Shown: positions 1 through 64,000 of the stretch, one piece after another
Layout: each line of letters begins with the position of its first letter
Numbering within the stretch: position 1 is the first letter of the stretch
DNA from: a virus
Strand: one strand, 5' to 3'
UHGV virus genome: UHGV-0180032
DNA length: 64,000 nucleotides
Notes under the pieces: model-generated
The model's database searches: none
What the model saw: the letters and a program-made list of their open reading frames with translations, nothing else
What the model was told of the DNA's origin: nothing
Position numbers and translations under genes: made by a program

Positions 1-1
1 T

Positions 2-964
2 GATGATTTCTACAACACCTTAGGCGTTGGGTTCTTGTCAATGGATGAGGTGCACGAGCATTTCCATCTGGTGTACATGGCAGGAATAATGCTCAACCCA
101 CCACCGTCTGTTGAGATGTCTGCGACGTTACAGCCGGGTGAATCAAAAGCGTTTTTAGCCGAACGGTATCGAGAGCGTTTTCCACAAGAGTCACGTATAT
201 TCATTCCGATTATTCCTGCTGTGCATGTTAAAGCGTTGTACTACAGCATTGAGAATAAACGGTTTGCGTGGTGGGCGAATAAGATGACGCCGTATAACCA
301 CAAGCTATTCGAAGGTAAGTTAATAAGTGAGAACATGCACTTATCTTACGCGGATATGGTGTGGGACGTCATCGAGCGAACGTATTTGGCGAGTTACCAG
401 CCTGGTCAGAAAGTGTTGGTGTTGTTTGCAACCGTTGCGATGTGTGAGTTCTTTACAGAGTACGTGCGAGAGAAACTGGCACAGTCTGATAAGTTCCACG
501 CGTTGATGGTTGCGAAATACAACGCGGGGGATTCGTATGACGACTTTATTCAAGCGGATTTCTCGATTTCAACACCAGGGAAAGCAGGCACTGCGGTTGA
601 CAAACCGGGGTTGGTTCACATGTACATTACCACCCCTGTGGAAGACCAGCAGTTAAACCGTCAGATGGCCGGTCGTCCGCGTAAGATACTTCACAACGAT
701 TGGGGTGAACTCGATCCCGTTGTGTGGTTATTCCATTCACTCTCGATAGGGAAACACTGCAATTACTTGAACGCGCGTCAGAAGTCGCTGAGTGATTCCG
801 TGTTGTCGTTTAAGATAGCCTCTTCACCGTATGTTGTAAGGAAAACCAATGTTACTACCGCCGCAGCCGACCGAGCCAGCAGCACCGTATGCCGGGCTGA
901 ACTTAGCAAGTTTTCTCGAAAAGGTTTTAAAGGCATACCCAGACGTCGAAAACGTCGTCGATAA
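2..964 (+). CDS. SF2 helicase, C-terminal domain (5' partial; gene begins upstream of window)
   Basis: Frame is open from window edge with no upstream stop; helicase motif VI-like QMAGRPRK preceded by motif V-like STPGKAGTAVD; last ~115 nt overlap next ORF in another frame. Confidence 0.55.
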   Translation, partial: DDFYNTLGVGFLSMDEVHEHFHLVYMAGIMLNPPPSVEMSATLQPGESKAFLAERYRERFPQESRIFIPIIPAVHVKALYYSIENKRFAWWANKMTPYNHKLFEGKLISENMHLSYADMVWDVIERTYLASYQPGQKVLVLFATVAMCEFFTEYVREKLAQSDKFHALMVAKYNAGDSYDDFIQADFSISTPGKAGTAVDKPGLVHMYITTPVEDQQLNRQMAGRPRKILHNDWGELDPVVWLFHSLSIGKHCNYLNARQKSLSDSVLSFKIASSPYVVRKTNVTTAAADRASSTVCRAELSKFSRKGFKGIPRRRKRRR

Positions 965-1232
965 ACTGTGTACCGACCCAACAATGTCCGTAGCGTTCCA
1001 CTACTACATGGTAACGGAACACTTCGCCGGTATGCAGATTTTCCAACGTGGTAAATGTTATTACATTACGCGTAACTCCAGTATCCGCAATACCTCGTCT
1101 TACGAGCTTTACAGCTGGGTACTGTGGTCTGAAAACCCTGCGGGTAATATTGACGAAAACCCGAAGGTGGCTTATCGACTATACTCTGAGAAATGGCACA
1201 GTTGGGTAGCCGTTCCTCACGATAGCAATTAA
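849..1232 (+). CDS. hypothetical protein (127 aa)
   Basis: ATG at 849 directly after in-frame stop TAA 837-839; SD-like AGGA 7 nt upstream; followed by terminator hairpin. Confidence 0.5.
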   Translation: MLLPPQPTEPAAPYAGLNLASFLEKVLKAYPDVENVVDKLCTDPTMSVAFHYYMVTEHFAGMQIFQRGKCYYITRNSSIRNTSSYELYSWVLWSENPAGNIDENPKVAYRLYSEKWHSWVAVPHDSN

Positions 1233-1244
1233 AAAGTACAGAAC

Positions 1245-1277
1245 GGGTGTATATTGTGTACACCCTTTCTTTTTTTG
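1245..1277 (+). terminator. rho-independent terminator
   Basis: stem gggtgta/tacaccc followed by tttctttttttg. Confidence 0.6.
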
Positions 1278-1293
1278 TTAAAGGAATATTAAA

Positions 1294-1866
1294 ATGTCTC
1301 GTCGTAAGAAGAAACCCGCTTATAACCCACGTGCTCTGGCGAAAAAAGAACTTCGCGATAGCGTGAAATCCGTGTATAAACTACTGGTTATCTTTGAAGA
1401 ACAGATGAAGATTCTGGCGGAGCGTATCGACAAAGAACGTGAAGTCCTGGAAGCTCTGGAGGAGCCAGAATACAAAGCCTTCGCTATTAAAGCGTTGGAC
1501 GAAGCCAAAGCTGCGTTCGTTGGCCTGATGGCAGAAGGGAAAGAAAAACTGGGTGCAAAACTTATTGAGATCGATAAGGTTGCAACCAATGCAAAAACCA
1601 TGCTGGAAAACAACAGCTGGGCGTCTGTGAAAGACGAGTTTAGCGTGGAAAGCATGAACGTAACCACGTTAGAGACCGAAGCTGTGTGGCTGGGTAAAGA
1701 TATCCAGGGCGCTGCCATTGAAATCCTGTCGCTGTATAACGGCCGTGCTGATTTTGTAAAACGTGCGATGCACCAGGGCCACACCTTCGCAGAAGCCTAC
1801 GAACTGCTTCAACAAGCTGAAGCCGCAGTAAAACAACCCGACACTGAAGTCGTTACCGAGGTATAA
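1294..1866 (+). CDS. hypothetical protein (190 aa), probably highly expressed
   Basis: ATG with AGGA upstream; host-optimal codons (ctg, cgt, gaa, aaa). Confidence 0.75.
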   Translation: MSRRKKKPAYNPRALAKKELRDSVKSVYKLLVIFEEQMKILAERIDKEREVLEALEEPEYKAFAIKALDEAKAAFVGLMAEGKEKLGAKLIEIDKVATNAKTMLENNSWASVKDEFSVESMNVTTLETEAVWLGKDIQGAAIEILSLYNGRADFVKRAMHQGHTFAEAYELLQQAEAAVKQPDTEVVTEV

Positions 1867-1868
1867 AG

Positions 1869-3827
1869 ATGTCTGATTCATTAGACCAACGTCCTGGCAA
1901 TGGACGCCGTCGTCTACAGACGGAACCTGTACAGGTTCACATCCCTGAGCTCGACTACAGCACTATGTCAGCGGACGATGGGATTATGGCCATTAAACGT
2001 GCCAACCCACAACTGTCCTTTGCAGAAGCTGAAGAAGCGTACAAAGGACTGAATGTGGTGAAAGAAGAACCTATTCTTCAACCCCCTACGTTTGAAGAAG
2101 AACCCCTTCCTGAATCTCTACAGACCGAACTGACTGGACATCCTGTCATTGCTGAAGTTGTAGAGCGTAAAGAAGTGGTGGTTGAAGAACGTAAGCCGGA
2201 ACCTGTCCTGGTGGCGGAGAAAACGCGGGAAGAATATGTTCCACCGGCTCCTGAACCTCAGGCACCTGCGGCGGATCATGAACCAGAAGCGACACCCGCA
2301 GTAAAAGAGAAAGCTTCTACCGATCGTATCAACTTCGGCGATCAGCCCGCTCACGAAGAGTTCTCGGAATTGGAAGAGGATTCAGAAGCGGCGATTATGG
2401 CCAGCTTCCGTACGCTTATCGGTCTTTGCCAGGACCCGAACCTGGTTGGAAACGATCTGAAGAAATTCTTCTCAAGTATCCCAACGAGCAAAGACGGACG
2501 TCTGTTGTTCAAGTCTGAAGAACAGCGCGATTTGTACGAACGTCTGCGTCGTGCTTTGAACATGACGCCACCGCGTTTGCAGAATAACCTGCAAGCATTT
2601 GATGTGGCACTGTCACGTGACGACACAGCGTGGGAGCAGCGAGTACAGTTGCCGGGGATGAATAAACCGGTAGGTCTGATCAGTACCCGTCTCAACCAGC
2701 AGACAGGTGCAATTGCAGCCCTGCGCCGCCGCCGTAAATCCGGTATTCCTAACTGGGTATGGTTGCCTGCTACGGGTATCTTCGTCGGCTTCCGTGCACC
2801 GCTGGAACGTGAGATTTGTGACTTCGATATTGAACTGGCGTTAGAAACCGCGAAGATTGGGATGCAGACTTACGGTCTGATGCTCTCTGCATCTTCTGGT
2901 GTGTACTTAAGCCACATGATCGAATTTGCCTTACGGTTTGTTACCGATTGCAGCCTAGACTGCGAAGGTAACGACATGAAGACCGTACTGATGGATACCA
3001 TCGACATTGCAGACTACTGGTTACTGTTAATCGGTGTTATGCAGGCGAAGTTCCCAGGCGGTTTACCGTGGACGCTGATTTGTGGTCACGAAGGTTGTGG
3101 TCATCAGGAAGACGTTCGTCTGAACCTGGCACGTTGTATCCGTATGGGGACTTCTCTGTATACGGACATTCAGCGTAACCTGTGGGCACTTCAACGCGGT
3201 AAAGACGACGCGACTATTACCCGTGCTGACCAGCGTAAGTTTGTTGAAGAACACATCAAAGACCCATCGGCGATTTTTGAACAAGACGGGATTATCGTTA
3301 AGTTCGGTCGTTCTACCCTGGGTAAATTCTTCGACAACACCGAACGTTGGATTGAAGAAACCAACGCGGCCACGACCTCTGCTTTAGCAGAGAAGGGCAC
3401 CGAGCGTGAGCGTGAAGACCACTTACGCTTAACCGCTGAGGCACGTCGTCTAACTCGTTATGCGCACATGGTTGAATCTATTACCGTTATGGAAGAAATC
3501 TACGACGGTGAAGAATCCCACGAAGAACCTATCGTAGAGAAAGATTACGATAAGATCGTCCAGATGCTGGAAGAACTGTCGTCCGATCGTAAATACGTGG
3601 CTAACTTCGAAGGCGCTATTGCGACGTACAACGACCGTAGCCGCCTGGCGGTGTTCGGGTATATGGGCCAACGTTGCCCAGCGTGTGGTAAAGCCGATGA
3701 AGGTGAGAAAGAAGGCGTGTATCGCGGTATCGTAACGATTTCCCCGGACCGCGTTTTTTTCGAGCTATCTCGAGTGGTGTTCGAGATTCAGCGGTTTATG
3801 AGGGATCAATTCGGCGTTACTGGCTAG
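1869..3827 (+). CDS. hypothetical protein (652 aa) with acidic/Pro-rich linker and C-terminal Cys clusters (CGHEGCGH, CPACG)
   Basis: ATG 1869 with GAGG upstream; long ORF; stop TAG 3825-3827. Confidence 0.75.
   Translation: MSDSLDQRPGNGRRRLQTEPVQVHIPELDYSTMSADDGIMAIKRANPQLSFAEAEEAYKGLNVVKEEPILQPPTFEEEPLPESLQTELTGHPVIAEVVERKEVVVEERKPEPVLVAEKTREEYVPPAPEPQAPAADHEPEATPAVKEKASTDRINFGDQPAHEEFSELEEDSEAAIMASFRTLIGLCQDPNLVGNDLKKFFSSIPTSKDGRLLFKSEEQRDLYERLRRALNMTPPRLQNNLQAFDVALSRDDTAWEQRVQLPGMNKPVGLISTRLNQQTGAIAALRRRRKSGIPNWVWLPATGIFVGFRAPLEREICDFDIELALETAKIGMQTYGLMLSASSGVYLSHMIEFALRFVTDCSLDCEGNDMKTVLMDTIDIADYWLLLIGVMQAKFPGGLPWTLICGHEGCGHQEDVRLNLARCIRMGTSLYTDIQRNLWALQRGKDDATITRADQRKFVEEHIKDPSAIFEQDGIIVKFGRSTLGKFFDNTERWIEETNAATTSALAEKGTEREREDHLRLTAEARRLTRYAHMVESITVMEEIYDGEESHEEPIVEKDYDKIVQMLEELSSDRKYVANFEGAIATYNDRSRLAVFGYMGQRCPACGKADEGEKEGVYRGIVTISPDRVFFELSRVVFEIQRFMRDQFGVTG
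3755..3787 (+). other. candidate -1 programmed ribosomal frameshift signal (slippery T TTT TTC plus hairpin)
   Basis: Heptamer 3755-3761 in register with zero-frame codons TTT TTC; 5-nt spacer; 7-bp stem atctcga/tcgagat 3767-3787; -1 frame open from 3707 to 4249. Confidence 0.35.
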
Positions 3828-3940
3828 ACCCGAGAGAGATTCCTTCAGACCACGTCATTAACACGCTTAAGTTAGACACCACCTCTTTATTCAAGCAACG
3901 CAGTACCCGCCCTATCACTTATCAGGAAGCGCATGACGAA

Positions 3941-4249
3941 TTGTTAGGTGCCTACGATTTGTCGATAGGGTTGGACACCGGTTCAAAGCACGTCGGTTTG
4001 TCAGATTTCGAAAACCCGGAATACGGGAGCTTACACGAAATCTGGATGGAAGTTTATTTGCGCGAGCAGATAAATGAACATTATCGACTCTCGTTTGACG
4101 AGTGGCTTAATCGTCCTCGTTGGGAGATTATGATGATGCTCCGTGTGCTTAATCGTCGTAAAGCGTCGATTAAGAAAATCATGAACGATGTTGCTGGCAG
4201 TGACCCAGAACTGCAAAATCTTGAGAAAGAGCTTAAGTTGAAAGGTTGA
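3941..4249 (+). CDS. open frame with no credible independent start; possible C-terminal extension of the 1869..3827 product via -1 frameshift
   Basis: Stop-to-stop open frame 3707..4249 in -1 frame relative to upstream gene; first in-frame start is TTG 3941 with no SD; ends immediately before terminator. Confidence 0.35.
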   Translation: MLGAYDLSIGLDTGSKHVGLSDFENPEYGSLHEIWMEVYLREQINEHYRLSFDEWLNRPRWEIMMMLRVLNRRKASIKKIMNDVAGSDPELQNLEKELKLKG

Positions 4250-4251
4250 AT

Positions 4252-4295
4252 TTAAGGGAGTCTATTAAGACTCCCTTAGCTTTTTCTTTTTTTTG
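4252..4295 (+). terminator. rho-independent terminator
   Basis: stem taagggagtct/agactccctta followed by T-run. Confidence 0.65.
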
Positions 4296-4328
4296 CTTTG
4301 GTATGAACCCCTTGTATTGGAAAAGGCT

Positions 4329-5180
4329 ATGATTGACATTTATACAGATTACGCCGCCGTTCTTACCGTCAATCGTTCGGAGGAACGTGCTGCACCGTTT
4401 CTGGATTTAGTCACGCTTTGCATGGACTACGGATACGACGTTGCGTTAAGTGATGTATACTGGCAACCGTCTTCTGACCCGGCAGACGAAACGGTTCGAT
4501 TAGAAGGCATTATCGTTAAGTGTGCGGTAGCGTTAGGTAACCGACTAGGGATAGCGTTAAATCCCCAGGAAGTTTACCATAAACCCAAAGAGACCGTACG
4601 TATTCTGGACGGTATTACTTCCAAGTTTGAAGAGTTCGAAGACACCGATACGCTTTACGGTATTGTGATGTCGGGCGAGACGCCGGAACACATTCTGGAA
4701 AGTATCTGTCGTTATGTTTACGGTGACGATAATATCCATTTCGAAGATCTGGTTGTTCGAGTGTCTCCTCGTGTAATGACCGTGATGAGAAACTACCTGT
4801 CTTCTGTGACCGTAGACGAACAATTAGCGGCAGGTAACGACAGACGTTTGTCTCGTATCGCTGATTACCTTCGTTTATATCCTCAAAACCCATCTGCATT
4901 CGTATTCCTTAACTTACCAGACCTGCCTGATTTGACCGTGGTTCAGCAGTCGCTGGTCTTCGATGTCGAGGACTACTCGGAAGCCGAGCTGTTGGAAATG
5001 TATGCAGTGGGCTTAACGATTATCGATAACGAGGATTACGAAGATGCGTATGGTGCGTTATCAGAGAACCTGGAGAAGCTCAACAACGAAGGGTTAAAAC
5101 CTATTCCTATCTTGCAACCTGCTCTGGAAAGCTTGAAGGAGATTTATAAGGTAGCGGAGGAAGACAATGACGAGATTTGA
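4329..5180 (+). CDS. hypothetical acidic protein (284 aa)
   Basis: ATG 4329 with AAAAGG upstream; ORF-track start at 4293 is TTG inside terminator T-run so internal ATG preferred. Confidence 0.7.
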   Translation: MIDIYTDYAAVLTVNRSEERAAPFLDLVTLCMDYGYDVALSDVYWQPSSDPADETVRLEGIIVKCAVALGNRLGIALNPQEVYHKPKETVRILDGITSKFEEFEDTDTLYGIVMSGETPEHILESICRYVYGDDNIHFEDLVVRVSPRVMTVMRNYLSSVTVDEQLAAGNDRRLSRIADYLRLYPQNPSAFVFLNLPDLPDLTVVQQSLVFDVEDYSEAELLEMYAVGLTIIDNEDYEDAYGALSENLEKLNNEGLKPIPILQPALESLKEIYKVAEEDNDEI

Positions 5181-6468
5181 GTTTCTGGTGGCGGCTTGTA
5201 AAGCCGAAGCCTGGCGTCGTTTAGTGTGGCGTATTGCAATATTCAACATGTCAGTGTTCCCGTCGAATCGTGAAGAACCCGAAGCGTACGATATTACGTA
5301 TATCGACGGAATGCCGCACTACTACGCGGTAGAAGATGGGAAAGGTGATTGGCAGCCGATTACTGATGGCGTGAAAGACCAAGAACTGTTTATTCCTGAA
5401 GAACAGTTTGAGTTGAAAGTCGATGACTACCCAGGATTAGAAGGACCGATTCCTACTACCGTAGGACGTTATATCTTTAACTGGGTTGTTATCTGGTATG
5501 CGTTCGGTACACGCTTGCCGTATATGGGCATTTCACAAAACCCATTAGAGTATCGTAAAGAGATGCACCGCCGTTGTTTGGATCACGAAACCGATGAACC
5601 TGAGAACGAAGGTGCTATTCGTCCGAGCATGATAGAACGCTTTGTAAGCGGCTTACACGAGCTTGCACCGTTAACCGCTGGTATTGCACCAACAGGTACA
5701 CTTAGAAGCCTTACAGTGCATCCTGATGCGTATAAAATACGTGATGCGTTGCTGTTAAAGCATAAGGACGAGTTAGACGACCCCGCTGTGATTGTTAAGA
5801 TAGAAAAAGCACTGGACGAACTGGATAAACAGTGGTTGTCGGGTGACCAATCTATCGAGTTCTATAACTCGCCAAAATCACGAATGCGTCGTCGTAAGTT
5901 GATGCTGATGTACGGGATTGAATCGTCTTTCCAGGAAGGGGGTAACTATACGTTAATTCCTAACGCACTGGTGGAAGTCGATAAGGCGGGAATGGATAAC
6001 CTGGTCGCGAAGTTTAACTCTATTCGTGAAGGTTCGTTCTCGCGTGGTGCGGAAACGGCGAAAGGTGGGGAACAGGTACGTATCATTCAGATGATCTTCC
6101 AGAACCACCGAATCGTTACAGGTGACTGCGGGACGAAACTCACGCACCCTGTGGTTATCACAAAAGACAACGTAAAACGTTACGTTGGGATGAACGCGAT
6201 GGTTAATGGGAAGTTAACCTCCCTGACGGAAGAGTTTTTGAATAGTCAGCTAGGGAAAGTTGTGCGCCTACGCCGACCCATCTTATGTCAATACGGCCAC
6301 ATCGACTGCTGTACTGCGTGCTCCTCCGAAGCGAAAGGTGAAGAACCTCGCGCTATCGCAGCGGATATTTCGTCAGCGTTCTCTAACGTTATGTCCGTGG
6401 CAATGGCCGCAATGCACGGTAAAGAAACCGTCGTTCACGAATACGATCCGTTGATCCATATCACCTAA
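5167..6468 (+). CDS. hypothetical protein (433 aa)
   Basis: ATG 5167 with GGAGG 6 nt upstream; overlaps upstream stop. Confidence 0.7.
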   Translation: MTRFEFLVAACKAEAWRRLVWRIAIFNMSVFPSNREEPEAYDITYIDGMPHYYAVEDGKGDWQPITDGVKDQELFIPEEQFELKVDDYPGLEGPIPTTVGRYIFNWVVIWYAFGTRLPYMGISQNPLEYRKEMHRRCLDHETDEPENEGAIRPSMIERFVSGLHELAPLTAGIAPTGTLRSLTVHPDAYKIRDALLLKHKDELDDPAVIVKIEKALDELDKQWLSGDQSIEFYNSPKSRMRRRKLMLMYGIESSFQEGGNYTLIPNALVEVDKAGMDNLVAKFNSIREGSFSRGAETAKGGEQVRIIQMIFQNHRIVTGDCGTKLTHPVVITKDNVKRYVGMNAMVNGKLTSLTEEFLNSQLGKVVRLRRPILCQYGHIDCCTACSSEAKGEEPRAIAADISSAFSNVMSVAMAAMHGKETVVHEYDPLIHIT

Positions 6469-6480
6469 GGATTATTAGTA

Positions 6481-6990
6481 ATGGCAACCAAAGACATTTC
6501 TACCCAAGATGCTCGTCCTGCTGCTGTTAAGCGCTCCGCAGAAGCGGCAGTAACTTATAGCCAAGACGACTCTTATCAGGTAAACCTTATTGCTGCGCAG
6601 TTAGACGAAGCAGGGAATACCATCGGTACCAACAAACCGAAAAATACGTCGGAAGCAGACGACGCTTTCCGCAAACTGCATCAGTCTTTCCGTAGCCTGT
6701 TTGAACTGCGCGGTCAAGCGTTTATCGACGCTTTTAACGTTTTCGTTGCTGCTGCGATTAAACACAAGCGTAGCATCTTCTATTACCCGAATGTGAACTA
6801 CCACCTGGATTGGTTCCACGATTCTGCTGAACGTGAAACTTACGTGGTGTTTATCAACATGCTGGTACGTTTTGCTAACTCTCAAGATAAAGCAAACTTC
6901 GCACAGCGTGACAACGTTAACCGTCTGCTGCAACGTGTAACCGACCCAGAACTGCAACAGCTGCTGGCGTACTGCTTCAACGCGGCTTAA
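6481..6990 (+). CDS. hypothetical protein (169 aa)
   Basis: ATG with SD-like AGGA upstream; optimal codons; terminator follows. Confidence 0.75.
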   Translation: MATKDISTQDARPAAVKRSAEAAVTYSQDDSYQVNLIAAQLDEAGNTIGTNKPKNTSEADDAFRKLHQSFRSLFELRGQAFIDAFNVFVAAAIKHKRSIFYYPNVNYHLDWFHDSAERETYVVFINMLVRFANSQDKANFAQRDNVNRLLQRVTDPELQQLLAYCFNAA

Positions 6991-6997
6991 TAAGCAT

Positions 6998-7037
6998 TAC
7001 CCTACTCCTCTCGGGAGTAGGGTAGCTTTTATTTTTT
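6998..7037 (+). terminator. rho-independent terminator between convergent genes
   Basis: stem taccctactcc/ggagtagggta followed by gcttttattttttc. Confidence 0.65.
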
Positions 7038-7038
7038 C

Positions 7039-8820
7039 TTAGTGAGTGGTTTTGATGTATTCAAACGGATCGGTAACGGCTTCTCCCTGACGACGTAAGA
7101 ACGCTTCTAACACAACGTTCTTATCCGGCAGTAAGAAGAAGTCCGTTGCGATTTCCATTGCATTAACTCGTCCTGCGGTAAGGTTAATCCCCACACGACG
7201 TCGTACTTCTTCAGGAACGCCATGAATACTCAGCAACTCGATTAACGTTGTTTCACGAGACTGGTTCATCATGTTCGTTGCAGAAGGATACGCCTGGGTT
7301 AAGTCCGCATCTGCGGTTTGCCCACGGAATGCAGTGTAGAAATCATCAAACTCTTTAATGATTCCTCGCAGCCCGTTTTCCGCGTTCATGCACGCAGTTA
7401 ACGTAACAATCCAACCGTCCGTGCCGATAACCTCTTCATCGAAATCATTACGCATTGCGCTACCTACACAACCGATAACCAATCCTTGCTCGTAAAGGTA
7501 ATAGGTGTAGGCAATACAAATACGTTTTGGTAACGAAGGGAAGATATCGTACATCGAATAACCTGCCAGTACGGAGATTGCCGAAGACAAGTCGTTCGTC
7601 TTTTTATCCAACAACACAATCATCAGGTTATCGAAGATGTTGTAAACGCAGTATTCGAGCGGGAACTCTTTCTGTGCTTTTAAGTGCCATTCCAGTTTCT
7701 CCTCGTAAGGCAGCTCTGGCAAGTCTAACTTGTTTAAGCCCAGTTCGGTTTCTAGAATAGCGTTAAGTTTGTAAGAAGGACGTTGACCTTCGTGAACACG
7801 CAGTGAACGAAATAGACACATTGCATCCACACAGTAGAACGATGCGGTACAATAAAGTACGTGCCACTGTTGTGAAGGTGCTTTGGTCAGTGATTTCGAT
7901 TCCGTTTTCTTCGATGCTTCGTCTTTCTTGAAGTAAACACGACGGTATTGTTTCGGTACATCAGGATGGCAAAAGACGTCTTCCGGTGGAATCCCTGCGG
8001 CTTCTAGCGCTTCTAACATGCGTGAAATATCGAACTCGTGGTTCCATGCAACTAATAAGTCAGGTAGACGAGGGTGAATCTCTTCAAACATGCGTTGGAT
8101 ACAGCAGCCAGAGTTTAAGCATTCGTAAACGAAGATTTTATATCCAGCGATAACGTCCTTGATTTCAGTCTTAGGATTGCCTTCTTTGTCTTTGCCACGA
8201 AAAGCAATTTTAGAAAGTAACTCCTGAGCACGTTTAATTAGTCGCGCTTCGAAGTTCTCACGACCACAACGCGCAACGTAGTCTTTCGTTGCGAAGAAAT
8301 GAATTTCGTCATCCAAAACAAAACTCATAATCCAGGGGTCTCGAGATTTGTCTTCTTCTCGAGTTTCCACGTCGTATACGCAAATGCGGTTAGGTGAAAC
8401 GGCGTTAGGCCATTTCTTTACATACCTTTCTTTAATCCAGCTGGTGATAGGTAAGTCAGCCCAGTAAACGTACGGAGAGGTGCAGACTTGACGTAATGAA
8501 CGTTTTTTGTCAGGAAATCTTGCCCCTAAACCCATCTGGATAGTTTGTGACATCATCACATCCGTGGTCATGTATTCCTGACACTTACTGCGTTCTTCGT
8601 ATTCTTTCTTTTCTTGATGGTTACGGTGTTGTGGTAAAGTAATGTAGATAGGCCGTTTCAGATTTTCACGCATGACGATACGCGGGATGAATCTGCCATC
8701 TTTAGTATGGACGACCTCCTTTATGAGCACGAAGTCGTTTTCTTTCTGCTGATCGGTTGCGTACGAAACAAATTTGCACTCTTTGGCAATAACGTCTTCC
8801 GGTGCGTAATAGTTATTCAT
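7039..8820 (-). CDS. DEDDy-type 3'-5' exonuclease domain protein (possibly DNA polymerase proofreading part)
   Basis: Exo I-like YDVET, Exo II-like WNHEFDISRM, Exo III-like YNIFDNLMIV; start refined to ATG at 8820 (MNNYY) with SD-like GAGTG upstream. Confidence 0.6.
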   Translation of the reverse strand: MNNYYAPEDVIAKECKFVSYATDQQKENDFVLIKEVVHTKDGRFIPRIVMRENLKRPIYITLPQHRNHQEKKEYEERSKCQEYMTTDVMMSQTIQMGLGARFPDKKRSLRQVCTSPYVYWADLPITSWIKERYVKKWPNAVSPNRICVYDVETREEDKSRDPWIMSFVLDDEIHFFATKDYVARCGRENFEARLIKRAQELLSKIAFRGKDKEGNPKTEIKDVIAGYKIFVYECLNSGCCIQRMFEEIHPRLPDLLVAWNHEFDISRMLEALEAAGIPPEDVFCHPDVPKQYRRVYFKKDEASKKTESKSLTKAPSQQWHVLYCTASFYCVDAMCLFRSLRVHEGQRPSYKLNAILETELGLNKLDLPELPYEEKLEWHLKAQKEFPLEYCVYNIFDNLMIVLLDKKTNDLSSAISVLAGYSMYDIFPSLPKRICIAYTYYLYEQGLVIGCVGSAMRNDFDEEVIGTDGWIVTLTACMNAENGLRGIIKEFDDFYTAFRGQTADADLTQAYPSATNMMNQSRETTLIELLSIHGVPEEVRRRVGINLTAGRVNAMEIATDFFLLPDKNVVLEAFLRRQGEAVTDPFEYIKTTH

Positions 8821-8891
8821 GTTTTCACTCTCAAATCTAGCGGCTGCTATACTGATTTGTGGGTAATGTAATTTCTCAAAAGGAAACACAA

Positions 8892-10226
8892 ATGGGATAC
8901 TGGCAAAATCACATTGCATCAGTTGCGGATGCAAAGGTTGTAGCCGCAGAATCAATTAAATTCCAAGATAAAAAGAAACTCGCAGAACTGGCAGACATTA
9001 TTGCTAAATTTCGTGCAGCCGGAGACTTCAGTCCGGCCGGTTACGAGAGTTCTGGTGTTTCTGATTGGGTATTTAAAACCAACGGCATTAGCATTAACTT
9101 TAAGAACGGTAGCGAACTCGGTTTATTCGACGTTGCCTTCGCAGGCGTAGAACCGCCTAAACTGGACGCGAATAGCCCGGTAATTGCGTCAATGGCGCGT
9201 GCACTGTACGCAGGCAATAAAGACCTGGACATGTACAGTAAGTTTATTAAAGAAAACGAACTGAACAGTACCATTGACGATTCCAGTGCGAAAATCAGCG
9301 GTGATTTGAGCAAAGTCAGTTCCCCGCTTTACCTGACCCCGGTACTGTTAGGGAAACTGGAGCTCACCGATTTGGAGGTTGCTGCGGTAATCCTTCACGA
9401 AGTCGGACACGTTTATTATTACTTCCGTACGCTGATGCGTACCGTGGTAACGGATTTACTGGCAGACGCTGCGGCTAACCGCATCATGGAAAGCGAAGAC
9501 CCAGCTGTTCGTTTACGTGTGGTTAAAGACGTTGAACGAATGCTGAACACGAAAGTGAATCAGCCTGAGACCATCTGCACTGAGTACAAGAAAGAAAACG
9601 TCTACATGCACCTGGTAACAGATTTGCTGTTAGACCGTCCGTTTATTAGCGGTAGTCAAGGCTTTGCAAACCGTACCTGGGAACGTGCTGCTGACGACTT
9701 CGCTGCCCGCTTTGGTGCTGCCCCGTACTTAGCTTCCGCGCTGTACAAAATGGAAACCAGCCCGTTCTATCTGCTGCGTAACTCGTCGTATATGAACATG
9801 GGTGTCCACCTGACGATTGAGTTGTTCCGTGTGACTGCGCTGATTGCCCAAGCCGCCATTCCGATTCTTCCGGTTATCTCCGTTACGTTTGGCATGATTC
9901 TGAACGACCCAGATAACACCATCTACGATCCGCCGCAGGAACGTTTTGAAGCGATGCGCCGTACGCTGGTAGAAGAACTGAATACCATCAAAGACAAAAA
10001 CACGAAAGCGGCTAACGAGCAACGTAAACGTATTCTGGATGGTATCGCGGTAATTGACCGAATTCTCCTTACGGTTAAAGATAAAGATAACCTGTATCAG
10101 TTTATCTGGAAGACGCTGACACCGAAAGGGCATCGTGACCGTGCTGCGGTGGATTATCAGCGCGCTATCGGGAAGTATATGTCGAATGACCTCCGTATCG
10201 CATCTGCCATGTTTAACGTCGATTAA
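8892..10226 (+). CDS. putative zinc metallopeptidase (HExxH)
   Basis: HEVGH motif in AAVILHEVGHVYYY; hydrophobic segment LIAQAAIPILPVISVTFGMIL; ATG 8892 with AAAGGAAAC upstream. Confidence 0.6.
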   Translation: MGYWQNHIASVADAKVVAAESIKFQDKKKLAELADIIAKFRAAGDFSPAGYESSGVSDWVFKTNGISINFKNGSELGLFDVAFAGVEPPKLDANSPVIASMARALYAGNKDLDMYSKFIKENELNSTIDDSSAKISGDLSKVSSPLYLTPVLLGKLELTDLEVAAVILHEVGHVYYYFRTLMRTVVTDLLADAAANRIMESEDPAVRLRVVKDVERMLNTKVNQPETICTEYKKENVYMHLVTDLLLDRPFISGSQGFANRTWERAADDFAARFGAAPYLASALYKMETSPFYLLRNSSYMNMGVHLTIELFRVTALIAQAAIPILPVISVTFGMILNDPDNTIYDPPQERFEAMRRTLVEELNTIKDKNTKAANEQRKRILDGIAVIDRILLTVKDKDNLYQFIWKTLTPKGHRDRAAVDYQRAIGKYMSNDLRIASAMFNVD

Positions 10227-10240
10227 GTAAAGGTAAAATC

Positions 10241-10684
10241 ATGACGCATAAAGTTTCTCTGAATTCGTTAGTTCTGGATTTTAAACGTGCTAACGAAGGT
10301 AAAGGTGTTCAGGCGCAGCGTGCCCTGACTGGCCTGGTTGCATTCTCGCTGGCGTATAATGCCGATATGCCAGACAACGGACCGTACGGTTCTAACGAAG
10401 TTTCACAAATCAAACTTCGTCCATTGATGAAAAACGTGGTATCCGACGTTAACGAACTTTACTGCGTTGACTTAGGCACTATTGAAGACCTGACCGTTGC
10501 GTTGTTCTGTAACCGTTACGACAGCGCCTGGGGCGGACGTCGTGCAATTGAAAACTTCTCCGTACGTGAGATTTTCAACGAAGCCTTAGGCGATGATGTT
10601 TGGAACACCGTCAACCTGTGGCTGGAACGTTTTGTCGACGCAGTGAAATTCTACATGGATGAAACGCGAGGCAAATTATCATGA
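10241..10684 (+). CDS. hypothetical protein (147 aa)
   Basis: ATG with AAAGG upstream; tightly coupled to neighbours. Confidence 0.7.
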   Translation: MTHKVSLNSLVLDFKRANEGKGVQAQRALTGLVAFSLAYNADMPDNGPYGSNEVSQIKLRPLMKNVVSDVNELYCVDLGTIEDLTVALFCNRYDSAWGGRRAIENFSVREIFNEALGDDVWNTVNLWLERFVDAVKFYMDETRGKLS

Positions 10685-12354
10685 GCATGGAAATGACAGC
10701 AAACATTGCACAACCGCAATGGAAACTCGACGAACTTCCAACCATTATCGAACAGCGAATGGAAGAACGTATCGATTCTGTCAGCCAGCTCAACCTCTAC
10801 ATGCAGCGTAACGAAGCCGATTTGATTTACGGTTCACGTATTATCGCGCAGATTGAAGCGATTCTTCGTGAAGTTCGTAAAGCGGGTCTAAACCGTGACG
10901 TTGCCGTAGCGACGGAATCTTTGCGTCCAGGTACTATTCCGAAAGCGGTGCAGAGCATCCTGACGTCGAACTACAGCCGTACTCATCAGAAAGAAACCGT
11001 CATCGCGCTAGAGTCTTACGCGAACTTCGGTAAGATCAGTCTTATCGTGATGGTAATGATGGGGATTATGAAAATCCTGAACTGGATTATCAGTAACGCT
11101 GTACCGTTTGCAGGGGCTGCTGACGTGGATGGGGACGAGTATCGTGACAAACTCCTAGAGAAGATCGATGCGGTACCTTTCATTGAACGTCTGAAAATCA
11201 CCGCGCTGAAAGAAGCGTATGTGGAAGCGTCGAAGGGACTGAAAGACGGCGAACTGAATAACCTGGAACTGGCTATTCTGATGGCGGATGAAGTCCTGAC
11301 GAACATGAACGCAGAAGACCTGTTGAACAAGCTCAGTGCAGCACTGGGTCGTTCTCCGTTCGTAGGGATGTTTAAAGACTACACGAAACGTCGTCAGAAC
11401 GAACAGCAGGTTATCCACGATATCCTCGATACATTGCTGCGCACTAATGTCGGTTGTGCGGTATTCAGTCAGCAGGTTTGTGACGAAGTGTACAAAGGTT
11501 TACCGGCGGACGTTCGTAAAGCAGGTGTCAACATTCCTAACGAAGCGTTCTACCGCCAGATGGGAAGAAACCTGGAGAGCTTCTCCGCAGGGTTAAAACG
11601 TTTAGAACAGTCGTTAAAAGACCTCAAGACGTATTACTTCTCGGGTGACCGCACGTTGGGCACGGATCAAGAAAACCGCATTAGCGCAACGGGCATCGTT
11701 CAAGCACTGGCGTTGCTTAACGGTGAAATTGAAATGGCATTAACCGATTTTGCATCGTGTCGTGGTGCACCGCTACCAACGATAATGGTGAAATCCGATC
11801 GTGACTTAATCGGCTATTCGTCTCGCGAGTTCGGTAATGGATTCATCATCGCTTCTGCGGGGGTTAACTCGTATTTCGGTTCTGCGGCTAACATGGAAAT
11901 TATGCGCCAGGAGCTGAGCTTTACCAGCGGTGATTCTCGTGAACTGTTAGCGTGTCTGATTACGTTAGTCCGTAGCGGGATTACTAAAGGACCGGCCGAT
12001 ACGTCTCTCGACCGCTTCAAAGTGGTGGAGAAACAGATCGAGAAAGTGGTTAGCCAGTTGAAAGACATGTCTCGTCAATCGCGTTCTGGTATGAACAGCA
12101 AAGCTTGGCAGATGATGGAACAAGCGTTCCGTGACGAAGCACAACGTTCAGATCTGTACGAATTGGGCTTTGGTCGTGAATTGACGACGATGACCGTGAT
12201 GGACCCCGACCGAAACGTGTGGGATTCTGTTGCGTTTACAACGGAACTGATTAAGTCCTGGACAACTGCCGCCGGTGCGCTGGCGACGATTCTGAAACGG
12301 GCTAAGAACAACCCGCTGGTAAAAGGTGGGAAGTTTAATAAACTCGTCGACTAA
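10681..12354 (+). CDS. hypothetical protein (557 aa)
   Basis: ATG overlaps upstream stop (ATGA); long ORF; terminator follows. Confidence 0.7.
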   Translation: MSMEMTANIAQPQWKLDELPTIIEQRMEERIDSVSQLNLYMQRNEADLIYGSRIIAQIEAILREVRKAGLNRDVAVATESLRPGTIPKAVQSILTSNYSRTHQKETVIALESYANFGKISLIVMVMMGIMKILNWIISNAVPFAGAADVDGDEYRDKLLEKIDAVPFIERLKITALKEAYVEASKGLKDGELNNLELAILMADEVLTNMNAEDLLNKLSAALGRSPFVGMFKDYTKRRQNEQQVIHDILDTLLRTNVGCAVFSQQVCDEVYKGLPADVRKAGVNIPNEAFYRQMGRNLESFSAGLKRLEQSLKDLKTYYFSGDRTLGTDQENRISATGIVQALALLNGEIEMALTDFASCRGAPLPTIMVKSDRDLIGYSSREFGNGFIIASAGVNSYFGSAANMEIMRQELSFTSGDSRELLACLITLVRSGITKGPADTSLDRFKVVEKQIEKVVSQLKDMSRQSRSGMNSKAWQMMEQAFRDEAQRSDLYELGFGRELTTMTVMDPDRNVWDSVAFTTELIKSWTTAAGALATILKRAKNNPLVKGGKFNKLVD

Positions 12355-12363
12355 AAAAGAAGT

Positions 12364-12405
12364 ACCCTACTCCCGAAAAGGAGTAGGGTAGCTTTTTATT
12401 TTTTT
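12364..12405. terminator. bidirectional rho-independent terminator
   Basis: stem taccctactcc/ggagtagggta flanked by A-run upstream and T-run downstream; lies between convergent genes. Confidence 0.65.
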
Positions 12406-15358
12406 AGTCTGCGGTGGTGTCGTGACGGTTGTAAACGATAACAACATCGTCTTTCAGACCGATGTCACCACTGGCTTCAATATCCAGTTTCTTACCAATC
12501 GTTGCGCGTGCAGCTTCGGATACCACAGTAAACAGACGCATGTCTTTGTCTGGCCCCATCGCATCCAACTCAACGCCGATAATCGACGTGTCAAGCGTTT
12601 CGCTGAGCTTATTACCAATTTCTGTTGCCGAGATAGTAAGATGTGAACCCAAGTAGTCGTTGATAACTTGAGATGTTTTCTTACGAATCTGCGTTAACAG
12701 ATCGCTGTTGCTACGGTTAGCCGCAGTGAGGTAATAACGAACGGTAAACTGGTTTTCAGCCGGTATCGGTGTAACCACCCCGTCTTCGGTACGTGCATCG
12801 ATATAACCCATCGTGGTGATAGGAACGAAATACCCTTCCGTACGCTCCAACAACATTGGTTTTAACGTCGGTAGAACCACGGTCACGTAGTTAACGATAT
12901 TCTCAATAACTGCGTTCAGATAGGATTTCGCAGACGCTGTGGTAGCGAATTTATAACGTGCGTCGAAGACCGCCATTTCACTACGGAACTTAATAGAACG
13001 GGATTTCGCAATCTTAGGATTACCGTACTCGTCTTTTACTAAGTCCCCTTCGTGGTGCAGGATAATCTGCTGGCCGGTTTCGTCAAGCTTAGGATCACCT
13101 TTACGGTGTTCGTAAGTGATTTGTAGCGGTGGTGTACGGCCTGCGTCATACGTGTAAACCGGAACCCCATTCTCATCACGTTTCACCACGTCAATTTCCC
13201 ACGTCGCTAATACGTCTTTGTCGTAATACTCGTAGTTGATGCTGTCAGTAACAGCACGAGCTTTACGCCAATAGTACGTCATCGCTTTACCCAGTTCGAT
13301 TTTGAATATCTCGTGGGTAATACCGATAGCGTCACGAGAAGGCGCTGTGATTAACGTATCCATCTCTACACGTTCGTAGTTCCCAGGGTAATAACCTGTG
13401 CAACCGTAGAACAGGTTAAAATCTGTCAGCAGTGGAACAGGTGTTTCCGTTGGGTTACTTCCGTTAATGCGAGTGTTGGTCAGTACCAGTTCGTCGTTAC
13501 GGTCAACGTCCAGGTTAGTTTCCAGCAAGAACTCCCAAACACGTTCACTGCCCTGCTTACCGACTAACGTACCGTTAATGTACGCCAAGGTGTTATCGGA
13601 ATTACGAGGACGGAAAGACAGCTGTGCAAAGACTTGGTCATCGGTCAGTGCCTGGTAAGGTGCCTCTGACTTCGTAATCGTACGCAACACATAACCTGCT
13701 TCCGTTTTCTCGATAGTGTAGTCAGCAGTAACGACGCTGAGCTCCGTCGAGACGTTGGTCGCAATAAAGCGTTTGGAGTTTAATAGCGGTTTATCCAACT
13801 GGTAAATACGCACGTCAATCGCTTTGTTGTTAATGTCAACAACGTAATGGAACGGCGTAAACAAATAACGGTTCGTGTTTGCTGCGTTAATCAAGTCTTC
13901 CTTACGCATAGTCTTCGCCAATACCGTCATCTCGGCATCTACAGTCAGACTGGTATCCGTAAAACGATACAGCGTATCAGGAAGAATGGTCAGGCGATTA
14001 CCGTTGACTTTCACTGTCGGGAGATTAACCAGCTCGTTCCAGGAGAAATAGAACGGGGCAGTAATCGTACCAATCGGTGAGCTGACGTTAGCAATCGTCG
14101 ATTCCAACATCGGTGCTGTCATGAAGTACGTACGACTGGTCACGTAGTCGTTAGGTTTAGACAGCGTGAGACCGTAATCGGAAACCGTAGCTTCGAGCTG
14201 CTTTTCCGTCACAGGTAATTTACGTGCACCCACAGCGTTGTTAACAACGCGAGTACGTAAATCGCTGAACGAAAGCTGACTGCGCCCACCCGATAGCATC
14301 TTCCCAGCTTTTGCTGCAAGCTGTTTAATCGAGAACGCTTTAATCGGGTTGATATAGTTCGCGTCGTACTCTTCGTTTAAGTCACGTAGACTGAAGCTAT
14401 ACTCATCAGACGGATAGGCAGAGATGTCCAGCTCCAACGGCCCTAAGGTCGTATAGACGTCCATCCTGATAGTCCCACTGACGAGATTCTTCGCCATGTA
14501 AATAGACGGAATCGTACAACGGATGTTACCGTTACCCACCTGAATCAATGCCGTTGGTGTGTTCGGGTCGTAAACATCCCGGCTGTGGGTGTGCTGAATC
14601 TCTACCCACTTGTTGCTGCCCGTTGCTTTCATCCAAACACGAACGTAGAAGAACTTGTTAGTGTAAGCACGGGTCATGACGAAAGTGTTGTTACCTTCGA
14701 CGGTGTTACTTTCTTCTTTCACCGCGTACTGCATAACCGGGATATGAATAGCCAGCAGCTGTGACGACGTTGTGTTAGTGGACGTTAGTTCCCATTCCAG
14801 TGCGTTTGTGGAAACCGGTGAAATCGGCGATTGTGTTTCAGTAATCCACAGTACCTGGAATGCCGGGTTCTCGTTCGTTCCGTATGGAAGTACACGGATT
14901 TCAATTGGATATTGAATAGCAAACGTGTAACCAGAAACCGTAAAAACGGTGTCACGTGGGATAACGACTTTACGAACCCCCGCGATTTGCAACGGAAACG
15001 CTTTCGAGATTAAGCTGTCAACATCAATTAACAGTAACAGCTCTGTAGTAGCAGGTTGCGCAAAGACGTCAACGTAATCCACGTCTGACATGTGTCGGAA
15101 CAGGTCATCGTAAGTCTGTGCCATTGACGGGAACGTTTTAGGAATAGATTCCTGGAGCCCCATCAACGTCGCGTGCCCCATCATTGTTCCCATTTCTGCC
15201 AAATAAACGACAGGGTCGGTAGGGTCACGGAGATAAATTTGACCATCGGCATCTTCAACATCTTGAAGCTGGTTTAGCAGCATTGTCTGCATCGCCGCAG
15301 GGTTGTGTGCGAACAGCAGAAGTTTCTTTGCCAAAGTATCGTAAGTTGTTGAACTCAT
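12404..15358 (-). CDS. hypothetical large protein (984 aa), possibly virion structural
   Basis: Long uninterrupted ORF; ATG overlaps stop of upstream minus-strand gene. Confidence 0.7.
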   Translation of the reverse strand: MSSTTYDTLAKKLLLFAHNPAAMQTMLLNQLQDVEDADGQIYLRDPTDPVVYLAEMGTMMGHATLMGLQESIPKTFPSMAQTYDDLFRHMSDVDYVDVFAQPATTELLLLIDVDSLISKAFPLQIAGVRKVVIPRDTVFTVSGYTFAIQYPIEIRVLPYGTNENPAFQVLWITETQSPISPVSTNALEWELTSTNTTSSQLLAIHIPVMQYAVKEESNTVEGNNTFVMTRAYTNKFFYVRVWMKATGSNKWVEIQHTHSRDVYDPNTPTALIQVGNGNIRCTIPSIYMAKNLVSGTIRMDVYTTLGPLELDISAYPSDEYSFSLRDLNEEYDANYINPIKAFSIKQLAAKAGKMLSGGRSQLSFSDLRTRVVNNAVGARKLPVTEKQLEATVSDYGLTLSKPNDYVTSRTYFMTAPMLESTIANVSSPIGTITAPFYFSWNELVNLPTVKVNGNRLTILPDTLYRFTDTSLTVDAEMTVLAKTMRKEDLINAANTNRYLFTPFHYVVDINNKAIDVRIYQLDKPLLNSKRFIATNVSTELSVVTADYTIEKTEAGYVLRTITKSEAPYQALTDDQVFAQLSFRPRNSDNTLAYINGTLVGKQGSERVWEFLLETNLDVDRNDELVLTNTRINGSNPTETPVPLLTDFNLFYGCTGYYPGNYERVEMDTLITAPSRDAIGITHEIFKIELGKAMTYYWRKARAVTDSINYEYYDKDVLATWEIDVVKRDENGVPVYTYDAGRTPPLQITYEHRKGDPKLDETGQQIILHHEGDLVKDEYGNPKIAKSRSIKFRSEMAVFDARYKFATTASAKSYLNAVIENIVNYVTVVLPTLKPMLLERTEGYFVPITTMGYIDARTEDGVVTPIPAENQFTVRYYLTAANRSNSDLLTQIRKKTSQVINDYLGSHLTISATEIGNKLSETLDTSIIGVELDAMGPDKDMRLFTVVSEAARATIGKKLDIEASGDIGLKDDVVIVYNRHDTTAD

Positions 15359-16662
15359 CAGTTAGTACCTGCCTCTGTAACAAGACCATTGACGCTGTCA
15401 AGTAATCCTGCTTTCTTGAGAATATATTGATAGTCTGCTTGGTAGACATACCAGGTAAGCTTGCGCCGTACGGAATCGATATGCGGATAGCCGTAATAGT
15501 TAAATAAAGGCAATAACTGTGGCGCGATAGGAACAAGTTGGCTGCTGGCCATCGGGATAAAATTCCCCGAAGCGACTGAGCCGGGTTGTGGGAGCATGTC
15601 CGGGTTAAACATCCCAACGGTTTTGTTGAACATTTCCATGTAAAGTGGATCGTTAAACCGTGCCCCGATTGCTTGCCAGTTGATGTTAATCGTCACGTCG
15701 TCATTTAACTGAGGTTTTGAGTTATCAACGTTCGCCATTTGTCCCGCGTTATCGTTCATCGGCCAGGCTACACAAATTGTCCAGAAACGGGTGATGTTCC
15801 CTAACGCATCGTAACGTAGACCGTAGATACGTGACTGGTAGTCAATGCGTCGTTGGATGGAGTTGCGCATCTTCGGACGGAACTTACCCATCTTAACGCC
15901 CGCCATATACTCCAACCACACGCCCATCATTCTCATTAACGGGTCACCGTAGGGGTTGTTTAGGGACATTGACACAGAGAACGCGTTGTTGATTTCGTGC
16001 GTAGAATCAACCATACCCCATTGTTCACGCATCAACCCTTCGCTGGCCATCCAGTTGTCGACGGACTGATCGGGTGTTCCGCTTAAACTGATCAGCTGTG
16101 TACTGAGTATTGGTATGAACGCTTGTAGATTATCGAATCTTACCTGCGGCATAAACGGAGTACCTAAGCGGTTTCTCCGTATCCCCGTTTTGCTCTCAAC
16201 AGGAGAGTCCGAAAACCCTAGTTCGAAATCAGGGTCGAGAGCAGCAAGTATCGAATAATCTAAAGAGTCCTTAGGCTGCAATGCCATGTTTGACATTTTA
16301 CGCGACTTGGCAATGTTGTCGTAGCACAGGTTGAAATCGGGCCGGGTAATAAATGTTAGACCGCCGTATTCTCGGTTGATTGGCGTGGGGTTAGACGCCA
16401 TCATATGGTTGAACCCCATGTAGGGGTTGGTCAAACGCTGCGCAGCAAGACCCAAACCTACAGTAAGGCGGATACGATCGTTCCATGCCGTAAGTTCGGT
16501 GTTTGCATCGTAAGGTGTCGCCGGATTGTTGTTGCTGAGTCGGTTATTAAAATACCCGGCAACAGAAGGCACCGCGTCCGCGTTATTCGGATTGTGGAGA
16601 GAATCGTCGTAATCAGTATTCGGGTCATACCCCGGATCGTTCTTATCTGTCTCGTCACTCAT
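15358..16662 (-). CDS. hypothetical protein (434 aa)
   Basis: ATG at 16662 with GGAG 6 nt upstream on minus strand. Confidence 0.7.
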   Translation of the reverse strand: MSDETDKNDPGYDPNTDYDDSLHNPNNADAVPSVAGYFNNRLSNNNPATPYDANTELTAWNDRIRLTVGLGLAAQRLTNPYMGFNHMMASNPTPINREYGGLTFITRPDFNLCYDNIAKSRKMSNMALQPKDSLDYSILAALDPDFELGFSDSPVESKTGIRRNRLGTPFMPQVRFDNLQAFIPILSTQLISLSGTPDQSVDNWMASEGLMREQWGMVDSTHEINNAFSVSMSLNNPYGDPLMRMMGVWLEYMAGVKMGKFRPKMRNSIQRRIDYQSRIYGLRYDALGNITRFWTICVAWPMNDNAGQMANVDNSKPQLNDDVTININWQAIGARFNDPLYMEMFNKTVGMFNPDMLPQPGSVASGNFIPMASSQLVPIAPQLLPLFNYYGYPHIDSVRRKLTWYVYQADYQYILKKAGLLDSVNGLVTEAGTN

Positions 16663-16688
16663 CTTTAACTCCGGAGTTCATTAGGAAA

Positions 16689-17795
16689 ATGTTAGAAAAA
16701 ACGTTTGAGACAAGCGTTGTCTCGTTCCTCTCCAGACTTCCCATGCTGTTTCGTTCGCGTGCGGAGTCGATGGAGGAATTTAACTCCGTGCTCTATAACG
16801 AGCACATTACCTTAGTCGAACAAAGCCTGCTGGGTTTAGATTACCTTCCGGGAATTCTGGAGAAAATCCAAGTTTTGCTGGCAGGAAACCAACTTACTGC
16901 AATCTCACTGTTAACGGGTGTGCCTGATGTTGATATTATCGGTACGCTGGATCAAGTAAGTACCCGTCGTAGCGCGCTCGATAACGCAGTGCGTAGCGGT
17001 TCACGCTTAGCAGCACTGGCAGTCGGCGAATCTTCCCGCCTAGGATTACCGTCATACGATAAAATCGGCATTGCTGTAGGTGAATCCACCCGTCGTGTCG
17101 CACAGGAATCCAAAGGTTCCGTTACTGGTGGTAAAGCAGACCCGATTAAACAACTGTTCGATCAGGAAGGACTGTCTAACGGGAAAATGTTCTCTGTAAC
17201 GTTTGAACGTGACGGTAATAAAGTCGAACTTCCAATGCGTTTACGTTTGGACGTTAAGTCTCTTCCGACTGAGCAGATTGAAACTCTGATTGCATTCAGC
17301 GACCAGACGAAAACGTTCTGGGAACGTTGGCTGCGTGCACGTGTAGGTGCACTGAGCTATGTTAAAGACATTGCGTTCTGTAACGACCTGGTAGAAGAAT
17401 ACCGTAAGAACCGTTATCGCGATAAGTCAGGTTACTATCGTAAGATGATGGAGAAGAAAAACGGTAACTGGCTGTCTGGCTTGCTGACGCTGGCACCGTC
17501 TATTAATAACGCTTCTTCTGTCATGGTGGTTTCTCAAGACACTATCGACGGTCTGACTGCCCAGCTAGGCGGTGAGTTTGACGATTTCAATATTCGTCAG
17601 CGTGTCTTCAAAGACACCTTAACCGTCTATTACGTGGTAGTGGACACCGCGTGGAACCGCGTTACTATTTATACTCGCGGTCAGAACGGTTCTCAGGAAC
17701 TTGATAAATCCGATTTCAGCAAAGCGAAGTCCGGTAGCGCCGATGTGAACAAAATCATTGAAGCGTATCGCTCTGGCGCACAGCCAGTTCTTTAA
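16689..17795 (+). CDS. hypothetical protein (368 aa)
   Basis: ATG with AGGAAA upstream; divergent from 15358..16662 across a 26-bp gap. Confidence 0.7.
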   Translation: MLEKTFETSVVSFLSRLPMLFRSRAESMEEFNSVLYNEHITLVEQSLLGLDYLPGILEKIQVLLAGNQLTAISLLTGVPDVDIIGTLDQVSTRRSALDNAVRSGSRLAALAVGESSRLGLPSYDKIGIAVGESTRRVAQESKGSVTGGKADPIKQLFDQEGLSNGKMFSVTFERDGNKVELPMRLRLDVKSLPTEQIETLIAFSDQTKTFWERWLRARVGALSYVKDIAFCNDLVEEYRKNRYRDKSGYYRKMMEKKNGNWLSGLLTLAPSINNASSVMVVSQDTIDGLTAQLGGEFDDFNIRQRVFKDTLTVYYVVVDTAWNRVTIYTRGQNGSQELDKSDFSKAKSGSADVNKIIEAYRSGAQPVL

Positions 17796-17805
17796 GGGGT
17801 AAGGC

Positions 17806-18741
17806 ATGGCATTCCCGAATATGCTCGCTATGTTGTTGCCGAGCTTTGAAGCAACAAACTTGAAAAATCAGCTTTCGTCCAACTGCGATGCAATTGGCGA
17901 ACAACTTTTACCACGTTTCCAGTCTTTACAAGAACTGGTAGCGTCGAAAGAAGGCAAACCGTTTAAATCGAAAACGGTACAAGAAATATCCGATGAAGTG
18001 GTTAACTACCTGCGGACTTCCGGTCTGGAAGCCAAAGGTCTCCGCAATCCATCGATGTTAGAGTACATTGTTTCCTCGATGGAAAACGTGTTGCAGTTGC
18101 GTTCTTTCTTAGACCAATGTATTGCGCGTGACATTGGTAAATCGTTAGTCACGTCTTCAATGACGTTTAATAAATTAACGGTGCTCAGACTGCTTGACCT
18201 GATTGATTTCTTCACAGGTTACAGTGCTACGTTACTTAACTACGTTACCGCAGAAGAGATTGCCGCTGTTGAAGGCTCGAATATTGAAGTGAAGGGCATC
18301 GGTCCGAATGACCTTCAATACCTCAATACTCGTTCGGTCTCTTACTGCATCGCCATCCGTGTTTTGGCAACGCCGGTAAATAAACTGAAAGCGGATTATG
18401 CCGAAATCCCAGAAGCGATTTTCAACGACGAAACTTACGGTGAGTTGGTTCAGCAGTTCGGTTCGGGCTCGACTGACCCGCTGGGAATGAGCAGTGTACC
18501 GTTCCCGATCTCACTGGTACTTCGCGTTCGTTTGAATATTGCTGAAAGGCAGATGGATAAATACGACGAGTGCGTAGAAGCAGCGAAAGCTGCGGAGTTG
18601 CGTATCCTGCTTTACAAAAAGCAAGTAGCGGAAGGTAAGGGAGATGCGCACATCGAAAAACTCATCGAGCTAAGTGAAAAGCATCTGTTGGAACTCAAGC
18701 ATAAGCGTGAGCGTCTTGAGAAGAAATACGGTTTAGCGTAA
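17806..18741 (+). CDS. hypothetical protein (311 aa)
   Basis: ATG with AAGGGG upstream. Confidence 0.7.
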   Translation: MAFPNMLAMLLPSFEATNLKNQLSSNCDAIGEQLLPRFQSLQELVASKEGKPFKSKTVQEISDEVVNYLRTSGLEAKGLRNPSMLEYIVSSMENVLQLRSFLDQCIARDIGKSLVTSSMTFNKLTVLRLLDLIDFFTGYSATLLNYVTAEEIAAVEGSNIEVKGIGPNDLQYLNTRSVSYCIAIRVLATPVNKLKADYAEIPEAIFNDETYGELVQQFGSGSTDPLGMSSVPFPISLVLRVRLNIAERQMDKYDECVEAAKAAELRILLYKKQVAEGKGDAHIEKLIELSEKHLLELKHKRERLEKKYGLA

Positions 18742-18758
18742 ACCGTTAGGAGAGCCTC

Positions 18759-19319
18759 ATGTTTGAGCACGATAGTCCCGATTTTAATGTGGCCGTAGAG
18801 CGCATTAAAACCTATATGTCGATTTTATCAAAAAACCCAATCGACACACACGATGACGAGCTTATTCACAAAACGCTGGAAGCGTGTGCGGTTGTATTAC
18901 CGTACTTTCGTCTGTTAGCTGCTGACTCTGTGCAGCAGGTATTATATGACGAATATCCGCAGGTCGGATTTACCTTTAATACGTTTTATAACGAAAGCGT
19001 AGCCTTCCTGCTTGATGGTAAACGACGCACCGTGACGTTAGGACAGTGGTCCGTATTGCTGTCGTCGTACATGAATGATGTTCGCAATACGAAGAACGTT
19101 GTACAGACGGGCTCATTGGGTGCACGTCTTCTTGCTGCTGCGTTTGGTCGCCGGGGTACTGTACGTAATATGGGTTCCGCTCACCAGTCTGTTGAGTGTA
19201 GCAAACGTCTTTTATCTTATGCAGACCATGAACTGCTGGCACGCTGGATGACACGCCCGAACGGGTTGTCCGACATGATCTCGTCGTTAGCAGTGTTTTT
19301 GAAAATCGCACGTCCCTAA
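18759..19319 (+). CDS. hypothetical protein (186 aa)
   Basis: ATG with AGGAGA upstream. Confidence 0.7.
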   Translation: MFEHDSPDFNVAVERIKTYMSILSKNPIDTHDDELIHKTLEACAVVLPYFRLLAADSVQQVLYDEYPQVGFTFNTFYNESVAFLLDGKRRTVTLGQWSVLLSSYMNDVRNTKNVVQTGSLGARLLAAAFGRRGTVRNMGSAHQSVECSKRLLSYADHELLARWMTRPNGLSDMISSLAVFLKIARP

Positions 19320-19378
19320 GGGGGCCCCTCATTCTAGGGGCGTGTAATTGGGTTATATAACCAAAGGAAATAAACGAA

Positions 19379-19425
19379 ATGGCAAATTTCGCAAAAACTC
19401 GCGCCGCTCGTGAATCGATGGAAGC
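19379..19425 (+). repeat. 47-nt direct repeat, identical to 20727..20773
   Basis: atggcaaatttcgcaaaaactcgcgccgctcgtgaatcgatggaagc present at both gene starts, then abrupt divergence. Confidence 0.9.
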
Positions 19426-20650
19426 GGCCGATGAAGTAATCGACGGTATCAGCAACGTTGAACCGGCAGAAGAGAACCTGGACGTCCAGCTTGCAGACGT
19501 TGCATCTATCGACGGTCAGCTCGAACAGCTGGAAACCGACGGTGAAACCCTGGCTGCCGATACCGAGCGTACTGAAGACGCTATCGAGCAGGCGGAAGAA
19601 GCCGTTGCTAACGGTGAAGAAATGCCGGAAGAAGCGGTTGCCCTGCACGAAGTGGCACAGGAATCCATCGCACGTCGTTGGAACCTGGAACGCACCAAAC
19701 TGGCTCGCGAATCCTATCGCCGTGGCCGTGGCATGACTGCTGCTGCGCAGGAAGGCTGGAAAGAAACCCTGAAAGGTCTTTACGAGCGCTTCATTCAGTT
19801 CTGTAAAGAAGTAATTGCGAAGATCAAAGACCTGAAACTGAAATATTTCAACGTCGGTAAGACCGCACAGAAACGTGCGAAGAAATATCAGGAAATGATC
19901 CGCAAGCTGGGCAAACAAGATAAAGACAACATTTCTGGCGGCTTTATCACCAAACTGTCCATCGAAGGTAAATTCGATGCTGCTGGCTCTATTGCCATTG
20001 CTAAAGAAGTGACCGCAGGTAAAGTTAAAGGTGCTATCAGTGCACTGGAAAAACAAGCTGGTGAAGCTGTGACTGCTGTTACCAAAGGTGACGATGACGC
20101 ATTCAAAGCGATGCGTGGCGATCAGCCGGTTGAACTGTTTGGTAAAGCAGCGTCTAAACTGCATTCTCTGCCGAACTTTGAAAACGGCGATGCGTCTAAA
20201 CTGCTGGCACTGCCGGGCAACGCTTACGTTCAGGCTGGTACTAAAGAACTGGCTGGCGGCCACAAGTTCACCGCAATTGCGTTCATGAGCACCGGTGACG
20301 CTTCTGACGATAAAGAAGTGGCTACTCCGTCTGTTTCCGAAATGGCTGGCGCGGCATCTGCTCTGGAAGCGATCGGTAAAGGCTTCGAAGCCGTACTGAA
20401 AGATTTCCGTGCTTACGATTCTGAAATCGTGAAACTGCAACAGGCTGCTGAAAAAGCGTCCAACGCGCTGAACAACGAAAAAGACGAAAGTAAGTGGGAA
20501 GGACTGCGTAATGCACGTCAGGCCGCTGATCAGTCTGTGAAGAACTACCAGACCCTGAACCGTGCCGTTAGCTATGTTGCTAACACCGTTATTAGCGGTC
20601 TGAACGGTTACCTGGGTGCTGGTATCGGCGCGTACAAAAAGTCTAAATAA
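19379..20650 (+). CDS. acidic virion-type protein, paralog 1 (423 aa)
   Basis: Host-optimal codons; paralogous to 20727..21989 (identical N-terminus MANFAKTRAARESMEA, shared KLGKQ.KD.ISGGFI and LNGY..AGI.AY.KSK). Confidence 0.8.
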   Translation: MANFAKTRAARESMEAADEVIDGISNVEPAEENLDVQLADVASIDGQLEQLETDGETLAADTERTEDAIEQAEEAVANGEEMPEEAVALHEVAQESIARRWNLERTKLARESYRRGRGMTAAAQEGWKETLKGLYERFIQFCKEVIAKIKDLKLKYFNVGKTAQKRAKKYQEMIRKLGKQDKDNISGGFITKLSIEGKFDAAGSIAIAKEVTAGKVKGAISALEKQAGEAVTAVTKGDDDAFKAMRGDQPVELFGKAASKLHSLPNFENGDASKLLALPGNAYVQAGTKELAGGHKFTAIAFMSTGDASDDKEVATPSVSEMAGAASALEAIGKGFEAVLKDFRAYDSEIVKLQQAAEKASNALNNEKDESKWEGLRNARQAADQSVKNYQTLNRAVSYVANTVISGLNGYLGAGIGAYKKSK

Positions 20651-20726
20651 TTAGACTTACGCTCGTACAGTTCTTGAAATAAATCAATAGGGGAACACGT
20701 CGTTCCCCTTAGAGGAAAAGCTTAAA

Positions 20727-20773
20727 ATGGCAAATTTCGCAAAAACTCGCGCCGCTCGTGAATCGATGGAAGC
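20727..20773 (+). repeat. 47-nt direct repeat, identical to 19379..19425
   Basis: Exact nucleotide identity read directly. Confidence 0.9.
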
Positions 20774-21989
20774 TACTGCTACTGTAGTTCCAGACGGCAT
20801 CGAACTGCCAGCAGAATCTGTTGAAGGTACTCTGGCCGATATCGAACATGATACCAAACCGATCGAAGCCCTGGACGCTGACGCTGAACTGCTGGCCGAA
20901 GACGGCGACGAAACCGATGCTCAGCTGGATGTCCTGGACGAAGCTCAGGCCGCTGCTGACGGTGAAGGTGCCGGTGAAGACGGCGAAGAGCCGATGGACG
21001 CTGAAGAAGATATGCCGGACGACGCAGCGACTGCGCTGGACGTTGCTCAGGAATCTATCCGTTCTCGTTGGAACTTCGAACACCGTTCTTCCGTTGCACA
21101 CGAATCCTACGGTTCTCGTAACCGTCGCCAGGTTGCTCGTGAATCCCTGTGGGAAGACATTAAAGCATTCCTGAAACGTATCTGGGAATGGCTGAAAGAA
21201 CAAGGCCGTAAGATCAAAGATCGTTGGCTGAAATTCTCCAACCAGGGTAAATCCATCCAGGCTCGTTCTAAGAAATACGACGAAGCTATTCGTAAACTGG
21301 GCAAACAGAAGAAAGATGAAATCTCTGGTGGCTTCATCAAGTCTCTGTCTATCGACGGTAAATTCGTTGGTGACGATCTGCCGCGCCTGAAGAATATCCT
21401 GAACCACGTTTCCACCTACTACAGTGGTAACGTTCAGAGCTTCCTGAACAACGGTACGGATATGGTTGGTAGCGTCGTTAAAGGCGATGGCGCTAAAGTT
21501 GAGAAACTGAAAGCAGACTTCGCTGCTCTGGCTAAAGAAGACGTTAGCAAGTTCAAACTTGGTAACATGGCGCTGAAGATGGAGTACGACGAAGAAGGCG
21601 GATTTAGCTCCAGCTATGTGGAAGCTGAAAACCGTGCTGAAACCAACGTGAAAACTCCGTCTGTTAGCGAACTGGCTAAGACCAATGCCTTCTTCAACGA
21701 AGTGGGTAAACAGATCGAGAAGAACGTTCTGGAATATCGTAAGACTGAACAGGCTCGCGAGAAATTCAGCCAGCAGATTGAGAAGCTGCTGAAAGAAATC
21801 GACAGCGTGAAGATCGACGAAAAACCGCAACTGACCGAATCTGTACGTACCGCACGTCGTTACATCAACAGCATTAACCAGGCAGTATCTCTGGGCGAGA
21901 AAGTTATTTCCTCTACTCAGAAACATCTGGCTGGCGGTCTGAACGGCTATATCTCCGCAGGTATCGCTGCTTACGAAAAATCTAAATAA
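20727..21989 (+). CDS. acidic virion-type protein, paralog 2 (420 aa)
   Basis: Paralogous to 19379..20650; optimal codons; strong terminator follows. Confidence 0.8.
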   Translation: MANFAKTRAARESMEATATVVPDGIELPAESVEGTLADIEHDTKPIEALDADAELLAEDGDETDAQLDVLDEAQAAADGEGAGEDGEEPMDAEEDMPDDAATALDVAQESIRSRWNFEHRSSVAHESYGSRNRRQVARESLWEDIKAFLKRIWEWLKEQGRKIKDRWLKFSNQGKSIQARSKKYDEAIRKLGKQKKDEISGGFIKSLSIDGKFVGDDLPRLKNILNHVSTYYSGNVQSFLNNGTDMVGSVVKGDGAKVEKLKADFAALAKEDVSKFKLGNMALKMEYDEEGGFSSSYVEAENRAETNVKTPSVSELAKTNAFFNEVGKQIEKNVLEYRKTEQAREKFSQQIEKLLKEIDSVKIDEKPQLTESVRTARRYINSINQAVSLGEKVISSTQKHLAGGLNGYISAGIAAYEKSK

Positions 21990-22007
21990 TCTCTGATTGT
22001 TTAGTAA

Positions 22008-22054
22008 GAGAACCACCCTGTAATGGGGTGGTTCTCCCTTTTCTTTTTTTTTTC
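22008..22054 (+). terminator. rho-independent terminator
   Basis: stem gagaaccaccc/ggggtggttctc followed by an ~18-nt T-run. Confidence 0.75.
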
Positions 22055-22071
22055 GCATTAAAAATAATCTT

Positions 22072-22107
22072 AGATATATATTACCTTAGTGAGATTACGC
22101 TGTAATC
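22072..22107 (+). promoter_or_regulatory. phage promoter motif (AGATATATATTACCTTAGTGAG) plus dyad gattac-N5-gtaatc
   Basis: One of five copies of the motif; contains TATATTAC; sits ~40 nt upstream of ATG 22145. Confidence 0.45.
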
Positions 22108-22144
22108 TTTTAACGACCTGTTTATTACGTTTAGGAGAATTATC

Positions 22145-22786
22145 ATGACACGTTACAATTTAGCTGACTTCTGCGATTGTGCCTTTTCTGTTGAAGGTGA
22201 CAAACTTGTAATGGCTGCGCCAAACGCAAGAGTCTTATCGTTGTATCAAGCCGAAGTTATTGCAATTTCGATTTGGTTAGCAAGGGCTATAGACGGCGGC
22301 TGTAAGGACCTTGATAAAGAAGTGTTGAAAGTCGGTCGTCGTGAATTTGTGTATAAAGCAGAAATCCAGAGCCGTTTACCGCAGACCTTTTTAAGCAACT
22401 TGCTTAAAGATGTCAACACCCCAGTTGTCAGCCGAACATTTGACGGGGTGAAATACTACTCTTTTGAAGATTCGCACATTGCTATCTGTGAAGGCGAGAA
22501 TAAGTTTTTTACGACCGTTATCTACTTTCGTATTGCCGAACCTACGAAAGAAGAACTGGTTTGCAACACTGCGAACGATGTGGCCGTGATGCGTATGGAC
22601 GATATCACCAGTGCACTATCTGGATTAAATGACATACCGCGTATTGTGGAGCGAGTCTTGGAAGGAGACGATTACTTTAAGCTGCTTCCGCTGGTAGCAA
22701 GCGAAGAAACAGAACAGGAAAGCGCTTTCATTCAGGTTAACCTTACCGCTGCGCAGGCGGTAGATCGTTTCTTCGAAGCTTTATAA
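22145..22786 (+). CDS. hypothetical protein (213 aa)
   Basis: ATG with AGGAGAA upstream; own promoter motif and terminator. Confidence 0.7.
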   Translation: MTRYNLADFCDCAFSVEGDKLVMAAPNARVLSLYQAEVIAISIWLARAIDGGCKDLDKEVLKVGRREFVYKAEIQSRLPQTFLSNLLKDVNTPVVSRTFDGVKYYSFEDSHIAICEGENKFFTTVIYFRIAEPTKEELVCNTANDVAVMRMDDITSALSGLNDIPRIVERVLEGDDYFKLLPLVASEETEQESAFIQVNLTAAQAVDRFFEAL

Positions 22787-22793
22787 TCAGAAT

Positions 22794-22819
22794 GCCCTCT
22801 ACGGAGGGCTTTATTTTTT
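22794..22819 (+). terminator. rho-independent terminator
   Basis: stem gccctc/gagggc followed by tttatttttt. Confidence 0.6.
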
Positions 22820-22839
22820 CGACCTTTAGGAGAATAGAA

Positions 22840-23391
22840 ATGAACAAATTTAATATCTTAGACGCTAAAATCGTATCCGAGTCTTCTATTCAGCAAGAAA
22901 TCTTTCGTGTTCAGTTCGGTGAGAAAGTTTTGAATATTCCGCGCCCAGTTATGATTGGGTTAGCGATATTCGTTAACAACAGCCATTGTAACGGTTCGGC
23001 GTTGTCGGTTCTTGAGTACGGTAACTATCAGTTCTATATTCCAGAACACCTCGAGTATAACCGTTTCATCGAACTTAAACCGTTCTATAAGTTCATGCTT
23101 GATGCGGGCTACTCGATTCTAACCAAAACGTATATTCGTGACTACTCGAAGTTAGAATCTTTCTATCGTGCTCGTGGTTTCCGTGTCCCACAACCGTTTG
23201 ACGGATACCAGACCCGTGTTGTGTTAACTGCACCGTTAACGAAAGAATTGGCTTCCTACAAACTGGATATCGAGCAGAAACTGCTGCGTGACGACTTACT
23301 GAAAATCTATAACCAGTTGTCCGTGGTGCCTTCTTCAACTATCTCGAACATTGAACCGGAGTACGGAATAAGACAATACATGGAAGGTTAA
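22840..23391 (+). CDS. hypothetical protein (183 aa)
   Basis: ATG 22840 with AGGAGAA upstream. Confidence 0.65.
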   Translation: MNKFNILDAKIVSESSIQQEIFRVQFGEKVLNIPRPVMIGLAIFVNNSHCNGSALSVLEYGNYQFYIPEHLEYNRFIELKPFYKFMLDAGYSILTKTYIRDYSKLESFYRARGFRVPQPFDGYQTRVVLTAPLTKELASYKLDIEQKLLRDDLLKIYNQLSVVPSSTISNIEPEYGIRQYMEG

Positions 23392-23392
23392 G

Positions 23393-23698
23393 ATGATACC
23401 GAGAGCCGACCGAATAGACGTGATACGTTTTGAAGAGTGTGAAACCGAGTACCAGGTTAAACGTATCGAATTACGTTTAGTTATCCCTAAGCTAAACGAA
23501 CCTGAGTGGAACGGTGAGCTAATGGTACCGCTTGCCGAACCAATTAAAACGGGGACAGGCGAGATTAATTATCTCCATTTAGAGGCGGCGGGTCGAAAAG
23601 TAACCGTTTGGCATCTTGCTGACGGTTACAAAACCAGTCAGCTTACACGTAAAGCATTTATTCGTAAATTGAGAGAATCGATAGGAGTTGTGAAATGA
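23393..23698 (+). CDS. hypothetical protein (101 aa)
   Basis: ATG with AGG upstream; overlaps DHFR start. Confidence 0.6.
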   Translation: MIPRADRIDVIRFEECETEYQVKRIELRLVIPKLNEPEWNGELMVPLAEPIKTGTGEINYLHLEAAGRKVTVWHLADGYKTSQLTRKAFIRKLRESIGVVK

Positions 23699-24231
23699 CA
23701 GTTACTGTATCTTTGATTGCAGCAGCGGGACTTAATAATGAAATAGGGAAAGACAATAAACTCCCTTGGCATATTCCTGATGATCTGAAGAACTTCAAAG
23801 CACTTACGTCAGGTAAGGTCATCGTGATGGGAAGCAAGACATGGAAATCGTTAGGGTATAAACCCCTACCCAATCGCCACCATGTCGTGTTAACGAGAAG
23901 ACCTGGTGGCGTGCCCGAAATAAACGGGGTGCTTAACCTTAAGGGTGAAATGGGTTCGATTATTGAATTCCTCAAAATCGAGGTTGAGAAAAAGGGTTAT
24001 CCTAAGGAAATCTTTATTATTGGCGGTGCAGAGATTTACCAACAAGCGATGCCTTATGCAGATAAGATTTACTTGTCTCGTGTTGAGGTTAAGGTAGAGG
24101 GTGCGGATGCGTTCTTCCCTGAAATCGATCGTGATGTGTTTAAATTGACTTATAACTTAACACACTGCTCGAAACCAGAAAGTGATATTCCGCGTTGGCA
24201 TTATCAGATTTGGAAAAGAGATGGGAACTGA
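23695..24231 (+). CDS. dihydrofolate reductase
   Basis: DHFR signatures: IAAAGLNNEIGKDNKLPW, VIVMGSKTWKSL, IIGGAEIYQ; ATG with GGAG upstream. Confidence 0.8.
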   Translation: MTVTVSLIAAAGLNNEIGKDNKLPWHIPDDLKNFKALTSGKVIVMGSKTWKSLGYKPLPNRHHVVLTRRPGGVPEINGVLNLKGEMGSIIEFLKIEVEKKGYPKEIFIIGGAEIYQQAMPYADKIYLSRVEVKVEGADAFFPEIDRDVFKLTYNLTHCSKPESDIPRWHYQIWKRDGN

Positions 24232-24517
24232 GTTTGTAACTTTAGAAAAACTCTTTTTAGGCAGCGTCGCGAAAAGGAAGATAGCCAGTTTCACTTGGAG
24301 CCCCACTCCCGTAAAATACGCGTTTCTACGTCGTTTACACTACGAGAAAAGCATCAAGCTGGTCTTGGTCGTGTTGTTCGAAAACAAACGCGGATTGTTG
24401 ATTAATAATCATCGTTTTGCGGCGGAAATCTGGGCGACCACATCTGGCGGTGAAGAAGCGTCTGTTGGCTTTGATAACGATAAGGTTATCTTTGAGGGTA
24501 TACCTTATCTGTTATAG
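24221..24517 (+). CDS. hypothetical protein (98 aa)
   Basis: ATG 24221 overlapping the DHFR 3' end; ORF-track start 24182 lies inside DHFR. Confidence 0.45.
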   Translation: MGTEFVTLEKLFLGSVAKRKIASFTWSPTPVKYAFLRRLHYEKSIKLVLVVLFENKRGLLINNHRFAAEIWATTSGGEEASVGFDNDKVIFEGIPYLL

Positions 24518-24530
24518 CACAGATAAACAT

Positions 24531-24566
24531 AAAAGGGGACTTCGGTTCCCTTTTATTTTTTTTTTC
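24531..24566 (+). terminator. rho-independent terminator
   Basis: stem aaaaggg/ccctttt followed by a long T-run. Confidence 0.6.
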
Positions 24567-24607
24567 ATTTCGCGCCTGTGATATGACTATAACGAAGGAA
24601 CAAGCCA

Positions 24608-26116
24608 ATGCAACAGTATTTTGAAATTCCGTCGTTAGACGCGACCATTCGCAAACCAATAATCGATGGCGTTATACAACGTGTACTTAATGAATCAGGT
24701 ATTGATAAAGCAGCGGTTGTTTTCCTTGATGAATTCAATAGCGCACATCAGCCCGATTCCACGTTAGGCGACGGTACAGAAGTTGAGTACAGCTCGCCTG
24801 AAAAGGTGTATGTTGAAGTAGAAGAAGAACGCGATGAGTGGGCCAGAATCAATCGTCAGGTTGGTCAACAAGCCGAACCGTACTTCTTTGAAAACTCCGT
24901 CGATCAGGTGCGTGCCTGGCCCGTTAGAACGATGTATAACGTAACGGTAACGTTACGACGTACCAGTGCTTCTCGTGATGAGTTATTGCGCTGGACAAAC
25001 CGTTTAGACTCGTTAGTGGACATGGGTCGTTATTCGACGATGACCGAGTCAGAAGCGTTTTATTATATTCCGAAACCGGCACTGAAGTTATTGAACGCCT
25101 GTTATGTTGCCGCAGGGACTCGTGTACCGACGTTTGATGATTTTAAAGCCTATCTCAAGGCGTACTTTACCCCCGACGTGTTCCGCGCTGCTAACGTTGC
25201 CGGTGGACAGGAATCTATTGCGGTACGCTATGCACCTACTCGCTTAGAGACCGTATACGACGTTCAGACACCTGCCTGGGATAAAGACGAGAACCACTGG
25301 GAAGCCACATTCGTTGTGCGTTTCTCTTATCAGCGTCCTGAAGAGATTGTGGTTTCGTATCCGTATATCATCAACCAGACACCGCTTCCTGATGAATACT
25401 GGCCAGAGATAGACCCACCGTGGGTGTCTAACGAAGAACTGGTGTATCGACATCCGCAACAAAAGAATCTCGATTCAACGTGGTGGATTAACGAAACCCG
25501 TCAGTATATTCGTTTACCGTATCTGCTGTCACCGACAGAACAGTTCCACCGTACGCATTCCCCGTTAAAAGATAAACTCCTGCACGTCTTCGGCACAGAC
25601 GTTGTATTCGATGAAGACAACATGAGCTCACCGAAAGTGTTATCTGTCGAGGATTTGCCGTACGAGTGGAATCCAGATTTGTTGCCGTACATCGAACACT
25701 GTCGAGTAATAGACCCTACCGGACAGACGGGCGTCTTCCGTGTAGAGCTGTTCGAAGAAGGCCAAATCATCGAACCCCGTTTCTATCATTGGGAAGACAA
25801 TACCTTCTTTTTGAAAGGACGTGATTTAAAAGTTAACAAGAGTTACTACCTAACCGAATCGGTGATGTTCGACTGGCGAGGGATGAACCTGTGGCCACTC
25901 CAGCTTTATCCTAAAGCCGCGAAAGTGTTGATAGAATGGTTATTCCCAAAATGGGATGTACCGGACTGGTGGTGGGATAAACCCGTATTACCGCCGAGTG
26001 TTATCGACGACATTAATAAACTGATTCCTAACGTAGAAGCCCGCGTCTTGCTGACGGTGCTGAACTCGACCGTGATTACCATGCGAGGGACAGAGAATGC
26101 TCAAAGCGAAGCGTGA
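24608..26116 (+). CDS. hypothetical protein (502 aa), first gene of a five-gene operon
   Basis: ATG with AAGGAA upstream; no terminator until 30165. Confidence 0.7.
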   Translation: MQQYFEIPSLDATIRKPIIDGVIQRVLNESGIDKAAVVFLDEFNSAHQPDSTLGDGTEVEYSSPEKVYVEVEEERDEWARINRQVGQQAEPYFFENSVDQVRAWPVRTMYNVTVTLRRTSASRDELLRWTNRLDSLVDMGRYSTMTESEAFYYIPKPALKLLNACYVAAGTRVPTFDDFKAYLKAYFTPDVFRAANVAGGQESIAVRYAPTRLETVYDVQTPAWDKDENHWEATFVVRFSYQRPEEIVVSYPYIINQTPLPDEYWPEIDPPWVSNEELVYRHPQQKNLDSTWWINETRQYIRLPYLLSPTEQFHRTHSPLKDKLLHVFGTDVVFDEDNMSSPKVLSVEDLPYEWNPDLLPYIEHCRVIDPTGQTGVFRVELFEEGQIIEPRFYHWEDNTFFLKGRDLKVNKSYYLTESVMFDWRGMNLWPLQLYPKAAKVLIEWLFPKWDVPDWWWDKPVLPPSVIDDINKLIPNVEARVLLTVLNSTVITMRGTENAQSEA

Positions 26117-27467
26117 TAAGCCGTCAACTTTTGAACCTGTAGACCGGCCTATCCCCGAGTTAAACAAACCCCAGGACGGCGTAAAAGAAACCACCAATAT
26201 CGTTACGCAACCTACACGTACAACCGTTACTGACTTAGACCGTATTCCAAAGCAATACCTAATGAAGTATCTGGAAGGGTCAGCGTGGACGGTGGACTTC
26301 TTTAACTTCCTGAAAGGAAGAAACGACGCTAAGAAGTTTTTCGATTCGAAAGTGCTTACACCTGACCAACAGGTAGAGAAAATCATCGGGTTGGAACTGC
26401 GTGTAACGACACCACTCGACCGTAGCCAGGACAGCACGAACAAAACGTTCAGCATGTCCGGTGCTGCAACAATTGCAAACTCGATTATCCCTAACGAGGG
26501 ATGCTTTTTCATCGCTCCTATCGGTGATGGTCGTTTTGCGTTGTTTAACGTTACCAACGTTGTGCGTATGTCGAATAACAAAGTCGCGACGTACAACATT
26601 GAATACACCTTACTTTTCGAAGTTGACCCAGAAACCGCAGAAACGATTCGTCGTTGCACCGTACGTGAATACTACTACGTTGCAGAGCGTGCCTGGACAG
26701 GTGGCGATACACTTCTCACACCGAAAGAGTACCGTGCGTTCCTGGAAGTCGTTGACGCGATTGAAGACATTGAGCAGACGTATGTAAAACGTTTCTACGA
26801 CGGTGAAACGGCCACGTTGCTGTTCCCACACGATCGGCAGAGTGATGGTTTGCGCAGCCGTGCTTACTACGACGTGTTTTTAGCGTTGTTTGTGCGTGCA
26901 CTGGGGTTACGTACCGTAGGTAAGGATATTCAGATTTATCCGCATCCGCCGATGAACGTGGAAGACATTGAAACGGTGTGGACAGCGCTGCTGCAACAGT
27001 CACCAACGTTCTTAGCAGATTACAAACGTGACAGTACGGTGTGGCAACCGAAAACTTTCCGTACGATGCAACATCGTAACTCGGTAACGTGGTCGTTGAT
27101 CTCTGATACCCGATTCTTTACGGAAGAGTTAAAGCCAGGTTACGGGATGGCACAACGTTTCCCTGGTCAGTGGCCAGAATGGAAACCGTTTGAACCGGTT
27201 GAAGTTGAAAACTATCGTGGGAACGAAGGGGAGTCTATCCCAGCTTTCCTACCGCTGTCCTTTAAACCGTATTTGCTGAGCGAGACGTTCTACGACGGTT
27301 CTTACAGTTCGTTGTTGGAATACGGCTTGTACTTGTACCTGCATAAACGTCCGCTGCCGTCGGTAATTGCGTTAAAACTGTTTGAGGAAGTTTATAAGCT
27401 CCCGAAAGACGCACAGTTCTATTACATTCCGATGGTGTATCTGCTTTTAAGATATTCGAGGGATTAA
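26097..27467 (+). CDS. hypothetical protein (456 aa)
   Basis: ATG 26097 overlapping upstream gene by 20 nt. Confidence 0.65.
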   Translation: MLKAKRDKPSTFEPVDRPIPELNKPQDGVKETTNIVTQPTRTTVTDLDRIPKQYLMKYLEGSAWTVDFFNFLKGRNDAKKFFDSKVLTPDQQVEKIIGLELRVTTPLDRSQDSTNKTFSMSGAATIANSIIPNEGCFFIAPIGDGRFALFNVTNVVRMSNNKVATYNIEYTLLFEVDPETAETIRRCTVREYYYVAERAWTGGDTLLTPKEYRAFLEVVDAIEDIEQTYVKRFYDGETATLLFPHDRQSDGLRSRAYYDVFLALFVRALGLRTVGKDIQIYPHPPMNVEDIETVWTALLQQSPTFLADYKRDSTVWQPKTFRTMQHRNSVTWSLISDTRFFTEELKPGYGMAQRFPGQWPEWKPFEPVEVENYRGNEGESIPAFLPLSFKPYLLSETFYDGSYSSLLEYGLYLYLHKRPLPSVIALKLFEEVYKLPKDAQFYYIPMVYLLLRYSRD

Positions 27468-27468
27468 T

Positions 27469-28008
27469 GTGTCAGTGAAACGTAGTGCAGCATTTATGCT
27501 GTTCCATAAGTGGGTAGCATGGCGTGTTCCTGAATGGACGACCATTACCCAGTATATGTCGCAAGAACACGGATTGTTCTTGCCGGATGACGAAAAGAAA
27601 GCACGGGCGATTTTGTTGAACAAGAAAACGGTGTATATGCGACCATTTGAAGTGGCGGTGTATGCAGAGACCGGTGCCGCGTTAGATGTTCACGATCCGA
27701 ATGACGGTATTATCGTTTACGGGTATATCATGGAACACCTGGCAGATTGGTTACATTACATGCAAGAGCCACATCTGACGACGCGTAAAGTGCCGATAGA
27801 AGGACTCCGCCAGTTCAACGCCTTAGCGTGTAAACTCTTTCCCGTTGCTAACCGATACGGTTACTTTAAGAAACCGGAAGTGACGATGGCGACGTCGGTA
27901 CAAGCGTTATTTGGAGAGGTGCGTTTAGAAGCGCAGCAACACCGTTTTAACGATACGATAATGCGACGTATAGAAACGATTTATCGTAAAAGGGGAGGTA
28001 TACTGTAA
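27469..28008 (+). CDS. hypothetical protein (179 aa)
   Basis: GTG start immediately after upstream stop. Confidence 0.55.
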   Translation: MSVKRSAAFMLFHKWVAWRVPEWTTITQYMSQEHGLFLPDDEKKARAILLNKKTVYMRPFEVAVYAETGAALDVHDPNDGIIVYGYIMEHLADWLHYMQEPHLTTRKVPIEGLRQFNALACKLFPVANRYGYFKKPEVTMATSVQALFGEVRLEAQQHRFNDTIMRRIETIYRKRGGIL

Positions 28009-29327
28009 TGTCGTTTGGTCGGTTACAGAACATAGCAAACGTGCATATCGCACAAGCGGCGGGATTACCGGCCATCGAATACGTACCCATCATTACGGTA
28101 CGTGGCACAGTTATCAGCGTATTTAAAACGTTGTCGATAATCCATGCCAGTAACTTCGCACAGGACTTAACGACTATCACCCATCTTACCGTGATGATAC
28201 CGTTAAGCCAACAGCGTGTGTTAACGTCCTCCGCAGACGGGGATTTGTCCGTGAAAATTCTAATGCGGACAATGAACAAGAAAACCGTTGCGAAACTCGA
28301 CTATCGGGGTATCGTCGTAAACAACTACGATCCTGATATGGAATCGCCCACGATGTTCTTAGGTGAGTCTGACCAGAAAGCGTTAGCGGTCGTCACCCTG
28401 GAACTGATGGACGAGTCAATGTGGTTCTTACGTTGCCGTCAAGTCGGTGGGATTTATCACGAGACAGACGGTCTTAGTGTTGTTCGTGCACTGCTGGCAG
28501 ATACGTTACCTACCGGTGATGCGCCAGAAGGTCAGTTGGTGGGCGTGGAATACGAGGAAGAGGAGCAACAACCGTATCGGGATATTTTGATTCCTGACTC
28601 GGAAAGTTTCCTGTCCGTGTTCGATTACCTTCAGAACCGTTACGGGGTTTATAGCCAAGGGCTGGGGGTGTTCCTTTACAAACACCGTTGGTATATTTTC
28701 CAACCTTGGGACTCTAAGAAGTTTTCATCAGCGAAGAATAAGCTGGTGATTATAAACCTACCGAAAGAGAAAGCGGCGTATCTGAATAAGACCTGTCACA
28801 TTGACGGTGACGTGATTTACCTGATATGTGGGGGTGATGTCCACACCTTCGAAGATAAAGACTCCTTAGCACTAAACCAAGGTACCGGTTATCGTGTGGG
28901 GTCTATCCGTGCGTTGGATGGTCGTGCATCCTCGTTCTCGTCGGGTGACGTTTCTGCTACAACGTCTGATTCGTTCGTGTCAGCGGCTGACCCGACGCAA
29001 TATCCGGGTGGGGTAGTTAACGCACCAATTGACCCGAACCAACACTTCTCAGACACAGATAAACCGCAACGGTCTAAGTTAGCGGCGGCGAAAGGAACGC
29101 TAACCGCAACAACTTGGAACGCATCAACGTATGGCTTACTCCGTCCGGGGATGGCAGTAAAATACATTTATGCGAATAACTATGGTGTATACACGCGTTA
29201 CGGAACATTAGTTGCAGAAGTTTTCCAAGGTGCAATTGATGGCGGTTCAGCGGCTTCACCACGGTTTAATACCATTAGTCAGTTGACGTTGTGGCTGACT
29301 AATGAAAATTTTACATCCACAACGTAA
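28008..29327 (+). CDS. hypothetical protein (439 aa)
   Basis: ATG overlapping upstream stop (TAATG). Confidence 0.7.
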   Translation: MSFGRLQNIANVHIAQAAGLPAIEYVPIITVRGTVISVFKTLSIIHASNFAQDLTTITHLTVMIPLSQQRVLTSSADGDLSVKILMRTMNKKTVAKLDYRGIVVNNYDPDMESPTMFLGESDQKALAVVTLELMDESMWFLRCRQVGGIYHETDGLSVVRALLADTLPTGDAPEGQLVGVEYEEEEQQPYRDILIPDSESFLSVFDYLQNRYGVYSQGLGVFLYKHRWYIFQPWDSKKFSSAKNKLVIINLPKEKAAYLNKTCHIDGDVIYLICGGDVHTFEDKDSLALNQGTGYRVGSIRALDGRASSFSSGDVSATTSDSFVSAADPTQYPGGVVNAPIDPNQHFSDTDKPQRSKLAAAKGTLTATTWNASTYGLLRPGMAVKYIYANNYGVYTRYGTLVAEVFQGAIDGGSAASPRFNTISQLTLWLTNENFTSTT

Positions 29328-29359
29328 GTTATGTCGACAGCCACCTAAAGGATTTGTTA

Positions 29360-30160
29360 ATGAGCAATTTACTTACTTTCCGCATGTCTGGTCAAACGTT
29401 AATGCAGATTGACGAGTACGAAAAAGAACATTTCGCTAAACCGTCTAAACTGTTGGAACGTTGCTTAAAGGTTATTCCAGGCGGCGAGCATTGTCAGCTA
29501 GATTTCGTTATGGCGTCTTCTGCTGACAAAACGGTCTCTGTTATCTACACGGTTGACGGAGTACAGGGCCATCGCTTATTACCGATTGAAGAAAAAGGTT
29601 CTTTGGGTAATTTGTTGTTCTTGCACGCAATCACGACAGCGGTAGTGACGGGTGCACTGGAAGCACAGTACGGTTTCGCGTATTGCTACTTCTACGCACA
29701 GAAGCTGGCGAATGCGGTAGTTCCAGGGGAACCAGAAACGTATCCGAAGTATATCGAACGTTTGCTTCCGACACACTTTGCTGAGTCTGACGACTATGAG
29801 TTCAATGCTTTCCGTTTCACGATGATTGGCGAAGCGCGCGATCCTGAAAACACCATTGCGCTACGTGCTGTTGTTCGTTACGCGGTAATTTCGTCTGACA
29901 GCGGAATGGCAAGCAACTTCAACGAAGTGTTCCCGGTTATGCAACTCGGTCCGTATATCACGTTTAACGCGTACGTACCGTTTACTTGTCAGTTAATCGG
30001 CCCGCAGGATAACGATTCTATCCTCCCGATTACTGAAGAGAAAGGTCTGCATATTCGTGACGCCGTAGAAGTCATCAACGATAAACGTTTTACGATCTCA
30101 TCGAAAAGCGGCATTGCTGATGAAGAACTTGCGGTCGTGAACAAAATGCAAGTGATGTAA
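29360..30160 (+). CDS. hypothetical protein (266 aa)
   Basis: ATG 29360 with AAAGGA upstream; terminator follows. Confidence 0.7.
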   Translation: MSNLLTFRMSGQTLMQIDEYEKEHFAKPSKLLERCLKVIPGGEHCQLDFVMASSADKTVSVIYTVDGVQGHRLLPIEEKGSLGNLLFLHAITTAVVTGALEAQYGFAYCYFYAQKLANAVVPGEPETYPKYIERLLPTHFAESDDYEFNAFRFTMIGEARDPENTIALRAVVRYAVISSDSGMASNFNEVFPVMQLGPYITFNAYVPFTCQLIGPQDNDSILPITEEKGLHIRDAVEVINDKRFTISSKSGIADEELAVVNKMQVM

Positions 30161-30164
30161 AATT

Positions 30165-30203
30165 ATCCCGTTACCTTTGTGGGTAACGGGATGTCCTTTT
30201 ATT
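30165..30203 (+). terminator. rho-independent terminator
   Basis: 11-bp stem atcccgttacc/ggtaacgggat followed by a T-rich tail. Confidence 0.6.
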
Positions 30204-30327
30204 TACTCGTAAATGCGTCTTAGACGCTGTTTTACACCTTAAGACGATTAATGGTGTTTAAAAAATAAAAGGTCGTCAGAATGCGATACAGCGCGTTTTA
30301 GAGGGTGATTTAATTAAAATATTTTCA

Positions 30328-30366
30328 GATATATATTACCTAGGTGAGAGAATTACGTAATACTCA
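30328..30366 (+). promoter_or_regulatory. phage promoter motif (AGATATATATTACCTAGGTGAG) plus palindrome ATTACGTAAT
   Basis: Second copy of motif; 10-bp perfect palindrome 30352-30361; ~30 nt upstream of ATG 30397. Confidence 0.45.
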
Positions 30367-30396
30367 TTTATCGAATACCTAATTAGGAGCTATATC

Positions 30397-30540
30397 ATGA
30401 TTTCTGTAAAACACAAAAAAGCTATCTTCGCTGTTGTTATCGCTGTTGTTCTGGGTTGCCTGTACCTGGATATCGATAAAGGCTACGACACTTGCATCGA
30501 CAACGGTAATTCCGTTGCACAGTGCACTGGTCGTGGTTAA
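30397..30540 (+). CDS. small putative lipoprotein (47 aa)
   Basis: SD AGGAG upstream; signal-like MISVKHKKAIFAVVIAVVLG followed by Cys (lipobox-like VLGC); own promoter motif and terminator; below ORF-track size cutoff. Confidence 0.5.
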   Translation: MISVKHKKAIFAVVIAVVLGCLYLDIDKGYDTCIDNGNSVAQCTGRG

Positions 30541-30547
30541 TGTATAA

Positions 30548-30577
30548 GGCACCTTCGGGTGCCCTTAATTTTTTATC
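30548..30577 (+). terminator. rho-independent terminator
   Basis: stem ggcacc/ggtgcc with ttcg loop, then cttaattttttatc. Confidence 0.65.
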
Positions 30578-30594
30578 TATTGGAGTATTTTTAA

Positions 30595-31410
30595 ATGAAA
30601 ACCATCAAAGACTATTTTCCGACCGGCATCAGTAGCGACCATTTCGTACCAGCGGATTCGATGGAAATTATCAGTAAGTCCGGTAGCGGTGAGTTTGTTA
30701 TTTACCTAACTAATGTAGGAGGTAGACCGAGTTTCATTCTCCTCGAGCCTAAAGAAGTAAGTGTCTGTACGGTTGCTGTAAATGTTTCTTGCGGCCTTAG
30801 CTGGTTGAAGTCCAGGCTGTTACGCTTGCTCGTGGTTAATACTGACCCAGTAGTACGCTTAGAGCGATTAAAAGCAATGAATGAGGTTATCCTAGGTTTT
30901 CTGCTACATCCTATTTACGGTAACCCTAAAGTCGCAGAAGCAATACAAAACGTACAGTTAGCAGAGTGGAGTGATATTGACTACGAGCGTGCCTCTGAAT
31001 TTGTATTACAGGCAGACGACAACACCGGTGTGTTCTCACAAACGTTGGATAACGTAACGGTAACCGCACGTGTGTTGTTTGGTCTGCAACGCGTAGAGTT
31101 TGAATTGAAACACGTCTACGTGAGCAATAAGCCAGAGATGGTGGAGACGTTGATTCGTGCGTTCGCTTATCCGTTAGACGGCGAATGGGAACAGCAGATT
31201 AATGAAGCGTTAGGAGCCATGCATTTCCTGGCTGAAACGTTAAGGAAGGATGAGAAATTGAAAGGTCGTGTTTATCCAGAACACGATTTTGTTTGTGAAG
31301 AATGTGGAGCACAGTATCAAATCCGTGTTCCTTTAACCGGCCTAACATTCCCGCAAGCCAACGTGCAATGTAAGGAATGTGGTCATGTTCAATACGTAGC
31401 GATTAAATAA
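30595..31410 (+). CDS. hypothetical protein (271 aa) with C-terminal zinc-ribbon-like CEECG...CKECG
   Basis: ATG with GGAG upstream; terminator follows. Confidence 0.7.
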   Translation: MKTIKDYFPTGISSDHFVPADSMEIISKSGSGEFVIYLTNVGGRPSFILLEPKEVSVCTVAVNVSCGLSWLKSRLLRLLVVNTDPVVRLERLKAMNEVILGFLLHPIYGNPKVAEAIQNVQLAEWSDIDYERASEFVLQADDNTGVFSQTLDNVTVTARVLFGLQRVEFELKHVYVSNKPEMVETLIRAFAYPLDGEWEQQINEALGAMHFLAETLRKDEKLKGRVYPEHDFVCEECGAQYQIRVPLTGLTFPQANVQCKECGHVQYVAIK

Positions 31411-31415
31411 AAGCA

Positions 31416-31460
31416 ACCCCTAATCCCGAAAAGGATTAGGGGTACACTTTATTTATTTTC
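31416..31460 (+). terminator. rho-independent terminator
   Basis: stem acccctaatcc/ggattaggggt followed by a T-rich tail. Confidence 0.65.
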
Positions 31461-31486
31461 GCAATTTCAACATAGGAGAAAAGTTC

Positions 31487-31645
31487 ATGAAACATGAACA
31501 GTTGTTTCAAAGGTTAAACGAGTTGTCCGTAAAACAGCTCGAATTTCAACGAAGGGTTAGTGAAATAGCGCAACCAACGTTAACTCAGCCCAAAGTTGCT
31601 TACCCAAGAAACACCCAGTTGATAGTTGAAAGGAGAAGTAACTGA
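31487..31645 (+). CDS. small protein, tandem paralog 1 of 3 (52 aa, ends ERRSN)
   Basis: ATG with AGGAGAA 6 nt upstream; paralogous to the next two small genes; G-rich hairpin follows; below ORF-track size cutoff. Confidence 0.45.
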   Translation: MKHEQLFQRLNELSVKQLEFQRRVSEIAQPTLTQPKVAYPRNTQLIVERRSN

Positions 31646-31649
31646 TAAA
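31628..31649 (+). repeat. 22-nt repeat gaaaggagaagtaactgataaa, identical to 31950..31971
   Basis: Exact identity at the 3' ends of two otherwise diverged paralogs. Confidence 0.9.
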
Positions 31650-31799
31650 AAAACAAGGGGGTGCTGTCACACCCCTTATCATAGCTTTATCTTTTCGAAA
31701 GAGAAGATAAAGCAGTAGGGACTGCGCCAACAGTCCTTACTTGTCATCGCTATTACTAAACGTGATAGCACAATTCTAATTTGTTAGAGGCGATCAGAA

Positions 31800-31967
31800 A
31801 TGTTCGACAGTATTACGCAAATTTTTAATACTACCGTAAACAATCACGCTCAGCAAGCGAGGTTTAATGAACGACTAAGAGAAGTTCAACAATTAGGATT
31901 AAATAAAAGATTAAATTCTTCCAATAATCCTCGAGTACAGATCTTCACCGAAAGGAGAAGTAACTGA
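31800..31967 (+). CDS. small protein, tandem paralog 2 of 3 (55 aa, ends ERRSN)
   Basis: ATG with GAGG upstream; shares Q.FN...RFN.R...LGL pattern with paralog 3; hairpin follows. Confidence 0.45.
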   Translation: MFDSITQIFNTTVNNHAQQARFNERLREVQQLGLNKRLNSSNNPRVQIFTERRSN

Positions 31968-31971
31968 TAAA
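31950..31971 (+). repeat. 22-nt repeat, identical to 31628..31649
   Basis: Exact identity read directly. Confidence 0.9.
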
Positions 31972-32065
31972 CACAAGGTTCGCTGTTGTAGCAGCGAACC
32001 TTTTACAACACCATTACGTTTCCGTAATGGATTTCTTTAATCACCCTACAAAGAGGGCTTATGCC

Positions 32066-32137
32066 ATGAACGATACGGTGCCAACGCATAAAGACGTTGG
32101 CGTTTCTTACAACGTTACTAAAGGTAATGAAAAATGA
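32066..32137 (+). CDS. candidate 23-codon leader ORF translationally coupled to paralog 3
   Basis: ATG with AGAGGG upstream; stop TGA 32135-32137 overlaps ATG 32134-32136 of next gene; begins with the same ATGAACGAT as that gene. Confidence 0.3.
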   Translation: MNDTVPTHKDVGVSYNVTKGNEK

Positions 32138-32304
32138 ACGATTATCAATTACAGATGTTTAATGCGGCGATGCGTAACCGTGAAAAACAAATTCAGTTCA
32201 ACCAACGCATGGATGAATATGTTCGTCTCGGTCTTGTTGCGGCACCTAAAACATCTAATAACCAGAATATACAGCAACCCTATGTAAGGAGAACTGGCTA
32301 CTAA
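32134..32304 (+). CDS. small protein, tandem paralog 3 of 3 (56 aa, ends VRRTGY)
   Basis: ATGA-coupled to upstream leader ORF; AGG-AGA pair near stop as in paralogs 1 and 2; G-rich hairpin 32316-32337 follows. Confidence 0.45.
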   Translation: MNDYQLQMFNAAMRNREKQIQFNQRMDEYVRLGLVAAPKTSNNQNIQQPYVRRTGY

Positions 32305-32442
32305 TTAACTAATACAGGGGGTGCACTACCACCCCCTACTTAGTTCAGTAGTTGTCTTTCGTTCATAATTATTAGGTGACTTGTTTTTTTTTGCTTTTCG
32401 GGACGCATAAGGGGTCGTAGGGGGAGCCGAAGCTCCCCAGAC

Positions 32443-34005
32443 TCAAAAGAGTTCGTCTCCCATACCGCCTGTAAAGACGTTAATCGACGATGCAGTCACT
32501 GTTTCTTCTTTATCGCAATCCCAAGGCAGAATGCCAACTTCACGGAAAGGTATTACTGTATAATGGTAAGCTTCTTTAGTATCGATAATTGTACGGTGTT
32601 TACCACGTTGTACTTCTAAGTAACTATGTCCATTGACAACACGTTTGTTAAAATACATCTCACCGTCAGCTTCGTTATCCAAGCTGGAGCAGTTATCGTA
32701 AAGACCGCGACCTGGTAAGTTCTTACAGAAACTTGCTGGGTCTAACGCTTTTAATTTTTTGCCTTCTGGTGAGATTTGGTGTGGTGCTAACAAGAAACCA
32801 CGGTTACGTACTACCTGGATGTTTCGAGCGATACGATAAATTTCTTTAATGTCGCTACCGGCAATCCCGTTACCGTGACCTGCTTTACTGATAGTCCCGA
32901 AATAGTCTCCGCGAATCCCAGCTACATGATAACCTCGACGCTTTAAGTCCAGTATTAAGTCGTTTAAGTAGTGTATTTTAAAATCTGAGTTTGTGTGTTT
33001 CTGAAAGATGTATTCCCAACCGTTAGCCCGCATTTTACTACAGAGGTAGTCCGACATTTTTGTGTTGTGTAAAGCTTTCTCTTCGTCGGTAGCGTTTTCA
33101 GAAGCAACCATAACCGGTGCTTCACCTTCAAAATGGCCGTAGAGCGCTTGGTACGCATACGCCAAGTTAACGTCCAGTTCGTTCTCTAAACTTAAATCGA
33201 GAATAACCGGCTGCAAATCCCCTTTAACGTTTTCCATTACTTTTTCAGGTGTATTGAATACCGGAATACTGATAGACAACAACAGACTAAAAAGTGATTT
33301 ACAGTTAAAGGGCAGTGCAGGCATTAACCAAAGTTCTTCGGTAATCCCTTTGTTACAACCCAGCATCTGGTTAATGGCTTTCCATCCGGTACGTAAACCG
33401 TTACCCGCTGCTTTCTTACTGATGGAGTCGAACACGTGTACGAACGGTGCACGGTTATCGGTAATAAGCTCGCCTACGAGTGAGGGAATCTTATTATGAG
33501 AGCGTTCACTGAACGTAGAGAGACTATCTCTGAGGTCGTTGAGCGCCGTTTGTAAATCAACGCGCGTTTCGGTTCCGTTCAGTGCGCCTAACGTACGACC
33601 TAATTTTTGTTTCAGTTGTACGCCTTGAATAGCTTGACGTAATTGGAAGTAGTATTGTGCTACTTGACGGTTAAGATGCTCGATGCGTGCTTCTGGTTCT
33701 TCTGGAATATCATCTTCCAGGAATTTGGTAATCGTATCGTATAGAGGACGTATTTGCGTAGTGGCCAACTTCAAACGTTTCATGACGTTTGTGTGGTCGT
33801 AAGGCATACCGCCGTCTATGATGGATGTGATGATATCCTTGATTTCGACGAGGGCGGCACGTTCGTCACCTTCCTCTACGTAATCAGGAAGCTTAGCCTC
33901 TAACAGCACTTTTCTTATGACCTCATGATCCTTCTCAGGGTCGGTCAACAGACTTTCAGTGTATAGTGTGGCTAATGCGGTTATCAACATCATTTTGTTA
34001 TTCAT
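32443..34005 (-). CDS. hypothetical protein (520 aa) with possible N-terminal signal peptide
   Basis: Single minus-strand gene between plus-strand units; ATG with AAGGA upstream; N-terminus MNNKMMLITALATLYT is signal-like. Confidence 0.65.
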   Translation of the reverse strand: MNNKMMLITALATLYTESLLTDPEKDHEVIRKVLLEAKLPDYVEEGDERAALVEIKDIITSIIDGGMPYDHTNVMKRLKLATTQIRPLYDTITKFLEDDIPEEPEARIEHLNRQVAQYYFQLRQAIQGVQLKQKLGRTLGALNGTETRVDLQTALNDLRDSLSTFSERSHNKIPSLVGELITDNRAPFVHVFDSISKKAAGNGLRTGWKAINQMLGCNKGITEELWLMPALPFNCKSLFSLLLSISIPVFNTPEKVMENVKGDLQPVILDLSLENELDVNLAYAYQALYGHFEGEAPVMVASENATDEEKALHNTKMSDYLCSKMRANGWEYIFQKHTNSDFKIHYLNDLILDLKRRGYHVAGIRGDYFGTISKAGHGNGIAGSDIKEIYRIARNIQVVRNRGFLLAPHQISPEGKKLKALDPASFCKNLPGRGLYDNCSSLDNEADGEMYFNKRVVNGHSYLEVQRGKHRTIIDTKEAYHYTVIPFREVGILPWDCDKEETVTASSINVFTGGMGDELF

Positions 34006-34018
34006 GGAGCATCCTTAA

Positions 34019-34543
34019 ATGCAAATTCGTTTTAGTCCACCGTGGGAAGTTCAGCCTAACATAGATAAAGGCGCTGCCGTTAAAAGTGTAGAATTGCTCC
34101 AGGCAGGGTTCTTTAACTGGTTATATGACTGTCCGAATGGTTTCAGTTCTATCATTATACCTGAAGTAAGTCGTTCTGCTATTTATAAAGCGTTAATGGC
34201 TCCGCCTGTGCTTCCAGGTAAATATTATGATCAGGTGTTACGTCTGGTCGAATCAGGCGAAAAGGTTTCCCTTGACGATTTATATGGGGAAACAATTCCT
34301 TGTCGCTTACGCTGGGTCTTTACCCAACGTGGTGATACGATTGTGGCGTCATTTGCAGAAGCGAAGTCCGGTTCGGGTTTTTCTTCGGGTGAAGACCACG
34401 CTGCGAAAAAGATGTTCTGCGCAGAACTTTTTAAATATATGCGTACCAAGACTCGCGTCGTGGATGACTGCTTCAGTACCTCAACGCAGTTTGCCGCTAA
34501 CGAAGTGCTGACGCAATTATACGCATGTCATTTATCTCATTAA
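34019..34543 (+). CDS. hypothetical protein (174 aa)
   Basis: ATG 13 nt from the divergent minus-strand start; immediately upstream of capsid-like gene. Confidence 0.7.
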   Translation: MQIRFSPPWEVQPNIDKGAAVKSVELLQAGFFNWLYDCPNGFSSIIIPEVSRSAIYKALMAPPVLPGKYYDQVLRLVESGEKVSLDDLYGETIPCRLRWVFTQRGDTIVASFAEAKSGSGFSSGEDHAAKKMFCAELFKYMRTKTRVVDDCFSTSTQFAANEVLTQLYACHLSH

Positions 34544-34555
34544 GGTATTAAACAA

Positions 34556-36841
34556 ATGAAAGATACCCGAATCTCTAATTTAGAGAAACTCGTAGAAGCC
34601 GGTACTAGTCTGGCCCAAAACGTCATCGGCAACAACACCGCCAGCGAAATGTGGAATACGATTGTTGCAGGCGAGTCCGTACGCAGCAACGCAAAAGTGT
34701 TTGGCGCTCTGCGTGACGAAGCATCACAGCACTATGCCAACGCTTTTGGTGGCAAGAAAATGTCTCATGCTGCGACTGTCGCCTCCGCAATGATTCTGGG
34801 CGCAGCTAACCACGGTAAAGACCTGCAAGAACGTGTTGCCCAGGAATACGCTAAGCCGGAATTCCACACCAAGTATAACCTGGATATTGGTATCCCTGGT
34901 GCGCAAGGTGGTGACTGGGGTCGTGAGCGCATGGTTGTTGCTCAGGAATACTACAGCAACAAAGACTACGACAAAAACCTGGGCCTGACCTGGACCCTGA
35001 ACGTACGTGCTCTGGAAACTCAGTCCAAGTTTGCTGAAACACTGTTCCCGACCATTACCGTTGACACCAACGATGTTGGTATTACCGTACGTACTAAAGT
35101 GACTACCGTTTCTCGCGGTATCATGCACGCGCTGCTGAGCAAAGACGTGGTTGAAGACCATCGTCGTCCGCTGCACAACGCACTGACTGACCACACCGTT
35201 CTCCAGGACGAAGCGATCAACATCGTTCCTTACGTAATGGAAACCGGTGAAAACCAGGAATACTTCGTAAGCGAAGAACTGGTTCCGAACGAAACCGTTC
35301 GCCTGGGTCGTGTACCTCCGTATCCGACTAACTACCTGAGCTTTGCAAACGACACGCTGAACCTGTTCCAGCTGTCTGCGCATCCGGGTATCGTTCAGGA
35401 AGGTTACGATGAAACTGATGAAATCGCACCGGGTTGTGCTCTGGGCAGCCTGCTGATTTCTGTACGTAAACCGACCGAAGAAGCGAAAGCGGGTAAATTC
35501 ATCAAACTGCACGTTCGTGACATGCAGTTCGCAACCTTCCAGCGTCCTGCTGAAGGTGACGGCCGTGAACTGGTTCTGCAATTCCGTCGTACCGCGTTCT
35601 CTCTGAATGCGAAAACTACTGACTGGACTGGTGCAGCTATTCCGGCTCTGCAAGCACTGGGTCAGAACTCCTACACCCTGCGCTACGTTATCACCATCAC
35701 CATGTCCCTGTTCACCAGCGGCCAGTTCGGTGGTAAAGTAGACATTTCCGGCCACAAACTGGAAATCGAAGGTCTGTACGATGCAACTGGTAACAAAGTT
35801 GATACCAAGTCTGGCACCGGTAAAGTTATCCTGGACGGCCTGAAACTCGAACTGATGGGCTGGCGCTTCGATGGTACTCGTACCAACGAAAACCGTCGTT
35901 CCCAGGGTCTGCTGCTTGACCCAATTTGGGAACAGGAAAACTACAAACTGCAATACGGTTCTCCGATTCTGACCAAGTCTCCGGTTGGTGTTGAATACGA
36001 CGACACTGAACGTCTGGACGACCTGATCTCTGCGGTGAACATCCGTAACGAACAGCTGGCGATTACTCAGACGCTGTCTTACACCGAAGCAGTACGTAAC
36101 GCAGCCGCTGCGATGATCACTCCGTGGGACAAACCGGCTATTCGTGGTCTGGGCCGTCACTGGGTTGCTCCGTGGTTCAAAGAGTCTGACTACAAAGTCG
36201 ATGAAGTTGTTCAGTCTCTGGATACCAAAGAAGCGCTGATCAACGCTCGTCAGGGTCTGTTGCAGCGTATCGGTAGCCAGGTAACTCAGGCTATCCAGGA
36301 TTCTCGTTTCATTCCTGCACTGCGCCTGCTGACCGCTGATCCGGACATTCTGCCGAAAGTTATCATCGCAACTGACGAACCGACTGCATCTATGCTGCTG
36401 CTGGTTCAGGGCGACCAACGTCTGCTGGGCGACCGTTATGAATACGAAGTCGTTACCACCAACGATGACCGCTGGCGTATCTACAACGCAGCTGACGATT
36501 CCTGGACTCGTCGTCTGCAATGGTTCCTGAAAGTTCCGACTGCGGACGATGGTTCCTACTGCGTACTGAACTGGGGTAACCACTTCTGGTCTCCGATCAT
36601 GGTTACCAACATCAACATCCAGCGTAACGGTTCTACCTCTAAAGAACTGGCTGTACAGCCGCGTAACGCGCATATCTGCCACTGCCCGATCACTGGTCTG
36701 ATTTGGGTTAAAGGCATCACCAAACTGGTTGAAGAAAAACTGGCTTACAACGTTTCTGTAGAACAGAACGGCCAGAAACAAACCGAAGGTGGTGTAGCAG
36801 GTAATGTTGCTGGCGACGGTAAAGACAAAGCTGGTAAATAA
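34556..36841 (+). CDS. major capsid protein candidate (761 aa, phiKZ-like size class)
   Basis: Very strong host-optimal codon bias (ctg, cgt, ggt, acc, aaa); length matches jumbo-phage major capsid proteins; strong terminator follows; product assignment is by size and expression signature only. Confidence 0.55.
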   Translation: MKDTRISNLEKLVEAGTSLAQNVIGNNTASEMWNTIVAGESVRSNAKVFGALRDEASQHYANAFGGKKMSHAATVASAMILGAANHGKDLQERVAQEYAKPEFHTKYNLDIGIPGAQGGDWGRERMVVAQEYYSNKDYDKNLGLTWTLNVRALETQSKFAETLFPTITVDTNDVGITVRTKVTTVSRGIMHALLSKDVVEDHRRPLHNALTDHTVLQDEAINIVPYVMETGENQEYFVSEELVPNETVRLGRVPPYPTNYLSFANDTLNLFQLSAHPGIVQEGYDETDEIAPGCALGSLLISVRKPTEEAKAGKFIKLHVRDMQFATFQRPAEGDGRELVLQFRRTAFSLNAKTTDWTGAAIPALQALGQNSYTLRYVITITMSLFTSGQFGGKVDISGHKLEIEGLYDATGNKVDTKSGTGKVILDGLKLELMGWRFDGTRTNENRRSQGLLLDPIWEQENYKLQYGSPILTKSPVGVEYDDTERLDDLISAVNIRNEQLAITQTLSYTEAVRNAAAAMITPWDKPAIRGLGRHWVAPWFKESDYKVDEVVQSLDTKEALINARQGLLQRIGSQVTQAIQDSRFIPALRLLTADPDILPKVIIATDEPTASMLLLVQGDQRLLGDRYEYEVVTTNDDRWRIYNAADDSWTRRLQWFLKVPTADDGSYCVLNWGNHFWSPIMVTNINIQRNGSTSKELAVQPRNAHICHCPITGLIWVKGITKLVEEKLAYNVSVEQNGQKQTEGGVAGNVAGDGKDKAGK

Positions 36842-36856
36842 TACCGAATAAAAAGT

Positions 36857-36897
36857 GTCTAAGCCCTTCGGGGCTTAGACCTTTTATTTTTTTCTTT
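36857..36897 (+). terminator. rho-independent terminator
   Basis: stem gtctaagccc/gggcttagac with ttcg loop, then a 17-nt T-rich run. Confidence 0.8.
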
Positions 36898-36910
36898 CTA
36901 TTATTTTTTG

Positions 36911-36940
36911 GATAGATATTATCAAAGGGAGACTGTCAGT
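36911..36940 (+). promoter_or_regulatory. degenerate copy of phage promoter motif (GATAGATATTATC)
   Basis: Resembles the AGATAGATATTACC copy at 57829; start of a low-GC island. Confidence 0.3.
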
Positions 36941-36958
36941 TGGTTTAAAGGAGACTTT

Positions 36959-37009
36959 ATGGAAAAAATACATTTAAGACTAAAGATATGTACCATTATT
37001 AAAACTTAA
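36959..37009 (+). CDS. candidate 16-codon upstream ORF (MEKIHLRLKICTIIKT)
   Basis: SD AAAGGAG 5 nt upstream; rich in rare codons ATA, AGA, CTA; ends 12 nt before ATG 37022, which lacks its own SD. Confidence 0.3.
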   Translation: MEKIHLRLKICTIIKT

Positions 37010-37021
37010 TCTGGCCCCTAC

Positions 37022-38032
37022 ATGAACCGTCTTGATATTGATGTGGTACCCAGTATTACTGACCGTTCGTTGTATCAAAGGTCAGGACTACAAAAACTCA
37101 TCACTTTTGAGAATAATACTGGTGTGCCAATTTACGTCACTGAAACCAGTGGCGGTAGCTTTATTTTAACTCCGTCCAAAAGCCCGGCTGATGAGCATGG
37201 GGTTGTTGTTTATGTAACGTATCAATCGTTCGGAAATCTGGCTAACCTGAACGGGTTTGCAGAAGTCTTACCAGAAAAACAATTCACTAAATTTTGTGCA
37301 GATTTAAAGGAGAAAGGAGAGGTCACACTCCGATACGTGGTTGACGATATCGGTGCTTTATTACGTGGGGACTTGGTTGTATTGAAGCAGCTAGGATTCG
37401 CATTTTCAATTACACCAGTTCGATTAGAAAGTACGCCACCGAGCGTAAGGCCAGGAGGTGAGAGAACTGAATTTACATTAGGTGTTATTGTTGTGCAGCG
37501 TTACGACGATCCCGAACTATATCGTTGGATTAGATTCTACGGAACGCGCATGGAAGTACAACCGATACTATCGCGGTATTACGAACCGGGTGTGTATATG
37601 GTAATCGGAGGAGGAGACAAAGTAGAAGGGAGTAGGATGATTCACTTCGAGTTCGATGACTTATTGTCACCGTTCCGTGTTTTTAAAGATAAAGAAACAG
37701 CCACTGCGTTTCGATGGCAAGAAACGTTACCGGATATTCACGAGATAAAGGAAAAGCTGGAAAGTCAATACAGAGAAAAATTAGAAAGTTTGGATTCGGC
37801 AAAAGACAAACTGGAAATAGAACACAAAAAACAACTACAGAATTTGGCTTTGGAAAAGGAGCGTTTGACTCTAGCGTATAAACAACAAGAACTAGAAGCA
37901 AAGTCTCGGGCAGAGGCACGAAAAGAATTCTACGAGACTCGTTCTTACATTCGTAAAGATGGGTCAGACCTATTTAAATCAGTCCCTGCGTATCTGGCGG
38001 CGGGTGTCGCATTTATAGGGATGCTAAAGTAA
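37022..38032 (+). CDS. hypothetical protein (336 aa) with C-terminal coiled coil and hydrophobic tail
   Basis: AT-rich, rare-codon-rich ORF; heptad-like EKLESQYREKLESLDSAKDKLE; C-terminal AYLAAGVAFIGMLK. Confidence 0.65.
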   Translation: MNRLDIDVVPSITDRSLYQRSGLQKLITFENNTGVPIYVTETSGGSFILTPSKSPADEHGVVVYVTYQSFGNLANLNGFAEVLPEKQFTKFCADLKEKGEVTLRYVVDDIGALLRGDLVVLKQLGFAFSITPVRLESTPPSVRPGGERTEFTLGVIVVQRYDDPELYRWIRFYGTRMEVQPILSRYYEPGVYMVIGGGDKVEGSRMIHFEFDDLLSPFRVFKDKETATAFRWQETLPDIHEIKEKLESQYREKLESLDSAKDKLEIEHKKQLQNLALEKERLTLAYKQQELEAKSRAEARKEFYETRSYIRKDGSDLFKSVPAYLAAGVAFIGMLK

Positions 38033-38042
38033 GGAGCGTGGC

Positions 38043-39818
38043 GTGTTTAAAGATGCAATCAGAAAGCTTAAAGAGGATGGCAAAATAGTACCCTTTAACC
38101 GAGCGATTGCGGAAGGTGTCGGTTATACACAAGCCAAAGACGGTATACACGAGCGTGTTCAGATTATCTTGAAACGTGAGCTGGATTATCATCCCGTTGA
38201 TAATCCGCGTGTTCCTGAAGGGCTGGCTGTATTAGGCGTACGGTTAATGTCACCGTTTGAAACGTTCATCTATAAGCTGTCTCGTTCTGAGAGCAGCAGA
38301 ATGGATAGACGCCGTGGTGTGATGTCCATTGCGAATACTGATGCGTATATGGTCATGTCAACATTCCGTATTCCAGGAGATTCTCGACCGATCTCAAGAC
38401 CGATTAACTTACCCTTTATCCGTCGTGGCGGTTTAATGAACTACTACGGTACGACGTATCACGTTGCACCGGTTATTCACCAGCCAGGTATCTGTCGCGA
38501 ACACGGTGGGGTATTTGTTAACTTTGACTTTAAACGTAAAGCCTCGTTGAAATTCTGTAAGCAACCTGTCCGTGTGTTAGTCAACGGCAAGAAAGAGGAG
38601 CTATTCTTACCAGGAACCAAAAACCTGTTCAAAGCGAAGAACGCAACACATCCTGATACTGACGAGAAACCGTTAATGTATTGGTTGTTCGGACGTTACG
38701 GATTTAAAGAAGCGATTAAACGCTATACTGGTGTTGACGTAGAAATTTATCCGTCGTTTAAGATCCCAGAACTCGATCTCAATGAGAAAGTTGTAATCAG
38801 TTCCGGTGAATCGAAATATAACCGTTCGATAATGTATGCGGTTGTCGTACCCGCAGAAGCATTGCCGAACGTGGATAAAGTCGGTTGGGATCAAAACGAG
38901 CATTTGTTGCTGGCCGCAATTGCTGCGTTCTTCAAAGCCGCTCACTACTATTGCAGTAAACAATCTATTAAGAACGGTAACGTCACGCCGCTCCCGCCGC
39001 TGTTTACCGCAATTAACGAGTTAGCGATGGAAGACGATATTGCTAACCTGAACTCTGCTCCGATTTGGCGTGAGATTCTGGGAAGAAGTATCGTGGGACT
39101 AAAACCTTCCGATATTGAGTTAGCACACAGTATGGCGAAACACTATACTGAATGCGATCGCTACGTTAACTCAACGTTCCGTGCAGAACTGAAGATGACC
39201 GATCCCGACATTCCAGACGATATGGATATGTTCGATTTCTTCTGGTATGCAACGAAACTGATGGTGCGTACCCGTCTGACCAAACAGGGTGATATTCCGT
39301 CAATGTACGGAAAACGTTTAACCGTAACTGACTATTTACTGTTAGGTGACCGTGGGTTTACACCAACGGTAGCGGCTATTCGTTTCCACCTGGGACAAAC
39401 GGAGAATCGTTCGCCAGAATCCTGCGCGAATATGATTCGTAGCGCTCTCAATAAAGAAATTGTCACGAGTCTGGTGTTGCGTAATATCACTGGTAACGGT
39501 GGTGTAAGTTATTTCAACGCATCAACAGAGTCCATGGTACTAGGAGTATCCACACACGCAATCAGTCAAACTGAAACGGAATCTAAACGTAACAGCAAAG
39601 GCGGTAAAACGGTTAACCTTAACGACCGTACGAAACACGCTTCTGCATCGCACCTCGAATGCGGTAACGTTTATTACATTCCGAAATCGTCCCCATTCAA
39701 ATGGGGTGTCCTTAACCCATACATGAAAACTAGCCGTCAGTTAGTGATGGTTCGTAATCCAAAACTTGACGAGTTAATCCAAGCAACCGAAGAAGACATT
39801 GCGAAGATTGGCCGTTAA
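38043..39818 (+). CDS. hypothetical protein (591 aa)
   Basis: GTG start with AAGGAG 8 nt upstream. Confidence 0.65.
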   Translation: MFKDAIRKLKEDGKIVPFNRAIAEGVGYTQAKDGIHERVQIILKRELDYHPVDNPRVPEGLAVLGVRLMSPFETFIYKLSRSESSRMDRRRGVMSIANTDAYMVMSTFRIPGDSRPISRPINLPFIRRGGLMNYYGTTYHVAPVIHQPGICREHGGVFVNFDFKRKASLKFCKQPVRVLVNGKKEELFLPGTKNLFKAKNATHPDTDEKPLMYWLFGRYGFKEAIKRYTGVDVEIYPSFKIPELDLNEKVVISSGESKYNRSIMYAVVVPAEALPNVDKVGWDQNEHLLLAAIAAFFKAAHYYCSKQSIKNGNVTPLPPLFTAINELAMEDDIANLNSAPIWREILGRSIVGLKPSDIELAHSMAKHYTECDRYVNSTFRAELKMTDPDIPDDMDMFDFFWYATKLMVRTRLTKQGDIPSMYGKRLTVTDYLLLGDRGFTPTVAAIRFHLGQTENRSPESCANMIRSALNKEIVTSLVLRNITGNGGVSYFNASTESMVLGVSTHAISQTETESKRNSKGGKTVNLNDRTKHASASHLECGNVYYIPKSSPFKWGVLNPYMKTSRQLVMVRNPKLDELIQATEEDIAKIGR

Positions 39819-39857
39819 CCACGAAAGACGTATTAAGACCTATTAGGAGAATTAAGA

Positions 39858-41468
39858 ATGGCAAGCTACAGCGAAACTCGTGAATTTATCTTGAAAGTTG
39901 TAATGGCTAAACAGGATCAGCTGTTGAACTATCTCGTCGACGCGATGAATGCGAAAGGGATAAAAGAAGATCCGTTTGTTAATGCAGCGTGCATTGTGGG
40001 TAACTGGTATCTGCAAAACCGTCGTCCTAATGACCAAACTAACGTTGCGGTTATCGAAACCTTTAAGGCAACACTCTATAGCCGTCTGTTAGGTTTAGGT
40101 CTGACTCCGTTGCAGCCGGACATTCATAGCGCGTTAGAGAAAGCGTTTGTGCTGGCGAATCAGCTTGCAGAAGAAGCACGTCGTGCTGGGCAGGGTGGCT
40201 TCGGTGTACGTACTGAGCCGGTTAACTTCGGTATTCAGAATTCGCAGAATGCGCAACCAACTGCACCGATTCAGGGTTCTTCTGTACCGATGGCCAGCTA
40301 TACTCCGGCCGGTGTAACAGTGCAACCTGTACAACCCGCTCCGGTATTCGGTGGTACTCCGCAAACTCAACCGCAAACGCAAACACAGCCTGCTATTATC
40401 CAGCCGACTGTTCCGCAGGAAGTGATGAACAAAAGCAAGCCTGTGGATATGAATAAGGAAACGATGGATGATATCATTCAACGTGCTAACCGTCCTCACC
40501 ATGACATTTTGCGGGTAGAAATTGTGGAAGACTATTTAGATCACGAGCTGAAAGAAAAGATTCAGCAAAACGTTGTTTCGCCGAAAGAAGCCAACACACG
40601 CGTCAAGAATTCTGTGTATGCAGAACATCGTGACTGGGGTGATAAGGTTAGTGAACTGGTTGAAGATAACGACAAACAATATTGCTCGTATGACGATGCG
40701 GGTATCATGGTGAAAGTCGAAAGCGAATACCGTCTGTATCCGATGGCACAGACTGAAACTTCTGCGGTGTATCTCCAGGAGTTTTATAGTTCGGTTCGCC
40801 AGATTATCGATGATCTCGATACCGTACGTGATATTGACGATATTGAAAAGCTGATGGAGCGTGTTTCTAATGACGTCTTCAGACTGCGTGACCTTGCACA
40901 ACGTTTGTTAATGTACTTCCTCACCAAATCTGATGAGAATGAAACGTATCGTAGCGAATGTTCAGCGTTTACTCGTCGTTTCATTGCGACATTAACCGTG
41001 CTGGTTCACAACGCTATCTCCGTGGCATCTGCTTACGGTAAAGACGTTCCGGGTACGAAATTCGTACAGTTGGAATGCTGCCTGGATGACATGACCTACT
41101 TTAAAGAGACAGTGTATGGTCGTACCATCGGTGAAAATGGTGTGAGCAAGTCTGCGGATTACTTCCGTGAAATGTTCCTGCTGATCGCACGTTCCCTGCG
41201 TAAGCTGCACATTCGTCTGACCTGTGACAACAAAGCCATTGAACTGTCTCAGGTAACGTACACGATTTCTCTGCAAGCAGATTATCAATCCGCTAACGAT
41301 CGTCATATCGTGGAAATCTCATCGTTTGGCAATAGCTTCGAACCGATTGTTTCAATCTACGAAGTCATTAACCAGAAAGCACCAGAAGCGTTCATTAAAC
41401 TTAAGACTCCGTCTCATGTTTATTCGCTGCTGAGCACAGGTGACGTTACTGCACCAGTTCGCTATTAA
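39858..41468 (+). CDS. hypothetical protein (536 aa) with Q/P/T-rich linker
   Basis: ATG with AGGAGAA upstream. Confidence 0.7.
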   Translation: MASYSETREFILKVVMAKQDQLLNYLVDAMNAKGIKEDPFVNAACIVGNWYLQNRRPNDQTNVAVIETFKATLYSRLLGLGLTPLQPDIHSALEKAFVLANQLAEEARRAGQGGFGVRTEPVNFGIQNSQNAQPTAPIQGSSVPMASYTPAGVTVQPVQPAPVFGGTPQTQPQTQTQPAIIQPTVPQEVMNKSKPVDMNKETMDDIIQRANRPHHDILRVEIVEDYLDHELKEKIQQNVVSPKEANTRVKNSVYAEHRDWGDKVSELVEDNDKQYCSYDDAGIMVKVESEYRLYPMAQTETSAVYLQEFYSSVRQIIDDLDTVRDIDDIEKLMERVSNDVFRLRDLAQRLLMYFLTKSDENETYRSECSAFTRRFIATLTVLVHNAISVASAYGKDVPGTKFVQLECCLDDMTYFKETVYGRTIGENGVSKSADYFREMFLLIARSLRKLHIRLTCDNKAIELSQVTYTISLQADYQSANDRHIVEISSFGNSFEPIVSIYEVINQKAPEAFIKLKTPSHVYSLLSTGDVTAPVRY

Positions 41469-41514
41469 GTTTGGATTGGGGGTGGAAACATCCCCATTTT
41501 TTTAAGGAGTGCGT

Positions 41515-41763
41515 ATGGCCGCTTATGTTGATTACAGTAAAGCCAAGATAGAGCTAAACGTAATTGATACCGTGGAGCGTTTAAAGCAACAACTTTCTTT
41601 GGAGTTATATCAACTTCGCGTCCGTATTCACGAGCGTGAACAACTTATTGAGAAACGTCCATTATTTATCGACGAGCAACAAGTAAAACTTATCACTGCG
41701 GAATTAGAAGTTATGGCCGCAGAGAAACTGTTGCTCGAAGAACGTATCGCTGCTATTGGTTAA
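41515..41763 (+). CDS. small coiled-coil protein (82 aa)
   Basis: ATG 41515 with AAGGAG upstream; terminator follows. Confidence 0.55.
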   Translation: MAAYVDYSKAKIELNVIDTVERLKQQLSLELYQLRVRIHEREQLIEKRPLFIDEQQVKLITAELEVMAAEKLLLEERIAAIG

Positions 41764-41774
41764 TCACCACACAA

Positions 41775-41808
41775 GGAGAGCCTAGGCTCTCCTCCTTTAT
41801 TTTTTATT
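41775..41808 (+). terminator. rho-independent terminator
   Basis: palindromic stem ggagag/ctctcc followed by tttattttttatt. Confidence 0.65.
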
Positions 41809-41852
41809 CCCCAATTTATTATAGCCGCCCACTATAGCGAGGGAATGAGGAA

Positions 41853-42158
41853 ATGATTAAATATGTTGTTATTAATGTAAACTACGAACGTAGCCCACGT
41901 TTTCGCTTCGAATTACCTGAAACCGAAGCAACCATGAAGTTTAATCGCTACTTTTTAGAGCATTCAAACACCAAAGTCAATCGCGGTAGATATTGGCTTA
42001 TCTACCATAATGTCCGTAATGAGTTATTGGAAGCCGTTAAGAAATCAGGTCAGTCAGAACTGTTAGCGAAACTGATGGCGTTTGATAACGATCCTTTAGC
42101 GATAGGAATTATGTTAGACCTTGTTATTAATAAAGACCATATAGCATGGTCCGATTAA
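41853..42158 (+). CDS. hypothetical protein (101 aa)
   Basis: ATG with GAGG upstream; AT-rich codons. Confidence 0.55.
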   Translation: MIKYVVINVNYERSPRFRFELPETEATMKFNRYFLEHSNTKVNRGRYWLIYHNVRNELLEAVKKSGQSELLAKLMAFDNDPLAIGIMLDLVINKDHIAWSD

Positions 42159-42166
42159 AGAAAAGC

Positions 42167-42214
42167 TACTCCGACCCCAGAAGGGTCGGAGTAAGCTCGA
42201 ATTATTTTTTTTTT
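42167..42214. terminator. bidirectional terminator between convergent genes
   Basis: stem tactccgaccc/gggtcggagta flanked by A-run upstream and an 11-nt T-run downstream. Confidence 0.65.
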
Positions 42215-42219
42215 GCTAT

Positions 42220-44937
42220 TTAGAGAGTTTCATCGGTGTTGTCATCTGCACCGGTATCCGTCTCGTCTGTGCCTTCAGTAGAAACGTCTTCTTCCGTCGC
42301 CGTATCGGTTTCCGTCGTTTCATCATCGGTCATGTCCAAGTCTTCATCACCGCCCAGATCGTCACCACCTAAGTCCTCATCGCCTCCTAAGCCACCGTCA
42401 TCTTCAGTGCCGCCACCAAAGTCGCTGCTACCGCCGAAGTTATTGGCGTCTTCAGGATTCAAATCAGCCGCTTTTGCTAACGTTTCAACTTTCCCTGTTA
42501 CACGTTTTGCCAACTGAATCAGTGTCTTAGATGCAGACGCAATTTCGTCAGAGATCATCTTAACGTTTTCACCGCGTTTCTCTTCATCGTAAATCAGGTC
42601 GAACATATCGTTCTCAATGCCCTGATTACGTAGCCAGTTGCGCGCGTAGAAGGTCTTAACCATCGTCTTGAGGTCATCAGGTGACATTTCAATACCTTCG
42701 TTCTGAAGCATATTAGCAATGTCATCCGTGACCACCAGATCTGCAAGTTTCTCGATAAATTCATAGCGTTTATCGAAGAGATCAGCTTGAGATGCTGTTG
42801 CAGAAGTATCAGGCGGCGGCAAGGTGACCTTCATACCGTTGATAAACTTCGCCATATACTCTGACGTTTGTTTTGTCATCTCTTCGCTAGATACATCCGG
42901 ATTCTGCTCACGGATATACTCAACGATAATACGGATGAGTTCTGCTTGCAGTTTCGGTGAAGCTTGCAGACTGTTTGTAACGTAGCGCGTAAGCGGGGTT
43001 GAGAGGATTTCCTGTTTCTTCACAATCTGTTGAGTAACCAACAGCGATTTAGAATAAATCTGAGAAGCAAACTCCAGGTTCTCCGGGGTAAGTACAAGGT
43101 CAGGATCAACACACGCGATGTGACATGTACGGCGTAACAGGTTCTCGTCAATTTGTTGATCAGGAACTTTATACTCCGGCGTGGTATCAGACACAGACAC
43201 TTTGTGGCTGGCGTAGTAATCGTTACCCGTCACGTTAAAGGCAATCCCCGCGTTAGCCCCCATTGACCAGGCGTCGTTGATATCGCCCCACATCGGCAGA
43301 CGTCGATTGTAGGAGTTAAGGATATCTGATTTAACTTGGTCAACAGTTTTTTGACCGTTTGCATCATCTGGTGACAGCTCAATGTCGTACTGCATGTGAC
43401 GTGCCGAGTTCAGTACAGATGAGTTCATCGTTGCGAACAGCAGCGCCATCCTGACAGTAGAGATAATAAAGGAGCGTTCAGTAATAGAAACCCCGATACC
43501 GTCTTCGTTAAAGTCCGTTGCAAAATAGCATAGGTTATTAACCGGAATGTAAACCACCTGAGTATGACGTTTTGCGAGATGACGCGCTAACAGAATACGA
43601 CCGAATGTTTCGGTAATATTCATGCTGATTTCTGCGCCACCTAGTGCCTGACTTAATGCGCGAGCAAATTCGTTTTCAGCGATTTCACCACAACGTGCAC
43701 TTAAACGGTTGGCGATTTCCGGGGTAATACGAGAAGTGTTCCCTAAGCCCAGATTAGAACGGTTAATGATGCTGTCCGTCATCCCGTCGTTGTTCAGGTA
43801 GTTCATAAAGTTCGCATCGCCGTACAGCGAGGAGCGAGCATTGATGAAGTTACCCATGTCATCTACGATGGTCAGATAACCGATAGGGTTACGAACGTCA
43901 TCGCCAATTACCAGTGGCAGCGTTGACTCTGCGGGCAGTAAACGTTCGATGTATTCGATTTTGTTATTCTCATCCATTGAGATAATAGGAATATCACCGT
44001 ACGTTTGTGTTTTCGGCGTTGACTTATACGCCTCGTTTAAATCGCCCAAGTTAATGAACCCTTTTTCAGCAGCGTCACGCTGACGGTCATCGAAAGATTG
44101 GTTAGGGTCGAACGGACTGCCACCGTTTGGTGTAGACGGCTTTTCATATGCGGCTTGCTCTAATTGCCCGTACAATCCTGTGCGTGCGTTCTCATGCGCA
44201 ATACGACGATACAAATCCGGCAGCATGGTAATGCGCGGGTTATCGGTAATCGTGATTTCCATCTGGAATTTATCCGAGAACATCGAATCGTGCTTACCGA
44301 AATCGATTTTCAACGTTTGAGGACCAGTAACGGCTCCGTGTAAACGGTTGAGAATTGATTCTACACCAACTCGCTGCCCTTCTTTCGGCGCATTAATAGG
44401 CCCGAGAATACCGAGCTGTTGTTCGAAGAACGCCGTTTGAGAACGACGAATAGATTCAGTAGCGACCTTTGTATTCAGGCCGAATAATTGGTCGAAGCCG
44501 GTATCCGAGATTATCATCACTGGACTTGCGCCTTTGGTTTTTAACGCATCGTAAATCCACTGATATAATTTCTTAGGTAGCTGACGAATGTTATCGTGAT
44601 AATCACGGGTCGGTGTCAGTAGCGCGTTACGCAGATCAATGGGGATGTCCGCGATGTTGTCGTAAATCAACGTCGTGTTGATTAAGTCTTTTGTTGATAG
44701 CAGGCTCGAAGTTGCAATAGTAACGATTGTTTCGAGTTCAGGTAACGCATCAAAGATACGTTCCGCATTTTTGATAGTACGAATACGTGAACTCGCAATT
44801 GCCGTGAGTTCTTGACGTGTTGGCGTAGAACCACCCTCGCTACGCGTACCGCGTTGTTGCTGAGGTGCTGGGCCCGTAGTTTTACGAAGAATTGCAGCTA
44901 CGGCGGGGTCGCCCGTTAATTTACTAATATCGTCCAT
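42220..44937 (-). CDS. hypothetical large protein (905 aa) with strongly acidic C-terminal tail; possibly virion-associated
   Basis: Long ORF; ATG with GGAGAC upstream; C-terminal ~70 aa dominated by D/E/G/T. Confidence 0.7.
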   Translation of the reverse strand: MDDISKLTGDPAVAAILRKTTGPAPQQQRGTRSEGGSTPTRQELTAIASSRIRTIKNAERIFDALPELETIVTIATSSLLSTKDLINTTLIYDNIADIPIDLRNALLTPTRDYHDNIRQLPKKLYQWIYDALKTKGASPVMIISDTGFDQLFGLNTKVATESIRRSQTAFFEQQLGILGPINAPKEGQRVGVESILNRLHGAVTGPQTLKIDFGKHDSMFSDKFQMEITITDNPRITMLPDLYRRIAHENARTGLYGQLEQAAYEKPSTPNGGSPFDPNQSFDDRQRDAAEKGFINLGDLNEAYKSTPKTQTYGDIPIISMDENNKIEYIERLLPAESTLPLVIGDDVRNPIGYLTIVDDMGNFINARSSLYGDANFMNYLNNDGMTDSIINRSNLGLGNTSRITPEIANRLSARCGEIAENEFARALSQALGGAEISMNITETFGRILLARHLAKRHTQVVYIPVNNLCYFATDFNEDGIGVSITERSFIISTVRMALLFATMNSSVLNSARHMQYDIELSPDDANGQKTVDQVKSDILNSYNRRLPMWGDINDAWSMGANAGIAFNVTGNDYYASHKVSVSDTTPEYKVPDQQIDENLLRRTCHIACVDPDLVLTPENLEFASQIYSKSLLVTQQIVKKQEILSTPLTRYVTNSLQASPKLQAELIRIIVEYIREQNPDVSSEEMTKQTSEYMAKFINGMKVTLPPPDTSATASQADLFDKRYEFIEKLADLVVTDDIANMLQNEGIEMSPDDLKTMVKTFYARNWLRNQGIENDMFDLIYDEEKRGENVKMISDEIASASKTLIQLAKRVTGKVETLAKAADLNPEDANNFGGSSDFGGGTEDDGGLGGDEDLGGDDLGGDEDLDMTDDETTETDTATEEDVSTEGTDETDTGADDNTDETL

Positions 44938-44948
44938 TGGGGTCTCCG

Positions 44949-47132
44949 ATGCAGAGATTTAACATATTTCGTGAACAGAACATCGCGTTGGCGAAATCAC
45001 TGATTATTAAATCAGAATCAATCGCACAACAGATGAATCTGGCAATAACCGAGAACGGCGGTTTCGTTTCCGATAACCGAAGTACGTGGCGATACTACCT
45101 GCATTTAGCAGGACAACGTCACGAATGGGATAAGCCCATTTACATAACGTCGCTCGACACGCAAGAGCAGATAGAATTAACGACAGCCAACCTGTCCCGT
45201 CATAAAAAGACCTCAAACGTATTTCGTTCGAACGGCGAGTACATTGAGGAGCTGATCAGAACGTATCCTGACTACGCGATTTATATCCGAGGTGTGTTTA
45301 ATCCGGTGGATATAAACTACGCCATCCGTGTGGCCGACTGCTCTATCCTCTATTACGACAGTTCATTAGTGGAGTCGCAAGAGACGTCGCTGATGTCGAG
45401 ATTGGAAGACAGAATAAGGGCAGCACACGTTCGCTATATGTCAGAAGGGTGGAAAGTTCACAACGATGCGTTCGTGTTAGCGTTCTACTGTATTCTGTAT
45501 CCGCAGTTACCCGGCATTATTGGTTACATCCGTTCTTCTTTACAGCATACCACGGAAACGCATTCTTTTTACGTGACAGAGTTCTTAGCATCGCACCAAG
45601 AACTTCACGAGTTTATGCCGTATCTGACCCAGAAACAGAAATTCATTCTGTATCGGAATATTCGTTACTGGGAGCGTAACTCAGGGAAAGAGGAGATTTT
45701 TGACTGGCAAATTGATGCGCTACTGACAGGTTGGGGGATGCCTGCGGTTGGGTATAATGTTGCGCAACAGATACACGAACCGAGGGATGATGACGATTCC
45801 ACGTTAACACCATTACCGATTGGTTATCAGCAATCGCTTAACTATACGGAAAAGGATTCTGGTCGAGATCTTGACATTGTAACGACGACGGACATTATCC
45901 AGAAGGAAGTCGCGTTAGCGTACAATAACCCGGCGTACGAACCAGAGTATCAGGAAGACTTAGACACCCGTTTAAGTTTAACGCAATACCCTAACCTGAA
46001 AACCAAACTCATTGAAGTGACAGCAGTCGATCCAGAAGCGATTGAGCGCTTCGAGTATCTGCATAACCTCTTTAACGAATGGGTACATCTCGTCGCGAAA
46101 GGGAAATACAACATTTACCACGAGATTCTTAACCCAACAAACGGGGATACCTTAAAGCTTAGCTCAAAAGAGTTATTGGCGCTGTTTTTGTACGCGGCGT
46201 ATAAAGGGTATTCTGACGTTGCGTTAGAAGAGATTCCTGTGTTCAACGTGTTCGGGGTGTTAATCAAACGCTGGGTTTCATTCGATGAAATGGAACAACA
46301 TTTAATCCCGAGCTGGGAAAACCGGTTCGATGCGTTGATTAACTATTATACCGATACGCACACAGAAGTCGTCGGAACGATTCTTAGTGCTGATGAACTT
46401 TACGACACGGTTAATGAAATCATTACCCAGAAACGTCGTCGTTGGCGTTATAGCCAAAACCGTCGGAAGATTCCTGACCGTGCAGCGGGCTTGATGCTGT
46501 TTAACTACCATTATCGTGACTACCGTTGCGATTTAAAACTGAACTACCGTAACTACGATGAGTTCTTTAAAACGTTTGGGTTAGACTATACGTTGGTTTC
46601 GGCGGAGACGTGGCAAGACATTGCTATTGACGCATTTAACACGGCGACTAACCTGGAAACCCGTGCAACGATTTCACAGTCTGAGATTCAGCGTGCAATG
46701 GTACGACTGATGACGAAGTTGTCATCCTACACCGTACATTTTGCTGCGCGAATGGGGTCAGATTCTTACGACGTTATGGACCCGCTCTGTCCTATCTTAG
46801 GGGATATCCCTATGAGTGGGGAGGGGTCGGTTACCATTATTGAACCCCTCTTAGGCGTACAGCAAGTTACGCGTCACCAGTATATGTCCACCGACACTGT
46901 GTTACCGGCAGCGCCTGTTATTAAAGAACTGTCGATGCCGCAGCACATCAAACTCAGGATGAACATTTACATGGGCATCCGAGTGAAAGTAACACAGCAA
47001 GTTGTGGTGGATATTAACGAGCCGACTACCGGGGTTGTTAAAGTGAAATCTTCGCTTGACGATTGGACGTTAAACGAACAGGTGAAAATTAACGATCTGG
47101 ACGGCTTCACGCTTGACCAGCTACCTAAGTGA
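44949..47132 (+). CDS. hypothetical protein (727 aa)
   Basis: ATG 44949, only 11 nt from the divergent minus-strand start. Confidence 0.65.
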   Translation: MQRFNIFREQNIALAKSLIIKSESIAQQMNLAITENGGFVSDNRSTWRYYLHLAGQRHEWDKPIYITSLDTQEQIELTTANLSRHKKTSNVFRSNGEYIEELIRTYPDYAIYIRGVFNPVDINYAIRVADCSILYYDSSLVESQETSLMSRLEDRIRAAHVRYMSEGWKVHNDAFVLAFYCILYPQLPGIIGYIRSSLQHTTETHSFYVTEFLASHQELHEFMPYLTQKQKFILYRNIRYWERNSGKEEIFDWQIDALLTGWGMPAVGYNVAQQIHEPRDDDDSTLTPLPIGYQQSLNYTEKDSGRDLDIVTTTDIIQKEVALAYNNPAYEPEYQEDLDTRLSLTQYPNLKTKLIEVTAVDPEAIERFEYLHNLFNEWVHLVAKGKYNIYHEILNPTNGDTLKLSSKELLALFLYAAYKGYSDVALEEIPVFNVFGVLIKRWVSFDEMEQHLIPSWENRFDALINYYTDTHTEVVGTILSADELYDTVNEIITQKRRRWRYSQNRRKIPDRAAGLMLFNYHYRDYRCDLKLNYRNYDEFFKTFGLDYTLVSAETWQDIAIDAFNTATNLETRATISQSEIQRAMVRLMTKLSSYTVHFAARMGSDSYDVMDPLCPILGDIPMSGEGSVTIIEPLLGVQQVTRHQYMSTDTVLPAAPVIKELSMPQHIKLRMNIYMGIRVKVTQQVVVDINEPTTGVVKVKSSLDDWTLNEQVKINDLDGFTLDQLPK

Positions 47133-47139
47133 GAAAACC

Positions 47140-47460
47140 ATGGCATATCGCGTCGACTTAACGAAAACTCCGAAACAAATTCTGGTAGATCGTATTAACT
47201 ACGTTTTCGGGGTATCCTATACCACTGACAACATCGATTTTAACGATAAAGGTGTGCAACCGCTGACCAAAGACGACATTATGATCGAGCCTATCAGTGA
47301 GGAACTCGATTCTTATGATGTTCGCTTAGTCCCGAATCACTTATCTTTTAAAGGAACGATTCCGGTCGTATTTACTGACCCCACACCACGCACGTTGGCG
47401 TCTCTCGTGACGAAACTTGCGCTGGACGGGTTCCGCCCTGGAGAATTAATCAATGTCTAA
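47140..47460 (+). CDS. hypothetical protein (106 aa)
   Basis: ATG 47140 with GAGAAAACC upstream. Confidence 0.6.
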   Translation: MAYRVDLTKTPKQILVDRINYVFGVSYTTDNIDFNDKGVQPLTKDDIMIEPISEELDSYDVRLVPNHLSFKGTIPVVFTDPTPRTLASLVTKLALDGFRPGELINV

Positions 47461-48340
47461 TGTCAAAGTTTACGACGGTAAACTCTCGACGGTAACACTT
47501 AATGCGATGCGTCTGGCTACCGCATTAATTACCGGTGCCGATGTGCAATACCCACAGAAGTCCACACTGAATGAGTTTTATAAGCTCATGCAAACCCCAG
47601 TGCCGGACGGTAAAGCACGTCCCCATTTGCAGTACATGGCGATTGGTAACCGTGGCCACATGGTCGACACATCAGACGTTGTTGCTGATGTTGTTCCTGT
47701 AGCTAAAGAACCTATCGCGTCCGGGATGTTTTCACGCGTTCCGTTTGTCCTGCGTACTAAAGACAACGATTTGTCTGATGAACAGCGTAAGAACTACGCT
47801 TTCCGTACTCTGGAAACCATCAACAAACGTGAGTATTGGGCGTACTATTTAAAACGCATTGACATGCGTGCAGTAAAAACTACCGACTACGACATTAAGC
47901 GTGAGAACGGTGTTGAAACTGTAGAAGACTTTGTCTATACGGATACTGAACTGAACCCGGTACCGAAAGTGTTGCCGGACTACGATTACGACGATGACGG
48001 TACCGTTGCAATTCCTGATGGCCGTTATGTGGAATCAGGTGCAGACTTGGTTATTCCGTGGACGGACTTTGACGTTCAGGAGTACATGAACGTGACCAGC
48101 ATTATGCGCGGTAGCCCTCGTAGTTCGATTATCTCTGAACTGGCACTGTGCTCTGGTTTAGACCAGGTAACGTCCGGTGACTCTGCCACAGGTTCGAAGT
48201 TCAGCTACACTGAAGCTATCGGTGTACAAGCCCTGTATTACATTTCGATGTTTACTAACCTGGCGCAGACGAACGATAAACTGTCACTGACAATCCGTAT
48301 CGGTCAACCTGCACCGTTCTTCTTAGGGACAGCGAATTAA
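47453..48340 (+). CDS. hypothetical protein (295 aa)
   Basis: ATG overlapping upstream 3' end. Confidence 0.7.
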   Translation: MSNVKVYDGKLSTVTLNAMRLATALITGADVQYPQKSTLNEFYKLMQTPVPDGKARPHLQYMAIGNRGHMVDTSDVVADVVPVAKEPIASGMFSRVPFVLRTKDNDLSDEQRKNYAFRTLETINKREYWAYYLKRIDMRAVKTTDYDIKRENGVETVEDFVYTDTELNPVPKVLPDYDYDDDGTVAIPDGRYVESGADLVIPWTDFDVQEYMNVTSIMRGSPRSSIISELALCSGLDQVTSGDSATGSKFSYTEAIGVQALYYISMFTNLAQTNDKLSLTIRIGQPAPFFLGTAN

Positions 48341-48984
48341 TGTTGATTCCTGAGCCGAGACTTCCCGATAAAATGGTCAGGATCGCGGCGATAGACCCCG
48401 GTACGAGCCATCTCGGGATGGCGGTGCTGGATTGGGAATATGGCAGCGACCAAGCCGAAGTGGTGTGGGCTGATACCATGCACGTATTAGACCCAACACA
48501 TCCAAGTGCGTTTGCAGAGTGTGTCGGTAAACGCGATGATCGCTTAGTAAAACTCGAAGCGTGCTACCGTGAGTTTCTTCGGATTGCGCGTCCGACGTTT
48601 GTTGCAACAGAAACGCCGTTTATGCGGCGGGCAAAACTCTCCGCGTATGAGTCTGGCGTAGAGTTACAGCTGATGTTAAGACGAGCGTTATGGGACGTGT
48701 TTCCAGAGAAAGTCTTACACGGGTTCAATCCGATTATTGTAAAATCATTCGTCGGTGTGGAAGCGAAAGGAACGGACAAAACAGATATGTTTCGTGCCGT
48801 AACGAAGTTGTATCGCGACCACGCGTTGTTTGATATTACAACGTTGGATGAGCACAGTATCGATGCCGTGGCGGTGGGGAATATCTTTGTCAGGGTAAAC
48901 CTGTTAAACTTGAATAGTCTCCTACCGCCAAAACAAAAGTCTGCTAAGACAGCAAAACGGCGGAGAAGACGTCGGAGGAAATAG
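48340..48984 (+). CDS. RuvC-like Holliday junction resolvase with poly-Arg C-terminus
   Basis: RuvC-like IAAIDPGTSHLGMAV near N-terminus, VATETPF and DAVAVGN acidic motifs; C-terminal KRRRRRRRK. Confidence 0.55.
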   Translation: MLIPEPRLPDKMVRIAAIDPGTSHLGMAVLDWEYGSDQAEVVWADTMHVLDPTHPSAFAECVGKRDDRLVKLEACYREFLRIARPTFVATETPFMRRAKLSAYESGVELQLMLRRALWDVFPEKVLHGFNPIIVKSFVGVEAKGTDKTDMFRAVTKLYRDHALFDITTLDEHSIDAVAVGNIFVRVNLLNLNSLLPPKQKSAKTAKRRRRRRRK

Positions 48985-48986
48985 CG

Positions 48987-49565
48987 ATGTCGCAACCAAC
49001 ACAAGACGTGTCAGCCGCAATTCTTGACATTCTTATCCAAGCAGGGAACAGAAAGTTAAGTAAAGAGCAGTCCGAAGAACTGTCTAAGATTCTCAAAGAC
49101 AACTTCGGTGACGACGTCTCTGTAGACGTAACGCGGTCGGGTACAAAGATTCTGTCGGAGTTACGCCCAACGCTTCTTGAGAACATTGGAAAGATGGCGG
49201 AAAACTTTCAGCAGCAAGCCACAAACGCTGTAGAAAGTTTAGGTGACGAAGTAAGCAAAGAAACGATGCTGACACTGTGGCCAAAACTTGCCGGTGCACA
49301 GAAGTTCATTATTGTTCTGCTTGCACTCGCCACCGTGGTCGTGACAGGCTTCTTAGCGTACGACACGCATCAGAACTATCCAACAGACAGTATGGAAGTG
49401 TTGTTTGTATCCTTACTTCCGCTGTTCGGACTGGTAGTATTTGCAACGTGGCCGATTAAAACATTGGCTTACAAGTCGTTGGAGATTGCTACCAAAGTTG
49501 TCGAGAAGAAACTTGAGAAATCAGGTCAGGTCGTCGCGAAGACGGAAACAAAGACAACGAAATAA
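48987..49565 (+). CDS. membrane protein (192 aa, two predicted TM helices)
   Basis: Hydrophobic segments FIIVLLALATVVVTGFLAY and VLFVSLLPLFGLVVFATW; terminator follows. Confidence 0.65.
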   Translation: MSQPTQDVSAAILDILIQAGNRKLSKEQSEELSKILKDNFGDDVSVDVTRSGTKILSELRPTLLENIGKMAENFQQQATNAVESLGDEVSKETMLTLWPKLAGAQKFIIVLLALATVVVTGFLAYDTHQNYPTDSMEVLFVSLLPLFGLVVFATWPIKTLAYKSLEIATKVVEKKLEKSGQVVAKTETKTTK

Positions 49566-49569
49566 AACC

Positions 49570-49609
49570 AACCTCTACCTTCGGGTAGAGGTTTTCTTCT
49601 TTTTATTTT
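49570..49609 (+). terminator. rho-independent terminator
   Basis: stem aacctctacc/ggtagaggtt with ttcg loop, then a T-run. Confidence 0.75.
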
Positions 49610-49653
49610 ACAATTTTTGATCATACTGTGAGACTTGAACATGGAGACTTATC

Positions 49654-50307
49654 ATGGAACCACTACGTTTAATGACCAGAACGCTACTGATTCCTATCTG
49701 GGAATTGAAGCTTACCCCATTGCCTGCCTCTAATGGGGAGTTCATCGATTTTATTAAAGACGAAGAATTTGTGTTGACGGCTTTCCAGGAGACGCTGCAT
49801 CGTTACTATAATGCGGTGCCTTTATCTGGCGGATTAGATTGCCCTGGTGTAGAAGGGAGTACGTCTGCGTTAATCGCAGAGTGTTTAGAACAGAAAGGAA
49901 TTGGGGTTGGGAAAGGTCGGGTTTATGTGGACGCTGATAAACTGAGGAGTTACCAGATTGAGCTGACGTTTCAGATAAGAAGATTACTTACCCAGTACGG
50001 TCTTTTCTCAATTAACTGTAAGGTTGATGACGTACGGATGTTAGACCACGGTTTTACCACCACCCTCAAAACTTGTCGCGGTAAAAGATTCGTACAGTTT
50101 GCGTGGTGGGTCCCGGTATTGCGTGGTGAGAGAAAAACGGTGGAGGGGTTGTACGGCTGGGCGCTATGGAGCGAGGTTCCAGTAAATAAACTCGATGCGG
50201 TTATTCCAAAGCACCGAAACGTTCCGCTTAGCAGTTTATTTACTTCCGGCGAGAACACTACGTGGGCTGAATTCGTTAATAACGTTATGTCAATTGGGGA
50301 ACAATAA
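49654..50307 (+). CDS. hypothetical protein (217 aa)
   Basis: ATG with GGAG 7 nt upstream. Confidence 0.65.
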   Translation: MEPLRLMTRTLLIPIWELKLTPLPASNGEFIDFIKDEEFVLTAFQETLHRYYNAVPLSGGLDCPGVEGSTSALIAECLEQKGIGVGKGRVYVDADKLRSYQIELTFQIRRLLTQYGLFSINCKVDDVRMLDHGFTTTLKTCRGKRFVQFAWWVPVLRGERKTVEGLYGWALWSEVPVNKLDAVIPKHRNVPLSSLFTSGENTTWAEFVNNVMSIGEQ

Positions 50308-50783
50308 TGCAGCAGTTAGATATTACTGAAGACAAAATCTCCGCTAAATTTCCACAATTACGTGAATACATCAAGGACTTAAACTCGATACGCGAATCAC
50401 CTGTTCGCATTACCTTAGCGGTAGAAGACGATATTACGCACGGTATTGCGATTTGGGAACCGGGTAATCTTATCTATTTGGTGGTGGCGGAAGGTTCTCG
50501 GCGTTTCGGTGTGGGTTCGTTCTTATTGCAGTACGTTCAGTTAAATTCCGATCGTCAAATGGTGACGTGTCGTGTCCACCCATCGAACATTGACGGTCTG
50601 TGTTTCTTTTCGAAAAAAGGCTACCAGATTGACCGTTGGTATATCGCCAGCGACTCTCGTCGGTATTTTCGTATGACGAACGGTAACGTTGTTTCGTCAT
50701 ACGCCCCGCCGGAAGAAGGATATTTGGTGGATTTTATCGAAAACACGCCCATCTTTCTCTCTGTTGCGGATAAAATTTATTAA
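50307..50783 (+). CDS. GNAT-family N-acetyltransferase
   Basis: GNAT motif A-like SRRFGVGSFLLQYV and motif B-like NIDGLCFFSKKGYQ. Confidence 0.6.
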   Translation: MQQLDITEDKISAKFPQLREYIKDLNSIRESPVRITLAVEDDITHGIAIWEPGNLIYLVVAEGSRRFGVGSFLLQYVQLNSDRQMVTCRVHPSNIDGLCFFSKKGYQIDRWYIASDSRRYFRMTNGNVVSSYAPPEEGYLVDFIENTPIFLSVADKIY

Positions 50784-50799
50784 CCGTTGAGAGTCTAAA

Positions 50800-51279
50800 A
50801 TGATACGTGTCGAGTATGAGACGCGGTGCTTAGAAGACAATCGAGCAAAAGCATTACGTTGTGTTGAAATTGTCCCCGCACACGAACTGGATATTCAAGC
50901 TGGTAAGGTTCGGGGCGTTCCGGTTAAGATCGTACAACATAGCCATTGTTCGCAATATAAAGAGAAAGCTGTCCCAGTAGTACGTTCCAGTAAACGAGAA
51001 GACTTTTCAGAACTCCGCAAGTGTTTTCAACGACACTACCGTCGGAGTAAATGGAAAGTGTTGGTATTAATGTTAGTCGACGATTTCATTAAAGACCTGG
51101 TTTGGGAAGAAGTGCTTAAAGAGCGTGGTTTTCAACCCAAACCGTTCTCGTATCACTGGGAACGTTTCAAAAAGAAATACCACGAGTCATTGCGTTGGTC
51201 TCCGAACACCCGGAATATGATGCCGCGTTTGGAATCAATGCCTTGGCTTCGTGTTTATCTCGATGAGGTAAACAGATGA
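50800..51279 (+). CDS. hypothetical basic protein (159 aa)
   Basis: ORF with SD-like upstream sequence. Confidence 0.6.
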   Translation: MIRVEYETRCLEDNRAKALRCVEIVPAHELDIQAGKVRGVPVKIVQHSHCSQYKEKAVPVVRSSKREDFSELRKCFQRHYRRSKWKVLVLMLVDDFIKDLVWEEVLKERGFQPKPFSYHWERFKKKYHESLRWSPNTRNMMPRLESMPWLRVYLDEVNR

Positions 51280-51665
51280 AACGTCTTATTACTCCATTTC
51301 TAATGTTACTTTCGTTTTCTGTATTAGCGGATTTTAAACCATTCGATATCAGTCGTTACGAACCCGCTGTTCCTGGCGATAAACCGGTTGTGTTTAAAGC
51401 AGATGACCAACCCGTCACTGCGGTTCAAAACGATGAGTTTGCAGTGGTGAATTACGGCAAAACGGACTTATGCCCTGCGGGTGGATTTTATCTGGTGAAC
51501 ATCAAACGCCGAACTTATCAGTTTGTTGATCCAGGTAGCTGCTCTGCAATGGTTAAGGTGACGTTAGAAACCGTACCTTACACGAATAAAAACATTAATA
51601 TACAACGTTTAACCTTTTATGCGGGTGATGAAATCACAGCACGTTATCCGTTATACGGGTATTAG
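51276..51665 (+). CDS. putative secreted/periplasmic protein (129 aa)
   Basis: N-terminal signal-peptide-like MKRLITPFLMLLSFSVLA followed by DF. Confidence 0.6.
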   Translation: MKRLITPFLMLLSFSVLADFKPFDISRYEPAVPGDKPVVFKADDQPVTAVQNDEFAVVNYGKTDLCPAGGFYLVNIKRRTYQFVDPGSCSAMVKVTLETVPYTNKNINIQRLTFYAGDEITARYPLYGY

Positions 51666-51689
51666 TGATTAGCCCCCCACGGAGTTCGT

Positions 51690-52325
51690 ATGTCTTTTGT
51701 AATTGATTTCGACGTTGGCCACAGACAGAACTTACTTAATCTCGTTAGTTATTGTAACAGCGACAGTGTACGGAAAAAGCTTTCGGCTGAAAAGGTAGAC
51801 GTTACGCTCGTCGGTGCCCCAACACCGGAAGGACGCTATAAGGTAAAGTTAACGAACCGTAACGACATAAACGATGCGGTACTGATTACCTACACAAAGC
51901 TTCAACTGAACGACTTCCTTGAGATTCCTGCCAAGTATCTGGATTGGTTTGATTTCGAAAACGGTCAACCTAAGAACTACGATACGTGGGCAGCTTCCGC
52001 TAAAGTCGCCGTAGAGAAAATGTGCCAAGACCGAGGTATGGGATATCGCGCTTGGGACACCGGTTCACAGTGCCACATTGAGTTTGACGAGTCTATCGAA
52101 CGCTATGTGGTTGTCTACGAGTGCGACTCTTTTATTTATAGTGCGAGAAACCGATTCATCTTACCCCTACACTTAGGGCAGGTGATTAACGACACGACAT
52201 TAGACGGTCTTGATTACAATAACGAACTGAACAAGAAACCATTGGCGGATTTGGACGGTGAGTTAGAAGTGTGGATGGGTCAGGCGTTGGTTGAGACAGT
52301 GGTCTTAAGCGGCCTGGAGATGTAA
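51690..52325 (+). CDS. hypothetical protein (211 aa)
   Basis: ATG with GGAG upstream; terminator follows. Confidence 0.65.
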   Translation: MSFVIDFDVGHRQNLLNLVSYCNSDSVRKKLSAEKVDVTLVGAPTPEGRYKVKLTNRNDINDAVLITYTKLQLNDFLEIPAKYLDWFDFENGQPKNYDTWAASAKVAVEKMCQDRGMGYRAWDTGSQCHIEFDESIERYVVVYECDSFIYSARNRFILPLHLGQVINDTTLDGLDYNNELNKKPLADLDGELEVWMGQALVETVVLSGLEM

Positions 52326-52337
52326 TAGTAACGGTGG

Positions 52338-52379
52338 GTAGAGAGAGCTTTCGGGCTCTCTCTACTTTTCTTTTTTTTC
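52338..52379 (+). terminator. rho-independent terminator
   Basis: stem gtagagagagc/gctctctctac followed by a 14-nt T-run. Confidence 0.8.
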
Positions 52380-52407
52380 ATTATCGACGGTCTTTATGGA
52401 GGTGACC

Positions 52408-52962
52408 ATGAAAGAATATAAAATCGCGATTATCGGGTCTCGAGAAACACCGGAAGACGTTATGCAGGAAATGTTAGACACGTTACGGGAAGGGTTTCGA
52501 ATCTTACGAAAGAAAGGTTACACGATTACCACCCGTTCTGGAGGGTGTTATAAAGGCCCAGACCAACTTCAGTTCATGTTAGCGCGTACCGAGGACGTTA
52601 AGAGCGTTTGTTATCTGCCGGATGAAAAGAAAATGTGGTTAGGGAAAATACACCCTAAGGTAGAGTTCCGTTATATCCCACAAGACGTGCAGTACCGAGC
52701 CGTTGTTGCTTCACTTCACCCAAACCCAGATAAGCTCTCACCGATTGCCTGGGCGTTACACGGTCGTAATCTGAACATCATCGCAGGTGACTGCTTAGAC
52801 GAACCGGTAGATGCAGTCTATTACTTTAGCGACCACGACAAACACGGAAACGCAAAAGGTGGTACTGCGATGGGTGTAAAATACGCGAAGTCAATCGACG
52901 TTCCTTGTTACTACCATACCGCCGATCGGGATAAGTGGTTAGAAAGTCTTCGTTTATTATGA
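52408..52962 (+). CDS. SLOG/DprA-like Rossmann-fold protein
   Basis: KIAIIGSRETP and TITTRSGGCYKGPDQ resemble the DprA/Smf GSR and SGGA.GID motifs; ATG 52408 with GGAGG upstream. Confidence 0.5.
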   Translation: MKEYKIAIIGSRETPEDVMQEMLDTLREGFRILRKKGYTITTRSGGCYKGPDQLQFMLARTEDVKSVCYLPDEKKMWLGKIHPKVEFRYIPQDVQYRAVVASLHPNPDKLSPIAWALHGRNLNIIAGDCLDEPVDAVYYFSDHDKHGNAKGGTAMGVKYAKSIDVPCYYHTADRDKWLESLRLL

Positions 52963-52998
52963 ACTTGACTTTAACCGTTTTACAAAGGAAATCTCGAT

Positions 52999-53883
52999 AT
53001 GCGTCGTAGTTGGATTGGCCAACAGGTGGGACACGAGTCTCGCGATCGTACCGACTCTTCTGCCTCGTATGGCCACCAGGTCTATTTGGAAATTATCGGT
53101 TTAGTGAACAACCGGTTACACGATGCTAAACGTGTTGTCACCGGCAAAATGAAAACGATGAAAGAAGACGCTGACCGATTAGAAGATCGGTTGAAAGACG
53201 TCAAAACGTTTTCTGCCAAAGTGGTTCCTGCGGGCACCTGGTGTGCGCGTGTGTGTTACGAAGACGTTCCTGATTTAAAAGAATGTCTTAAGTTAGTCGA
53301 TTCCGTAAACGGGTTCGAGGCGGCTGCGAAGAAATTCCTGGTTGTGACTAACCCGATGGCTATCGGCCCTAAAGAAGTTCACCGTAAAGTTGAAGACGGG
53401 ATGTTAAAAGAGTTGAGCTACTCCAGTAGTTCAGCGATTCACCGTGCGATGGGGTATATCCCTAATCTGATGGGAACGGAAGTTACTGCGTATCCGTTAG
53501 CAGGAAACGTCTACGTCGTTACGCAGGGTGAACTGGGTAAAAGTAAGACCACGTTCGGTATCGGTAACGGCGGAATGTATAAAGACACCATTGCCGCACT
53601 CACCGAGCGTGAATGTCACCAGGCGCTAAAAGCGGTGCGTAAGATTGCAGACATCATGGAATCTCGCAACGCGAAAAACGGACTTTTTGGCTACAGCGGT
53701 ATTTACCAAGAAGCTGAAAAGATTAAAGATAAAATGTACAAAGTCGATCGGGATGAAATCTCCGAGGTTAAACGCGCTTACAAAAACGTTATTAAGTTGG
53801 AAGACGCGGTGACCACTGCACTCGACCGAGTAGCGGATGGGTTGTTATCCTGGGTGAAAGCGACGATCAAAGCAAACGAGTAA
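52999..53883 (+). CDS. hypothetical protein, tandem paralog A (294 aa)
   Basis: Shares with 53890..55023 the pattern W..KVC.ED.P..K.C, AYP..GNV.VV, GY.GIY.E, YKN...LEDA.TT.L.RVA.GLL.W. Confidence 0.65.
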   Translation: MRRSWIGQQVGHESRDRTDSSASYGHQVYLEIIGLVNNRLHDAKRVVTGKMKTMKEDADRLEDRLKDVKTFSAKVVPAGTWCARVCYEDVPDLKECLKLVDSVNGFEAAAKKFLVVTNPMAIGPKEVHRKVEDGMLKELSYSSSSAIHRAMGYIPNLMGTEVTAYPLAGNVYVVTQGELGKSKTTFGIGNGGMYKDTIAALTERECHQALKAVRKIADIMESRNAKNGLFGYSGIYQEAEKIKDKMYKVDRDEISEVKRAYKNVIKLEDAVTTALDRVADGLLSWVKATIKANE

Positions 53884-53889
53884 ATTATC

Positions 53890-55023
53890 ATGTCAACGTT
53901 AGATAGCGACTTAGAAGTGCTTTGTGACGATTACGACCGACTCGTAGCGTTAGAATCCATTGGAGTAAAAGATAATTATCCGGCTATCGTTGCTATCCGT
54001 AAACGTTGGCTTTTGGATGATGTGGTTGTTGCGTCAGAGTCTGCGGCCATGATGCACCGTGCACAGTTTTTGTCAGACACGGAACCTGATAAAGGGATAG
54101 GCAAAGCGGCGGCGCGACTCACCGGACGTGCGGTTCGTGGCGTAAGTCGGGTAGCAGGACGTGCTGCCAGTGCAGGTGCAAAAGCATCCGCGAACTTTGC
54201 AGGTAAACATTCCAAACAACTTGCTCTACGTTTTGTGGATTTTGCTGAAGCTGCCGGTAAAGAAGTCATTAAGGAATTAAAAGAAGCGACGTCTAAAGCG
54301 ACGACCTTAGAACGCAAACTGCAAAAGTTAAATGCACGTTTAAGTTTAATCGGTGACAAAGACACCTTAAAACCGGTTGACTGCGACACGGGAAGCTGGA
54401 CGACCAAAGTTTGTTTAGAAGACAAACCTAACGTAAAAGCGTGTATTGAGTTCAGTAAGAACCTGAGCGCAATGGATGCGATGGTCAACGAGTATACCGT
54501 TAAAACGCGCACCATTATCGGTAAGAGCAAGAAAGTTACTGAGAGTGGCTTGGAGAAAGTAGGCCGGTCGACGAACTGGGCGATTAAACGTAGTGCAGGG
54601 TTGTTCGGTATTATCGATCCGTTTAAAACGGTGAAAGCGTATCCGTGGCCAGGTAACGTGGTGGTCGTTGAACACGACAACGGTAAGATTGAGTGGGCGA
54701 TTGCCCGTGATGGTGATTTTGGCCACACAATCAAATCTCTGAACTTACACGAAATCGGTTCAGCTCTCGAAGCCGTTGAAAAAATTATCCGAGCTTTACG
54801 TCAGCGTGGTACGAAGCGACGTAGCGTTGGTTATACCGGTATTTACGATGAAGTTCAGCGAATGAAAAAAGAGCTGAAGTCGTTAGACGGTCGTGAGTTA
54901 CGTGACGCTACCGTTCGGTATAAGAACGCACTGCGTTTAGAAGATGCGTTTACTACCTCGTTAGTGCGTGTTGCGGAAGGCTTACTGGAATGGTGCAGGT
55001 TGTCGCTGATTGAGGTTAAATAA
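53890..55023 (+). CDS. hypothetical protein, tandem paralog B (377 aa)
   Basis: Paralogous C-terminal ~220 aa to 52999..53883. Confidence 0.65.
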   Translation: MSTLDSDLEVLCDDYDRLVALESIGVKDNYPAIVAIRKRWLLDDVVVASESAAMMHRAQFLSDTEPDKGIGKAAARLTGRAVRGVSRVAGRAASAGAKASANFAGKHSKQLALRFVDFAEAAGKEVIKELKEATSKATTLERKLQKLNARLSLIGDKDTLKPVDCDTGSWTTKVCLEDKPNVKACIEFSKNLSAMDAMVNEYTVKTRTIIGKSKKVTESGLEKVGRSTNWAIKRSAGLFGIIDPFKTVKAYPWPGNVVVVEHDNGKIEWAIARDGDFGHTIKSLNLHEIGSALEAVEKIIRALRQRGTKRRSVGYTGIYDEVQRMKKELKSLDGRELRDATVRYKNALRLEDAFTTSLVRVAEGLLEWCRLSLIEVK

Positions 55024-55490
55024 TGCGCATCACTATTATTCTCAAACCCGACAGTAAATACGGAAAGTTATACGGCGACCAGGTACTCAAACTGCACAAC
55101 ATGTTGTTCGCAGAAGAGAAGGTGCGTATTAGTCAGTTAACTGGACGTGATACGTTCAACCCCATCGAACGTTTAGAAGAGATTTGGCCTCAAGATTATC
55201 TCTGTGCGTGTGCGGTGGGTGACAACGAACAGCTTCTGGGTTTTATGACGTTCTCATTGGGTTCTTGCTCAAAAGACACGTTTGTTTACATCGGGAATTA
55301 CTATGTGATTCCTGAAGCACGCTCTCAAGGGGTAGGGCGTGCGCTTATGGACAAAGTCCGTGAATACGGAAAGTCCAAAGGTTGTGGTTGGATGAGTCTG
55401 GATGTGTTAGACAACAACGTTAAAGCTATCTCCTTGTATGAGAAAATGGGATTCCGTACCGAATGCAGGGAAATGATAAAGGAAATCTAA
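55023..55490 (+). CDS. GNAT-family N-acetyltransferase
   Basis: ARSQGVGRALMDKV (R-x-x-G-x-G/A) and NNVKAISLYEKMGF motifs. Confidence 0.65.
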   Translation: MRITIILKPDSKYGKLYGDQVLKLHNMLFAEEKVRISQLTGRDTFNPIERLEEIWPQDYLCACAVGDNEQLLGFMTFSLGSCSKDTFVYIGNYYVIPEARSQGVGRALMDKVREYGKSKGCGWMSLDVLDNNVKAISLYEKMGFRTECREMIKEI

Positions 55491-55491
55491 A

Positions 55492-56124
55492 ATGGCTGCA
55501 AGATTCGTACCGTTTCATGACGGGTCTAGATATACTTTTGGTGTAGAGCGTTACGCTGTGGGTTTTCGTCCTGGTTGGAGAGTGGTACGGATCGATAAAG
55601 CGTGTTGGTGTTTACCGACCGGTATTTTTGATTACTTTACGCCTGAAGCTTTAACGCGGTTTGTTTCTCTGGGTTCTCCCACGCAACGTGCTGCGTGGGA
55701 AAAGAATATTCGTTGCCGTTATTTGGGTAAAACACGAAACGCGACGGTACGCGGTGTTTATCACGTAGGAAGCCGTTGGTTACACGTTGAGCCAACACAC
55801 CACCGTTGTGCGGTCACGCCCTTTAACGGTGAATATCACGGTCAGGTGTACACGGGGTTACATTTTGCGTTCCCGGATAACCCTGACCTTAATTATTTTC
55901 TGGCTACCCCGAAAGACGTTACATTAGCCACGTTCTATAAATACCTTTTGTTCTATCCTGCCTACGTCGTTGCAGAATACGAACACAAAGCATTTCCTCT
56001 GCCTTACGGTAGAGACAGGAGATTAGCAGGATGTTCTATCGAGAACTTCAGCAATACACCGACGCTCTCCGAAAAGCGACCATTGATGCTCACAACAACC
56101 TCAGAGATGTCGTTAGCGTTATAG
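55492..56124 (+). CDS. hypothetical Cys/His/Trp-rich protein (210 aa; 3' end uncertain)
   Basis: ATG immediately after upstream stop; last 94 nt overlap next gene in another frame. Confidence 0.5.
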   Translation: MAARFVPFHDGSRYTFGVERYAVGFRPGWRVVRIDKACWCLPTGIFDYFTPEALTRFVSLGSPTQRAAWEKNIRCRYLGKTRNATVRGVYHVGSRWLHVEPTHHRCAVTPFNGEYHGQVYTGLHFAFPDNPDLNYFLATPKDVTLATFYKYLLFYPAYVVAEYEHKAFPLPYGRDRRLAGCSIENFSNTPTLSEKRPLMLTTTSEMSLAL

Positions 56125-56402
56125 AACAGTGTTCGGATGTATTGTATGCGGAAACGATTGAAACGCCAACCCGCGACGGTGTGAAATCGCTCCAGCTACA
56201 CGTTTGTAGTAAACACGGCAGTCTGTCGTTAAACTTCCGTGTAGGTTTAGATTATTACATGGTTCGTAAGAGCTATTTAAGTTGTGACGGTGACCTCTAT
56301 CCGGTTGTCTGGAACAACGATTATTCTAAGTTTGTTTATCCACTTGAAGAACACCGACGCACGGTTTATGAATTTGTGAAAGCTGTTCTCGAGGGGTTCT
56401 AA
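56031..56402 (+). CDS. hypothetical protein (123 aa)
   Basis: ATG with AGGAGA upstream. Confidence 0.6.
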   Translation: MFYRELQQYTDALRKATIDAHNNLRDVVSVIEQCSDVLYAETIETPTRDGVKSLQLHVCSKHGSLSLNFRVGLDYYMVRKSYLSCDGDLYPVVWNNDYSKFVYPLEEHRRTVYEFVKAVLEGF

Positions 56403-56415
56403 AGAGGGTATTGTG

Positions 56416-57021
56416 ATGTCAGAGATGATTCTCGACTCATTACTGCTGATTACGGTGGCGTATATCAACAAAACCGGTAAGCTACCAAAGCGTGGGGTGA
56501 CGATTGAACGGGAGGGGTTTAAGCACCGCTACCCGTTAACGAAAGTTCTCGATTTGGCAGCGCGGTTAGCGAAGATGCGTAGACCGACGTCAGACGCAGC
56601 ACCGAAGTACGTCTTAGTGGTACTCCAACGTGCGATTTCTGAAGTTCGTCGTGCGCGTCGTCGTGCCTCGTTTCGCTTTTATCCAAACTCTACGCAACAG
56701 GTTGTGGGGGTCTATAACGAAATGGTTGTTGATTTACGTACCGAACACTGTAACGTTACAGGACTTGCGTATAACCGCCTCAAACGCATTCTGGACGACT
56801 CAGACGCGTTTACCACACCGCAAGAAGGTCAAGCGGCTTTAGCGCTTCTACGGGGCGCTGAGCTCGTTATTGTGGACACCGCAGTACAGGCCGCAAGAAT
56901 GCAGCACTATCTTGCTAAGCAAGGGTTAGTTTTACTGTGTGTACCGTCTGCACAGGCTGCTAATCTTACCGCACCGGAAACGTCAGAAGTGTGGAGTGGT
57001 CCAATTGTTGACCATCAATAA
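56416..57021 (+). CDS. hypothetical protein (201 aa)
   Basis: ATG 56416 with AGAGGG upstream; terminator follows. Confidence 0.6.
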   Translation: MSEMILDSLLLITVAYINKTGKLPKRGVTIEREGFKHRYPLTKVLDLAARLAKMRRPTSDAAPKYVLVVLQRAISEVRRARRRASFRFYPNSTQQVVGVYNEMVVDLRTEHCNVTGLAYNRLKRILDDSDAFTTPQEGQAALALLRGAELVIVDTAVQAARMQHYLAKQGLVLLCVPSAQAANLTAPETSEVWSGPIVDHQ

Positions 57022-57028
57022 AACCTTA

Positions 57029-57063
57029 CCCCTACCTCACGGTAGGGGCGGGTTTCTTTTTTA
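57029..57063 (+). terminator. rho-independent terminator
   Basis: stem cccctacc/ggtagggg followed by gggtttcttttttatc. Confidence 0.7.
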
Positions 57064-57159
57064 TCCTAAAATTTATTACAACCAATAGCTATTATGTGAA
57101 CGCCGGTATGGAATAAAGAAGTATCGGTTTAAATTTTTGTGCGTAAAGGTAAAACAATA

Positions 57160-57783
57160 ATGCTTAAGACAGTGTCTATTGATGGCCCTGACTTTTCTGG
57201 GAAATCGACGTTGTGCAAAATGGTAAAAGGTATGCTGGAATCTGCGGGGTTAAAGGTCTGCATCCGTAATCACCCTACGACGGAGACCGAAGCGGGTATC
57301 CGTGCACGCAGTTTAGTCATTCAGTCCGCAGCAAAAGCAAAAATTGCCGAAGCGATGTGCGACGATTTCCTTCACACATTAGACCATGTTGTTGACGATT
57401 ACGATGTTGTTATTTTCGACAGGTTCTGCCCCTCTACAGTCGTTTACCAGGGCGTCGACGGTAAAGACGAAGTTTTCCGACGTAAGCTAACGCGTCATTT
57501 CCACGCACCCGATTTGTACGTTTGGACGGACGTGGATTACGACGGCGCAGTAGCACGCTTTAAGAAACGGGTAGAAGAACAAGGTAAGAATTGGGACGAT
57601 GAAGTCCTTACCGTTAAGTATTTAAAAGACAGCCAAAGCTGGGAAGCGTTACGTGACCACTACCGTTTCGCACACCACATTCTCACTGAAGGCGGTTGTC
57701 TGCACCATTTATTACCCGTGAAGCAAGACGACGATTACCGTTTAAAAGCGGCTGAAATCGTTGCTTGTATTTTAGAGAATTAA
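57160..57783 (+). CDS. tmk: thymidylate (dTMP) kinase-like
   Basis: P-loop IDGPDFSGKST; DRF.PSTVVYQG matches the Tmk DR(Y/F)..S...YQG motif; ATG 57160. Confidence 0.7.
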   Translation: MLKTVSIDGPDFSGKSTLCKMVKGMLESAGLKVCIRNHPTTETEAGIRARSLVIQSAAKAKIAEAMCDDFLHTLDHVVDDYDVVIFDRFCPSTVVYQGVDGKDEVFRRKLTRHFHAPDLYVWTDVDYDGAVARFKKRVEEQGKNWDDEVLTVKYLKDSQSWEALRDHYRFAHHILTEGGCLHHLLPVKQDDDYRLKAAEIVACILEN

Positions 57784-57790
57784 TCACACA

Positions 57791-57826
57791 CCCCTACCTT
57801 CGGGTAGGGGGTTATTTAATTTTTTC
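57791..57826 (+). terminator. rho-independent terminator
   Basis: stem cccctacc/ggtagggg with ttcg loop, then a T-rich tail. Confidence 0.7.
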
Positions 57827-57828
57827 TC

Positions 57829-57866
57829 AGATAGATATTACCTTAGTGAGATTACGCTGTAATCTC
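57829..57866 (+). promoter_or_regulatory. phage promoter motif (AGATAGATATTACCTTAGTGAG) plus perfect inverted repeat GAGATTAC-GCT-GTAATCTC
   Basis: Near-identical over ~75 nt, including 5' UTR, to the copy at 22072; ~35 nt upstream of HTH gene ATG 57902. Confidence 0.5.
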
Positions 57867-57901
57867 TTTACGACTTGTTCTACAGATTAGGATTAATTAT
57901 C

Positions 57902-58261
57902 ATGGCTTACAATCACAACTCTATTGTTTTAGCAAAACGTAAATTCGGTCTTCATCTTTCTTACGTGATTCGTCATTTGACAGCGAAAGACATTACACAG
58001 CGTGAACTTGCTCAGCTTGCAAAAGTTTCACAACCGGTTATTTCATCCATTAAGAACGATCATAGCGAACGTCCGAGTCTACCAATAATGATGAAGGTTG
58101 CTGATGCAATTCGTCTGAAATATCAGATTACGTTTAATTCCGTTAAAGGACGTTGCTCAGTAACGGTTCACGTAGAGTCTGCGTTGGACTACGTTGCAAA
58201 TACGTCCCTTAAACGTACCGCGAAGAATATTCGTTTTGTTACTAACAGCGCAACACATTAA
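57902..58261 (+). CDS. XRE-family helix-turn-helix DNA-binding protein
   Basis: ITQRELAQLAKVSQPVISSIKNDHSERPSLPIMMKVADAI matches the HTH_XRE pattern; ATG 57902. Confidence 0.65.
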   Translation: MAYNHNSIVLAKRKFGLHLSYVIRHLTAKDITQRELAQLAKVSQPVISSIKNDHSERPSLPIMMKVADAIRLKYQITFNSVKGRCSVTVHVESALDYVANTSLKRTAKNIRFVTNSATH

Positions 58262-58282
58262 TCAACCTAAAGGAGTATTATC

Positions 58283-58966
58283 ATGGCACCGAGAACTAAG
58301 AAAACCGAAGTTAAAGAAGCCGTAGAAAAACCGGTTGATACTAAGGAAGCGGAAGTTAAGCAGACTGAGCCTAGCAAGAAGCTTGCGCTTATGCCGCCTG
58401 CCACAGAAATACACGGGGATAAAATCTTAAGTTACACTCCGCGCGCGAGTTTAACGATCGATATTTACCATTACCCAGTATTCGACCTGTACACGCTTGT
58501 CTGTCGACTCGACGATGAGATACTGGCAGTCGTGCCAGGCATCCACAAAGAAAAACTGCTTACGGGTTCAGTCATTAGCGAGATTTTCCTGCGTTTGATG
58601 TTTAAATCAGACGATAAGATGATCAGCCAGATTGCTAGTAAATTGACTGACTTCTTTGTTGAGGCTTCAACGTGGTTAGGCTTTCACCCAACGGCTTATT
58701 TCGTTTTCGACACCAAAATGTTGTATGCTGAAATGGGTGATAGTGTTAAGTATCCTATCTTGCTTAATGAAGAAGTCGTTCCGTTTTCCCTTACCAGTCC
58801 TAACAAACATCTTCGCTTTCATCCGGCGTTAGAAAGCCTGATTGAATACAATCGGTTGGAAAAATATTACGCTTATCATCGCATGTTCTTTGAACTTCTG
58901 CGTGATAAATTAAGAGGAAAAGTTCCAGATTCTAGTGCGGCATTCACTAGTTCTAAGCTTTGGTAG
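58283..58966 (+). CDS. hypothetical protein (227 aa) with Lys/Glu-rich N-terminus
   Basis: ATG with AGGAG upstream; terminator follows. Confidence 0.65.
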   Translation: MAPRTKKTEVKEAVEKPVDTKEAEVKQTEPSKKLALMPPATEIHGDKILSYTPRASLTIDIYHYPVFDLYTLVCRLDDEILAVVPGIHKEKLLTGSVISEIFLRLMFKSDDKMISQIASKLTDFFVEASTWLGFHPTAYFVFDTKMLYAEMGDSVKYPILLNEEVVPFSLTSPNKHLRFHPALESLIEYNRLEKYYAYHRMFFELLRDKLRGKVPDSSAAFTSSKLW

Positions 58967-58979
58967 TTTGTAACAAACA

Positions 58980-59007
58980 GGGAGCTTCGGCTCCCTTTTT
59001 CTTTTTA
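58980..59007 (+). terminator. rho-independent terminator
   Basis: stem gggagc/gctccc with ttcg loop, then tttttctttt. Confidence 0.7.
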
Positions 59008-59052
59008 CAACTTTTTCTTTTGTTGTGAGGAAAGCCGATAAGGAGTATTAAA

Positions 59053-60039
59053 ATGGTATATCGTAAAACGATAGAAAGAACCTCTTCTGATTTAACCGTA
59101 GGACGCTTAGCCCGTAGAGATATTCGCAATCCTCAACTTCAGGAATGTTTAACGGGTCCCAACGGTGCGGTGATTCGTGAAGCGCTGTGCAATACCGAGC
59201 TGAATACGTTCTCTTTACAAAAAGGAAAAACAATCCAAGGGTTTATCATCACAAAACACATTTACGGTGACCCAACGTTACACTGTTTGTATATGCATGA
59301 AATTGTACCTGGGTGTTTGAACAAACTGAGCCTTCTATTGGTACTTGACTATACGGGTTTTACGTACCTTAACCGAATTGCCAGAGGTGTGGAAGAAATT
59401 GCCGAGCTTAACGATTTAGGGTTTAGACATACCCGCACAGCATATCGTTTAGGTACACGTACGTTATCGGATGTCACTTTACCGACGAACGTGAAGAACG
59501 TCTCCGGCGATTTCTATAAAGACTTAACCGGAGCACAACGTGAACAGCTCATGATGTTGTTTGGCACTAGCGTCGTTGAAAACATCAATGCTGACCCTGT
59601 ATCGCGTTCTCGACAAATAATGCCGCAAGTTGAAACATTGGTGGAGTTAGTGCGACACGTCAATCACTACACTTACGTTTGGATGGACGGTAATGACGTC
59701 GTGGGTGTGGTGCAAGTTAAATCACGTAATCTTAGTGAGTGCGAACTAAAAGCCATTGCGGTAAGTGAATCACATCGGGGTCGTGGGATTGGGCGTGCGT
59801 TGTTGTACCGTGCTTTACAGATTGCATCGACAACAGCAGCGCCATTAGAAATAGGGTGTTACAATAACAACCCAGCATTTAGACACCTGGCCGTAGATTT
59901 GTTTAAATTCCGTCCCTACGAGTACGAATTTGTTTTAGTGCGCGACGACGATGTCGTCAGTTGGGAGCGTCGGAAAAACCGCGTCGAGTTAGTGTTAGGC
60001 AACGAAATGTCATCGTTACAAGGCGGAATTAATGCATAA
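59053..60039 (+). CDS. two-domain protein with C-terminal GNAT acetyltransferase domain (328 aa)
   Basis: C-terminal SHRGRGIGRALLYRAL GNAT motif; ATG with AAGGAG upstream; overlaps Dam start. Confidence 0.6.
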   Translation: MVYRKTIERTSSDLTVGRLARRDIRNPQLQECLTGPNGAVIREALCNTELNTFSLQKGKTIQGFIITKHIYGDPTLHCLYMHEIVPGCLNKLSLLLVLDYTGFTYLNRIARGVEEIAELNDLGFRHTRTAYRLGTRTLSDVTLPTNVKNVSGDFYKDLTGAQREQLMMLFGTSVVENINADPVSRSRQIMPQVETLVELVRHVNHYTYVWMDGNDVVGVVQVKSRNLSECELKAIAVSESHRGRGIGRALLYRALQIASTTAAPLEIGCYNNNPAFRHLAVDLFKFRPYEYEFVLVRDDDVVSWERRKNRVELVLGNEMSSLQGGINA

Positions 60040-60847
60040 ACCAATTATAAAGTGGATGGGTGGCAAATCGCGGATTATCGACACCTTACTACAAGTCTTA
60101 CCTGAACGTACCACTTTCGTTGAACCGTTTGTTGGAGCAGGGTCAGTGTTTTTGAACACACGTTATAAACGTTACATTCTTGCTGACTCTAACCCTGACT
60201 TAATCCAGTTGTTGAATGTGGCAAAAGACCAACCTGAAGAACTTATCTTAAAGTCGAAACCACTATTCGAAGACGGCAACGATTGTATTAAGTATATGGA
60301 GAGACGAGAACTGTTTAATCGCGAAACGGATATGGCTCCGTTAGACCGGGCAGCGATGTTTCTGTACTTAATGCGTCACGGTTTTAACGGGATGTGTCGT
60401 TACAACGGTAGCGGCGGATTTAACGTTCCGTTTGGTCGCTATCCTAACGGTGTGTATTACCCGTTAGAAGAGATTCGTGGATGGGCTAAACGTTGTCAAG
60501 AACCGGAATACTTAGAAATTGTTTGTGAAGATTTCCGAACAGTTTTAGAACGTACACCGGAAGACAGCGTGATTTACGCAGACCCACCGTATATACCGCT
60601 CTCAGAGACCGCTAAACACGCACAATACCATCGGAAGGAGTTTTCCCAGGCCGACCATCGAGAACTCGCCAGAGCGCTGTTTAAGCAGGTTGAGAAAGGG
60701 AATAGCGTTGTGTTGTCCAATGCGGATACGTTACTAACGCGTGAGATTTATTACGGTTTTGAATGGCGTTCTGTGGAAGTAGGACGGTATATGGGTGCGT
60801 CAGGTGCTGCTCGTAAAACGGTAACGGAATTGTTAGGAGTGCTCTAA
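60032..60847 (+). CDS. dam: Dam-type DNA N6-adenine methyltransferase
   Basis: KWMGGKSR, FVEPFVGAGSVF (AdoMet binding) and catalytic DPPY in ADPPYIPL. Confidence 0.8.
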   Translation: MHKPIIKWMGGKSRIIDTLLQVLPERTTFVEPFVGAGSVFLNTRYKRYILADSNPDLIQLLNVAKDQPEELILKSKPLFEDGNDCIKYMERRELFNRETDMAPLDRAAMFLYLMRHGFNGMCRYNGSGGFNVPFGRYPNGVYYPLEEIRGWAKRCQEPEYLEIVCEDFRTVLERTPEDSVIYADPPYIPLSETAKHAQYHRKEFSQADHRELARALFKQVEKGNSVVLSNADTLLTREIYYGFEWRSVEVGRYMGASGAARKTVTELLGVL

Positions 60848-61620
60848 TGCGTATAGTGGATATCCACGATTATCGTAATGACCATTTAGCGATTGGTGTC
60901 GAAGGGAAAATGGTTTCGTTAACCCGTGTACGCAAAGGGTTAATGGAAAAGGAAATCATTCGGGAATCTGAAGACCCCACCTTTATCATCCTTTCGAACA
61001 CTAACCAGTTACAGGGTATCTTTTCAGGGCGTGCTGACGGTAAGATTTTCTATATGTCCGCAATCGTTGTGTTTGCGAAGAAGAACATCAACTTCGCCCA
61101 ACTCAAACGTTTGTTAAACGTGAAGATGTTTGACGTTACATACCCTGCTAATGACCTAAAACGCCGTGATCAGTTAATGGCGTTTTTGGGTATGCAACCA
61201 ACGTCAATCGATTATGACCTTACGATTACTGAAAAGCCGGAAGTGCGCACTGACTTACCTGACGTGGTCGACGTTGAATCCCTAACGTTAGAAGAGACGT
61301 TTACGATTCCTAAGGTTGTTAATGTCAACCTGGACACGCACTGTTTAGGGTTGTTAGCTGTAGGTGCAGCAGAAGGGTTGTGTTGTCGTAAAGACGGTAA
61401 GGTTGAAGGAATCTTAGTCTATTCGAAAATCAACGAAAAGACGTTTGCCACCGAAGGCTTTTTCTATAACGAGTGTACTTACGGAAACGCGCTACTGACC
61501 ACGTATTTCCGTATTGCTTATCTGAAAGGCGCAACTGTTCGCCTCACGTTTCCATACACAGCACCACCGTCTATGGGTGGAGTTGAGGTAGAACCACTAA
61601 CAGGCCACTTTATCTTTTAA
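60847..61620 (+). CDS. hypothetical protein (257 aa)
   Basis: ATG overlapping Dam stop. Confidence 0.65.
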   Translation: MRIVDIHDYRNDHLAIGVEGKMVSLTRVRKGLMEKEIIRESEDPTFIILSNTNQLQGIFSGRADGKIFYMSAIVVFAKKNINFAQLKRLLNVKMFDVTYPANDLKRRDQLMAFLGMQPTSIDYDLTITEKPEVRTDLPDVVDVESLTLEETFTIPKVVNVNLDTHCLGLLAVGAAEGLCCRKDGKVEGILVYSKINEKTFATEGFFYNECTYGNALLTTYFRIAYLKGATVRLTFPYTAPPSMGGVEVEPLTGHFIF

Positions 61621-61629
61621 GGATGATGA

Positions 61630-61857
61630 ATGGAAATCAAACGTATTGTAACCAAAAACAAACAGATTGTTTACGTCGCGGGTGATAACGAATTCTCGGC
61701 GGTAATCAACAGCGAAAATGTGCTCGTTATCGGTTATCCGGGTAAAGTTATTACGCGCAGTCACCAACGTGTGATTGACAAACTTATCGCAAAAGCGAAA
61801 GCGCGTGACGGTGTTGGTTCAGTACAAACCCACACGGGGTTAACGCTGGCCCTCTAG
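61630..61857 (+). CDS. hypothetical protein (75 aa)
   Basis: ATG with GGATGA upstream. Confidence 0.5.
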   Translation: MEIKRIVTKNKQIVYVAGDNEFSAVINSENVLVIGYPGKVITRSHQRVIDKLIAKAKARDGVGSVQTHTGLTLAL

Positions 61858-61896
61858 TCAGCAGGTAATATGACCTCTTAACTGGAGACTTTAATA

Positions 61897-62403
61897 ATGA
61901 GTGAGACTCTGGATTTTAATCAGCTCGAACAACACGATTTCGACCTCGGTGTTCGTGATATCGATGCTGATCATGAAACACGTTGTAAAGAGCTGTTTAA
62001 CCGTTACGGTCAGCTCATCACCGGTGCATCTGACGACACCGAATTCAGTTTAGATGAGTTTGAAAAAGTTCTGTCGTGTTTTATCACTGACTGTCTGGCG
62101 AAGAAAGCGTTGCTGGTCGAACTGAACTTAGACTCCGTCGAACCTACTGATGCTCATGCTGTGTTGAAAGAATCCATTATCCCAACCGATGAGATTATGG
62201 ACACTGTCGCAGGTATTCGCGGTACGTTTGAAACTGCCGTAGAAGAATACACGGAACAGCTTCGTGAATCAGGACTGACGTTGTGTGCGCCAGCAGGTGA
62301 ATCATTACCGTCCGACGAAGAAACTGAAGAAGCGCGTAGTCGCTTAGCGCGTTATGTTATTACGTCTATCTTGGTAGATGATCGCGAAGAGAATCTGCTA
62401 TAA
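61897..62403 (+). CDS. strongly acidic protein (168 aa)
   Basis: Roughly a quarter of residues are D or E; last gene of the GNAT-Dam operon; terminator follows. Confidence 0.65.
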   Translation: MSETLDFNQLEQHDFDLGVRDIDADHETRCKELFNRYGQLITGASDDTEFSLDEFEKVLSCFITDCLAKKALLVELNLDSVEPTDAHAVLKESIIPTDEIMDTVAGIRGTFETAVEEYTEQLRESGLTLCAPAGESLPSDEETEEARSRLARYVITSILVDDREENLL

Positions 62404-62407
62404 GCTG

Positions 62408-62446
62408 CCCCTCTCTCCGTTTGGAGAGAGGGTGTATTTATTTTTA
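62408..62446 (+). terminator. rho-independent terminator
   Basis: stem cccctctctcc/ggagagaggg followed by tgtatttattttt. Confidence 0.7.
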
Positions 62447-62500
62447 CGCGTATAGCCGTAGTTATGCACAAGTAAACAAAATTAATTGAGGAACAATCTG

Positions 62501-62818
62501 ATGTGGTTAAGTGCTATTCACCGTGATTTGCCAAAACGTGACGTGTCGTTTACTGTTGAGGACGCACCGATCACGGTAGGTGTCGCTAAATTCGAAAGAA
62601 TCGAAGAAGGGCAGTTTGTTGTAATGGATGACAACGACAACGAATTTATGTTGTATCATCCCGAAGTGGACACCTCTGAAATTTGTGACGGTGTTCTTTT
62701 GTTGTCCTGGCAAAACCCTGAAACCAAAGAATGGAAGTGGTGCGTTGCTAAACCGACAAATGAAGCCGGAACCGCATACGTGTTTGGGGAAATTTATGTC
62801 GAACCAGAACCACACTAA
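62501..62818 (+). CDS. hypothetical protein (105 aa)
   Basis: ATG 62501 with GAGGAA upstream. Confidence 0.6.
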   Translation: MWLSAIHRDLPKRDVSFTVEDAPITVGVAKFERIEEGQFVVMDDNDNEFMLYHPEVDTSEICDGVLLLSWQNPETKEWKWCVAKPTNEAGTAYVFGEIYVEPEPH

Positions 62819-62864
62819 TTTCGATATAACTTCAGCATTGTGTTGTTAACGGTCTAAAAAATTT

Positions 62865-62896
62865 AAGATATATTTCATCTATGTGAGAATTCTCAC
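62865..62896 (+). promoter_or_regulatory. phage promoter motif variant (AGATATATTTCATCTATGTGAG) plus 14-bp perfect palindrome GTGAGAATTCTCAC
   Basis: Fifth copy of motif; palindrome 62883-62896; ~25 nt upstream of ATG 62920. Confidence 0.4.
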
Positions 62897-62919
62897 TTAA
62901 CTAAATGGAGTAATCTAAA

Positions 62920-63189
62920 ATGGCTAAGATTTACATTGTTGAAAAACGTTCAGGTAATGTTCTTTCTTATCACGAAGAAGGTAAACCCGAAAAAGTTAAA
63001 ACGCTCAAGCTTGAAGGTTTTGATGTGAAAAGCCTGCGTAAAGGCGTGAAGATTACTTTCAAAGGTTTGATTCGTGCAGGTAACTTACACATCATCAAAA
63101 CAGATGGAACGATGGTTGCGTTAGCACCGGCCACCGCTGCGAAAACGACAGCCGGTCGTGGTTGCTACGGCAGCAGTCGTAAGTTTTAA
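62920..63189 (+). CDS. hypothetical small basic protein (89 aa)
   Basis: ATG with AATGGAG upstream; terminator follows. Confidence 0.55.
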   Translation: MAKIYIVEKRSGNVLSYHEEGKPEKVKTLKLEGFDVKSLRKGVKITFKGLIRAGNLHIIKTDGTMVALAPATAAKTTAGRGCYGSSRKF

Positions 63190-63195
63190 GCAGTG

Positions 63196-63234
63196 CCCCT
63201 CTCTCCTAGCGGAGAGAGGGTACTTTTATTTTTC
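63196..63234 (+). terminator. rho-independent terminator
   Basis: stem cccctctctcc/ggagagaggg (same arms as 62408) followed by tacttttatttttc. Confidence 0.7.
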
Positions 63235-63247
63235 TTCGAGGTGTGCG

Positions 63248-63736
63248 ATGACAACGGTATTGGTAACAAAGGATTACATTTTAGCCGATCGGTTGGTTGA
63301 TTACGGCGGTACAGTTAAAGAGCTTCCTAAATTACACAAATACAAAAACAAATTCGTTGTTTACACTGGGGAACGTGTATTGGACTCGGATCTCTGGAAA
63401 ACGATGATAATATCCGCAGCAGAAAAATATTTGATTGAAGAAAAGCGAACTAAAGTTGAAGGGATATTTAAAGATCTTATCGAAAAAGAACGACTTTTCG
63501 ATCAGGTTATTATTTTTACAGCTAAGGAAACGTTTTGGCTAGGGTTGGTAGCAGATAAATTTGAAGCCCACACATTGAATAAAAACACAGTTTGGGCATC
63601 GGGTTCGGGTCAAGGTTTTGCCCGTGCAGCATGGGCGTCAGGCATAGCCGAAAAGAATATCGTCCCCTTAGTAGGTTCGATTGATACAGCTTCATCACAA
63701 ACGTACGACTTGTTTTACAGGAAGCAGTTACGATGA
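63248..63736 (+). CDS. hypothetical protein (162 aa)
   Basis: ATG 63248; ORF-track start 63158 lies upstream of the terminator. Confidence 0.6.
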   Translation: MTTVLVTKDYILADRLVDYGGTVKELPKLHKYKNKFVVYTGERVLDSDLWKTMIISAAEKYLIEEKRTKVEGIFKDLIEKERLFDQVIIFTAKETFWLGLVADKFEAHTLNKNTVWASGSGQGFARAAWASGIAEKNIVPLVGSIDTASSQTYDLFYRKQLR

Positions 63737-64000
63737 AAATAAATGCGGTTTTAATTGGCGATGAAATATTCGTGAATACAAAAACACAATATTTGTGTTA
63801 CGAAGGTATTACTGTAATAGACGACTATTACAGTAAATACGGTTGGTGGATTCCGTCACCTAACTCTTTGCGATTAGAAGAAGCAATAACTGCCGAAGAA
63901 AACAAACTGGATGATGAATGGACTTATATCAGCTCCGTAATTGACGTTAGCGGACGAATTAAAGACGTCTTCTGGGCTAAAAGTATAGGGTGGCGTGTTA
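63733..64000 (+). CDS. hypothetical protein (3' partial; runs off window end)
   Basis: ATG 63733 overlapping upstream stop (ATGA); open to 64000 with no stop. Confidence 0.5.
   Translation, partial: MKINAVLIGDEIFVNTKTQYLCYEGITVIDDYYSKYGWWIPSPNSLRLEEAITAEENKLDDEWTYISSVIDVSGRIKDVFWAKSIGWRV

What the first reader, a model, noticed from the sequence alone, without database searches (positions are those of the whole stretch)
30397..30540. Stand-alone 47-codon lipoprotein-like gene with its own promoter motif and terminator
This ORF is absent from the six-frame track because it is under 60 aa. It has a consensus promoter motif copy, an SD, a signal sequence ending in VLG-C (lipobox-like) and three Cys in a 27-residue mature part, and is immediately followed by a terminator. 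Small phage lipoproteins of this kind often act in superinfection exclusion or as lysis (o-spanin-like) components.
Basis: partly seen in the sequence, partly recalled or inferred. Interest (0 to 1): 0.45.

Follow-up and report, generated by a model that had tools for sequence, protein, structure and literature searches.

The report
Early jumbo-phage gene for exported mini-protein
This is a real, conserved 47-codon gene of an SPN3US-like giant phage that is probably switched on right after infection and puts a tiny disulfide-stapled peptide on the outer face of the cell membrane; the "lipoprotein" signal is present only in some relatives, so it cannot be the core of the function, which remains unknown.

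Summary
ORF 30397-30540 (+) has an AGGAG 7 nt upstream, a 21-nt promoter motif, a UUCG-loop terminator, a VLG-C tetrapeptide and three Cys.

The window is an SPN3US-like (phiKZ-related) jumbo phage. The ORF is the orthologue of SPN3US_0066 (PHROG 8574, unknown function). It is syntenic in every lineage examined and under purifying selection.

The promoter motif matches the published phiKZ/201phi2-1 early (virion RNA polymerase) consensus TATATTAC...GTG. This argues for an early gene, not a lysis gene.

The lipobox Cys is not conserved. It occurs in 16 of 37 sequences, in at least three separate clades. SPN3US has AFA-V and phiEaH2 has VT-V at that site.

Invariant features are a basic N-terminus, a 16-20-residue hydrophobic segment, and Y-x-x-C-x-x-N-G-x-S-x-x-x-C at the C-terminus. 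AlphaFold gives a continuous helix 4-35, a turn, then helix 40-44.

Best reading: an early, membrane-tethered periplasmic mini-domain whose tether type varies between lineages. An o-spanin role is rejected. A superinfection-exclusion or envelope role is plausible but untested. Lipidation of this copy is possible (about 0.3-0.35).

The gene is of modest interest.

The parts
30164..30193 (.). Strong bidirectional terminator hairpin ending the upstream 268-aa gene (the SPN3US gp65 homologue). It insulates the cassette on its 5' side.
   Evidence: 13-bp stem on +, 11-bp stem on -, each followed by a T-run.
30327..30347 (+). Early-type (virion RNA polymerase) promoter motif AGATATATATTACCTAGGTGA, preceded by an AT-rich stretch (30306-30326). 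The TATATTAC core is at 30332-30339. The transcription start is inferred to lie a few bases downstream, around 30345-30350.
   Evidence: Three perfect copies in the window (22072, 30327, 57829) against 0 expected. The same motif lies 67 nt upstream of SPN3US_0066 and SEGD1_067. It matches the published consensus TATATTAC (phiKZ) and TTTRARR-BTATATTACDWHDGTG (201phi2-1) (PMC7058600 Table 2). Its role as an early promoter recognised by the virion polymerase is stated in PMC7598289. Activity in this phage is inferred, not measured.
30385..30389 (+). Shine-Dalgarno AGGAG, 7 nt before the ATG.
   Evidence: Read directly.
30397..30540 (+). CDS, 47 codons plus TAA. It is a member of the SPN3US gp66 family (PHROG 8574).
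30397..30468 (+). Residues 1-24: basic N-region MISVKHKK followed by the hydrophobic segment AIFAVVIAVVLGCLYL (16 uncharged residues). This is an export signal, a membrane anchor, or both.
   Evidence: uncharged span 9-24. The AlphaFold helix 4-35 runs through it without a break. Hydrophobic character is conserved while the sequence is not.
30448..30459 (+). Lipobox-like tetrapeptide V18-L19-G20-C21 (Cys codon TGC at 30457-30459).
   Evidence: This column is Cys in 16 of 37 family sequences and V, S, T, A, L, W or I in the rest. The Cys forms fall in three separate clades.
30469..30537 (+). Residues 25-47: predicted periplasmic tail with the family signature Y30-x-x-C33-x-x-N36-G37-x-S39-x-x-x-C43-TGRG. 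It probably forms a C33-C43 disulfide-stapled helix-turn-helix.
   Evidence: C33, G37, S39 and C43 are invariant; Y30 and N36 are at least 90% conserved. AlphaFold mean pLDDT is 86.6, with the helix running to residue 35, a turn at 36-39, and a helix at 40-44. The disulfide itself is inferred.
30548..30574 (+). Intrinsic terminator GGCACC-UUCG-GGUGCC plus CTTAATTTTTT.
   Evidence: A near-identical terminator follows the orthologue in Machina and pEa_SNUABM_6.

Best explanation
The locus is a self-contained early transcription unit of an SPN3US-like, phiKZ-related jumbo phage.

Expression. A promoter of the type read by the virion-packaged RNA polymerase drives a roughly 230-nt monocistronic mRNA that ends at a UUCG-loop terminator. 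The promoter motif and terminator are shown; timing is inferred.

Product. The 47-residue protein is the orthologue of SPN3US gp66 (shown). Its basic N-terminus stays in the cytoplasm. Its 16-residue hydrophobic segment inserts in the inner membrane. The last ~23 residues face the periplasm, where Cys33 and Cys43 are oxidised to staple a short helix-turn-helix (topology and disulfide inferred from the charge distribution, the conservation pattern and the AlphaFold model).

Where the function lies. The conserved, and therefore functional, part is this periplasmic mini-domain. The tether is generic and interchangeable: in most relatives it is a plain hydrophobic anchor or signal sequence, and in three clades, including this one, it has acquired a Cys in a lipobox-like context. 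This copy most likely stays an uncleaved N-in/C-out anchor (about 0.5). It could instead be lipidated and sent to the outer membrane (about 0.3-0.35).

Functional inference (weakest step, about 0.3-0.35). Made within minutes of infection and displayed in the periplasm, the peptide binds a conserved envelope-side partner. That partner would be either a component of incoming sister phages or a host envelope protein. The effect would be to protect or re-programme the envelope of the infected cell, in the manner of the early periplasmic exclusion proteins of T4 and T5.
For: - Real gene: 61 phage records carry it. PHROG 8574 is hit full length at E = 3e-23. Synteny between the gp65 homologue and the helicase holds in Seoulvirus, Erskinevirus, Machinavirus, Wellingtonvirus and Derbicusvirus. 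Codon changes are predominantly synonymous.
- Early unit: the 21-mer occurs three times against 0 expected. The same motif lies directly upstream of SPN3US_0066, and 277-1334 nt upstream with extra small genes in between in most of the other relatives; no copy was found within 2.5 kb upstream in Kwan or pEa_SNUABM_11. It matches the published early consensus. The unit has terminators on both sides.
- Export and topology: there are 3-4 K/R/H residues before the hydrophobic stretch. The uncharged span is 15-22 residues in nearly all family members (13 in the outlier P0036). The invariant Cys pair sits only in the C-terminal tail. AlphaFold gives a continuous helix 4-35, a turn and helix 40-44 at pLDDT 86.6.
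- The C-terminal motif behaves as an autonomous secreted module: it recurs as 4-5 tandem repeats behind signal peptides in P0041, P0046 and P0047.
- The tether is interchangeable: the Cys column is variable, and Cys forms fall in three clades, each sister to Cys-less clades.
- Precedents for a lipobox-like tetrapeptide inside an uncleaved anchor: MgrB, 47 aa, VLAC, not cleaved or lipidated, with C16A neutral; and the PAJU2 i-spanin, with VALAC in a segment the authors curate as its N-terminal anchor.
- Precedents for early periplasmic phage proteins with one disulfide acting in exclusion: T4 Spackle and T5 Llp.
Against: - No transcript, protein or phenotype data exist for any family member. 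A search for SPN3US plus gp66 found nothing relevant.
- The early-promoter assignment rests on motif similarity to phiKZ and 201phi2-1, not on data from this clade.
- The hydrophobic stretch of this copy is short for a membrane helix (16 residues, ended by D25). That is more signal-peptide-like than in relatives (18-20 residues).
- Within the core family, Cys occurs in the hydrophobic segment only at this one column, always after a small residue except in P0034, and was gained at least three times. That looks selected and favours a real processing site. Non-canonical lipoboxes such as AWAC do work (PMC6139136).
- In Cys-less relatives the same site reads AFA|V, AFG|S or LFG|T, which resembles a signal peptidase I site. 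The mature product may therefore be a free ~27-mer rather than an anchored protein.
- No sequence or profile similarity to any exclusion protein, MgrB or any solved structure was found.
Confidence: 0.55

Rival explanations
1. It is a true bacterial-type lipoprotein. Lgt adds diacylglycerol to Cys21 and LspA cuts after Gly20. [quoted passage not shown] There it acts like T5 Llp or Cor, blocking a receptor or channel from the periplasmic side.
For: - The protein passes the PROSITE PS51257-style rule: K/R in the first 7 residues, six non-charged residues, then [LIVMFWSTAG]2-[LIVMFYSTAGCQ]-[AGS]-C with the Cys at position 21 (pattern written from memory).
- UniRef labels the Kwan orthologue (AAAC) 'Lipoprotein'.
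- The geometry is that of a signal peptide: an n-region of 8 residues and an h-region of 12.
- Cys was gained at least three times, at exactly this column and nowhere else in the hydrophobic segment.
- Deviant lipoboxes can be functional (AWAC).
- T5 Llp is an early small outer-membrane lipoprotein with one disulfide.
Against: - About 57% of family sequences lack the Cys, including the model phage SPN3US, so lipidation cannot be the conserved mechanism.
- Position -2 is Leu, which is outside the consensus [LVI][ASTVI][GAS]C.
- Residues +2 to +4 are hydrophobic (LYL; SYI or AII in other Cys forms), and they are no less hydrophobic than in Cys-less members. There is therefore no sign that the anchor became dispensable.
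- xL[AG]C followed by hydrophobic residues is curated as part of an h-region or membrane segment in phage 25 and Bcep1 o-spanins and in the PAJU2 i-spanin. It is experimentally not processed in MgrB.
Confidence: 0.3
2. The N-terminal 20 residues are a cleavable signal peptide throughout the family: signal peptidase I in Cys-less members and signal peptidase II here. On this reading the active species is a free or lipid-capped ~27-residue periplasmic peptide rather than a membrane-spanning protein.
For: - The -1 position is G, A, S or T in nearly all members, and -3 is A, L, V or T.
- The -2 position is often F or L. Examples are AFA|V, AFG|S, LFG|T and ALS|V.
- Repeated switching to Cys at +1 is the classic one-step route between the two peptidase types.
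- The total length of 20 residues is typical of a signal peptide.
Against: - There is no polar c-region or helix breaker before the site.
- The 5-7 residues after it are hydrophobic, giving one continuous 16-20-residue hydrophobic helix.
- Some members have V or I at -1 (pEa_SNUABM_11, P0031).
- No cleavage predictor could be run here.
Confidence: 0.12
3. It is a lysis component: an o-spanin (outer-membrane half of a spanin pair) or another lysis-cassette membrane protein.
For: - It is small and has a lipobox-like signal.
- It has periplasmic Cys residues; spanins use disulfides.
- Two remote relatives, with E around 2-4e-4, lie next to peptidoglycan-hydrolase-like genes: P0045 after a Tlde1_dom gene and P0043 after a Peptidase_M23+ChW gene.
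Against: - The o-spanin gene is invariably the next gene after, or embedded in, the i-spanin gene (PMC12894885). Here the upstream gene ends in a terminator, and neither neighbour has an N-terminal membrane segment or looks like an i-spanin.
- The promoter is the early type.
- There is one Pro in all 37 aligned sequences, while the well-studied o-spanin families have conserved prolines or proline-rich regions.
- The mature part would be 27 aa, and most orthologues lack the Cys.
- The gene is not next to any endolysin or holin in any of the 17 distinct phage loci compared.
Confidence: 0.03
4. It is a regulator acting on a host or phage inner-membrane protein from within or next to the membrane. 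One version is an MgrB-like inhibitor of a sensor kinase. Another is a T4 RI-like antiholin that sets lysis timing.
For: - The architecture matches MgrB: 47 aa, N-in/C-out, a Cys in the helix 12 residues before the first of two periplasmic Cys, with spacing C-x9-C here and C-x10-C in MgrB.
- High-multiplicity lysis delay has been reported for phiKZ (abstract of PMC12894885).
Against: - There is no homology. hhalign gives probability 14%, over the membrane helix only, and no member gave any Pfam match at E up to 10 other than nine unrelated chance hits.
- The helix sequence is poorly conserved and the tether seems interchangeable. In MgrB, by contrast, the membrane segment is required for activity.
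- The gene is not linked to lysis genes.
Confidence: 0.1
5. It is a spurious ORF: the conserved element is a non-coding RNA or regulatory DNA.
For: The ORF is very short. The promoter-to-terminator block is 97-99% identical to L004 while the flanks are 55-80% identical, which could in principle reflect constraint at the nucleotide level.
Against: - Across genera the DNA diverges by about 35-40% while the reading frame, length (45-47 codons in the phages compared) and C-terminal motif are kept.
- Changes are mainly synonymous between close pairs.
- The SD is strong.
- There is no Rfam match.
- GenBank annotators called the gene independently in many genomes.
Confidence: 0.02

Closest known systems
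SPN3US_0066 (gp66) / PHROG 8574 family of hypothetical proteins in SPN3US-like jumbo phages (Seoulvirus, Erskinevirus, Machinavirus, Wellingtonvirus, Derbicusvirus)
   Same: - Full-length profile match, E = 3e-23.
- Same length, same position between the gp65 homologue and the helicase, and same C-terminal signature.
- Same early-promoter motif directly upstream in SPN3US and SEGD1.
- Same terminator in Machina and pEa_SNUABM_6.
   Different: - About 50% identity to cultured members.
- This copy carries a lipobox-like Cys21 and a shorter hydrophobic stretch.
- It stands alone. In SPN3US it heads a translationally coupled trio (gp66-gp67-gp68), and those two soluble partners are missing from this window.
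T5 Llp (early outer-membrane lipoprotein that blocks the FhuA receptor; superinfection exclusion)
   Same: A small protein made shortly after infection, acting from the periplasmic side, with one disulfide (Cys11-Cys58).
   Different: No sequence similarity. Llp is a larger folded protein (its disulphide links Cys11 and Cys58; about 60 residues is my recollection, not checked in the paper) whose lipid anchor is a fixed family feature. Here the mature part would be 27 residues and the Cys is absent from most orthologues.
T4 Spackle (gp61.3; early periplasmic inhibitor of the tail-spike lysozyme gp5)
   Same: An early gene exported to the periplasm, helical, with a single disulfide. Residues that contact the phage partner are highly conserved. 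It is a plausible mechanistic template: neutralising a component of incoming sister virions.
   Different: Spackle is a soluble 75-aa helical bundle released by signal peptidase. There is no sequence similarity, and no evidence here for binding a peptidoglycan hydrolase.
E. coli MgrB (47-aa inner-membrane inhibitor of the sensor kinase PhoQ)
   Same: - Identical length and N-in/C-out single-pass architecture.
- A lipobox-like tetrapeptide (VLAC vs VLGC) inside the helix.
- Two periplasmic Cys needed for function.
- It shows that such a tetrapeptide need not be lipidated.
   Different: - Not homologous (and no MgrB hit).
- The MgrB helix is sequence-specific and required, whereas here the helix is the least conserved part.
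- MgrB is a host feedback regulator, not a phage early gene.
Lambda Rz1-type o-spanins
   Same: Small phage proteins with an N-terminal signal ending in a Cys, and periplasmic Cys residues.
   Different: They fail on gene linkage to an i-spanin, on timing, on proline content and on conservation of the lipidated Cys.

Membership tests
PHROG 8574 / SPN3US gp66 family | Significant full-length match to the family profile | tested here: met
   E = 3.4e-23, residues 1-47 against profile positions 1-47 of 47. The profile search returns 36 clusters, all 44-51 aa.
PHROG 8574 / SPN3US gp66 family | Conserved genomic position (after the gp64/gp65 homologues, before the minus-strand helicase and the major capsid gene) | tested here: met
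Bacterial lipoproteins (Lgt/LspA substrates) | Positively charged n-region and an uncharged h-region of 7-22 residues before the Cys | tested here: met
   MISVKHKK followed by AIFAVVIAVVLG (12 residues), with the Cys at position 21.
Bacterial lipoproteins (Lgt/LspA substrates) | Consensus lipobox [LVI][ASTVI][GAS]C | tested here: not met
   VLGC has Leu at -2 (consensus as quoted in PMC6139136). The permissive PROSITE-style pattern is met, but MgrB, which is not lipidated, also meets it.
Bacterial lipoproteins (Lgt/LspA substrates) | Lipidated Cys conserved among orthologues | tested here: not met
   Cys in 16 of 37 sequences. SPN3US, SPAsTU, phiEaH2, Asesino, Machina, pEa_6, pEa_11, pEa_29, CR5, Phobos and EarlPhillipIV have V, S, T or A instead.
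Bacterial lipoproteins (Lgt/LspA substrates) | End of the hydrophobic region at the lipobox, with a polar start to the mature protein | tested here: not met
   Residues +2 to +7 are LYLDID, mean Kyte-Doolittle +0.63, against -0.45 for Lpp and -0.92 for Rz1 (the reference sequences are from memory).
Bacterial lipoproteins (Lgt/LspA substrates) | Actual acylation and LspA cleavage (globomycin sensitivity, palmitate labelling) | not testable with these tools
   This needs an experiment. LipoP and SignalP were not available.
Two-component spanin, o-spanin subunit | Gene embedded in, overlapping, or immediately downstream of an i-spanin gene (a type II inner-membrane protein with a coiled-coil periplasmic domain) | tested here: not met
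   The upstream 268-aa and downstream 271-aa proteins have no N-terminal membrane segment. A terminator and a promoter separate the ORF from the upstream gene. The rule is stated in PMC12894885.
Two-component spanin, o-spanin subunit | Late expression within or with the lysis genes | tested here: not met
   The promoter is the early-type motif. No endolysin or holin lies nearby in any of the 17 distinct phage loci compared. Timing is inferred from the motif only.
Two-component spanin, o-spanin subunit | Conserved prolines or a proline-rich region in the mature part (true of the lambda, T4 and Jersey o-spanin families described in PMC6139136; not a universal rule) | tested here: not met
   There are 0 Pro in this protein and 1 Pro in all 37 aligned sequences. 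AlphaFold predicts a helix. The spanin features are described in PMC6139136.
MgrB family (Pfam MgrB) | Match to the family profile, or detectable homology | tested here: not met
   None of the 15 members scanned gave a Pfam hit to MgrB at E up to 10. hhalign probability is 14%, over the helix only.
Known superinfection-exclusion or defence proteins (PADLOC models, annotated PHROGs) | Profile match | tested here: not met
   No PADLOC hit at E up to 1. The only PHROG hit is 8574, of unknown function.

The most novel reading that the evidence does not exclude
The gp66 family may be the smallest known phage envelope effector.
- It would be a ~20-residue disulfide-stapled periplasmic hairpin, made from the first transcripts of nucleus-forming SPN3US-like jumbo phages.
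- It would bind a partner conserved across Salmonella, Erwinia, Cronobacter, Escherichia and Proteus hosts or across their phages, for example the virion peptidoglycan hydrolase or tail tip of incoming sister phages.
- That would give this phage group its first identified superinfection-exclusion or lysis-from-without protection factor.
- Its membrane tether would have been swapped repeatedly between a plain anchor or signal sequence and a lipid anchor, a natural experiment on how tether type and membrane address affect such a peptide.
Probability: 0.2. Interest if true: 0.6.

Novelty: new member of a known kind. Interest (0 to 1): 0.3.

Why it matters
Early genes of nucleus-forming jumbo phages are mostly uncharacterised, and no envelope-directed early factor is known for the SPN3US group.

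This family has several features that make it a tractable candidate:
- it is present in essentially every member of the clade;
- it has an extremely conserved 15-residue extracytoplasmic motif;
- it can be synthesised chemically.

It could be tested for exclusion of secondary infection, for protection against lysis from without, or for manipulation of host envelope signalling.

For annotation practice it is a cautionary example. A rule-based 'lipoprotein' call, such as the UniRef label on the Kwan orthologue, would be made for some orthologues and not for others of the same protein.

If the function turns out to be nothing special, this is simply one more conserved small membrane protein of unknown role.

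Tried and rejected
- Nucleotide search of 2.2 kb around the ORF against phage genomes. It found only 40-60-nt matches, which turned out to be the shared promoter motif.
- Pfam and NCBIfam scans of 15 members at E up to 10: only chance hits, and nothing for lipoprotein-signal or MgrB families.
- PADLOC: no hit.
- Solved structures: only chance hits with E of 0.03 or higher.
- Rfam: nothing near threshold.
- hhalign against MgrB: no homology.
- A 5'-UTR hairpin just after the promoter looked conserved by eye (ATTACGTAAT here, GATTAC-GCT-GTAATC at the two other copies, GATAG...CTATC in SPN3US). Folding energies are no better than shuffles (z +0.43, +0.19, -0.83), so I dropped it.
- TATATATTAC alone is not enriched in the window (4 found against 3.8 expected). 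Only the longer 21-mer is.
- TCGACTATYAA is not enriched in the window.
- Genomic contexts of the repeat proteins P0046 and P0047 were uninformative.
- A whole-word search for xL[AG]C lipoboxes in the spanin tables found none. A substring search found them only inside h-regions or membrane segments.
Full report
**What is there**

The ORF at 30397..30540 (+) encodes MISVKHKKAIFAVVIAVVLGCLYLDIDKGYDTCIDNGNSVAQCTGRG.
- AGGAG lies at 30385-30389, 7 nt before the ATG.
- Upstream, the preceding 268-aa gene ends in a strong bidirectional hairpin terminator at 30164-30193.
- Downstream, GGCACC-UUCG-GGUGCC plus a T-run at 30548-30574 folds at -11.6 kcal/mol, z = -3.2.
- Between the two terminators sits AGATATATATTACCTAGGTGA (30327-30347).

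The pattern AGATAKATATTACCTNNGTGA occurs three times without mismatch in the window, at 22072, 30327 and 57829. All copies are on the + strand, intergenic, and 65-75 nt before an SD-ATG. None is expected in shuffles.

**Where the window comes from**

The window is identical over the stretch compared to two IMG/VR contigs from one metagenome (3300045988), of 152 kb and 225 kb (L003 and L008). Its proteins place it among the SPN3US-like, phiKZ-related jumbo phages of Enterobacterales.
- The neighbouring 268-aa protein is 65% identical to phiEaH2/Stratton, 57% to SPN3US and 36-39% to the Derbicusvirus group.
- No cultured phage matches at the DNA level except over the promoter motif.

**The gene is real and conserved**

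A translated search with the 47-mer finds 61 phage records, all in this clade. I fetched loci for 17 distinct phages and located the orthologue in each: 16 by a pattern scan and Kwan from its annotated gene KWAN_81. It always lies between the gp64/gp65 homologues and the minus-strand helicase. It is SPN3US_0066, annotated 'hypothetical protein', and it belongs to PHROG 8574 (unknown function; E = 3e-23, full length).

Codon changes are mostly synonymous between close pairs: 13 to 2 for phiEaH2 vs Asesino, 15 to 5 for SPN3US vs SPAsTU, and 3 to 0 for the window vs L004. A profile search of 5.8 billion proteins returns 36 clusters of 44-51 aa. An exhaustive HMMER pass over 1.84 billion representatives finds only 19 at E of 1e-3 or better. 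The family is small and clade-restricted.

**What is conserved and what is not**

In the 37-sequence alignment, C33, G37, S39 and C43 are invariant. Y30 and N36 are at least 90% conserved. The tail reads [DG]Y-x-x-C-x-x-N-G-x-S-x-x-x-C-TGRG. The N-terminal half keeps only its character: 2-4 basic residues, then an uncharged stretch of 15-22 residues in nearly all members (13 in the outlier P0036).

The column of the proposed lipidated Cys is Cys in 16 of 37 sequences and V, S, T, A, L, W or I otherwise. Examples:
- VLG-C in the window clade
- ALA-C or TLA-C in ChrisDB, Caitlin and pEa_9
- AAA-C in Kwan
- AFA-V in SPN3US and SPAsTU
- LVT-V in phiEaH2 and Asesino
- AFG-S in Machina
- LLG-T in CR5

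On a tree of the adjacent virion protein, the Cys forms fall in three clades, each sister to Cys-less clades. Lipidation therefore cannot be the conserved basis of the function. The conserved business end is the C-terminal tail.

AlphaFold2 with this alignment gives mean pLDDT 86.6, one unbroken helix 4-35, a turn at N36-S39 and a short helix 40-44. That places C33 and C43 on the two arms of a hairpin. The disulfide is an inference.

The same motif recurs as 4-5 tandem copies behind signal peptides in three unrelated metagenomic proteins (P0041, P0046, P0047). This fits an autonomous, oxidised, extracytoplasmic mini-module. No curated family covers it; there are only sub-threshold Thionin hits.

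**Is this copy a lipoprotein?**

For:
- It satisfies the permissive PROSITE-type rule.
- UniRef labels the Kwan orthologue 'Lipoprotein'.
- The n-region (8 residues) and h-region (12 residues) have signal-peptide proportions.
- The hydrophobic stretch is shorter here (16 residues, ended by D25) than in relatives.
- Cys has appeared at least three times at exactly this column and nowhere else in the hydrophobic segment.
- Deviant lipoboxes can work (AWAC).

Against:
- Leu at -2 lies outside the consensus [LVI][ASTVI][GAS]C.
- The following residues are hydrophobic, and no less so than in Cys-less members.
- Tetrapeptides of this kind, followed by hydrophobic residues, are treated as part of the h-region or membrane segment in curated spanin tables. 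Examples are phage 25 ILLGC-LLITSC|ASK, Bcep1 MLLAC-SALAAC|KT, and the PAJU2 i-spanin VALAC-LLLVG.
- In E. coli MgrB (47 aa, VLAC-LLLW) an N-terminal GFP is not cleaved off, which the authors take to mean that MgrB is neither secreted nor lipidated. C16A is neutral.

In Cys-less relatives the site also resembles a signal peptidase I site (AFA|V, AFG|S, LFG|T), so three processing models remain. My estimates for this copy are:
- uncleaved N-in/C-out anchor, about 0.5
- lipoprotein, about 0.3-0.35
- signal peptidase I-type release, about 0.1

**Timing**

The promoter motif contains TATATTAC followed by CTAG-GTG. Published consensus sequences are TATATTAC for phiKZ and TTTRARR-BTATATTACDWHDGTG for 201phi2-1 (PMC7058600, Table 2). 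Such AT-rich motifs, centred near -10, are the early promoters read by the virion-packaged RNA polymerase in every RNAP-encoding jumbo phage where transcripts were mapped (PMC7598289).

The identical motif lies 67 nt upstream of SPN3US_0066. In most of the other relatives it lies 277-1334 nt upstream, with one to three extra small genes inserted in between; no copy was found within 2.5 kb upstream in Kwan or pEa_SNUABM_11. The gene is thus very probably early. This is inferred, since no transcript data exist for this clade.

In SPN3US the gene heads a translationally coupled trio with two soluble ~60-aa proteins (gp67, gp68). These are absent from the window, where a terminator follows immediately, as it does in Machina and pEa_6.

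**Function**

An o-spanin role is rejected.
- No i-spanin gene is adjacent or overlapping, which is the invariable arrangement (PMC12894885). Neither neighbour has an N-terminal membrane segment.
- The promoter type is early.
- The protein has no prolines (compared).
- The Cys is not conserved.

What remains is class-level inference. Early phage proteins displayed in the periplasm that have been studied act in superinfection exclusion or envelope protection.
- T4 Spackle is an early gene product. Its mature form is a 75-aa helical protein with one disulfide, and it inhibits the tail lysozyme gp5.
- T5 Llp is produced shortly after infection. It is a small outer-membrane lipoprotein with a Cys11-Cys58 disulfide, and it blocks FhuA.

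The very high conservation of the tail across phages of Salmonella, Erwinia, Cronobacter, Escherichia and Proteus argues for a partner that is itself conserved. That would be either a virion component of sister phages or a conserved envelope protein. The poorly conserved, swappable tether argues that the membrane segment is not the interaction surface, unlike in MgrB.

I therefore favour an exclusion or envelope-protection role, at about 0.3-0.35. Alternatives are an MgrB-like or antiholin-like regulatory role (about 0.1) and other, unknown roles.

Two remote relatives (E around 2-4e-4) sit next to peptidoglycan-hydrolase-type genes. This is compatible with a hydrolase-directed function but is too weak to count.

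**Novelty and score**

The ORF is already annotated as a hypothetical protein in dozens of genomes and has a PHROG. Its kind, a small exported phage membrane protein, is familiar, and its function is unknown.

What this analysis adds:
- the early-unit assignment;
- the demonstration that the lipobox is lineage-specific and recurrent;
- the definition of the invariant disulfide hairpin.

Interest is modest (0.3). It would rise to about 0.6 if the peptide proved to be the exclusion or envelope factor of this jumbo-phage group.

Noticed in passing
window 30320-30575, compared with L004 (IMGVR_UViG_3300029126_000001): The promoter-ORF-terminator block is 97-99% identical between two phages whose flanking genes are only 55-80% identical. 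A second such island covers 31250-31450, the Zn-ribbon end of the 271-aa gene plus its terminator. This looks like recent exchange of a tiny cassette by recombination, i.e. moron-like mobility.
   Followed up: partly
L009 4830/5489/5785; L010 4521/4844; L012 4513/5115; L001 3319/3928; L020 5423/5897; L022 5235/5844; window 30371 (degenerate copy): A conserved element (T)AATTCGACYATYA-N4-12-AGGAR-N6-9-ATG precedes the gp66-family gene and several other small genes of the same cluster in many relatives. It is better conserved than the N-terminal coding sequence. The number of small genes between the early promoter and the gp66 homologue varies from 0 to 3. The element may be a shared translation-initiation or recombination boundary, or a second promoter.
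   Followed up: partly
alignment column of Cys21 (window 30457-30459): Within the core family, Cys occurs in the hydrophobic segment only at this one column. It was gained at least three times independently, with both TGC and TGT codons. If the Cys is not a lipidation site, this positional specificity is unexplained; one alternative is an intermolecular disulfide near the periplasmic face.
   Followed up: partly
window 22072-22092 and 57829-57849: Two further perfect copies of the early-promoter 21-mer. One heads the operon starting at 22145 (213-, 199- and 101-aa ORFs). The other heads an ORF around 57900 whose product shows an HTH-like segment by eye (not scanned against a profile library). 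Both are followed by a GATTAC-GCT-GTAATC inverted repeat.
   Followed up: partly
window 31487-31645, 31800-31967, 32134-32304: Three tandem paralogous mini-ORFs of 52, 55 and 56 aa share a QFNQR-like motif and a basic C-terminus. They appear to correspond to SPN3US gp71/gp72 (judged by eye) and have no PHROG match. Hairpins lie between them.
   Followed up: no
P0041, P0046, P0047 (L026, L027): Unrelated secreted metagenomic proteins carry 4-5 tandem repeats of Y-x-x-C-R-x-x-G-[YH]-S-H-x-x-C, the same motif as the phage peptide's tail. No curated family covers it; there are only sub-threshold Pfam Thionin hits. Their genomic contexts were uninformative.
   Followed up: partly
L024 574-1112; L025 4893-6144: Two remote relatives of the mini-protein (E around 2-4e-4) lie next to genes of peptidoglycan-enzyme type. 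P0045 overlaps the stop codon of a 127-aa Tlde1_dom (YkuD-like) gene. P0043 follows a Peptidase_M23+ChW gene.
   Followed up: partly
L011 4542-5055 (SPN3US gp66-gp67-gp68) compared with window 30540-30595: In Seoulvirus, Erskinevirus and Wellingtonvirus the gene is translationally coupled (ATGA or TGATG overlaps) to one or two soluble ~60-aa proteins with conserved sequences (for example FAEFL..PR.KREWDNL). These are absent from the window, Machina and pEa_6, where a terminator follows instead.
   Followed up: no

Follow-up and report, generated by a model that had tools for sequence, protein, structure and literature searches.

In T4-type phages, the hyperplastic regions contain ORFan cassettes flanked by PeSL motifs (Arbiol et al, 2010, PMC2839356; Comeau et al, 2014, PMC4122927), and recombination between these motifs generates indels and also mini-circles (PMC2839356; PMC4122927). 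At the level of single genes, bacteria in general are reported to be under selection for strong rRNA pairing at 9-22 nt upstream of stop codons (bioRxiv 10.1101/2020.07.24.220731), and the role proposed for this signal is to slow the ribosome for accurate termination. Phages of the Seoulvirus type replicate and transcribe within a chimallin nucleus that excludes ribosomes (PMC13282480; bioRxiv 10.1101/2024.12.31.630880), and Seoul-like phages all encode chimallin (bioRxiv 10.1101/2024.12.31.630880).

The 64,000-nt stretch of DNA analysed here (hereafter, the window) belongs to a phiKZ-like jumbo phage near Salmonella phage SPN3US (Seoulvirus). Its major capsid protein and its helicase match PhiKZ_MCP and divDNAB, respectively, and the capsid gene shares about 80% nucleotide identity with those of SPN3US and Asesino. 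[quoted passage not shown] Between a gp70-like Zn-ribbon gene and a convergent DnaB-like helicase gene, the window carries three small genes, P1, P2 and P3 (Table 1), of a family that is found nowhere else than in this slot. A first-pass annotation had described these ORFs together with their AGG AGA codon pairs, a 22-nt identity, hairpins and a leader ORF, and all of these statements about the sequence check out. Our main reading, with a probability of roughly 0.6, is that the locus is a hyperplastic accessory-gene array, that is, a hotspot built of cassettes, each made up of an ORF with its own 5'UTR and ribosome-binding site (RBS) and of stacked, near-perfect hairpins (T1, H2, H3 and H4). 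The T0 hairpin forms the left border of the array.

Table 1. Features of the small-gene array and its left border, in window coordinates.
Feature	Position	Strand	Description
T0 terminator-type hairpin	31416..31443	+	T-rich tail; ends the upstream Zn-ribbon (SPN3US gp70-like) gene
P1, type a small-protein gene	31487..31645	+	52 aa, pI 10.4
AGG AGA (Arg-Arg), P1 3' end	31631..31636	+	anti-SD-complementary; two codons, then stop
T1 hairpin after P1	31656..31677	+	AGGGGGTG n6 CACCCCTT; A-run upstream, weak + strand tail
H2	31684..31713	+	13-bp AT-rich hairpin, GAAA loop; sequence-conserved spacer element
H3	31714..31741	+	11-bp hairpin, directly adjoins H2
H4	31749..31769	+	8-bp hairpin before the P2 ribosome-binding site
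P2, type b small-protein gene	31800..31967	+	55 aa, pI 11.6
AGG AGA, P2	31953..31958	+	inside 22-nt tract 31950-31971; two codons, then stop
H3-type hairpin after P2	31975..32002	+	AAGGTTCGCTGT tgta GCAGCGAACCTT
Putative remnant of a deleted type e cassette	32011..32074	+	H4' hairpin (32011-32030), type e 5'UTR and RBS, start ATGAACGAT (32066-32074)
'Leader ORF'	32066..32137	+	23 codons; begins with ATGAACGAT; ATGA overlap with P3 start
Type c 5'UTR	32075..32133	+	hairpins at 32077-32104 and 32113-32129
P3, type c small-protein gene	32134..32304	+	56 aa, pI 10.0
AGG AGA, P3	32287..32292	+	three codons, then stop
T1 hairpin after P3	32316..32337	+	AGGGGGTG cactac CACCCCCT

The paralogy of P2 and P3 is clear by BLASTP (E=3e-9). 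Pairwise BLASTP of P1 against the other two gave no match; a family HMM built without type a scored P1 at 16.1 bits (E=4.6e-7), and 200 shuffled sequences reached at most 10.3 bits. P1 has its own Shine-Dalgarno (SD) sequence (AGGAG) at 31474-31478, and its orthologues in L004, L020, L027 and L036 are identical or 98% identical, one pair differing by one synonymous and one non-synonymous change. For P2, dN/dS was 0-0.5 against L025 and L027, and P3 differs from its counterparts in L005 and L006 mainly at synonymous sites. Over 20 orthologue pairs, dN/dS ranged from 0.07 to 0.5 and was mainly about 0.1-0.25. As judged from these substitution patterns, the three ORFs are real, translated genes under purifying selection at the protein level along their whole length. 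Some family copies are missed by PGAP.

P1, P2 and P3 belong to a previously uncharacterised, lineage-restricted family of tiny, strongly basic proteins from one group of enterobacterial nucleus-forming jumbo phages. In agreement with the first-pass annotation, which could not assign them to a described family, sequence searches of Pfam, NCBIfam, PHROGs and PDB returned no named family, and none of the three directly matched PHROGs at E<=0.01. A profile search recovered 46 small proteins, nearly all from contigs of up to 220-245 kb, and the family accounts for only nine clusters among 1.84 billion representatives. Its members are 45-65 aa long, strongly basic (pI 9.8-11.7), hydrophilic and Q/N-rich. 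An AF2 model of P3, computed with the family alignment, predicts an amphipathic N-terminal helix (residues 3-31) followed by a disordered basic tail; the F-x-x-R core of the helix is invariant across the family, and a hydrophobic-then-dibasic motif closes the tail. At least seven subtypes (a-g) occur in the window's phage group, in addition to the type represented by SPN3US gp71 and gp72. DNA-level searches and single-protein tblastn of the phage collection with the window sequences found no match, and the link to SPN3US came from synteny and profiles only: gp71/gp72 occupy the same position between the gp70 homologue and the helicase, and hhalign joined the two clades over the helix (88%, E=3e-6). 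The SPN3US proteins resemble those of the window in size, in a helix with a Q-F-N-Q-R core, in their basic tail and in a downstream hairpin, and their genes likewise carry an internal motif complementary to the anti-SD. They differ in the tail motif, which is K-G-L-G-G-[DE]-I-x-F-N-K in the SPN3US type and ...I-F-T-E-R-R-S-N in the window, and in the SD-like element, which in the SPN3US type is formed by Leu-Gly-Gly codons about 31 nt ahead of the stop and not by Arg-Arg codons. The unannotated family phrog_18219 was matched by 9 of 14 aligned relatives, all of the SPN3US type. A prohead-protease S/A/G-x-E site in the tail was considered and set aside, as G-G-E suits the SPN3US type only and not the window proteins. 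Neither gp71 nor gp72 is mentioned in the mass spectrometry and essential-gene work on the SPN3US virion (PMC5105663) or in the work on its head structure and assembly (PMC5694885).

The content of the array varies strongly among close relatives. We found 13 array architectures in 22 loci of near-identical phages, with arrangements such as [a b c], [a d e], [a d b e] and [f b e] in phages whose helicase genes are separated by a dS of only 0.03-0.08. Family copy number ranges from 0 to 4, with none in Asesino and phiEaH2 and one or two in Seoulvirus isolates; tblastn of phage records yielded at most two adjacent family copies per record, every one of them at the gp70/helicase slot. The breakpoints map to the repeated hairpin modules or their immediate neighbourhood and to short microhomologies, and 3'-end cassette remnants are also kept in L005 and L035. 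Array content would turn over through deletions and exchanges. The earlier suggestion of a small-protein family of the kind used by phages for host takeover or anti-defence fits this behaviour, in that the genes evolve like accessory or host-interaction genes, with quick gain and loss among near-identical genomes.

A GC-rich hairpin with a weak or absent T-run does follow each gene, as had been noted, and none of the three has a proper T-run on the + strand. Across related arrays, 17 copies of the T1/H2/H3/H4 modules were counted, only some of them with T-runs. H2 itself was found 17 times in related arrays and once in the window, and its sequence, not only its structure, is conserved from the window clade to SPN3US-type phages. 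H2 and T1 do not behave as genome-wide repeats, since within the window both are confined to the array. Across 18 variants of H3, pairing is complete (100% of positions), and in 7 of the 11 base pairs both partners have changed; the 32077-32104 stem reads CCAACG/CGTTGG in the window and TCAACA/TGTTGA in L005. The loop of T0 is cgaaaa in the window and appears inverted (ttttcg) in L020, L021, L026 and L035, and the entire T1 hairpin is inverted in L006, L025 and L036. As these inverted loops suggest, the apparently compensatory stem changes could be mechanical, arising from template switching and not from selection (PMC8794818). The flipped loops clearly illustrate how template-switch mutation acts on a phage genome.

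No promoter was identified inside the array: none of the cassettes has a sigma70-like site upstream, and the phage's own 23-nt promoter-like motif is not present. As a candidate promoter we considered TTTATTTATTTT, which follows T0; it is hardly enriched in the window (22 matches against 13 expected, with 2 of 100 shuffles reaching 22), and by inspection we assigned it to the T-rich tail of T0. Rfam (E<=10) and tRNA scans of the region gave nothing meaningful.

The 23-codon leader ORF, ATGA-coupled to P3, is present as the first-pass annotation described it. In L020, L021, L025 and L027, intact type e genes have a 5' end collinear with the stretch 32011..32074 of the window, and at 32075 homology switches to the type c 5'UTR of L005, L006 and L030. 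In the window's type c 5'UTR, the hairpin at 32113-32129 presents the SD. The frame is not conserved, as in L005 and L006 it lacks an ATG and is broken by a 1-nt indel; in contigs P0002, P0004 and P0006 it is fused in frame to P3. The leader ORF is thus probably a chimeric frame, in which the 5'UTR and start codon of a deleted type e cassette were joined to the P3 5'UTR. Together with the identity of the P1 and P2 3' ends described below, it would be accounted for by array turnover.

All three genes place AGG AGA three or four codons before the stop, at the positions originally given, and the exact 22-nt 3' end shared by P1 and P2 (gaaaggagaagtaactgataaa; P1 31628-31649 = P2 31950-31971) was also recovered. 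We consider this tract most likely to be the product of gene conversion or recombination between cassettes. The alternatives raised for it, gene conversion or selection at the RNA level, are reasonable, as AGGAG is kept in related phages in different codon contexts. Among 1084 Arg codons in the long genes of the window, AGG makes up 2.5% and AGA 7.7%, and AGG-AGA accounts for 2 of 83 Arg-Arg dicodons. When the last 35 nt were scored for anti-SD pairing, P1, P2 and P3 were the strongest three of 36 genes without a closely following gene (-9.2, -8.7 and -8.7 kcal/mol); the background probability of pairing at <=-8 kcal/mol is 2.4%, although the three genes are paralogous and not independent draws. 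Paralogy and gene conversion make occurrences of the SD-like motif non-independent in general. Three codon contexts were found, namely AGG AGA/AGG AGG (Arg-Arg), AAR AGG AGY (Lys-Arg-Ser) and xTA GGA GGT GA (Leu-Gly-Gly-Asp/Glu); in the last, both Gly codons within the motif are nearly fixed, whereas a neighbouring Gly codon uses all four synonyms. The P3 element reads AGG AGG in L036 and AGG AGA TAA in L005 and L006. Most subtypes keep the element near the stop, but it is missing in d and f and weak in g, and it is therefore not essential for the cassette. Its distance to the stop varies from 2 to 31 nt, in non-homologous codons in the window and SPN3US clades. By inspection, we rejected an internal SD driving a downstream start (no start codon at workable spacing), dnaX-type -1 or prfB-type +1 frameshifting (no in-frame slippery site) and bypassing of the T4 gene-60 type (no matched take-off and landing codons).

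AGG-AGA is best read, tentatively, as part of an element complementary to the anti-SD, and we give RNA-level selection on this element about even odds. If so, a terminating ribosome would be held or slowed just before the 3' hairpin, which might make termination more accurate and/or shield the 3' ends of these very short mRNAs in the cytoplasm. It is possible, if on balance somewhat doubtful, that the likeness to an SD is instead incidental, AGG-AGA merely encoding a conserved C-terminal dibasic motif that was shaped by AAR-AGR interchange, conversion and descent, with an inert RNA motif. The homologous tail positions indeed hold KK, KR, RK, RR, KS and KN, encoded by both AAR and AGR codons across subtypes; types d and f have no SD-like motif at all, the P1 and P2 3' ends are common through conversion, and the spacing to the stop is not fixed. 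On the other hand, every a, b, c and e member uses AGG, the rarer codon, and not AGA at the first position, type e retains AGGAG by combining AGG with an AGY Ser codon, and the two exceptions still pair through G-U (AGGGGG). Moreover, the Seoulvirus clade has an independent, perfect 9-10-nt match to the 16S 3' end (AGGAGGUGA) in different codons, within which synonymous choice is restricted while the adjacent Gly codon is free.

Other explanations concern the locus as a whole. The proposal of translation-coupled attenuation modules, in which a ribosome pausing at AGG-AGA would decide termination at the downstream hairpin, draws on the short ORFs, the rare codons near the stop, the hairpins 10-12 nt after it and the ATGA-coupled ORF upstream of P3, but did not hold up and is highly improbable. 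On the + strand, no gene follows that could be regulated: the array is followed by the convergent helicase gene, whose 3' end lies at 32443, and the next + strand gene begins at 34019. The leader ORF is not conserved and is probably the scar of a deletion. Most of the hairpins are without T-runs, and inversion of a loop, or even of a complete hairpin, is tolerated. Folding of five cassettes revealed no consistent partner for the AGGAG region (5'UTR, CCUCC-like arm or antiterminator) and no conserved alternative pairing. In contrast to leader peptides, the ORFs show purifying selection on the protein from end to end and share a conserved, fold-like core. In addition, Chimalliviridae separate transcription from translation (PMC13282480), and in the window phage the two are presumably uncoupled as well, because the chimallin nucleus excludes ribosomes. 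The array is thus very probably not a transcription attenuator. That the ORFs are spurious and the true feature is a non-coding repeat, such as a hairpin array or an sRNA locus, would suit the dense hairpins and the conserved spacer modules; it is almost certainly wrong given a dN/dS well below 1 despite many synonymous differences, conserved start codons and RBSs, amino-acid profile conservation across clades whose DNA no longer aligns, and the lack of an Rfam match. We regard it as unlikely that these proteins, small, basic and helical as they are, regulate their own locus by binding RNA or ribosomes; their targets might then be H2 (a GNRA-type loop), H3 or the SD-like element, as in arginine-rich peptide/boxB pairs or translational autorepressors. 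Their very basic, hydrophilic, single-helix character, the H2 sequence conservation between clades and the constant association of proteins and hairpins speak for such a role; against it, they show no similarity to any RNA-binding family, the helix has only 3-4 basic residues and no Arg-rich motif, cassettes without an upstream H2 or H3 exist (window P1 and SPN3US gp72), and the host Nus factors needed by N-type systems are not expected in the phage nucleus. Quite unlikely, too, is a ribosome-directed device in place of ordinary accessory genes, in which very short mRNAs, with their unusually strong 16S-pairing element just before the stop and a hairpin just after it, and the basic, tunnel-length peptides would jointly capture or park host ribosomes or bring the peptides to them. 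Were it true, translation would be biased during infection or persistent carriage by a nucleus-forming phage, and diversification of the array would track variation of the host target.

Within the accessory-array reading, our best guess is that the proteins are most likely individually dispensable, partly redundant host-interaction factors. Their part would be in host takeover or counter-defence, played in the host cytoplasm on a host target that is variable or contains nucleic acid; this role is a guess drawn from their evolutionary behaviour and composition. The array is compact and easy to delete, and a hotspot that differs in content from one otherwise identical phage to the next has the signature of a phage-host interface. 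Knock-out or antisense screens, and likewise the annotation of small proteins, find a concrete target in it. The anti-SD motif, present in three codon contexts, is also a clean natural test case for SD-like sequences beside stop codons.

Finally, the locus can be set against the known systems it recalls. Like leader-peptide attenuators of the trp/his type and cases of rare-Arg stalling, the window combines a short ORF, AGG/AGA beside the stop and a hairpin just downstream; unlike the trp/his-type attenuators, it has no regulated downstream gene and no alternative structure, and its peptides are conserved as proteins. With the published rRNA-pairing signal (bioRxiv 10.1101/2020.07.24.220731) it shares a strong SD-like sequence in the last codons with no downstream gene to initiate. 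That signal, however, is a weak genome-wide trend, whereas the window has a strong family-specific motif that is absent from other terminal genes, and the Seoulvirus-clade motif falls outside the published -9 to -22 window. The PeSL regions of T4-type phages differ in that their motif carries a strong sigma70-like early promoter, which the window array does not have, in that their ORFans are unrelated and scattered over several regions, whereas the window genes are paralogues of one family at one locus, and in that the window spacer is a stack of up to four hairpins. In both, small genes, non-essential in the T4-type phages and probably so in the window, lie in a hotspot between conserved core genes, every gene is bounded by a repeated regulatory stem-loop module, and the indels and replacements that separate nearly identical phages map to these modules.

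The locus carrying the small genes P1, P2 and P3 (types a, b and c), between a gp70-like Zn-ribbon gene and a convergent DnaB-like helicase gene, proved to be a real and coherent finding: an array of very small, basic proteins that is specific to this lineage and hypervariable. The features that the first-pass annotation had described for the three genes were all recovered, at the same coordinates. Their paralogy was obvious for P2 and P3 (E=3e-9), whereas P1 gave no match in the pairwise search and is a distant member by the family HMM (16.1 bits against a model built without its own subtype; at most 10.3 bits for shuffled versions). A profile search with the three window proteins and two syntenic SPN3US ORFs (gp71 and gp72) retrieved 46 small proteins, nearly all on contigs up to 220-245 kb; all 46 lack Pfam domains and informative names. 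Since only nine clusters emerged when 1.84 billion cluster representatives were scanned in full with HMMER, the family is restricted to this phage lineage. The window and SPN3US clades share an identical genomic position and match over the helix in profile-profile comparison (88%, E=3e-6), and phrog_18219, which carries no functional annotation, takes in nine of 14 relatives. The family is new in the sense of uncharacterised, known before only through its Seoulvirus branch as an unnamed PHROG. Across orthologous pairs, in which synonymous differences are many, dN/dS lay between 0.07 and 0.5, in most cases at 0.1-0.25; the ORFs are therefore kept as proteins. With the family alignment as input, AlphaFold2 placed residues 3-31 in a single helix (pLDDT about 85) and left the tail disordered. 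The proteins are very basic (pI 9.8-11.7), Q/N-rich and hydrophilic, with a conserved F-x-x-R core (within [KQ]Q-x-x-F-[NQ]-x-R-[VLM]-x-E) and tail end ([IV]-[FIL]-[TN]-[EK]-[KR]-[KR]). Judging from evolutionary behaviour and composition, we tentatively favour dispensable host-interaction factors, which might possibly bind RNA or ribosomes.

On the evidence of its neighbouring genes, the window belongs to a phiKZ-like jumbo phage. The capsid gene shares 78-83% nucleotide identity with those of Erwinia phage Asesino, Salmonella phage SPN3US and relatives, and nucleotide comparison with the phage collection found nothing nearer than this group. A long antisense frame through the same gene is probably an artefact of composition. 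Gut metagenomes and E. coli/Shigella assemblies contain near-identical contigs of 220-227 kb, and a 221,873-bp circular 'plasmid' of clinical E. coli 98232 (NZ_CP173450.1; locus L036) is a close relative, in which PGAP annotates one of the two small genes and misses type a. These E. coli/Shigella occurrences fit persistent virulent jumbo phages in bacterial assemblies; 'Seoul-like persistent phages' have been reported from bacterial isolates (bioRxiv 10.1101/2024.12.31.630880).

Coordinates of the array and of the features discussed with it
Feature	Position	Strand	Remarks
P1, P2, P3	31487-31645, 31800-31967, 32134-32304	+	types a, b, c
23-codon frame	32066-32137		before P3
Type e remnant	32011-32074		homology switch at 32075
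Inverted-loop hairpins	31416-31443, 31656-31677, 31714-31741, 31975-32002, 32011-32030		same hairpins in L005-L036
H2	31684-31713; in locus L002, about 3868-3905		AT-rich (UUUUC-GAAA-GAGAA...); loop not inverted
AGATATATATTACCTTAGTGAGA	22072-22094, 30327-30349, 57829-57851	+	before plus-strand gene block; small hairpin follows each
47-aa protein	30397-30540		one transmembrane segment
Conserved non-coding element	32384-32438		just 3' of helicase gene
Helicase ORF	32443-34005	-	divergent DnaB-like ATPase; PHROG 'DnaB-like replicative helicase'
Major capsid ORF	34556-36841		match to PhiKZ_MCP, E=1.6e-207
Antisense frame	34724-36781	-	685 aa
Head-tail joining protein ORF	26097-27467

By anchoring on the helicase we collected the region from 35 related contigs. 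The group to which the window belongs, defined by helicase identity of at least 93%, has seven subtypes (a-g), and its 22 loci show 13 architectures: [a b c] (the window), [a c], [a d e], [a d b e], [f b e], [f b c], [f c], [d c], [e c], [c], [b g] and two in which copies are truncated. Cassette sets differ even between phages with a helicase dS of just 0.03-0.08. The cassettes always follow one order (a/f, d, b, e, c/g), and most differences therefore look as if cassettes had been deleted independently from a longer array, with some replacements in addition. Exchange between subclades is indicated by type e cassettes, which are more alike (dS 0.14-0.27 between two subclades) than the flanking helicase (about 0.7). 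Seoulvirus isolates have one or two copies each, and the family is absent from Asesino, phiEaH2 and relatives further removed; in the genomes examined it was never found at any other site.

A remnant upstream of P3 runs collinear with intact type e genes (L020, L021, L025 and L027) over their hairpin, 5'UTR, RBS and first three codons (ATGAAC.AT), and is followed by a type c 5'UTR matching L005, L006 and L030. From this switch in homology, the 23-codon ORF regarded earlier as a leader is the leftover start of a deleted type e cassette, and its frame happens to stay open to the P3 start; in L005 and L006 this stretch has no ATG and a 1-nt indel. The 22 nt shared by the 3' ends of P1 and P2, for which gene conversion or RNA-level selection had been suggested, most likely come from the same kind of recombination. 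In related arrays this has left swapped 3' ends (for example in P0008, a ...SNLPSWWS tail joined to type a) and orphan 3' ends after deletions (GAAAAGAGGAGTGAACACTACTAA in L005; TTGAAAGGAGTG...TAATAG in L035).

Between cassettes, the spacers hold stacks of up to four near-perfect hairpins (T1, H2, H3 and H4), the H2 and T1 types being confined to the array within the 64-kb window. All 18 sequence variants of H3 pair completely, and 7 of its 11 pairs have changes on both sides. Between near-identical phages, loops are exact reverse complements in nine pairs from five hairpin families, including the upstream gene's terminator (for example cgaaaa/ttttcg, cgccaa/ttggcg and tatagg/cctata). We read the pattern as the footprint of frequent template-switch inversion, a described type of mutation that also homogenises stem arms (PMC8794818); because of this homogenisation, the H3 pairing is real but its 'covariation' alone is no proof of selection. 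Loop orientation is evidently without importance, so that roles as terminator, 3'-stabiliser or recombination substrate would fit better than sequence-specific riboregulation. The exception is H2, conserved in sequence and not in structure alone as far as the SPN3US type, which may be a protein-binding or promoter element.

The proposal that the cassettes are attenuation modules was not borne out, as no plus-strand gene lies downstream, where the array borders directly on the 3' end of the helicase gene, which is convergent. Conservation of the peptides as proteins, the origin of the leader as a deletion scar, the lack of any conserved alternative structure among those sought and the scarcity of T-runs (most hairpins have none, and some have one on the opposite strand) all argue against it. 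So would the separation of transcription from translation by the nucleus of Chimalliviridae, including Seoulvirus (PMC13282480), which should extend to this phage by family membership; chimallin is encoded in all 299 Seoul-like genomes examined (bioRxiv 10.1101/2024.12.31.630880).

Selection on the SD-like 3' element is more evenly balanced. Few of this phage's Arg codons are AGG (2.5%) or AGA (7.7%), and anti-SD pairing over the last 35 nt is strongest in P1-P3 among the window's 36 genes without a closely following gene. The motif reads AGG AGA or AGG AGG (Arg-Arg) in types a, b and c, AAR AGG AGY (Lys-Arg-Ser) in type e, and xTA GGA GGT GA (Leu-Gly-Gly-Asp/Glu) in the Seoulvirus clade, where it matches the 16S 3' end perfectly over 9-10 nt and lies seven codons further upstream. 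Among nine distinct Seoulvirus-type sequences, all four synonyms are used for the Gly codon directly before the motif; inside it, Gly is GGA (7) or GGG (2), then GGT (8) or GGC (1), and Leu ends in A in 8 of 9 (the genome prefers GGT and CTG). The exceptions (AGGGGG) would keep pairing via G-U, and this restricted choice argues for selection on RNA. Against it count the absence of the motif from types d and f and its reduction to AAGGUGA in type g, the variable distance to the stop (2 to 31 nt), a [KR][KR] tail able to drift between AAR and AGR, and the relatedness of copies by descent and conversion. We thus give an RNA-level function a roughly even chance and consider the element intriguing, its function unproven. 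If functional, it would most economically slow or anchor the ribosome at termination, right before the 3' hairpin; strong rRNA pairing 9-22 nt before stop codons is reported to be generally selected (bioRxiv 10.1101/2020.07.24.220731). By inspection, the sequence after the motif offers neither a start codon nor a slippery site nor bypass geometry, and a start, frameshift or bypass signal was rejected.

Regarding transcription, the window has three copies of the 23-nt AT-rich motif AGATATATATTACCTTAGTGAGA, each of them intergenic, and no shuffled sequence gave a match. Similar AT-rich motifs have been described as early promoters in phiKZ-like phages (PMC7598289); AGATATATATTACCTTAGTGAGA is a candidate virion-RNAP early promoter. 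Downstream of the 30327 copy follow the 47-aa membrane protein gene, the gp70-like gene (SPN3US gp70 is essential and non-virion; PMC5105663) and the array, in that order. Inside the array we found no copy of AGATATATATTACCTTAGTGAGA and no sigma70-like promoter. To our knowledge, middle and late promoters of these phages are not recognisable by sequence; the cassettes could use these or be read through from the 30327 promoter. The 47-aa protein, with a C-terminal C-x2-NGNSV-x2-CTGRG motif, is kept upstream of the gp70-like gene in all relatives, including array-less phages. On the other flank, the non-coding element (a T-run, an invariant ACGCATAA and a hairpin, GGGGAGCC-GAAG-GCTCCCC) is conserved out to SPN3US and Asesino, a change in its stem being compensated, and is there with or without the array.

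The closest described organisation is that of the PeSL-flanked ORFan cassettes in T4-type hyperplastic regions (PMC2839356, PMC4122927), where small dispensable genes are bounded by repeated modules with a stem-loop, through which indels and swaps arise. The array follows a similar logic, with genes that are probably dispensable and breakpoints in or next to the hairpin modules. However, the sigma70 promoter that defines a PeSL is absent, the genes are paralogues at one site rather than ORFans, and the spacer is a multi-hairpin stack. Given this shared logic and these differences, we regard the array as PeSL-like in its working but not as a PeSL region.

Follow-up and report, generated by a model that had tools for sequence, protein, structure and literature searches.

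A clade-conserved gene segment of an SPN3US-like jumbo phage with internal head proteins and a candidate packaged acetyltransferase

Phage T4 packages the ADP-ribosyltransferase Alt in its capsid and injects it together with the DNA. Among the phiKZ-like jumbo phages the virion proteins of the Salmonella phage SPN3US (Seoulvirus) have been located by mass spectrometry, which assigned gp94, gp95 and gp97 to the head and gp91 to the tail, with possible gp245 cleavage of gp94 at ALE-22, ARE-51 or AME-60 (PMC10052503). All virion locations given below are these published data (PMC10052503, Tables S2, S3, S5, and S6), transferred via orthologues with 40–60% identity. The window analyzed here is a 64,000-nucleotide stretch of the virus genome UHGV-0180032, which belongs to an undescribed, Enterobacteriaceae-associated relative of SPN3US within the phiKZ-like lineage (about 222 kb). 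A nucleotide-level search of the phage collection gave no match to the window. Based on sequence comparison, positions 49654–57783 are the counterpart of SPN3US genes 87–100. A first-pass annotation had listed genes of this block, and every listed ORF was confirmed on the + strand at its start; one real overlapping gene (56031–56402) had been missed. The features are:

49570..49593, + strand: intrinsic terminator with a 10-bp stem, UUCG loop and T-run, closing the upstream RuvC/gp86 unit; left boundary of the block
49654..50307, + strand: gp87-like protein, 217 aa (PHROG 8034, E = 2.5e-9)
50307..50783, + strand: GNAT1, 158 aa, 59% identical to its SPN3US orthologue gp88; start overlaps the gp87-like stop (TAATG)
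50800..51279, + strand: gp89-like protein, 159 aa, pI 9.7 (PHROG 9187, E = 2.5e-69)
51276..51665, + strand: gp90-like predicted secreted protein, 129 aa, with a Sec-type signal peptide (predicted cut between VLA and DF)
51690..52325, + strand: gp91-like protein, 211 aa; SPN3US orthologue is a tail protein (mass spectrometry)
52336..52367, + strand: strong internal intrinsic terminator (14-bp stem), splitting unit 1 from unit 2
52408..52962, + strand: gp92-like protein, 184 aa, a stand-alone DprA-type SLOG Rossmann domain (profile and fold searches)
52999..53883, + strand: IP1, 294 aa, phiKZ-type internal head protein paralog (PHROG 2497, Pfam phiKZ_IP)
53890..55023, + strand: IP2, 377 aa, orthologue of SPN3US head protein gp94 (PHROG 2497, Pfam phiKZ_IP)
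55023..55490, + strand: GNAT2, 155 aa, Pfam Acetyltransf_1 match, orthologous to SPN3US gp95
55492..56124, + strand: gp96-like protein, 210 aa, with a conserved TFYKYL motif; orthologue undetected in SPN3US virions
56031..56402, + strand: gp97-like protein, 123 aa; SPN3US orthologue located in the head at low abundance
56413..57021, + strand: gp98-like protein, 202 aa, GTG start; SPN3US orthologue classed as non-virion, with a trace in virions
57029..57048, + strand: intrinsic terminator at the end of unit 2 (hairpin and T-run), followed by the empty gp99 slot
57160..57783, + strand: thymidylate (dTMP) kinase of 207 aa, 64% identical to its SPN3US orthologue gp100
57791..57810, + strand: intrinsic terminator at the right edge of the block (hairpin and T-run)
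59053..60039, + strand: GNAT3, 328 aa, gp104 orthologue, GNAT domain at residues ~195–280

Organization and conservation of the block

The four intrinsic terminators, of which the outer two had been noted before, define three predicted transcription units. Unit 1 (49654–52325) contains the gp87-like, GNAT1, gp89-like, gp90-like and gp91-like genes, unit 2 (52408–57021) starts with the SLOG gene and continues with IP1, IP2, GNAT2 and the gp96-like, gp97-like and gp98-like genes, and unit 3 consists of the dTMP kinase gene alone. The slot in front of the kinase gene is empty in the window and holds unrelated ORFs in other strains and relatives.

According to tblastn and annotation, the block is collinear with SPN3US gp87–gp100 and with the corresponding segments of at least four other genera and of metagenomic relatives. 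The order is kept in SPN3US, phiEaH2, Wellington, CR5 and two more distant metagenomic lineages, and the genera that share it (at least five in total) extend from that of SPN3US to Erskinevirus, Wellingtonvirus, and Derbicusvirus. The segment of the four named phages reads gp87, GNAT, gp89, secreted gp90, gp91, DprA-like gp92, the internal head protein gp94, the GNAT gp95, gp96, overlapping gp97, gp98 and the thymidylate kinase gp100, followed by an HTH protein and a third GNAT. SPN3US differs from the window by the presence of a small gp93 ORF and a gp99 gene and by the lack of a second internal head protein. The block proteins share 24–67% identity with their SPN3US orthologues, compared with 82–84% for the flanking gp84 and RuvC. 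Every gene of the block shows purifying selection (pN/pS 0.03–0.17), and the gp87-like gene evolves fastest (24% identity to SPN3US gp87, pN/pS 0.155). Overall, the block is a clade-conserved mix of virion and enzyme genes, and truly accessory behaviour is limited to two positions, IP1 and the vacant gp99 slot.

Gene products around the head-protein genes

The clustering of three GNATs noted in the first pass holds: they lie within 9.7 kb and are conserved across the clade. GNAT1 scores below its Pfam cut-off (20 vs. 27) but is orthologous to SPN3US gp88, whose structure is deposited as a “putative acetyltransferase” (PDB 7DQG), and it retains an R-R-F-G-V-G loop; no gp88 was detected in SPN3US virions. 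GNAT3 lies beyond the block, and only a trace of its orthologue is found in SPN3US heads.

The signal peptide proposed for the gp90-like protein is well supported by its n-h-c layout and by a V-L-A|D sequence at the predicted cleavage point, both kept in 18 of 18 homologues. These homologues are confined to the phage clade of the window and occupy a constant position. The protein has two invariant Cys and an all-beta predicted fold (low model confidence for residues 1–20), for which a search of solved structures returned no match. Its sequence and model identify it as a predicted periplasm-directed beta protein.

The SLOG/DprA-like assignment of the gp92-like product (mechanical ORF start at 52396) is backed by profile and fold searches and by invariant G-S-R, S-G-G, and G-G-T motifs; no sequence-level match was obtained in Pfam, NCBIfam, or PDB. 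Unlike DprA/Smf and other members of the SLOG superfamily (YpsA, LOG, the Moco carrier protein, ShosA, and the ThsA SLOG domain), it is a lone 184-residue domain without flanking DprA domains.

The description of the gp96-like protein as Cys/His/Trp-rich did not hold up, as the enrichment is mild (C5 H8 W4 in 210 aa) and its orthologues share no conserved Cys or His. The 3′ end of its gene overlaps the gp97-like gene by 94 nt. The thymidylate kinase, called mechanically from 57139, scores 63.6 bits against a Pfam cut-off of 27, in support of the initial assignment.

Internal head proteins and the GNAT2 acetyltransferase

The two tandem genes upstream of GNAT2, previously described as paralogs with a shared Cys pair and C-terminal domain, are predicted from sequence to encode phiKZ-type internal head proteins. 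Both match Pfam phiKZ_IP and PHROG 2497 (“internal head protein”), IP1 below the Pfam cut-off, and they are 33% identical over 248 residues (E = 5e-37). The Cys residues are 11 apart, one invariant and the other nearly so. IP2 consists of a conserved N-terminal segment of ~50 residues, a Gly/Ala-rich linker and a conserved W..VC.ED core with the C-terminal domain. Its N-terminal segment ends in a clade-invariant A/G-x-E site (A-S-E-50) that is present in 10 out of 10 aligned proteins and fits the published A-x-E and S/A/G-x-E prohead-protease motifs. IP1 lacks the first ~35 residues of this segment but retains G-H-E-13. IP1 is dispensable: it is N-terminally truncated, is a pseudogene in three out of six sampled contigs that are ~97% identical to the window, and is missing from SPN3US.

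GNAT2 passes its Pfam cut-off clearly (Acetyltransf_1, 68.3 bits vs. 20.7) and shares a clade-invariant acetyl-CoA loop (R-x-x-G-x-G/A) and C-terminal Tyr. Its start overlaps the IP2 stop by 1 nt (TAATG) in the window and in SPN3US. The internal head protein gene is directly followed by the GNAT gene in every relative examined; in CR5 the two are separated by a 52-nt gap, and their translational coupling is therefore not universal. Among solved structures, GNAT2 is closest to enzymes that acetylate small molecules and not proteins, namely diamine acetyltransferase 2 (E = 5e-10), nourseothricin (streptothricin) acetyltransferase and a polyamine acetyltransferase. Its best NCBIfam match is RimI, below the cut-off of that model.

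The GNAT2 orthologue gp95 is a capsid-packaged enzyme in SPN3US. It was found in heads in all replicates with 48–78% sequence coverage, an intact N-terminus and no cleavage; spectral counts averaged 41 for wild-type virions and 32 for heads lacking tails (PMC10052503). Since gp95 is packaged in the SPN3US capsid, delivery of GNAT2 as infection begins is plausible.

The best reading of unit 2 downstream of the SLOG gene is a head-cargo cassette of IP1, IP2, GNAT2 and the gp96-like, gp97-like and gp98-like genes. IP2 would enter the prohead through its conserved N-terminal segment and would be trimmed by the prohead protease at A-S-E-50. GNAT2, which has no propeptide, would amount to no more than a few to tens of copies per head and would be loaded probably through binding of IP2 or another core protein. 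It would then leave the capsid together with the DNA and, ahead of any phage gene expression, acetylate a host target using host acetyl-CoA.

Alternative readings and comparison with known systems

A gp87–gp100 segment that includes a head-cargo cassette with an injected GNAT is the explanation favoured overall, with a probability of roughly 0.7. The first-pass annotation had read the block as accessory, with host-takeover or counter-defence functions: the GNATs and the SLOG protein would neutralize Thoeris, CBASS, toxin–antitoxin and other systems, for example through ShosA-like antitoxin mimicry or the binding of signalling nucleotides. Host-modifying roles have been predicted for jumbo-phage GNATs (Iyer et al. 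2021), GNATs are tandemly duplicated in EC001, CR5, and L013, and both the two variable positions and the faster divergence of the block proteins relative to gp84 and RuvC would suit such an island. The gene order kept in at least five genera and the four products that are virion components in SPN3US argue against it, as do the PADLOC defence models, which gave no match to the block proteins apart from the kinase fold, and the searched literature, in which no block-gene orthologue has a known anti-defence phenotype. An accessory island is therefore unlikely, and the earlier interpretation is partly supported: what it observed is confirmed apart from the Cys/His/Trp-rich label and the missed gene, its motif assignments are supported by profile and fold searches, its accessory part survives for IP1 and the pre-kinase slot, and its host-takeover part narrows to a packaged GNAT2 plausibly delivered early. 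The dispensability of IP1, the gene order and the family and fold assignments come from the analysis of the window or from published data on orthologues.

Packaged GNAT2 might instead serve in head assembly or act on small molecules, with internal head proteins, fresh N-termini, polyamines that accompany the DNA, or host spermidine and putrescine after entry as substrates. Its closest solved relatives, its other sub-cut-off NCBIfam matches (aminoglycoside, streptothricin and PaiA-type spermidine acetyltransferases), the location of the gene among head-protein genes and the presence of the protein in SPN3US heads are all compatible with this. Against it, matches among small GNATs predict the substrate poorly, and the E of the L-E-D motif of SSAT2, the general base of spermidine/spermine acetyltransferases, aligns with G-N in GNAT2. 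Acetylated head peptides are unreported in the SPN3US literature searched, which includes two papers that do not contain the word “acetyl”, and an assembly or small-molecule role appears doubtful. Far less probable still is that gp95 is a cytoplasmic bystander, encoded beside a head gene by chance and trapped at assembly. The SPN3US authors state that low-count proteins may be trapped, and gp95 is scarce (about 41 spectra, where the major capsid protein has 6,698) and without propeptide or cleavage site. However, it occurs in every replicate of both two-gradient virions and tailless heads (normalized head/wild-type ratio 1.1), at a level similar to gp94 and tenfold above the gp100 kinase, which gave only ~3 spectra and was classed as non-virion (PMC10052503), and the gene adjacency is conserved clade-wide.

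The injected-enzyme reading can be compared with three known systems. The inner-body or internal head proteins of phiKZ (PF12699; gp93–gp97) resemble IP1 and IP2 in profile, in tandem paralogous genes, in the S/A/G-x-E motif that closes the N-terminal segment and, based on the SPN3US orthologue, in head location. They differ in abundance (100–200 copies, compared with tens or fewer for SPN3US gp94 judged by spectral counts), and no product annotated as an acetyltransferase is encoded in the 30 kb downstream of gp094 in phiKZ, which carries its internal head protein genes. Rac of the phiKMV-like phages is a GNAT reported to acetylate and inactivate the alpha subunit of host RNA polymerase (PMC7552054); like GNAT2, it is a small phage GNAT with a proposed early action on host machinery. 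Unlike the GNAT2 orthologue gp95, Rac is expressed from the genome and not packaged, and the phiKZ-like phages bring their own RNA polymerases. The third system is T4 Alt with the T4 internal proteins, where an enzyme of a host-modifying type is likewise present in the head at low copy number, with internal proteins processed by the prohead protease as its neighbours. Alt transfers ADP-ribose whereas GNAT2 would transfer acetyl groups from acetyl-CoA, the SPN3US enzyme is uncleaved, and both the ejection of GNAT2 and its target are what we infer. The best reading is of a ready-made acetyltransferase delivered with the DNA, and if it is true, GNAT2 would be an acetylating equivalent of T4 Alt.

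Gene order and transcription units of the gp87-gp100 segment

The order of the genes in the block (49654-57783) corresponds one for one to gp87-gp100 of the Salmonella jumbo phage SPN3US, and the same order is present in phiEaH2, Wellington and CR5 (three other genera) and in two more distant metagenomic lineages. The block proteins share 24-64% identity with their SPN3US orthologues and up to 67% with those of phiEaH2; the flanking gp84 and RuvC share 82-84% with SPN3US. Relatives of the block were found at the protein level only; with the block as query, megablast returned no match among 50,697 phage records. Each ORF named in the first-pass annotation was recovered on the + strand at the start assigned to it. 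The genes and the handles used for their products are as follows:

49654-50307, gp87-like gene
start at 50307, + strand, GNAT1, putative acetyltransferase (gp88)
start at 51276, + strand, secreted protein (gp90-like)
start at 51690, gp91-like gene
start at 52408, + strand, SLOG protein (gp92-like)
52999-53883, + strand, IP1, first gene of a tandem pair
53890-55023, + strand, IP2, second gene of the tandem pair (gp94 orthologue)
start at 55023, + strand, GNAT2, putative acetyltransferase (gp95)
55492-56124, + strand, gp96-like gene
56031-56402, gp97-like gene
56413-57021, gp98-like gene
start at 57160, + strand, thymidylate kinase-like gene (gp100)
59053-60039, GNAT3, third putative acetyltransferase (gp104 orthologue), beyond the end of the block

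The terminators proposed at 49570 and 57791 were both found (hairpin and T-run), and the block contains two further terminators, one with a 14-bp stem at 52336-52367 and one at 57029-57048. With four terminators, two of them internal, the block therefore consists of three units (49654-52325, 52408-57021 and 57160-57783). Three of the four terminators (49570-49593, 57029-57048 and 57791-57810) have a near-identical stem (CC[CT]CTACC ... GGTAG[AG]GG) with a UUCG-type loop, which looks like a reused terminator module. A scan for sigma-70-like promoters gave a chance-level result (16 found, 14.2 expected), as expected where the phage supplies its own RNA polymerases. The motif GATA[G/T]ATATTAYC was observed on the + strand at 22073-22085, 30328-30340, 36911-36923 and 57830-57842, in each case intergenic and 5' of + strand ORFs, with three of the four sites shortly 3' of a terminator; at up to two mismatches, 8 copies were found and 2.1 expected. 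It includes TATATTAC, the core element of phiKZ early promoters. Weaker variants (TTTATTTTAC, AAATTTATTAC) are present 5' of 49654 and 57160, and no clear variant was seen 5' of 52408.

Nearly all long ORFs of the window are on one strand, and the window overall reads like phage DNA. An antisense ORF of 252 residues within the IP2 gene (53976-54734, - strand) probably arises as an artefact because the coding strand is Gly/Ala-rich. Just 3' of the block, an ORF of 227 residues (58283-58966) is conserved among strains (pN/pS 0.14); it matched nothing in PHROG or Pfam, nor by tblastn in the SPN3US, phiEaH2 and Wellington segments.

Relatives of IP2 occur in 64 jumbo phages of Salmonella, Erwinia, Escherichia, Cronobacter and Proteus. 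In public assemblies, 955 index blocks contain the exact GNAT2 protein, the contigs being 220-225 kb long, and copies at 97.5% identity are closed circular 222-kb records filed as plasmids (NZ_CP173450.1 and NZ_CP134650.1), the hosts of which are E. coli 98232 (urine isolate) and Enterobacter ludwigii (gull isolate). The phage is an undescribed, apparently common SPN3US-like lineage of Enterobacteriaceae, and its occurrence points to a jumbo phage that is widespread and able to persist in isolates under culture.

Conserved and variable positions

The block had been described as accessory-looking. A comparison of six contigs of the same phage (L006-L011, 96-98% identical) indicates that all block genes are under purifying selection (pN/pS 0.03-0.17, GNAT2 being fixed by the selection of the contigs), and only two positions in the block are variable:

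52999-53883 in the window, + strand, IP1 locus, compared for presence and absence with L006, L009 and L011 (at 4718-4868) and with L007, L008 and L010
57049-57138 in the window, gap before the kinase gene, a variable slot between the gp98-like and kinase genes; 8129-8743 in L007

The IP1 gene is intact in the window and in three of the six contigs, and in the other three only 61 nt of recognisable remnants are left, with AAG in place of the ATG start codon. The two records filed as plasmids match in two pieces (89-90% of the query), consistent with the same IP1 deletion, and SPN3US is without IP1 altogether. Intact copies are still constrained (pN/pS 0.00-0.11), and the L008 allele (pS 0.43) is far more divergent than the rest of the L008 genome. 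SPN3US gp93 (90 residues) was considered as an IP1 remnant and rejected; phiEaH2 and Wellington have the small ORF and IP1 together. The gap before the kinase gene is empty in the window, holds gp99 in SPN3US and, in L007, an orphan ORF of 204 residues with its own terminator that matched nothing in Pfam, PHROG or PADLOC.

The accessory description applies to IP1 and to the gap before the kinase gene; the remaining genes are conserved in order and constrained. The associated proposal of a counter-defence role may hold for those genes without a virion product (gp87-like, GNAT1, SLOG protein and secreted protein), although nothing among the findings supports it specifically; a scan of nine block proteins with the PADLOC defence models produced no match except weak ones from the kinase fold. 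Overall, the observations of the first-pass annotation were confirmed and its interpretation was supported in part. The block is otherwise an ordinary orthologue of a known genome segment, and the single lead it offers for testing is the pairing of an internal head protein with an acetyltransferase carried in the capsid.

Predicted functions of the block proteins

A fold search agreed with the earlier call of a DprA/SLOG-like Rossmann protein at 52408, and sequence profiles were negative. The protein has the DprA-type Rossmann (SLOG) fold, with listed figures of 13.5, 12.5 and 11.7 for DprA, 12.9 for a Moco carrier protein, 12.7 for ShosA, 12.0 for YpsA, 10-11 for LOG enzymes and 8.9 for the SLOG domain of ThsA, and its motifs G-S-R, S-G-G and G-G-T are invariant. 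By sequence there was no match in Pfam (DNA_processg_A), NCBIfam (DprA) or the PDB, the last giving chance matches only, both singly and as a 21-sequence profile; the sole sequence-based support for DprA is the label of PHROG 768. The 184 residues form one Rossmann domain end to end and lack both domains that flank it in cellular DprA, a SAM-like one at the N-terminus and a winged helix at the C-terminus, making this a single-domain DprA-like protein of the SLOG superfamily and not a full DprA. Such DprA-like proteins have been suggested to act as extra ssDNA-binding or recombination factors (Iyer et al.). Homologues of 135-142 residues were considered as bacterial, which was rejected on account of the same phage gene order around them.

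The signal peptide predicted at 51276 has a Sec-type layout by inspection (MKRLITPFLMLLSFSVLA before the cleavage position and DF after it; basic n-region, hydrophobic core, small residues at -3/-1), and the hydrophobic N-terminus and the Ala at -1 are kept in 18 homologues. Residues 1-20 were modelled with low confidence. The protein has two invariant Cys and a confident all-beta model without a structural match, and all of its homologues sit in the same phage context. The dTMP kinase-like assignment of the gene at 57160 was upheld by Pfam Thymidylate_kin (63.6 bits, cut-off 27) and by a P-loop (G-P-D-F-S-G-K-S) and an F-D-R-F sequence (D-R-[YHF] motif) that can be read directly; the score with the NCBIfam equivalog model was 52.2, below the cut-off of 83.25.

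The product of the gene at 55492 had been called Cys/His/Trp-rich, which does not hold: the enrichment is mild and, because no Cys or His is conserved, its composition was rejected as a hint of metal binding. The gp97-like gene (56031-56402) overlaps this gene by 94 nt in a different frame. It is a real gene, with conservation along its entire length, purifying selection and an orthologue in SPN3US heads. Public gene callers annotate the gp96-like or the gp97-like gene and rarely both, and the gp96 orthologue was left unannotated in the phiEaH2 record.

Both acetyltransferases proposed within the block are predicted members of the GNAT superfamily. GNAT2 scored 68.3 bits with Pfam Acetyltransf_1 (cut-off 20.7) and likewise exceeded the cut-offs of Acetyltransf_7 and Acetyltransf_10. 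Its acetyl-CoA pyrophosphate-binding loop (R/Q-x-x-G-x-G/A) reads R-S-Q-G-V-G, and 10 clade members do not vary at the R, G, N, A, Y and G positions, the C-terminal Tyr among them. Of the proteins with solved structures, diamine/polyamine and streptothricin acetyltransferases are the nearest to it; the best NCBIfam model is RimI, with a score under its cut-off. GNAT1 remained below the cut-off of Acetyltransf_7 (20 bits, cut-off 27) and far below those of NCBIfam, and its placement follows from the loop (R-R-F-G-V-G) and from orthology to SPN3US gp88. The latter is PDB 7DQG (100% identical over 153 residues), deposited as a "putative acetyltransferase", which GNAT1 matched with 208 bits; GNAT1 also matched PHROG 7861 "acetyltransferase" (E 3.6e-69). 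An origin of the three GNATs as recent paralogs was rejected (BLASTP E > 0.07 among them). Tandem duplicates of the GNAT2 type are present in EC001 (L019, 2007-2965) and in the relative L013 (8701-9673), and the third GNAT is tandemly duplicated in CR5 (L018, 8662-10380); GNAT copy-number change is therefore recurrent. A literature search identified no paper on PDB 7DQG, SPN3US gp95 or any packaged acetyltransferase.

The predicted internal head proteins and the adjacent acetyltransferase

The block is the conserved gp87-gp100 segment, and its middle unit is probably a head-cargo cassette. Virion locations were transferred from orthologues in the SPN3US proteomics data (PMC10052503, Tables S2, S3, S5 and S6), which detected the orthologues of 4 of the 13 block genes in virions. 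The IP2 orthologue gp94 is a head protein (~48 spectra) present in purified heads, and so is the GNAT2 orthologue gp95, for which virions gave ~41 spectra and tailless heads 32 (PMC10052503). Coverage of gp95 was 48-78%; its N-terminus is intact and it has no cleavage motif. A further head protein is gp97, and gp91 is a tail protein (PMC10052503). The proteins gp98, gp100 (kinase) and gp104 (third GNAT) were at trace level and classed as non-virion, and gp87-90, gp92, gp93, gp96 and gp99 are absent from the virion lists (PMC10052503). A crude estimate from spectral counts puts gp94 and gp95 at between a few and ~40 copies in each head.

The tandem pair proposed at 52999 and 53890 proved to be true paralogs (33% identity over 248 residues, E 5e-37), and no further paralog was found within the window. 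Both proteins matched PHROG 2497 "internal head protein"; with Pfam phiKZ_IP (PF12699, cut-off 27), IP2 scored above the cut-off (32.5 bits) and IP1 below it (25.2 bits). IP2 is 59.6% identical to SPN3US gp94. In an alignment of IP1, IP2 and eight relatives, an N-terminal segment of ~45-50 residues ends in V-[A/G]-x-E, a motif invariant in all 10 proteins, and a W..VC.ED core and the C-terminal domain are conserved. The first ~35 residues of this segment are lost from IP1 in the window. The prohead-protease motifs are A-x-E in SPN3US and S/A/G-x-E in phiKZ; the V-[A/G]-x-E motif fits both, and the candidate sites are A-S-E-50 in IP2 and G-H-E-13 in IP1. For SPN3US gp94, "possible cleavage" at ALE-22, ARE-51 or AME-60 was proposed from gel migration and missing coverage (PMC10052503). 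A Gly/Ala-rich linker is confined to the IP2 lineage in the same alignment. Strain L010 carries a 33-nt (11-residue) in-frame deletion in this linker (window 54131-54157), and the linker is suggested to be a length-tolerant, low-complexity spacer.

The stop codon of IP2 and the start codon of GNAT2 overlap (TAATG), and all relatives that were examined, CR5 among them, have an internal head protein gene directly 5' of a GNAT gene. For phiKZ, the 30 kb inspected 3' of gp094, a region that holds internal head protein genes, shows no annotated acetyltransferase.

Packaging was demonstrated for the SPN3US orthologue of GNAT2; a carrier role of IP2, and the ejection and host target of GNAT2, are what we infer. 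In the most likely working model, the N-terminal segment of IP2 would direct it to the prohead, where it would be trimmed at A-S-E-50, with uncleaved GNAT2 co-loaded into the head at low copy number. GNAT2 would leave with the DNA and act on a host target. In its full form this reading is tentative (probability about 0.3): IP2 and GNAT2 may together make up a delivery module found specifically in SPN3US-like phages, its two parts having separate tasks, in which the protease-processed IP2 is the capsid-targeting carrier and the ejected GNAT2 acetylates a host protein or polyamine before phage transcription, and GNAT2 may be the first capsid-delivered acetylating effector. If so, the repeated tandem duplication of the GNAT, the gain and loss of IP1 and the highly divergent IP1 allele would be marks of an arms race at this locus. 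The near-identical strains with and without IP1 represent a natural experiment.

The proposed path of GNAT2 resembles that of Alt of phage T4, which leaves the capsid along with the DNA and has its target in the host. In phiKZ-like jumbo phages, capsid-carried proteins ensure survival of the first minutes of infection, before the protective compartments form, and we know of no activity for most of this cargo. The head-located GNAT of SPN3US, to our knowledge noted hitherto solely in a supplementary table, keeps its catalytic motifs and is paired with a head gene, and is in this respect a rare cargo protein with a guessable and testable chemistry.
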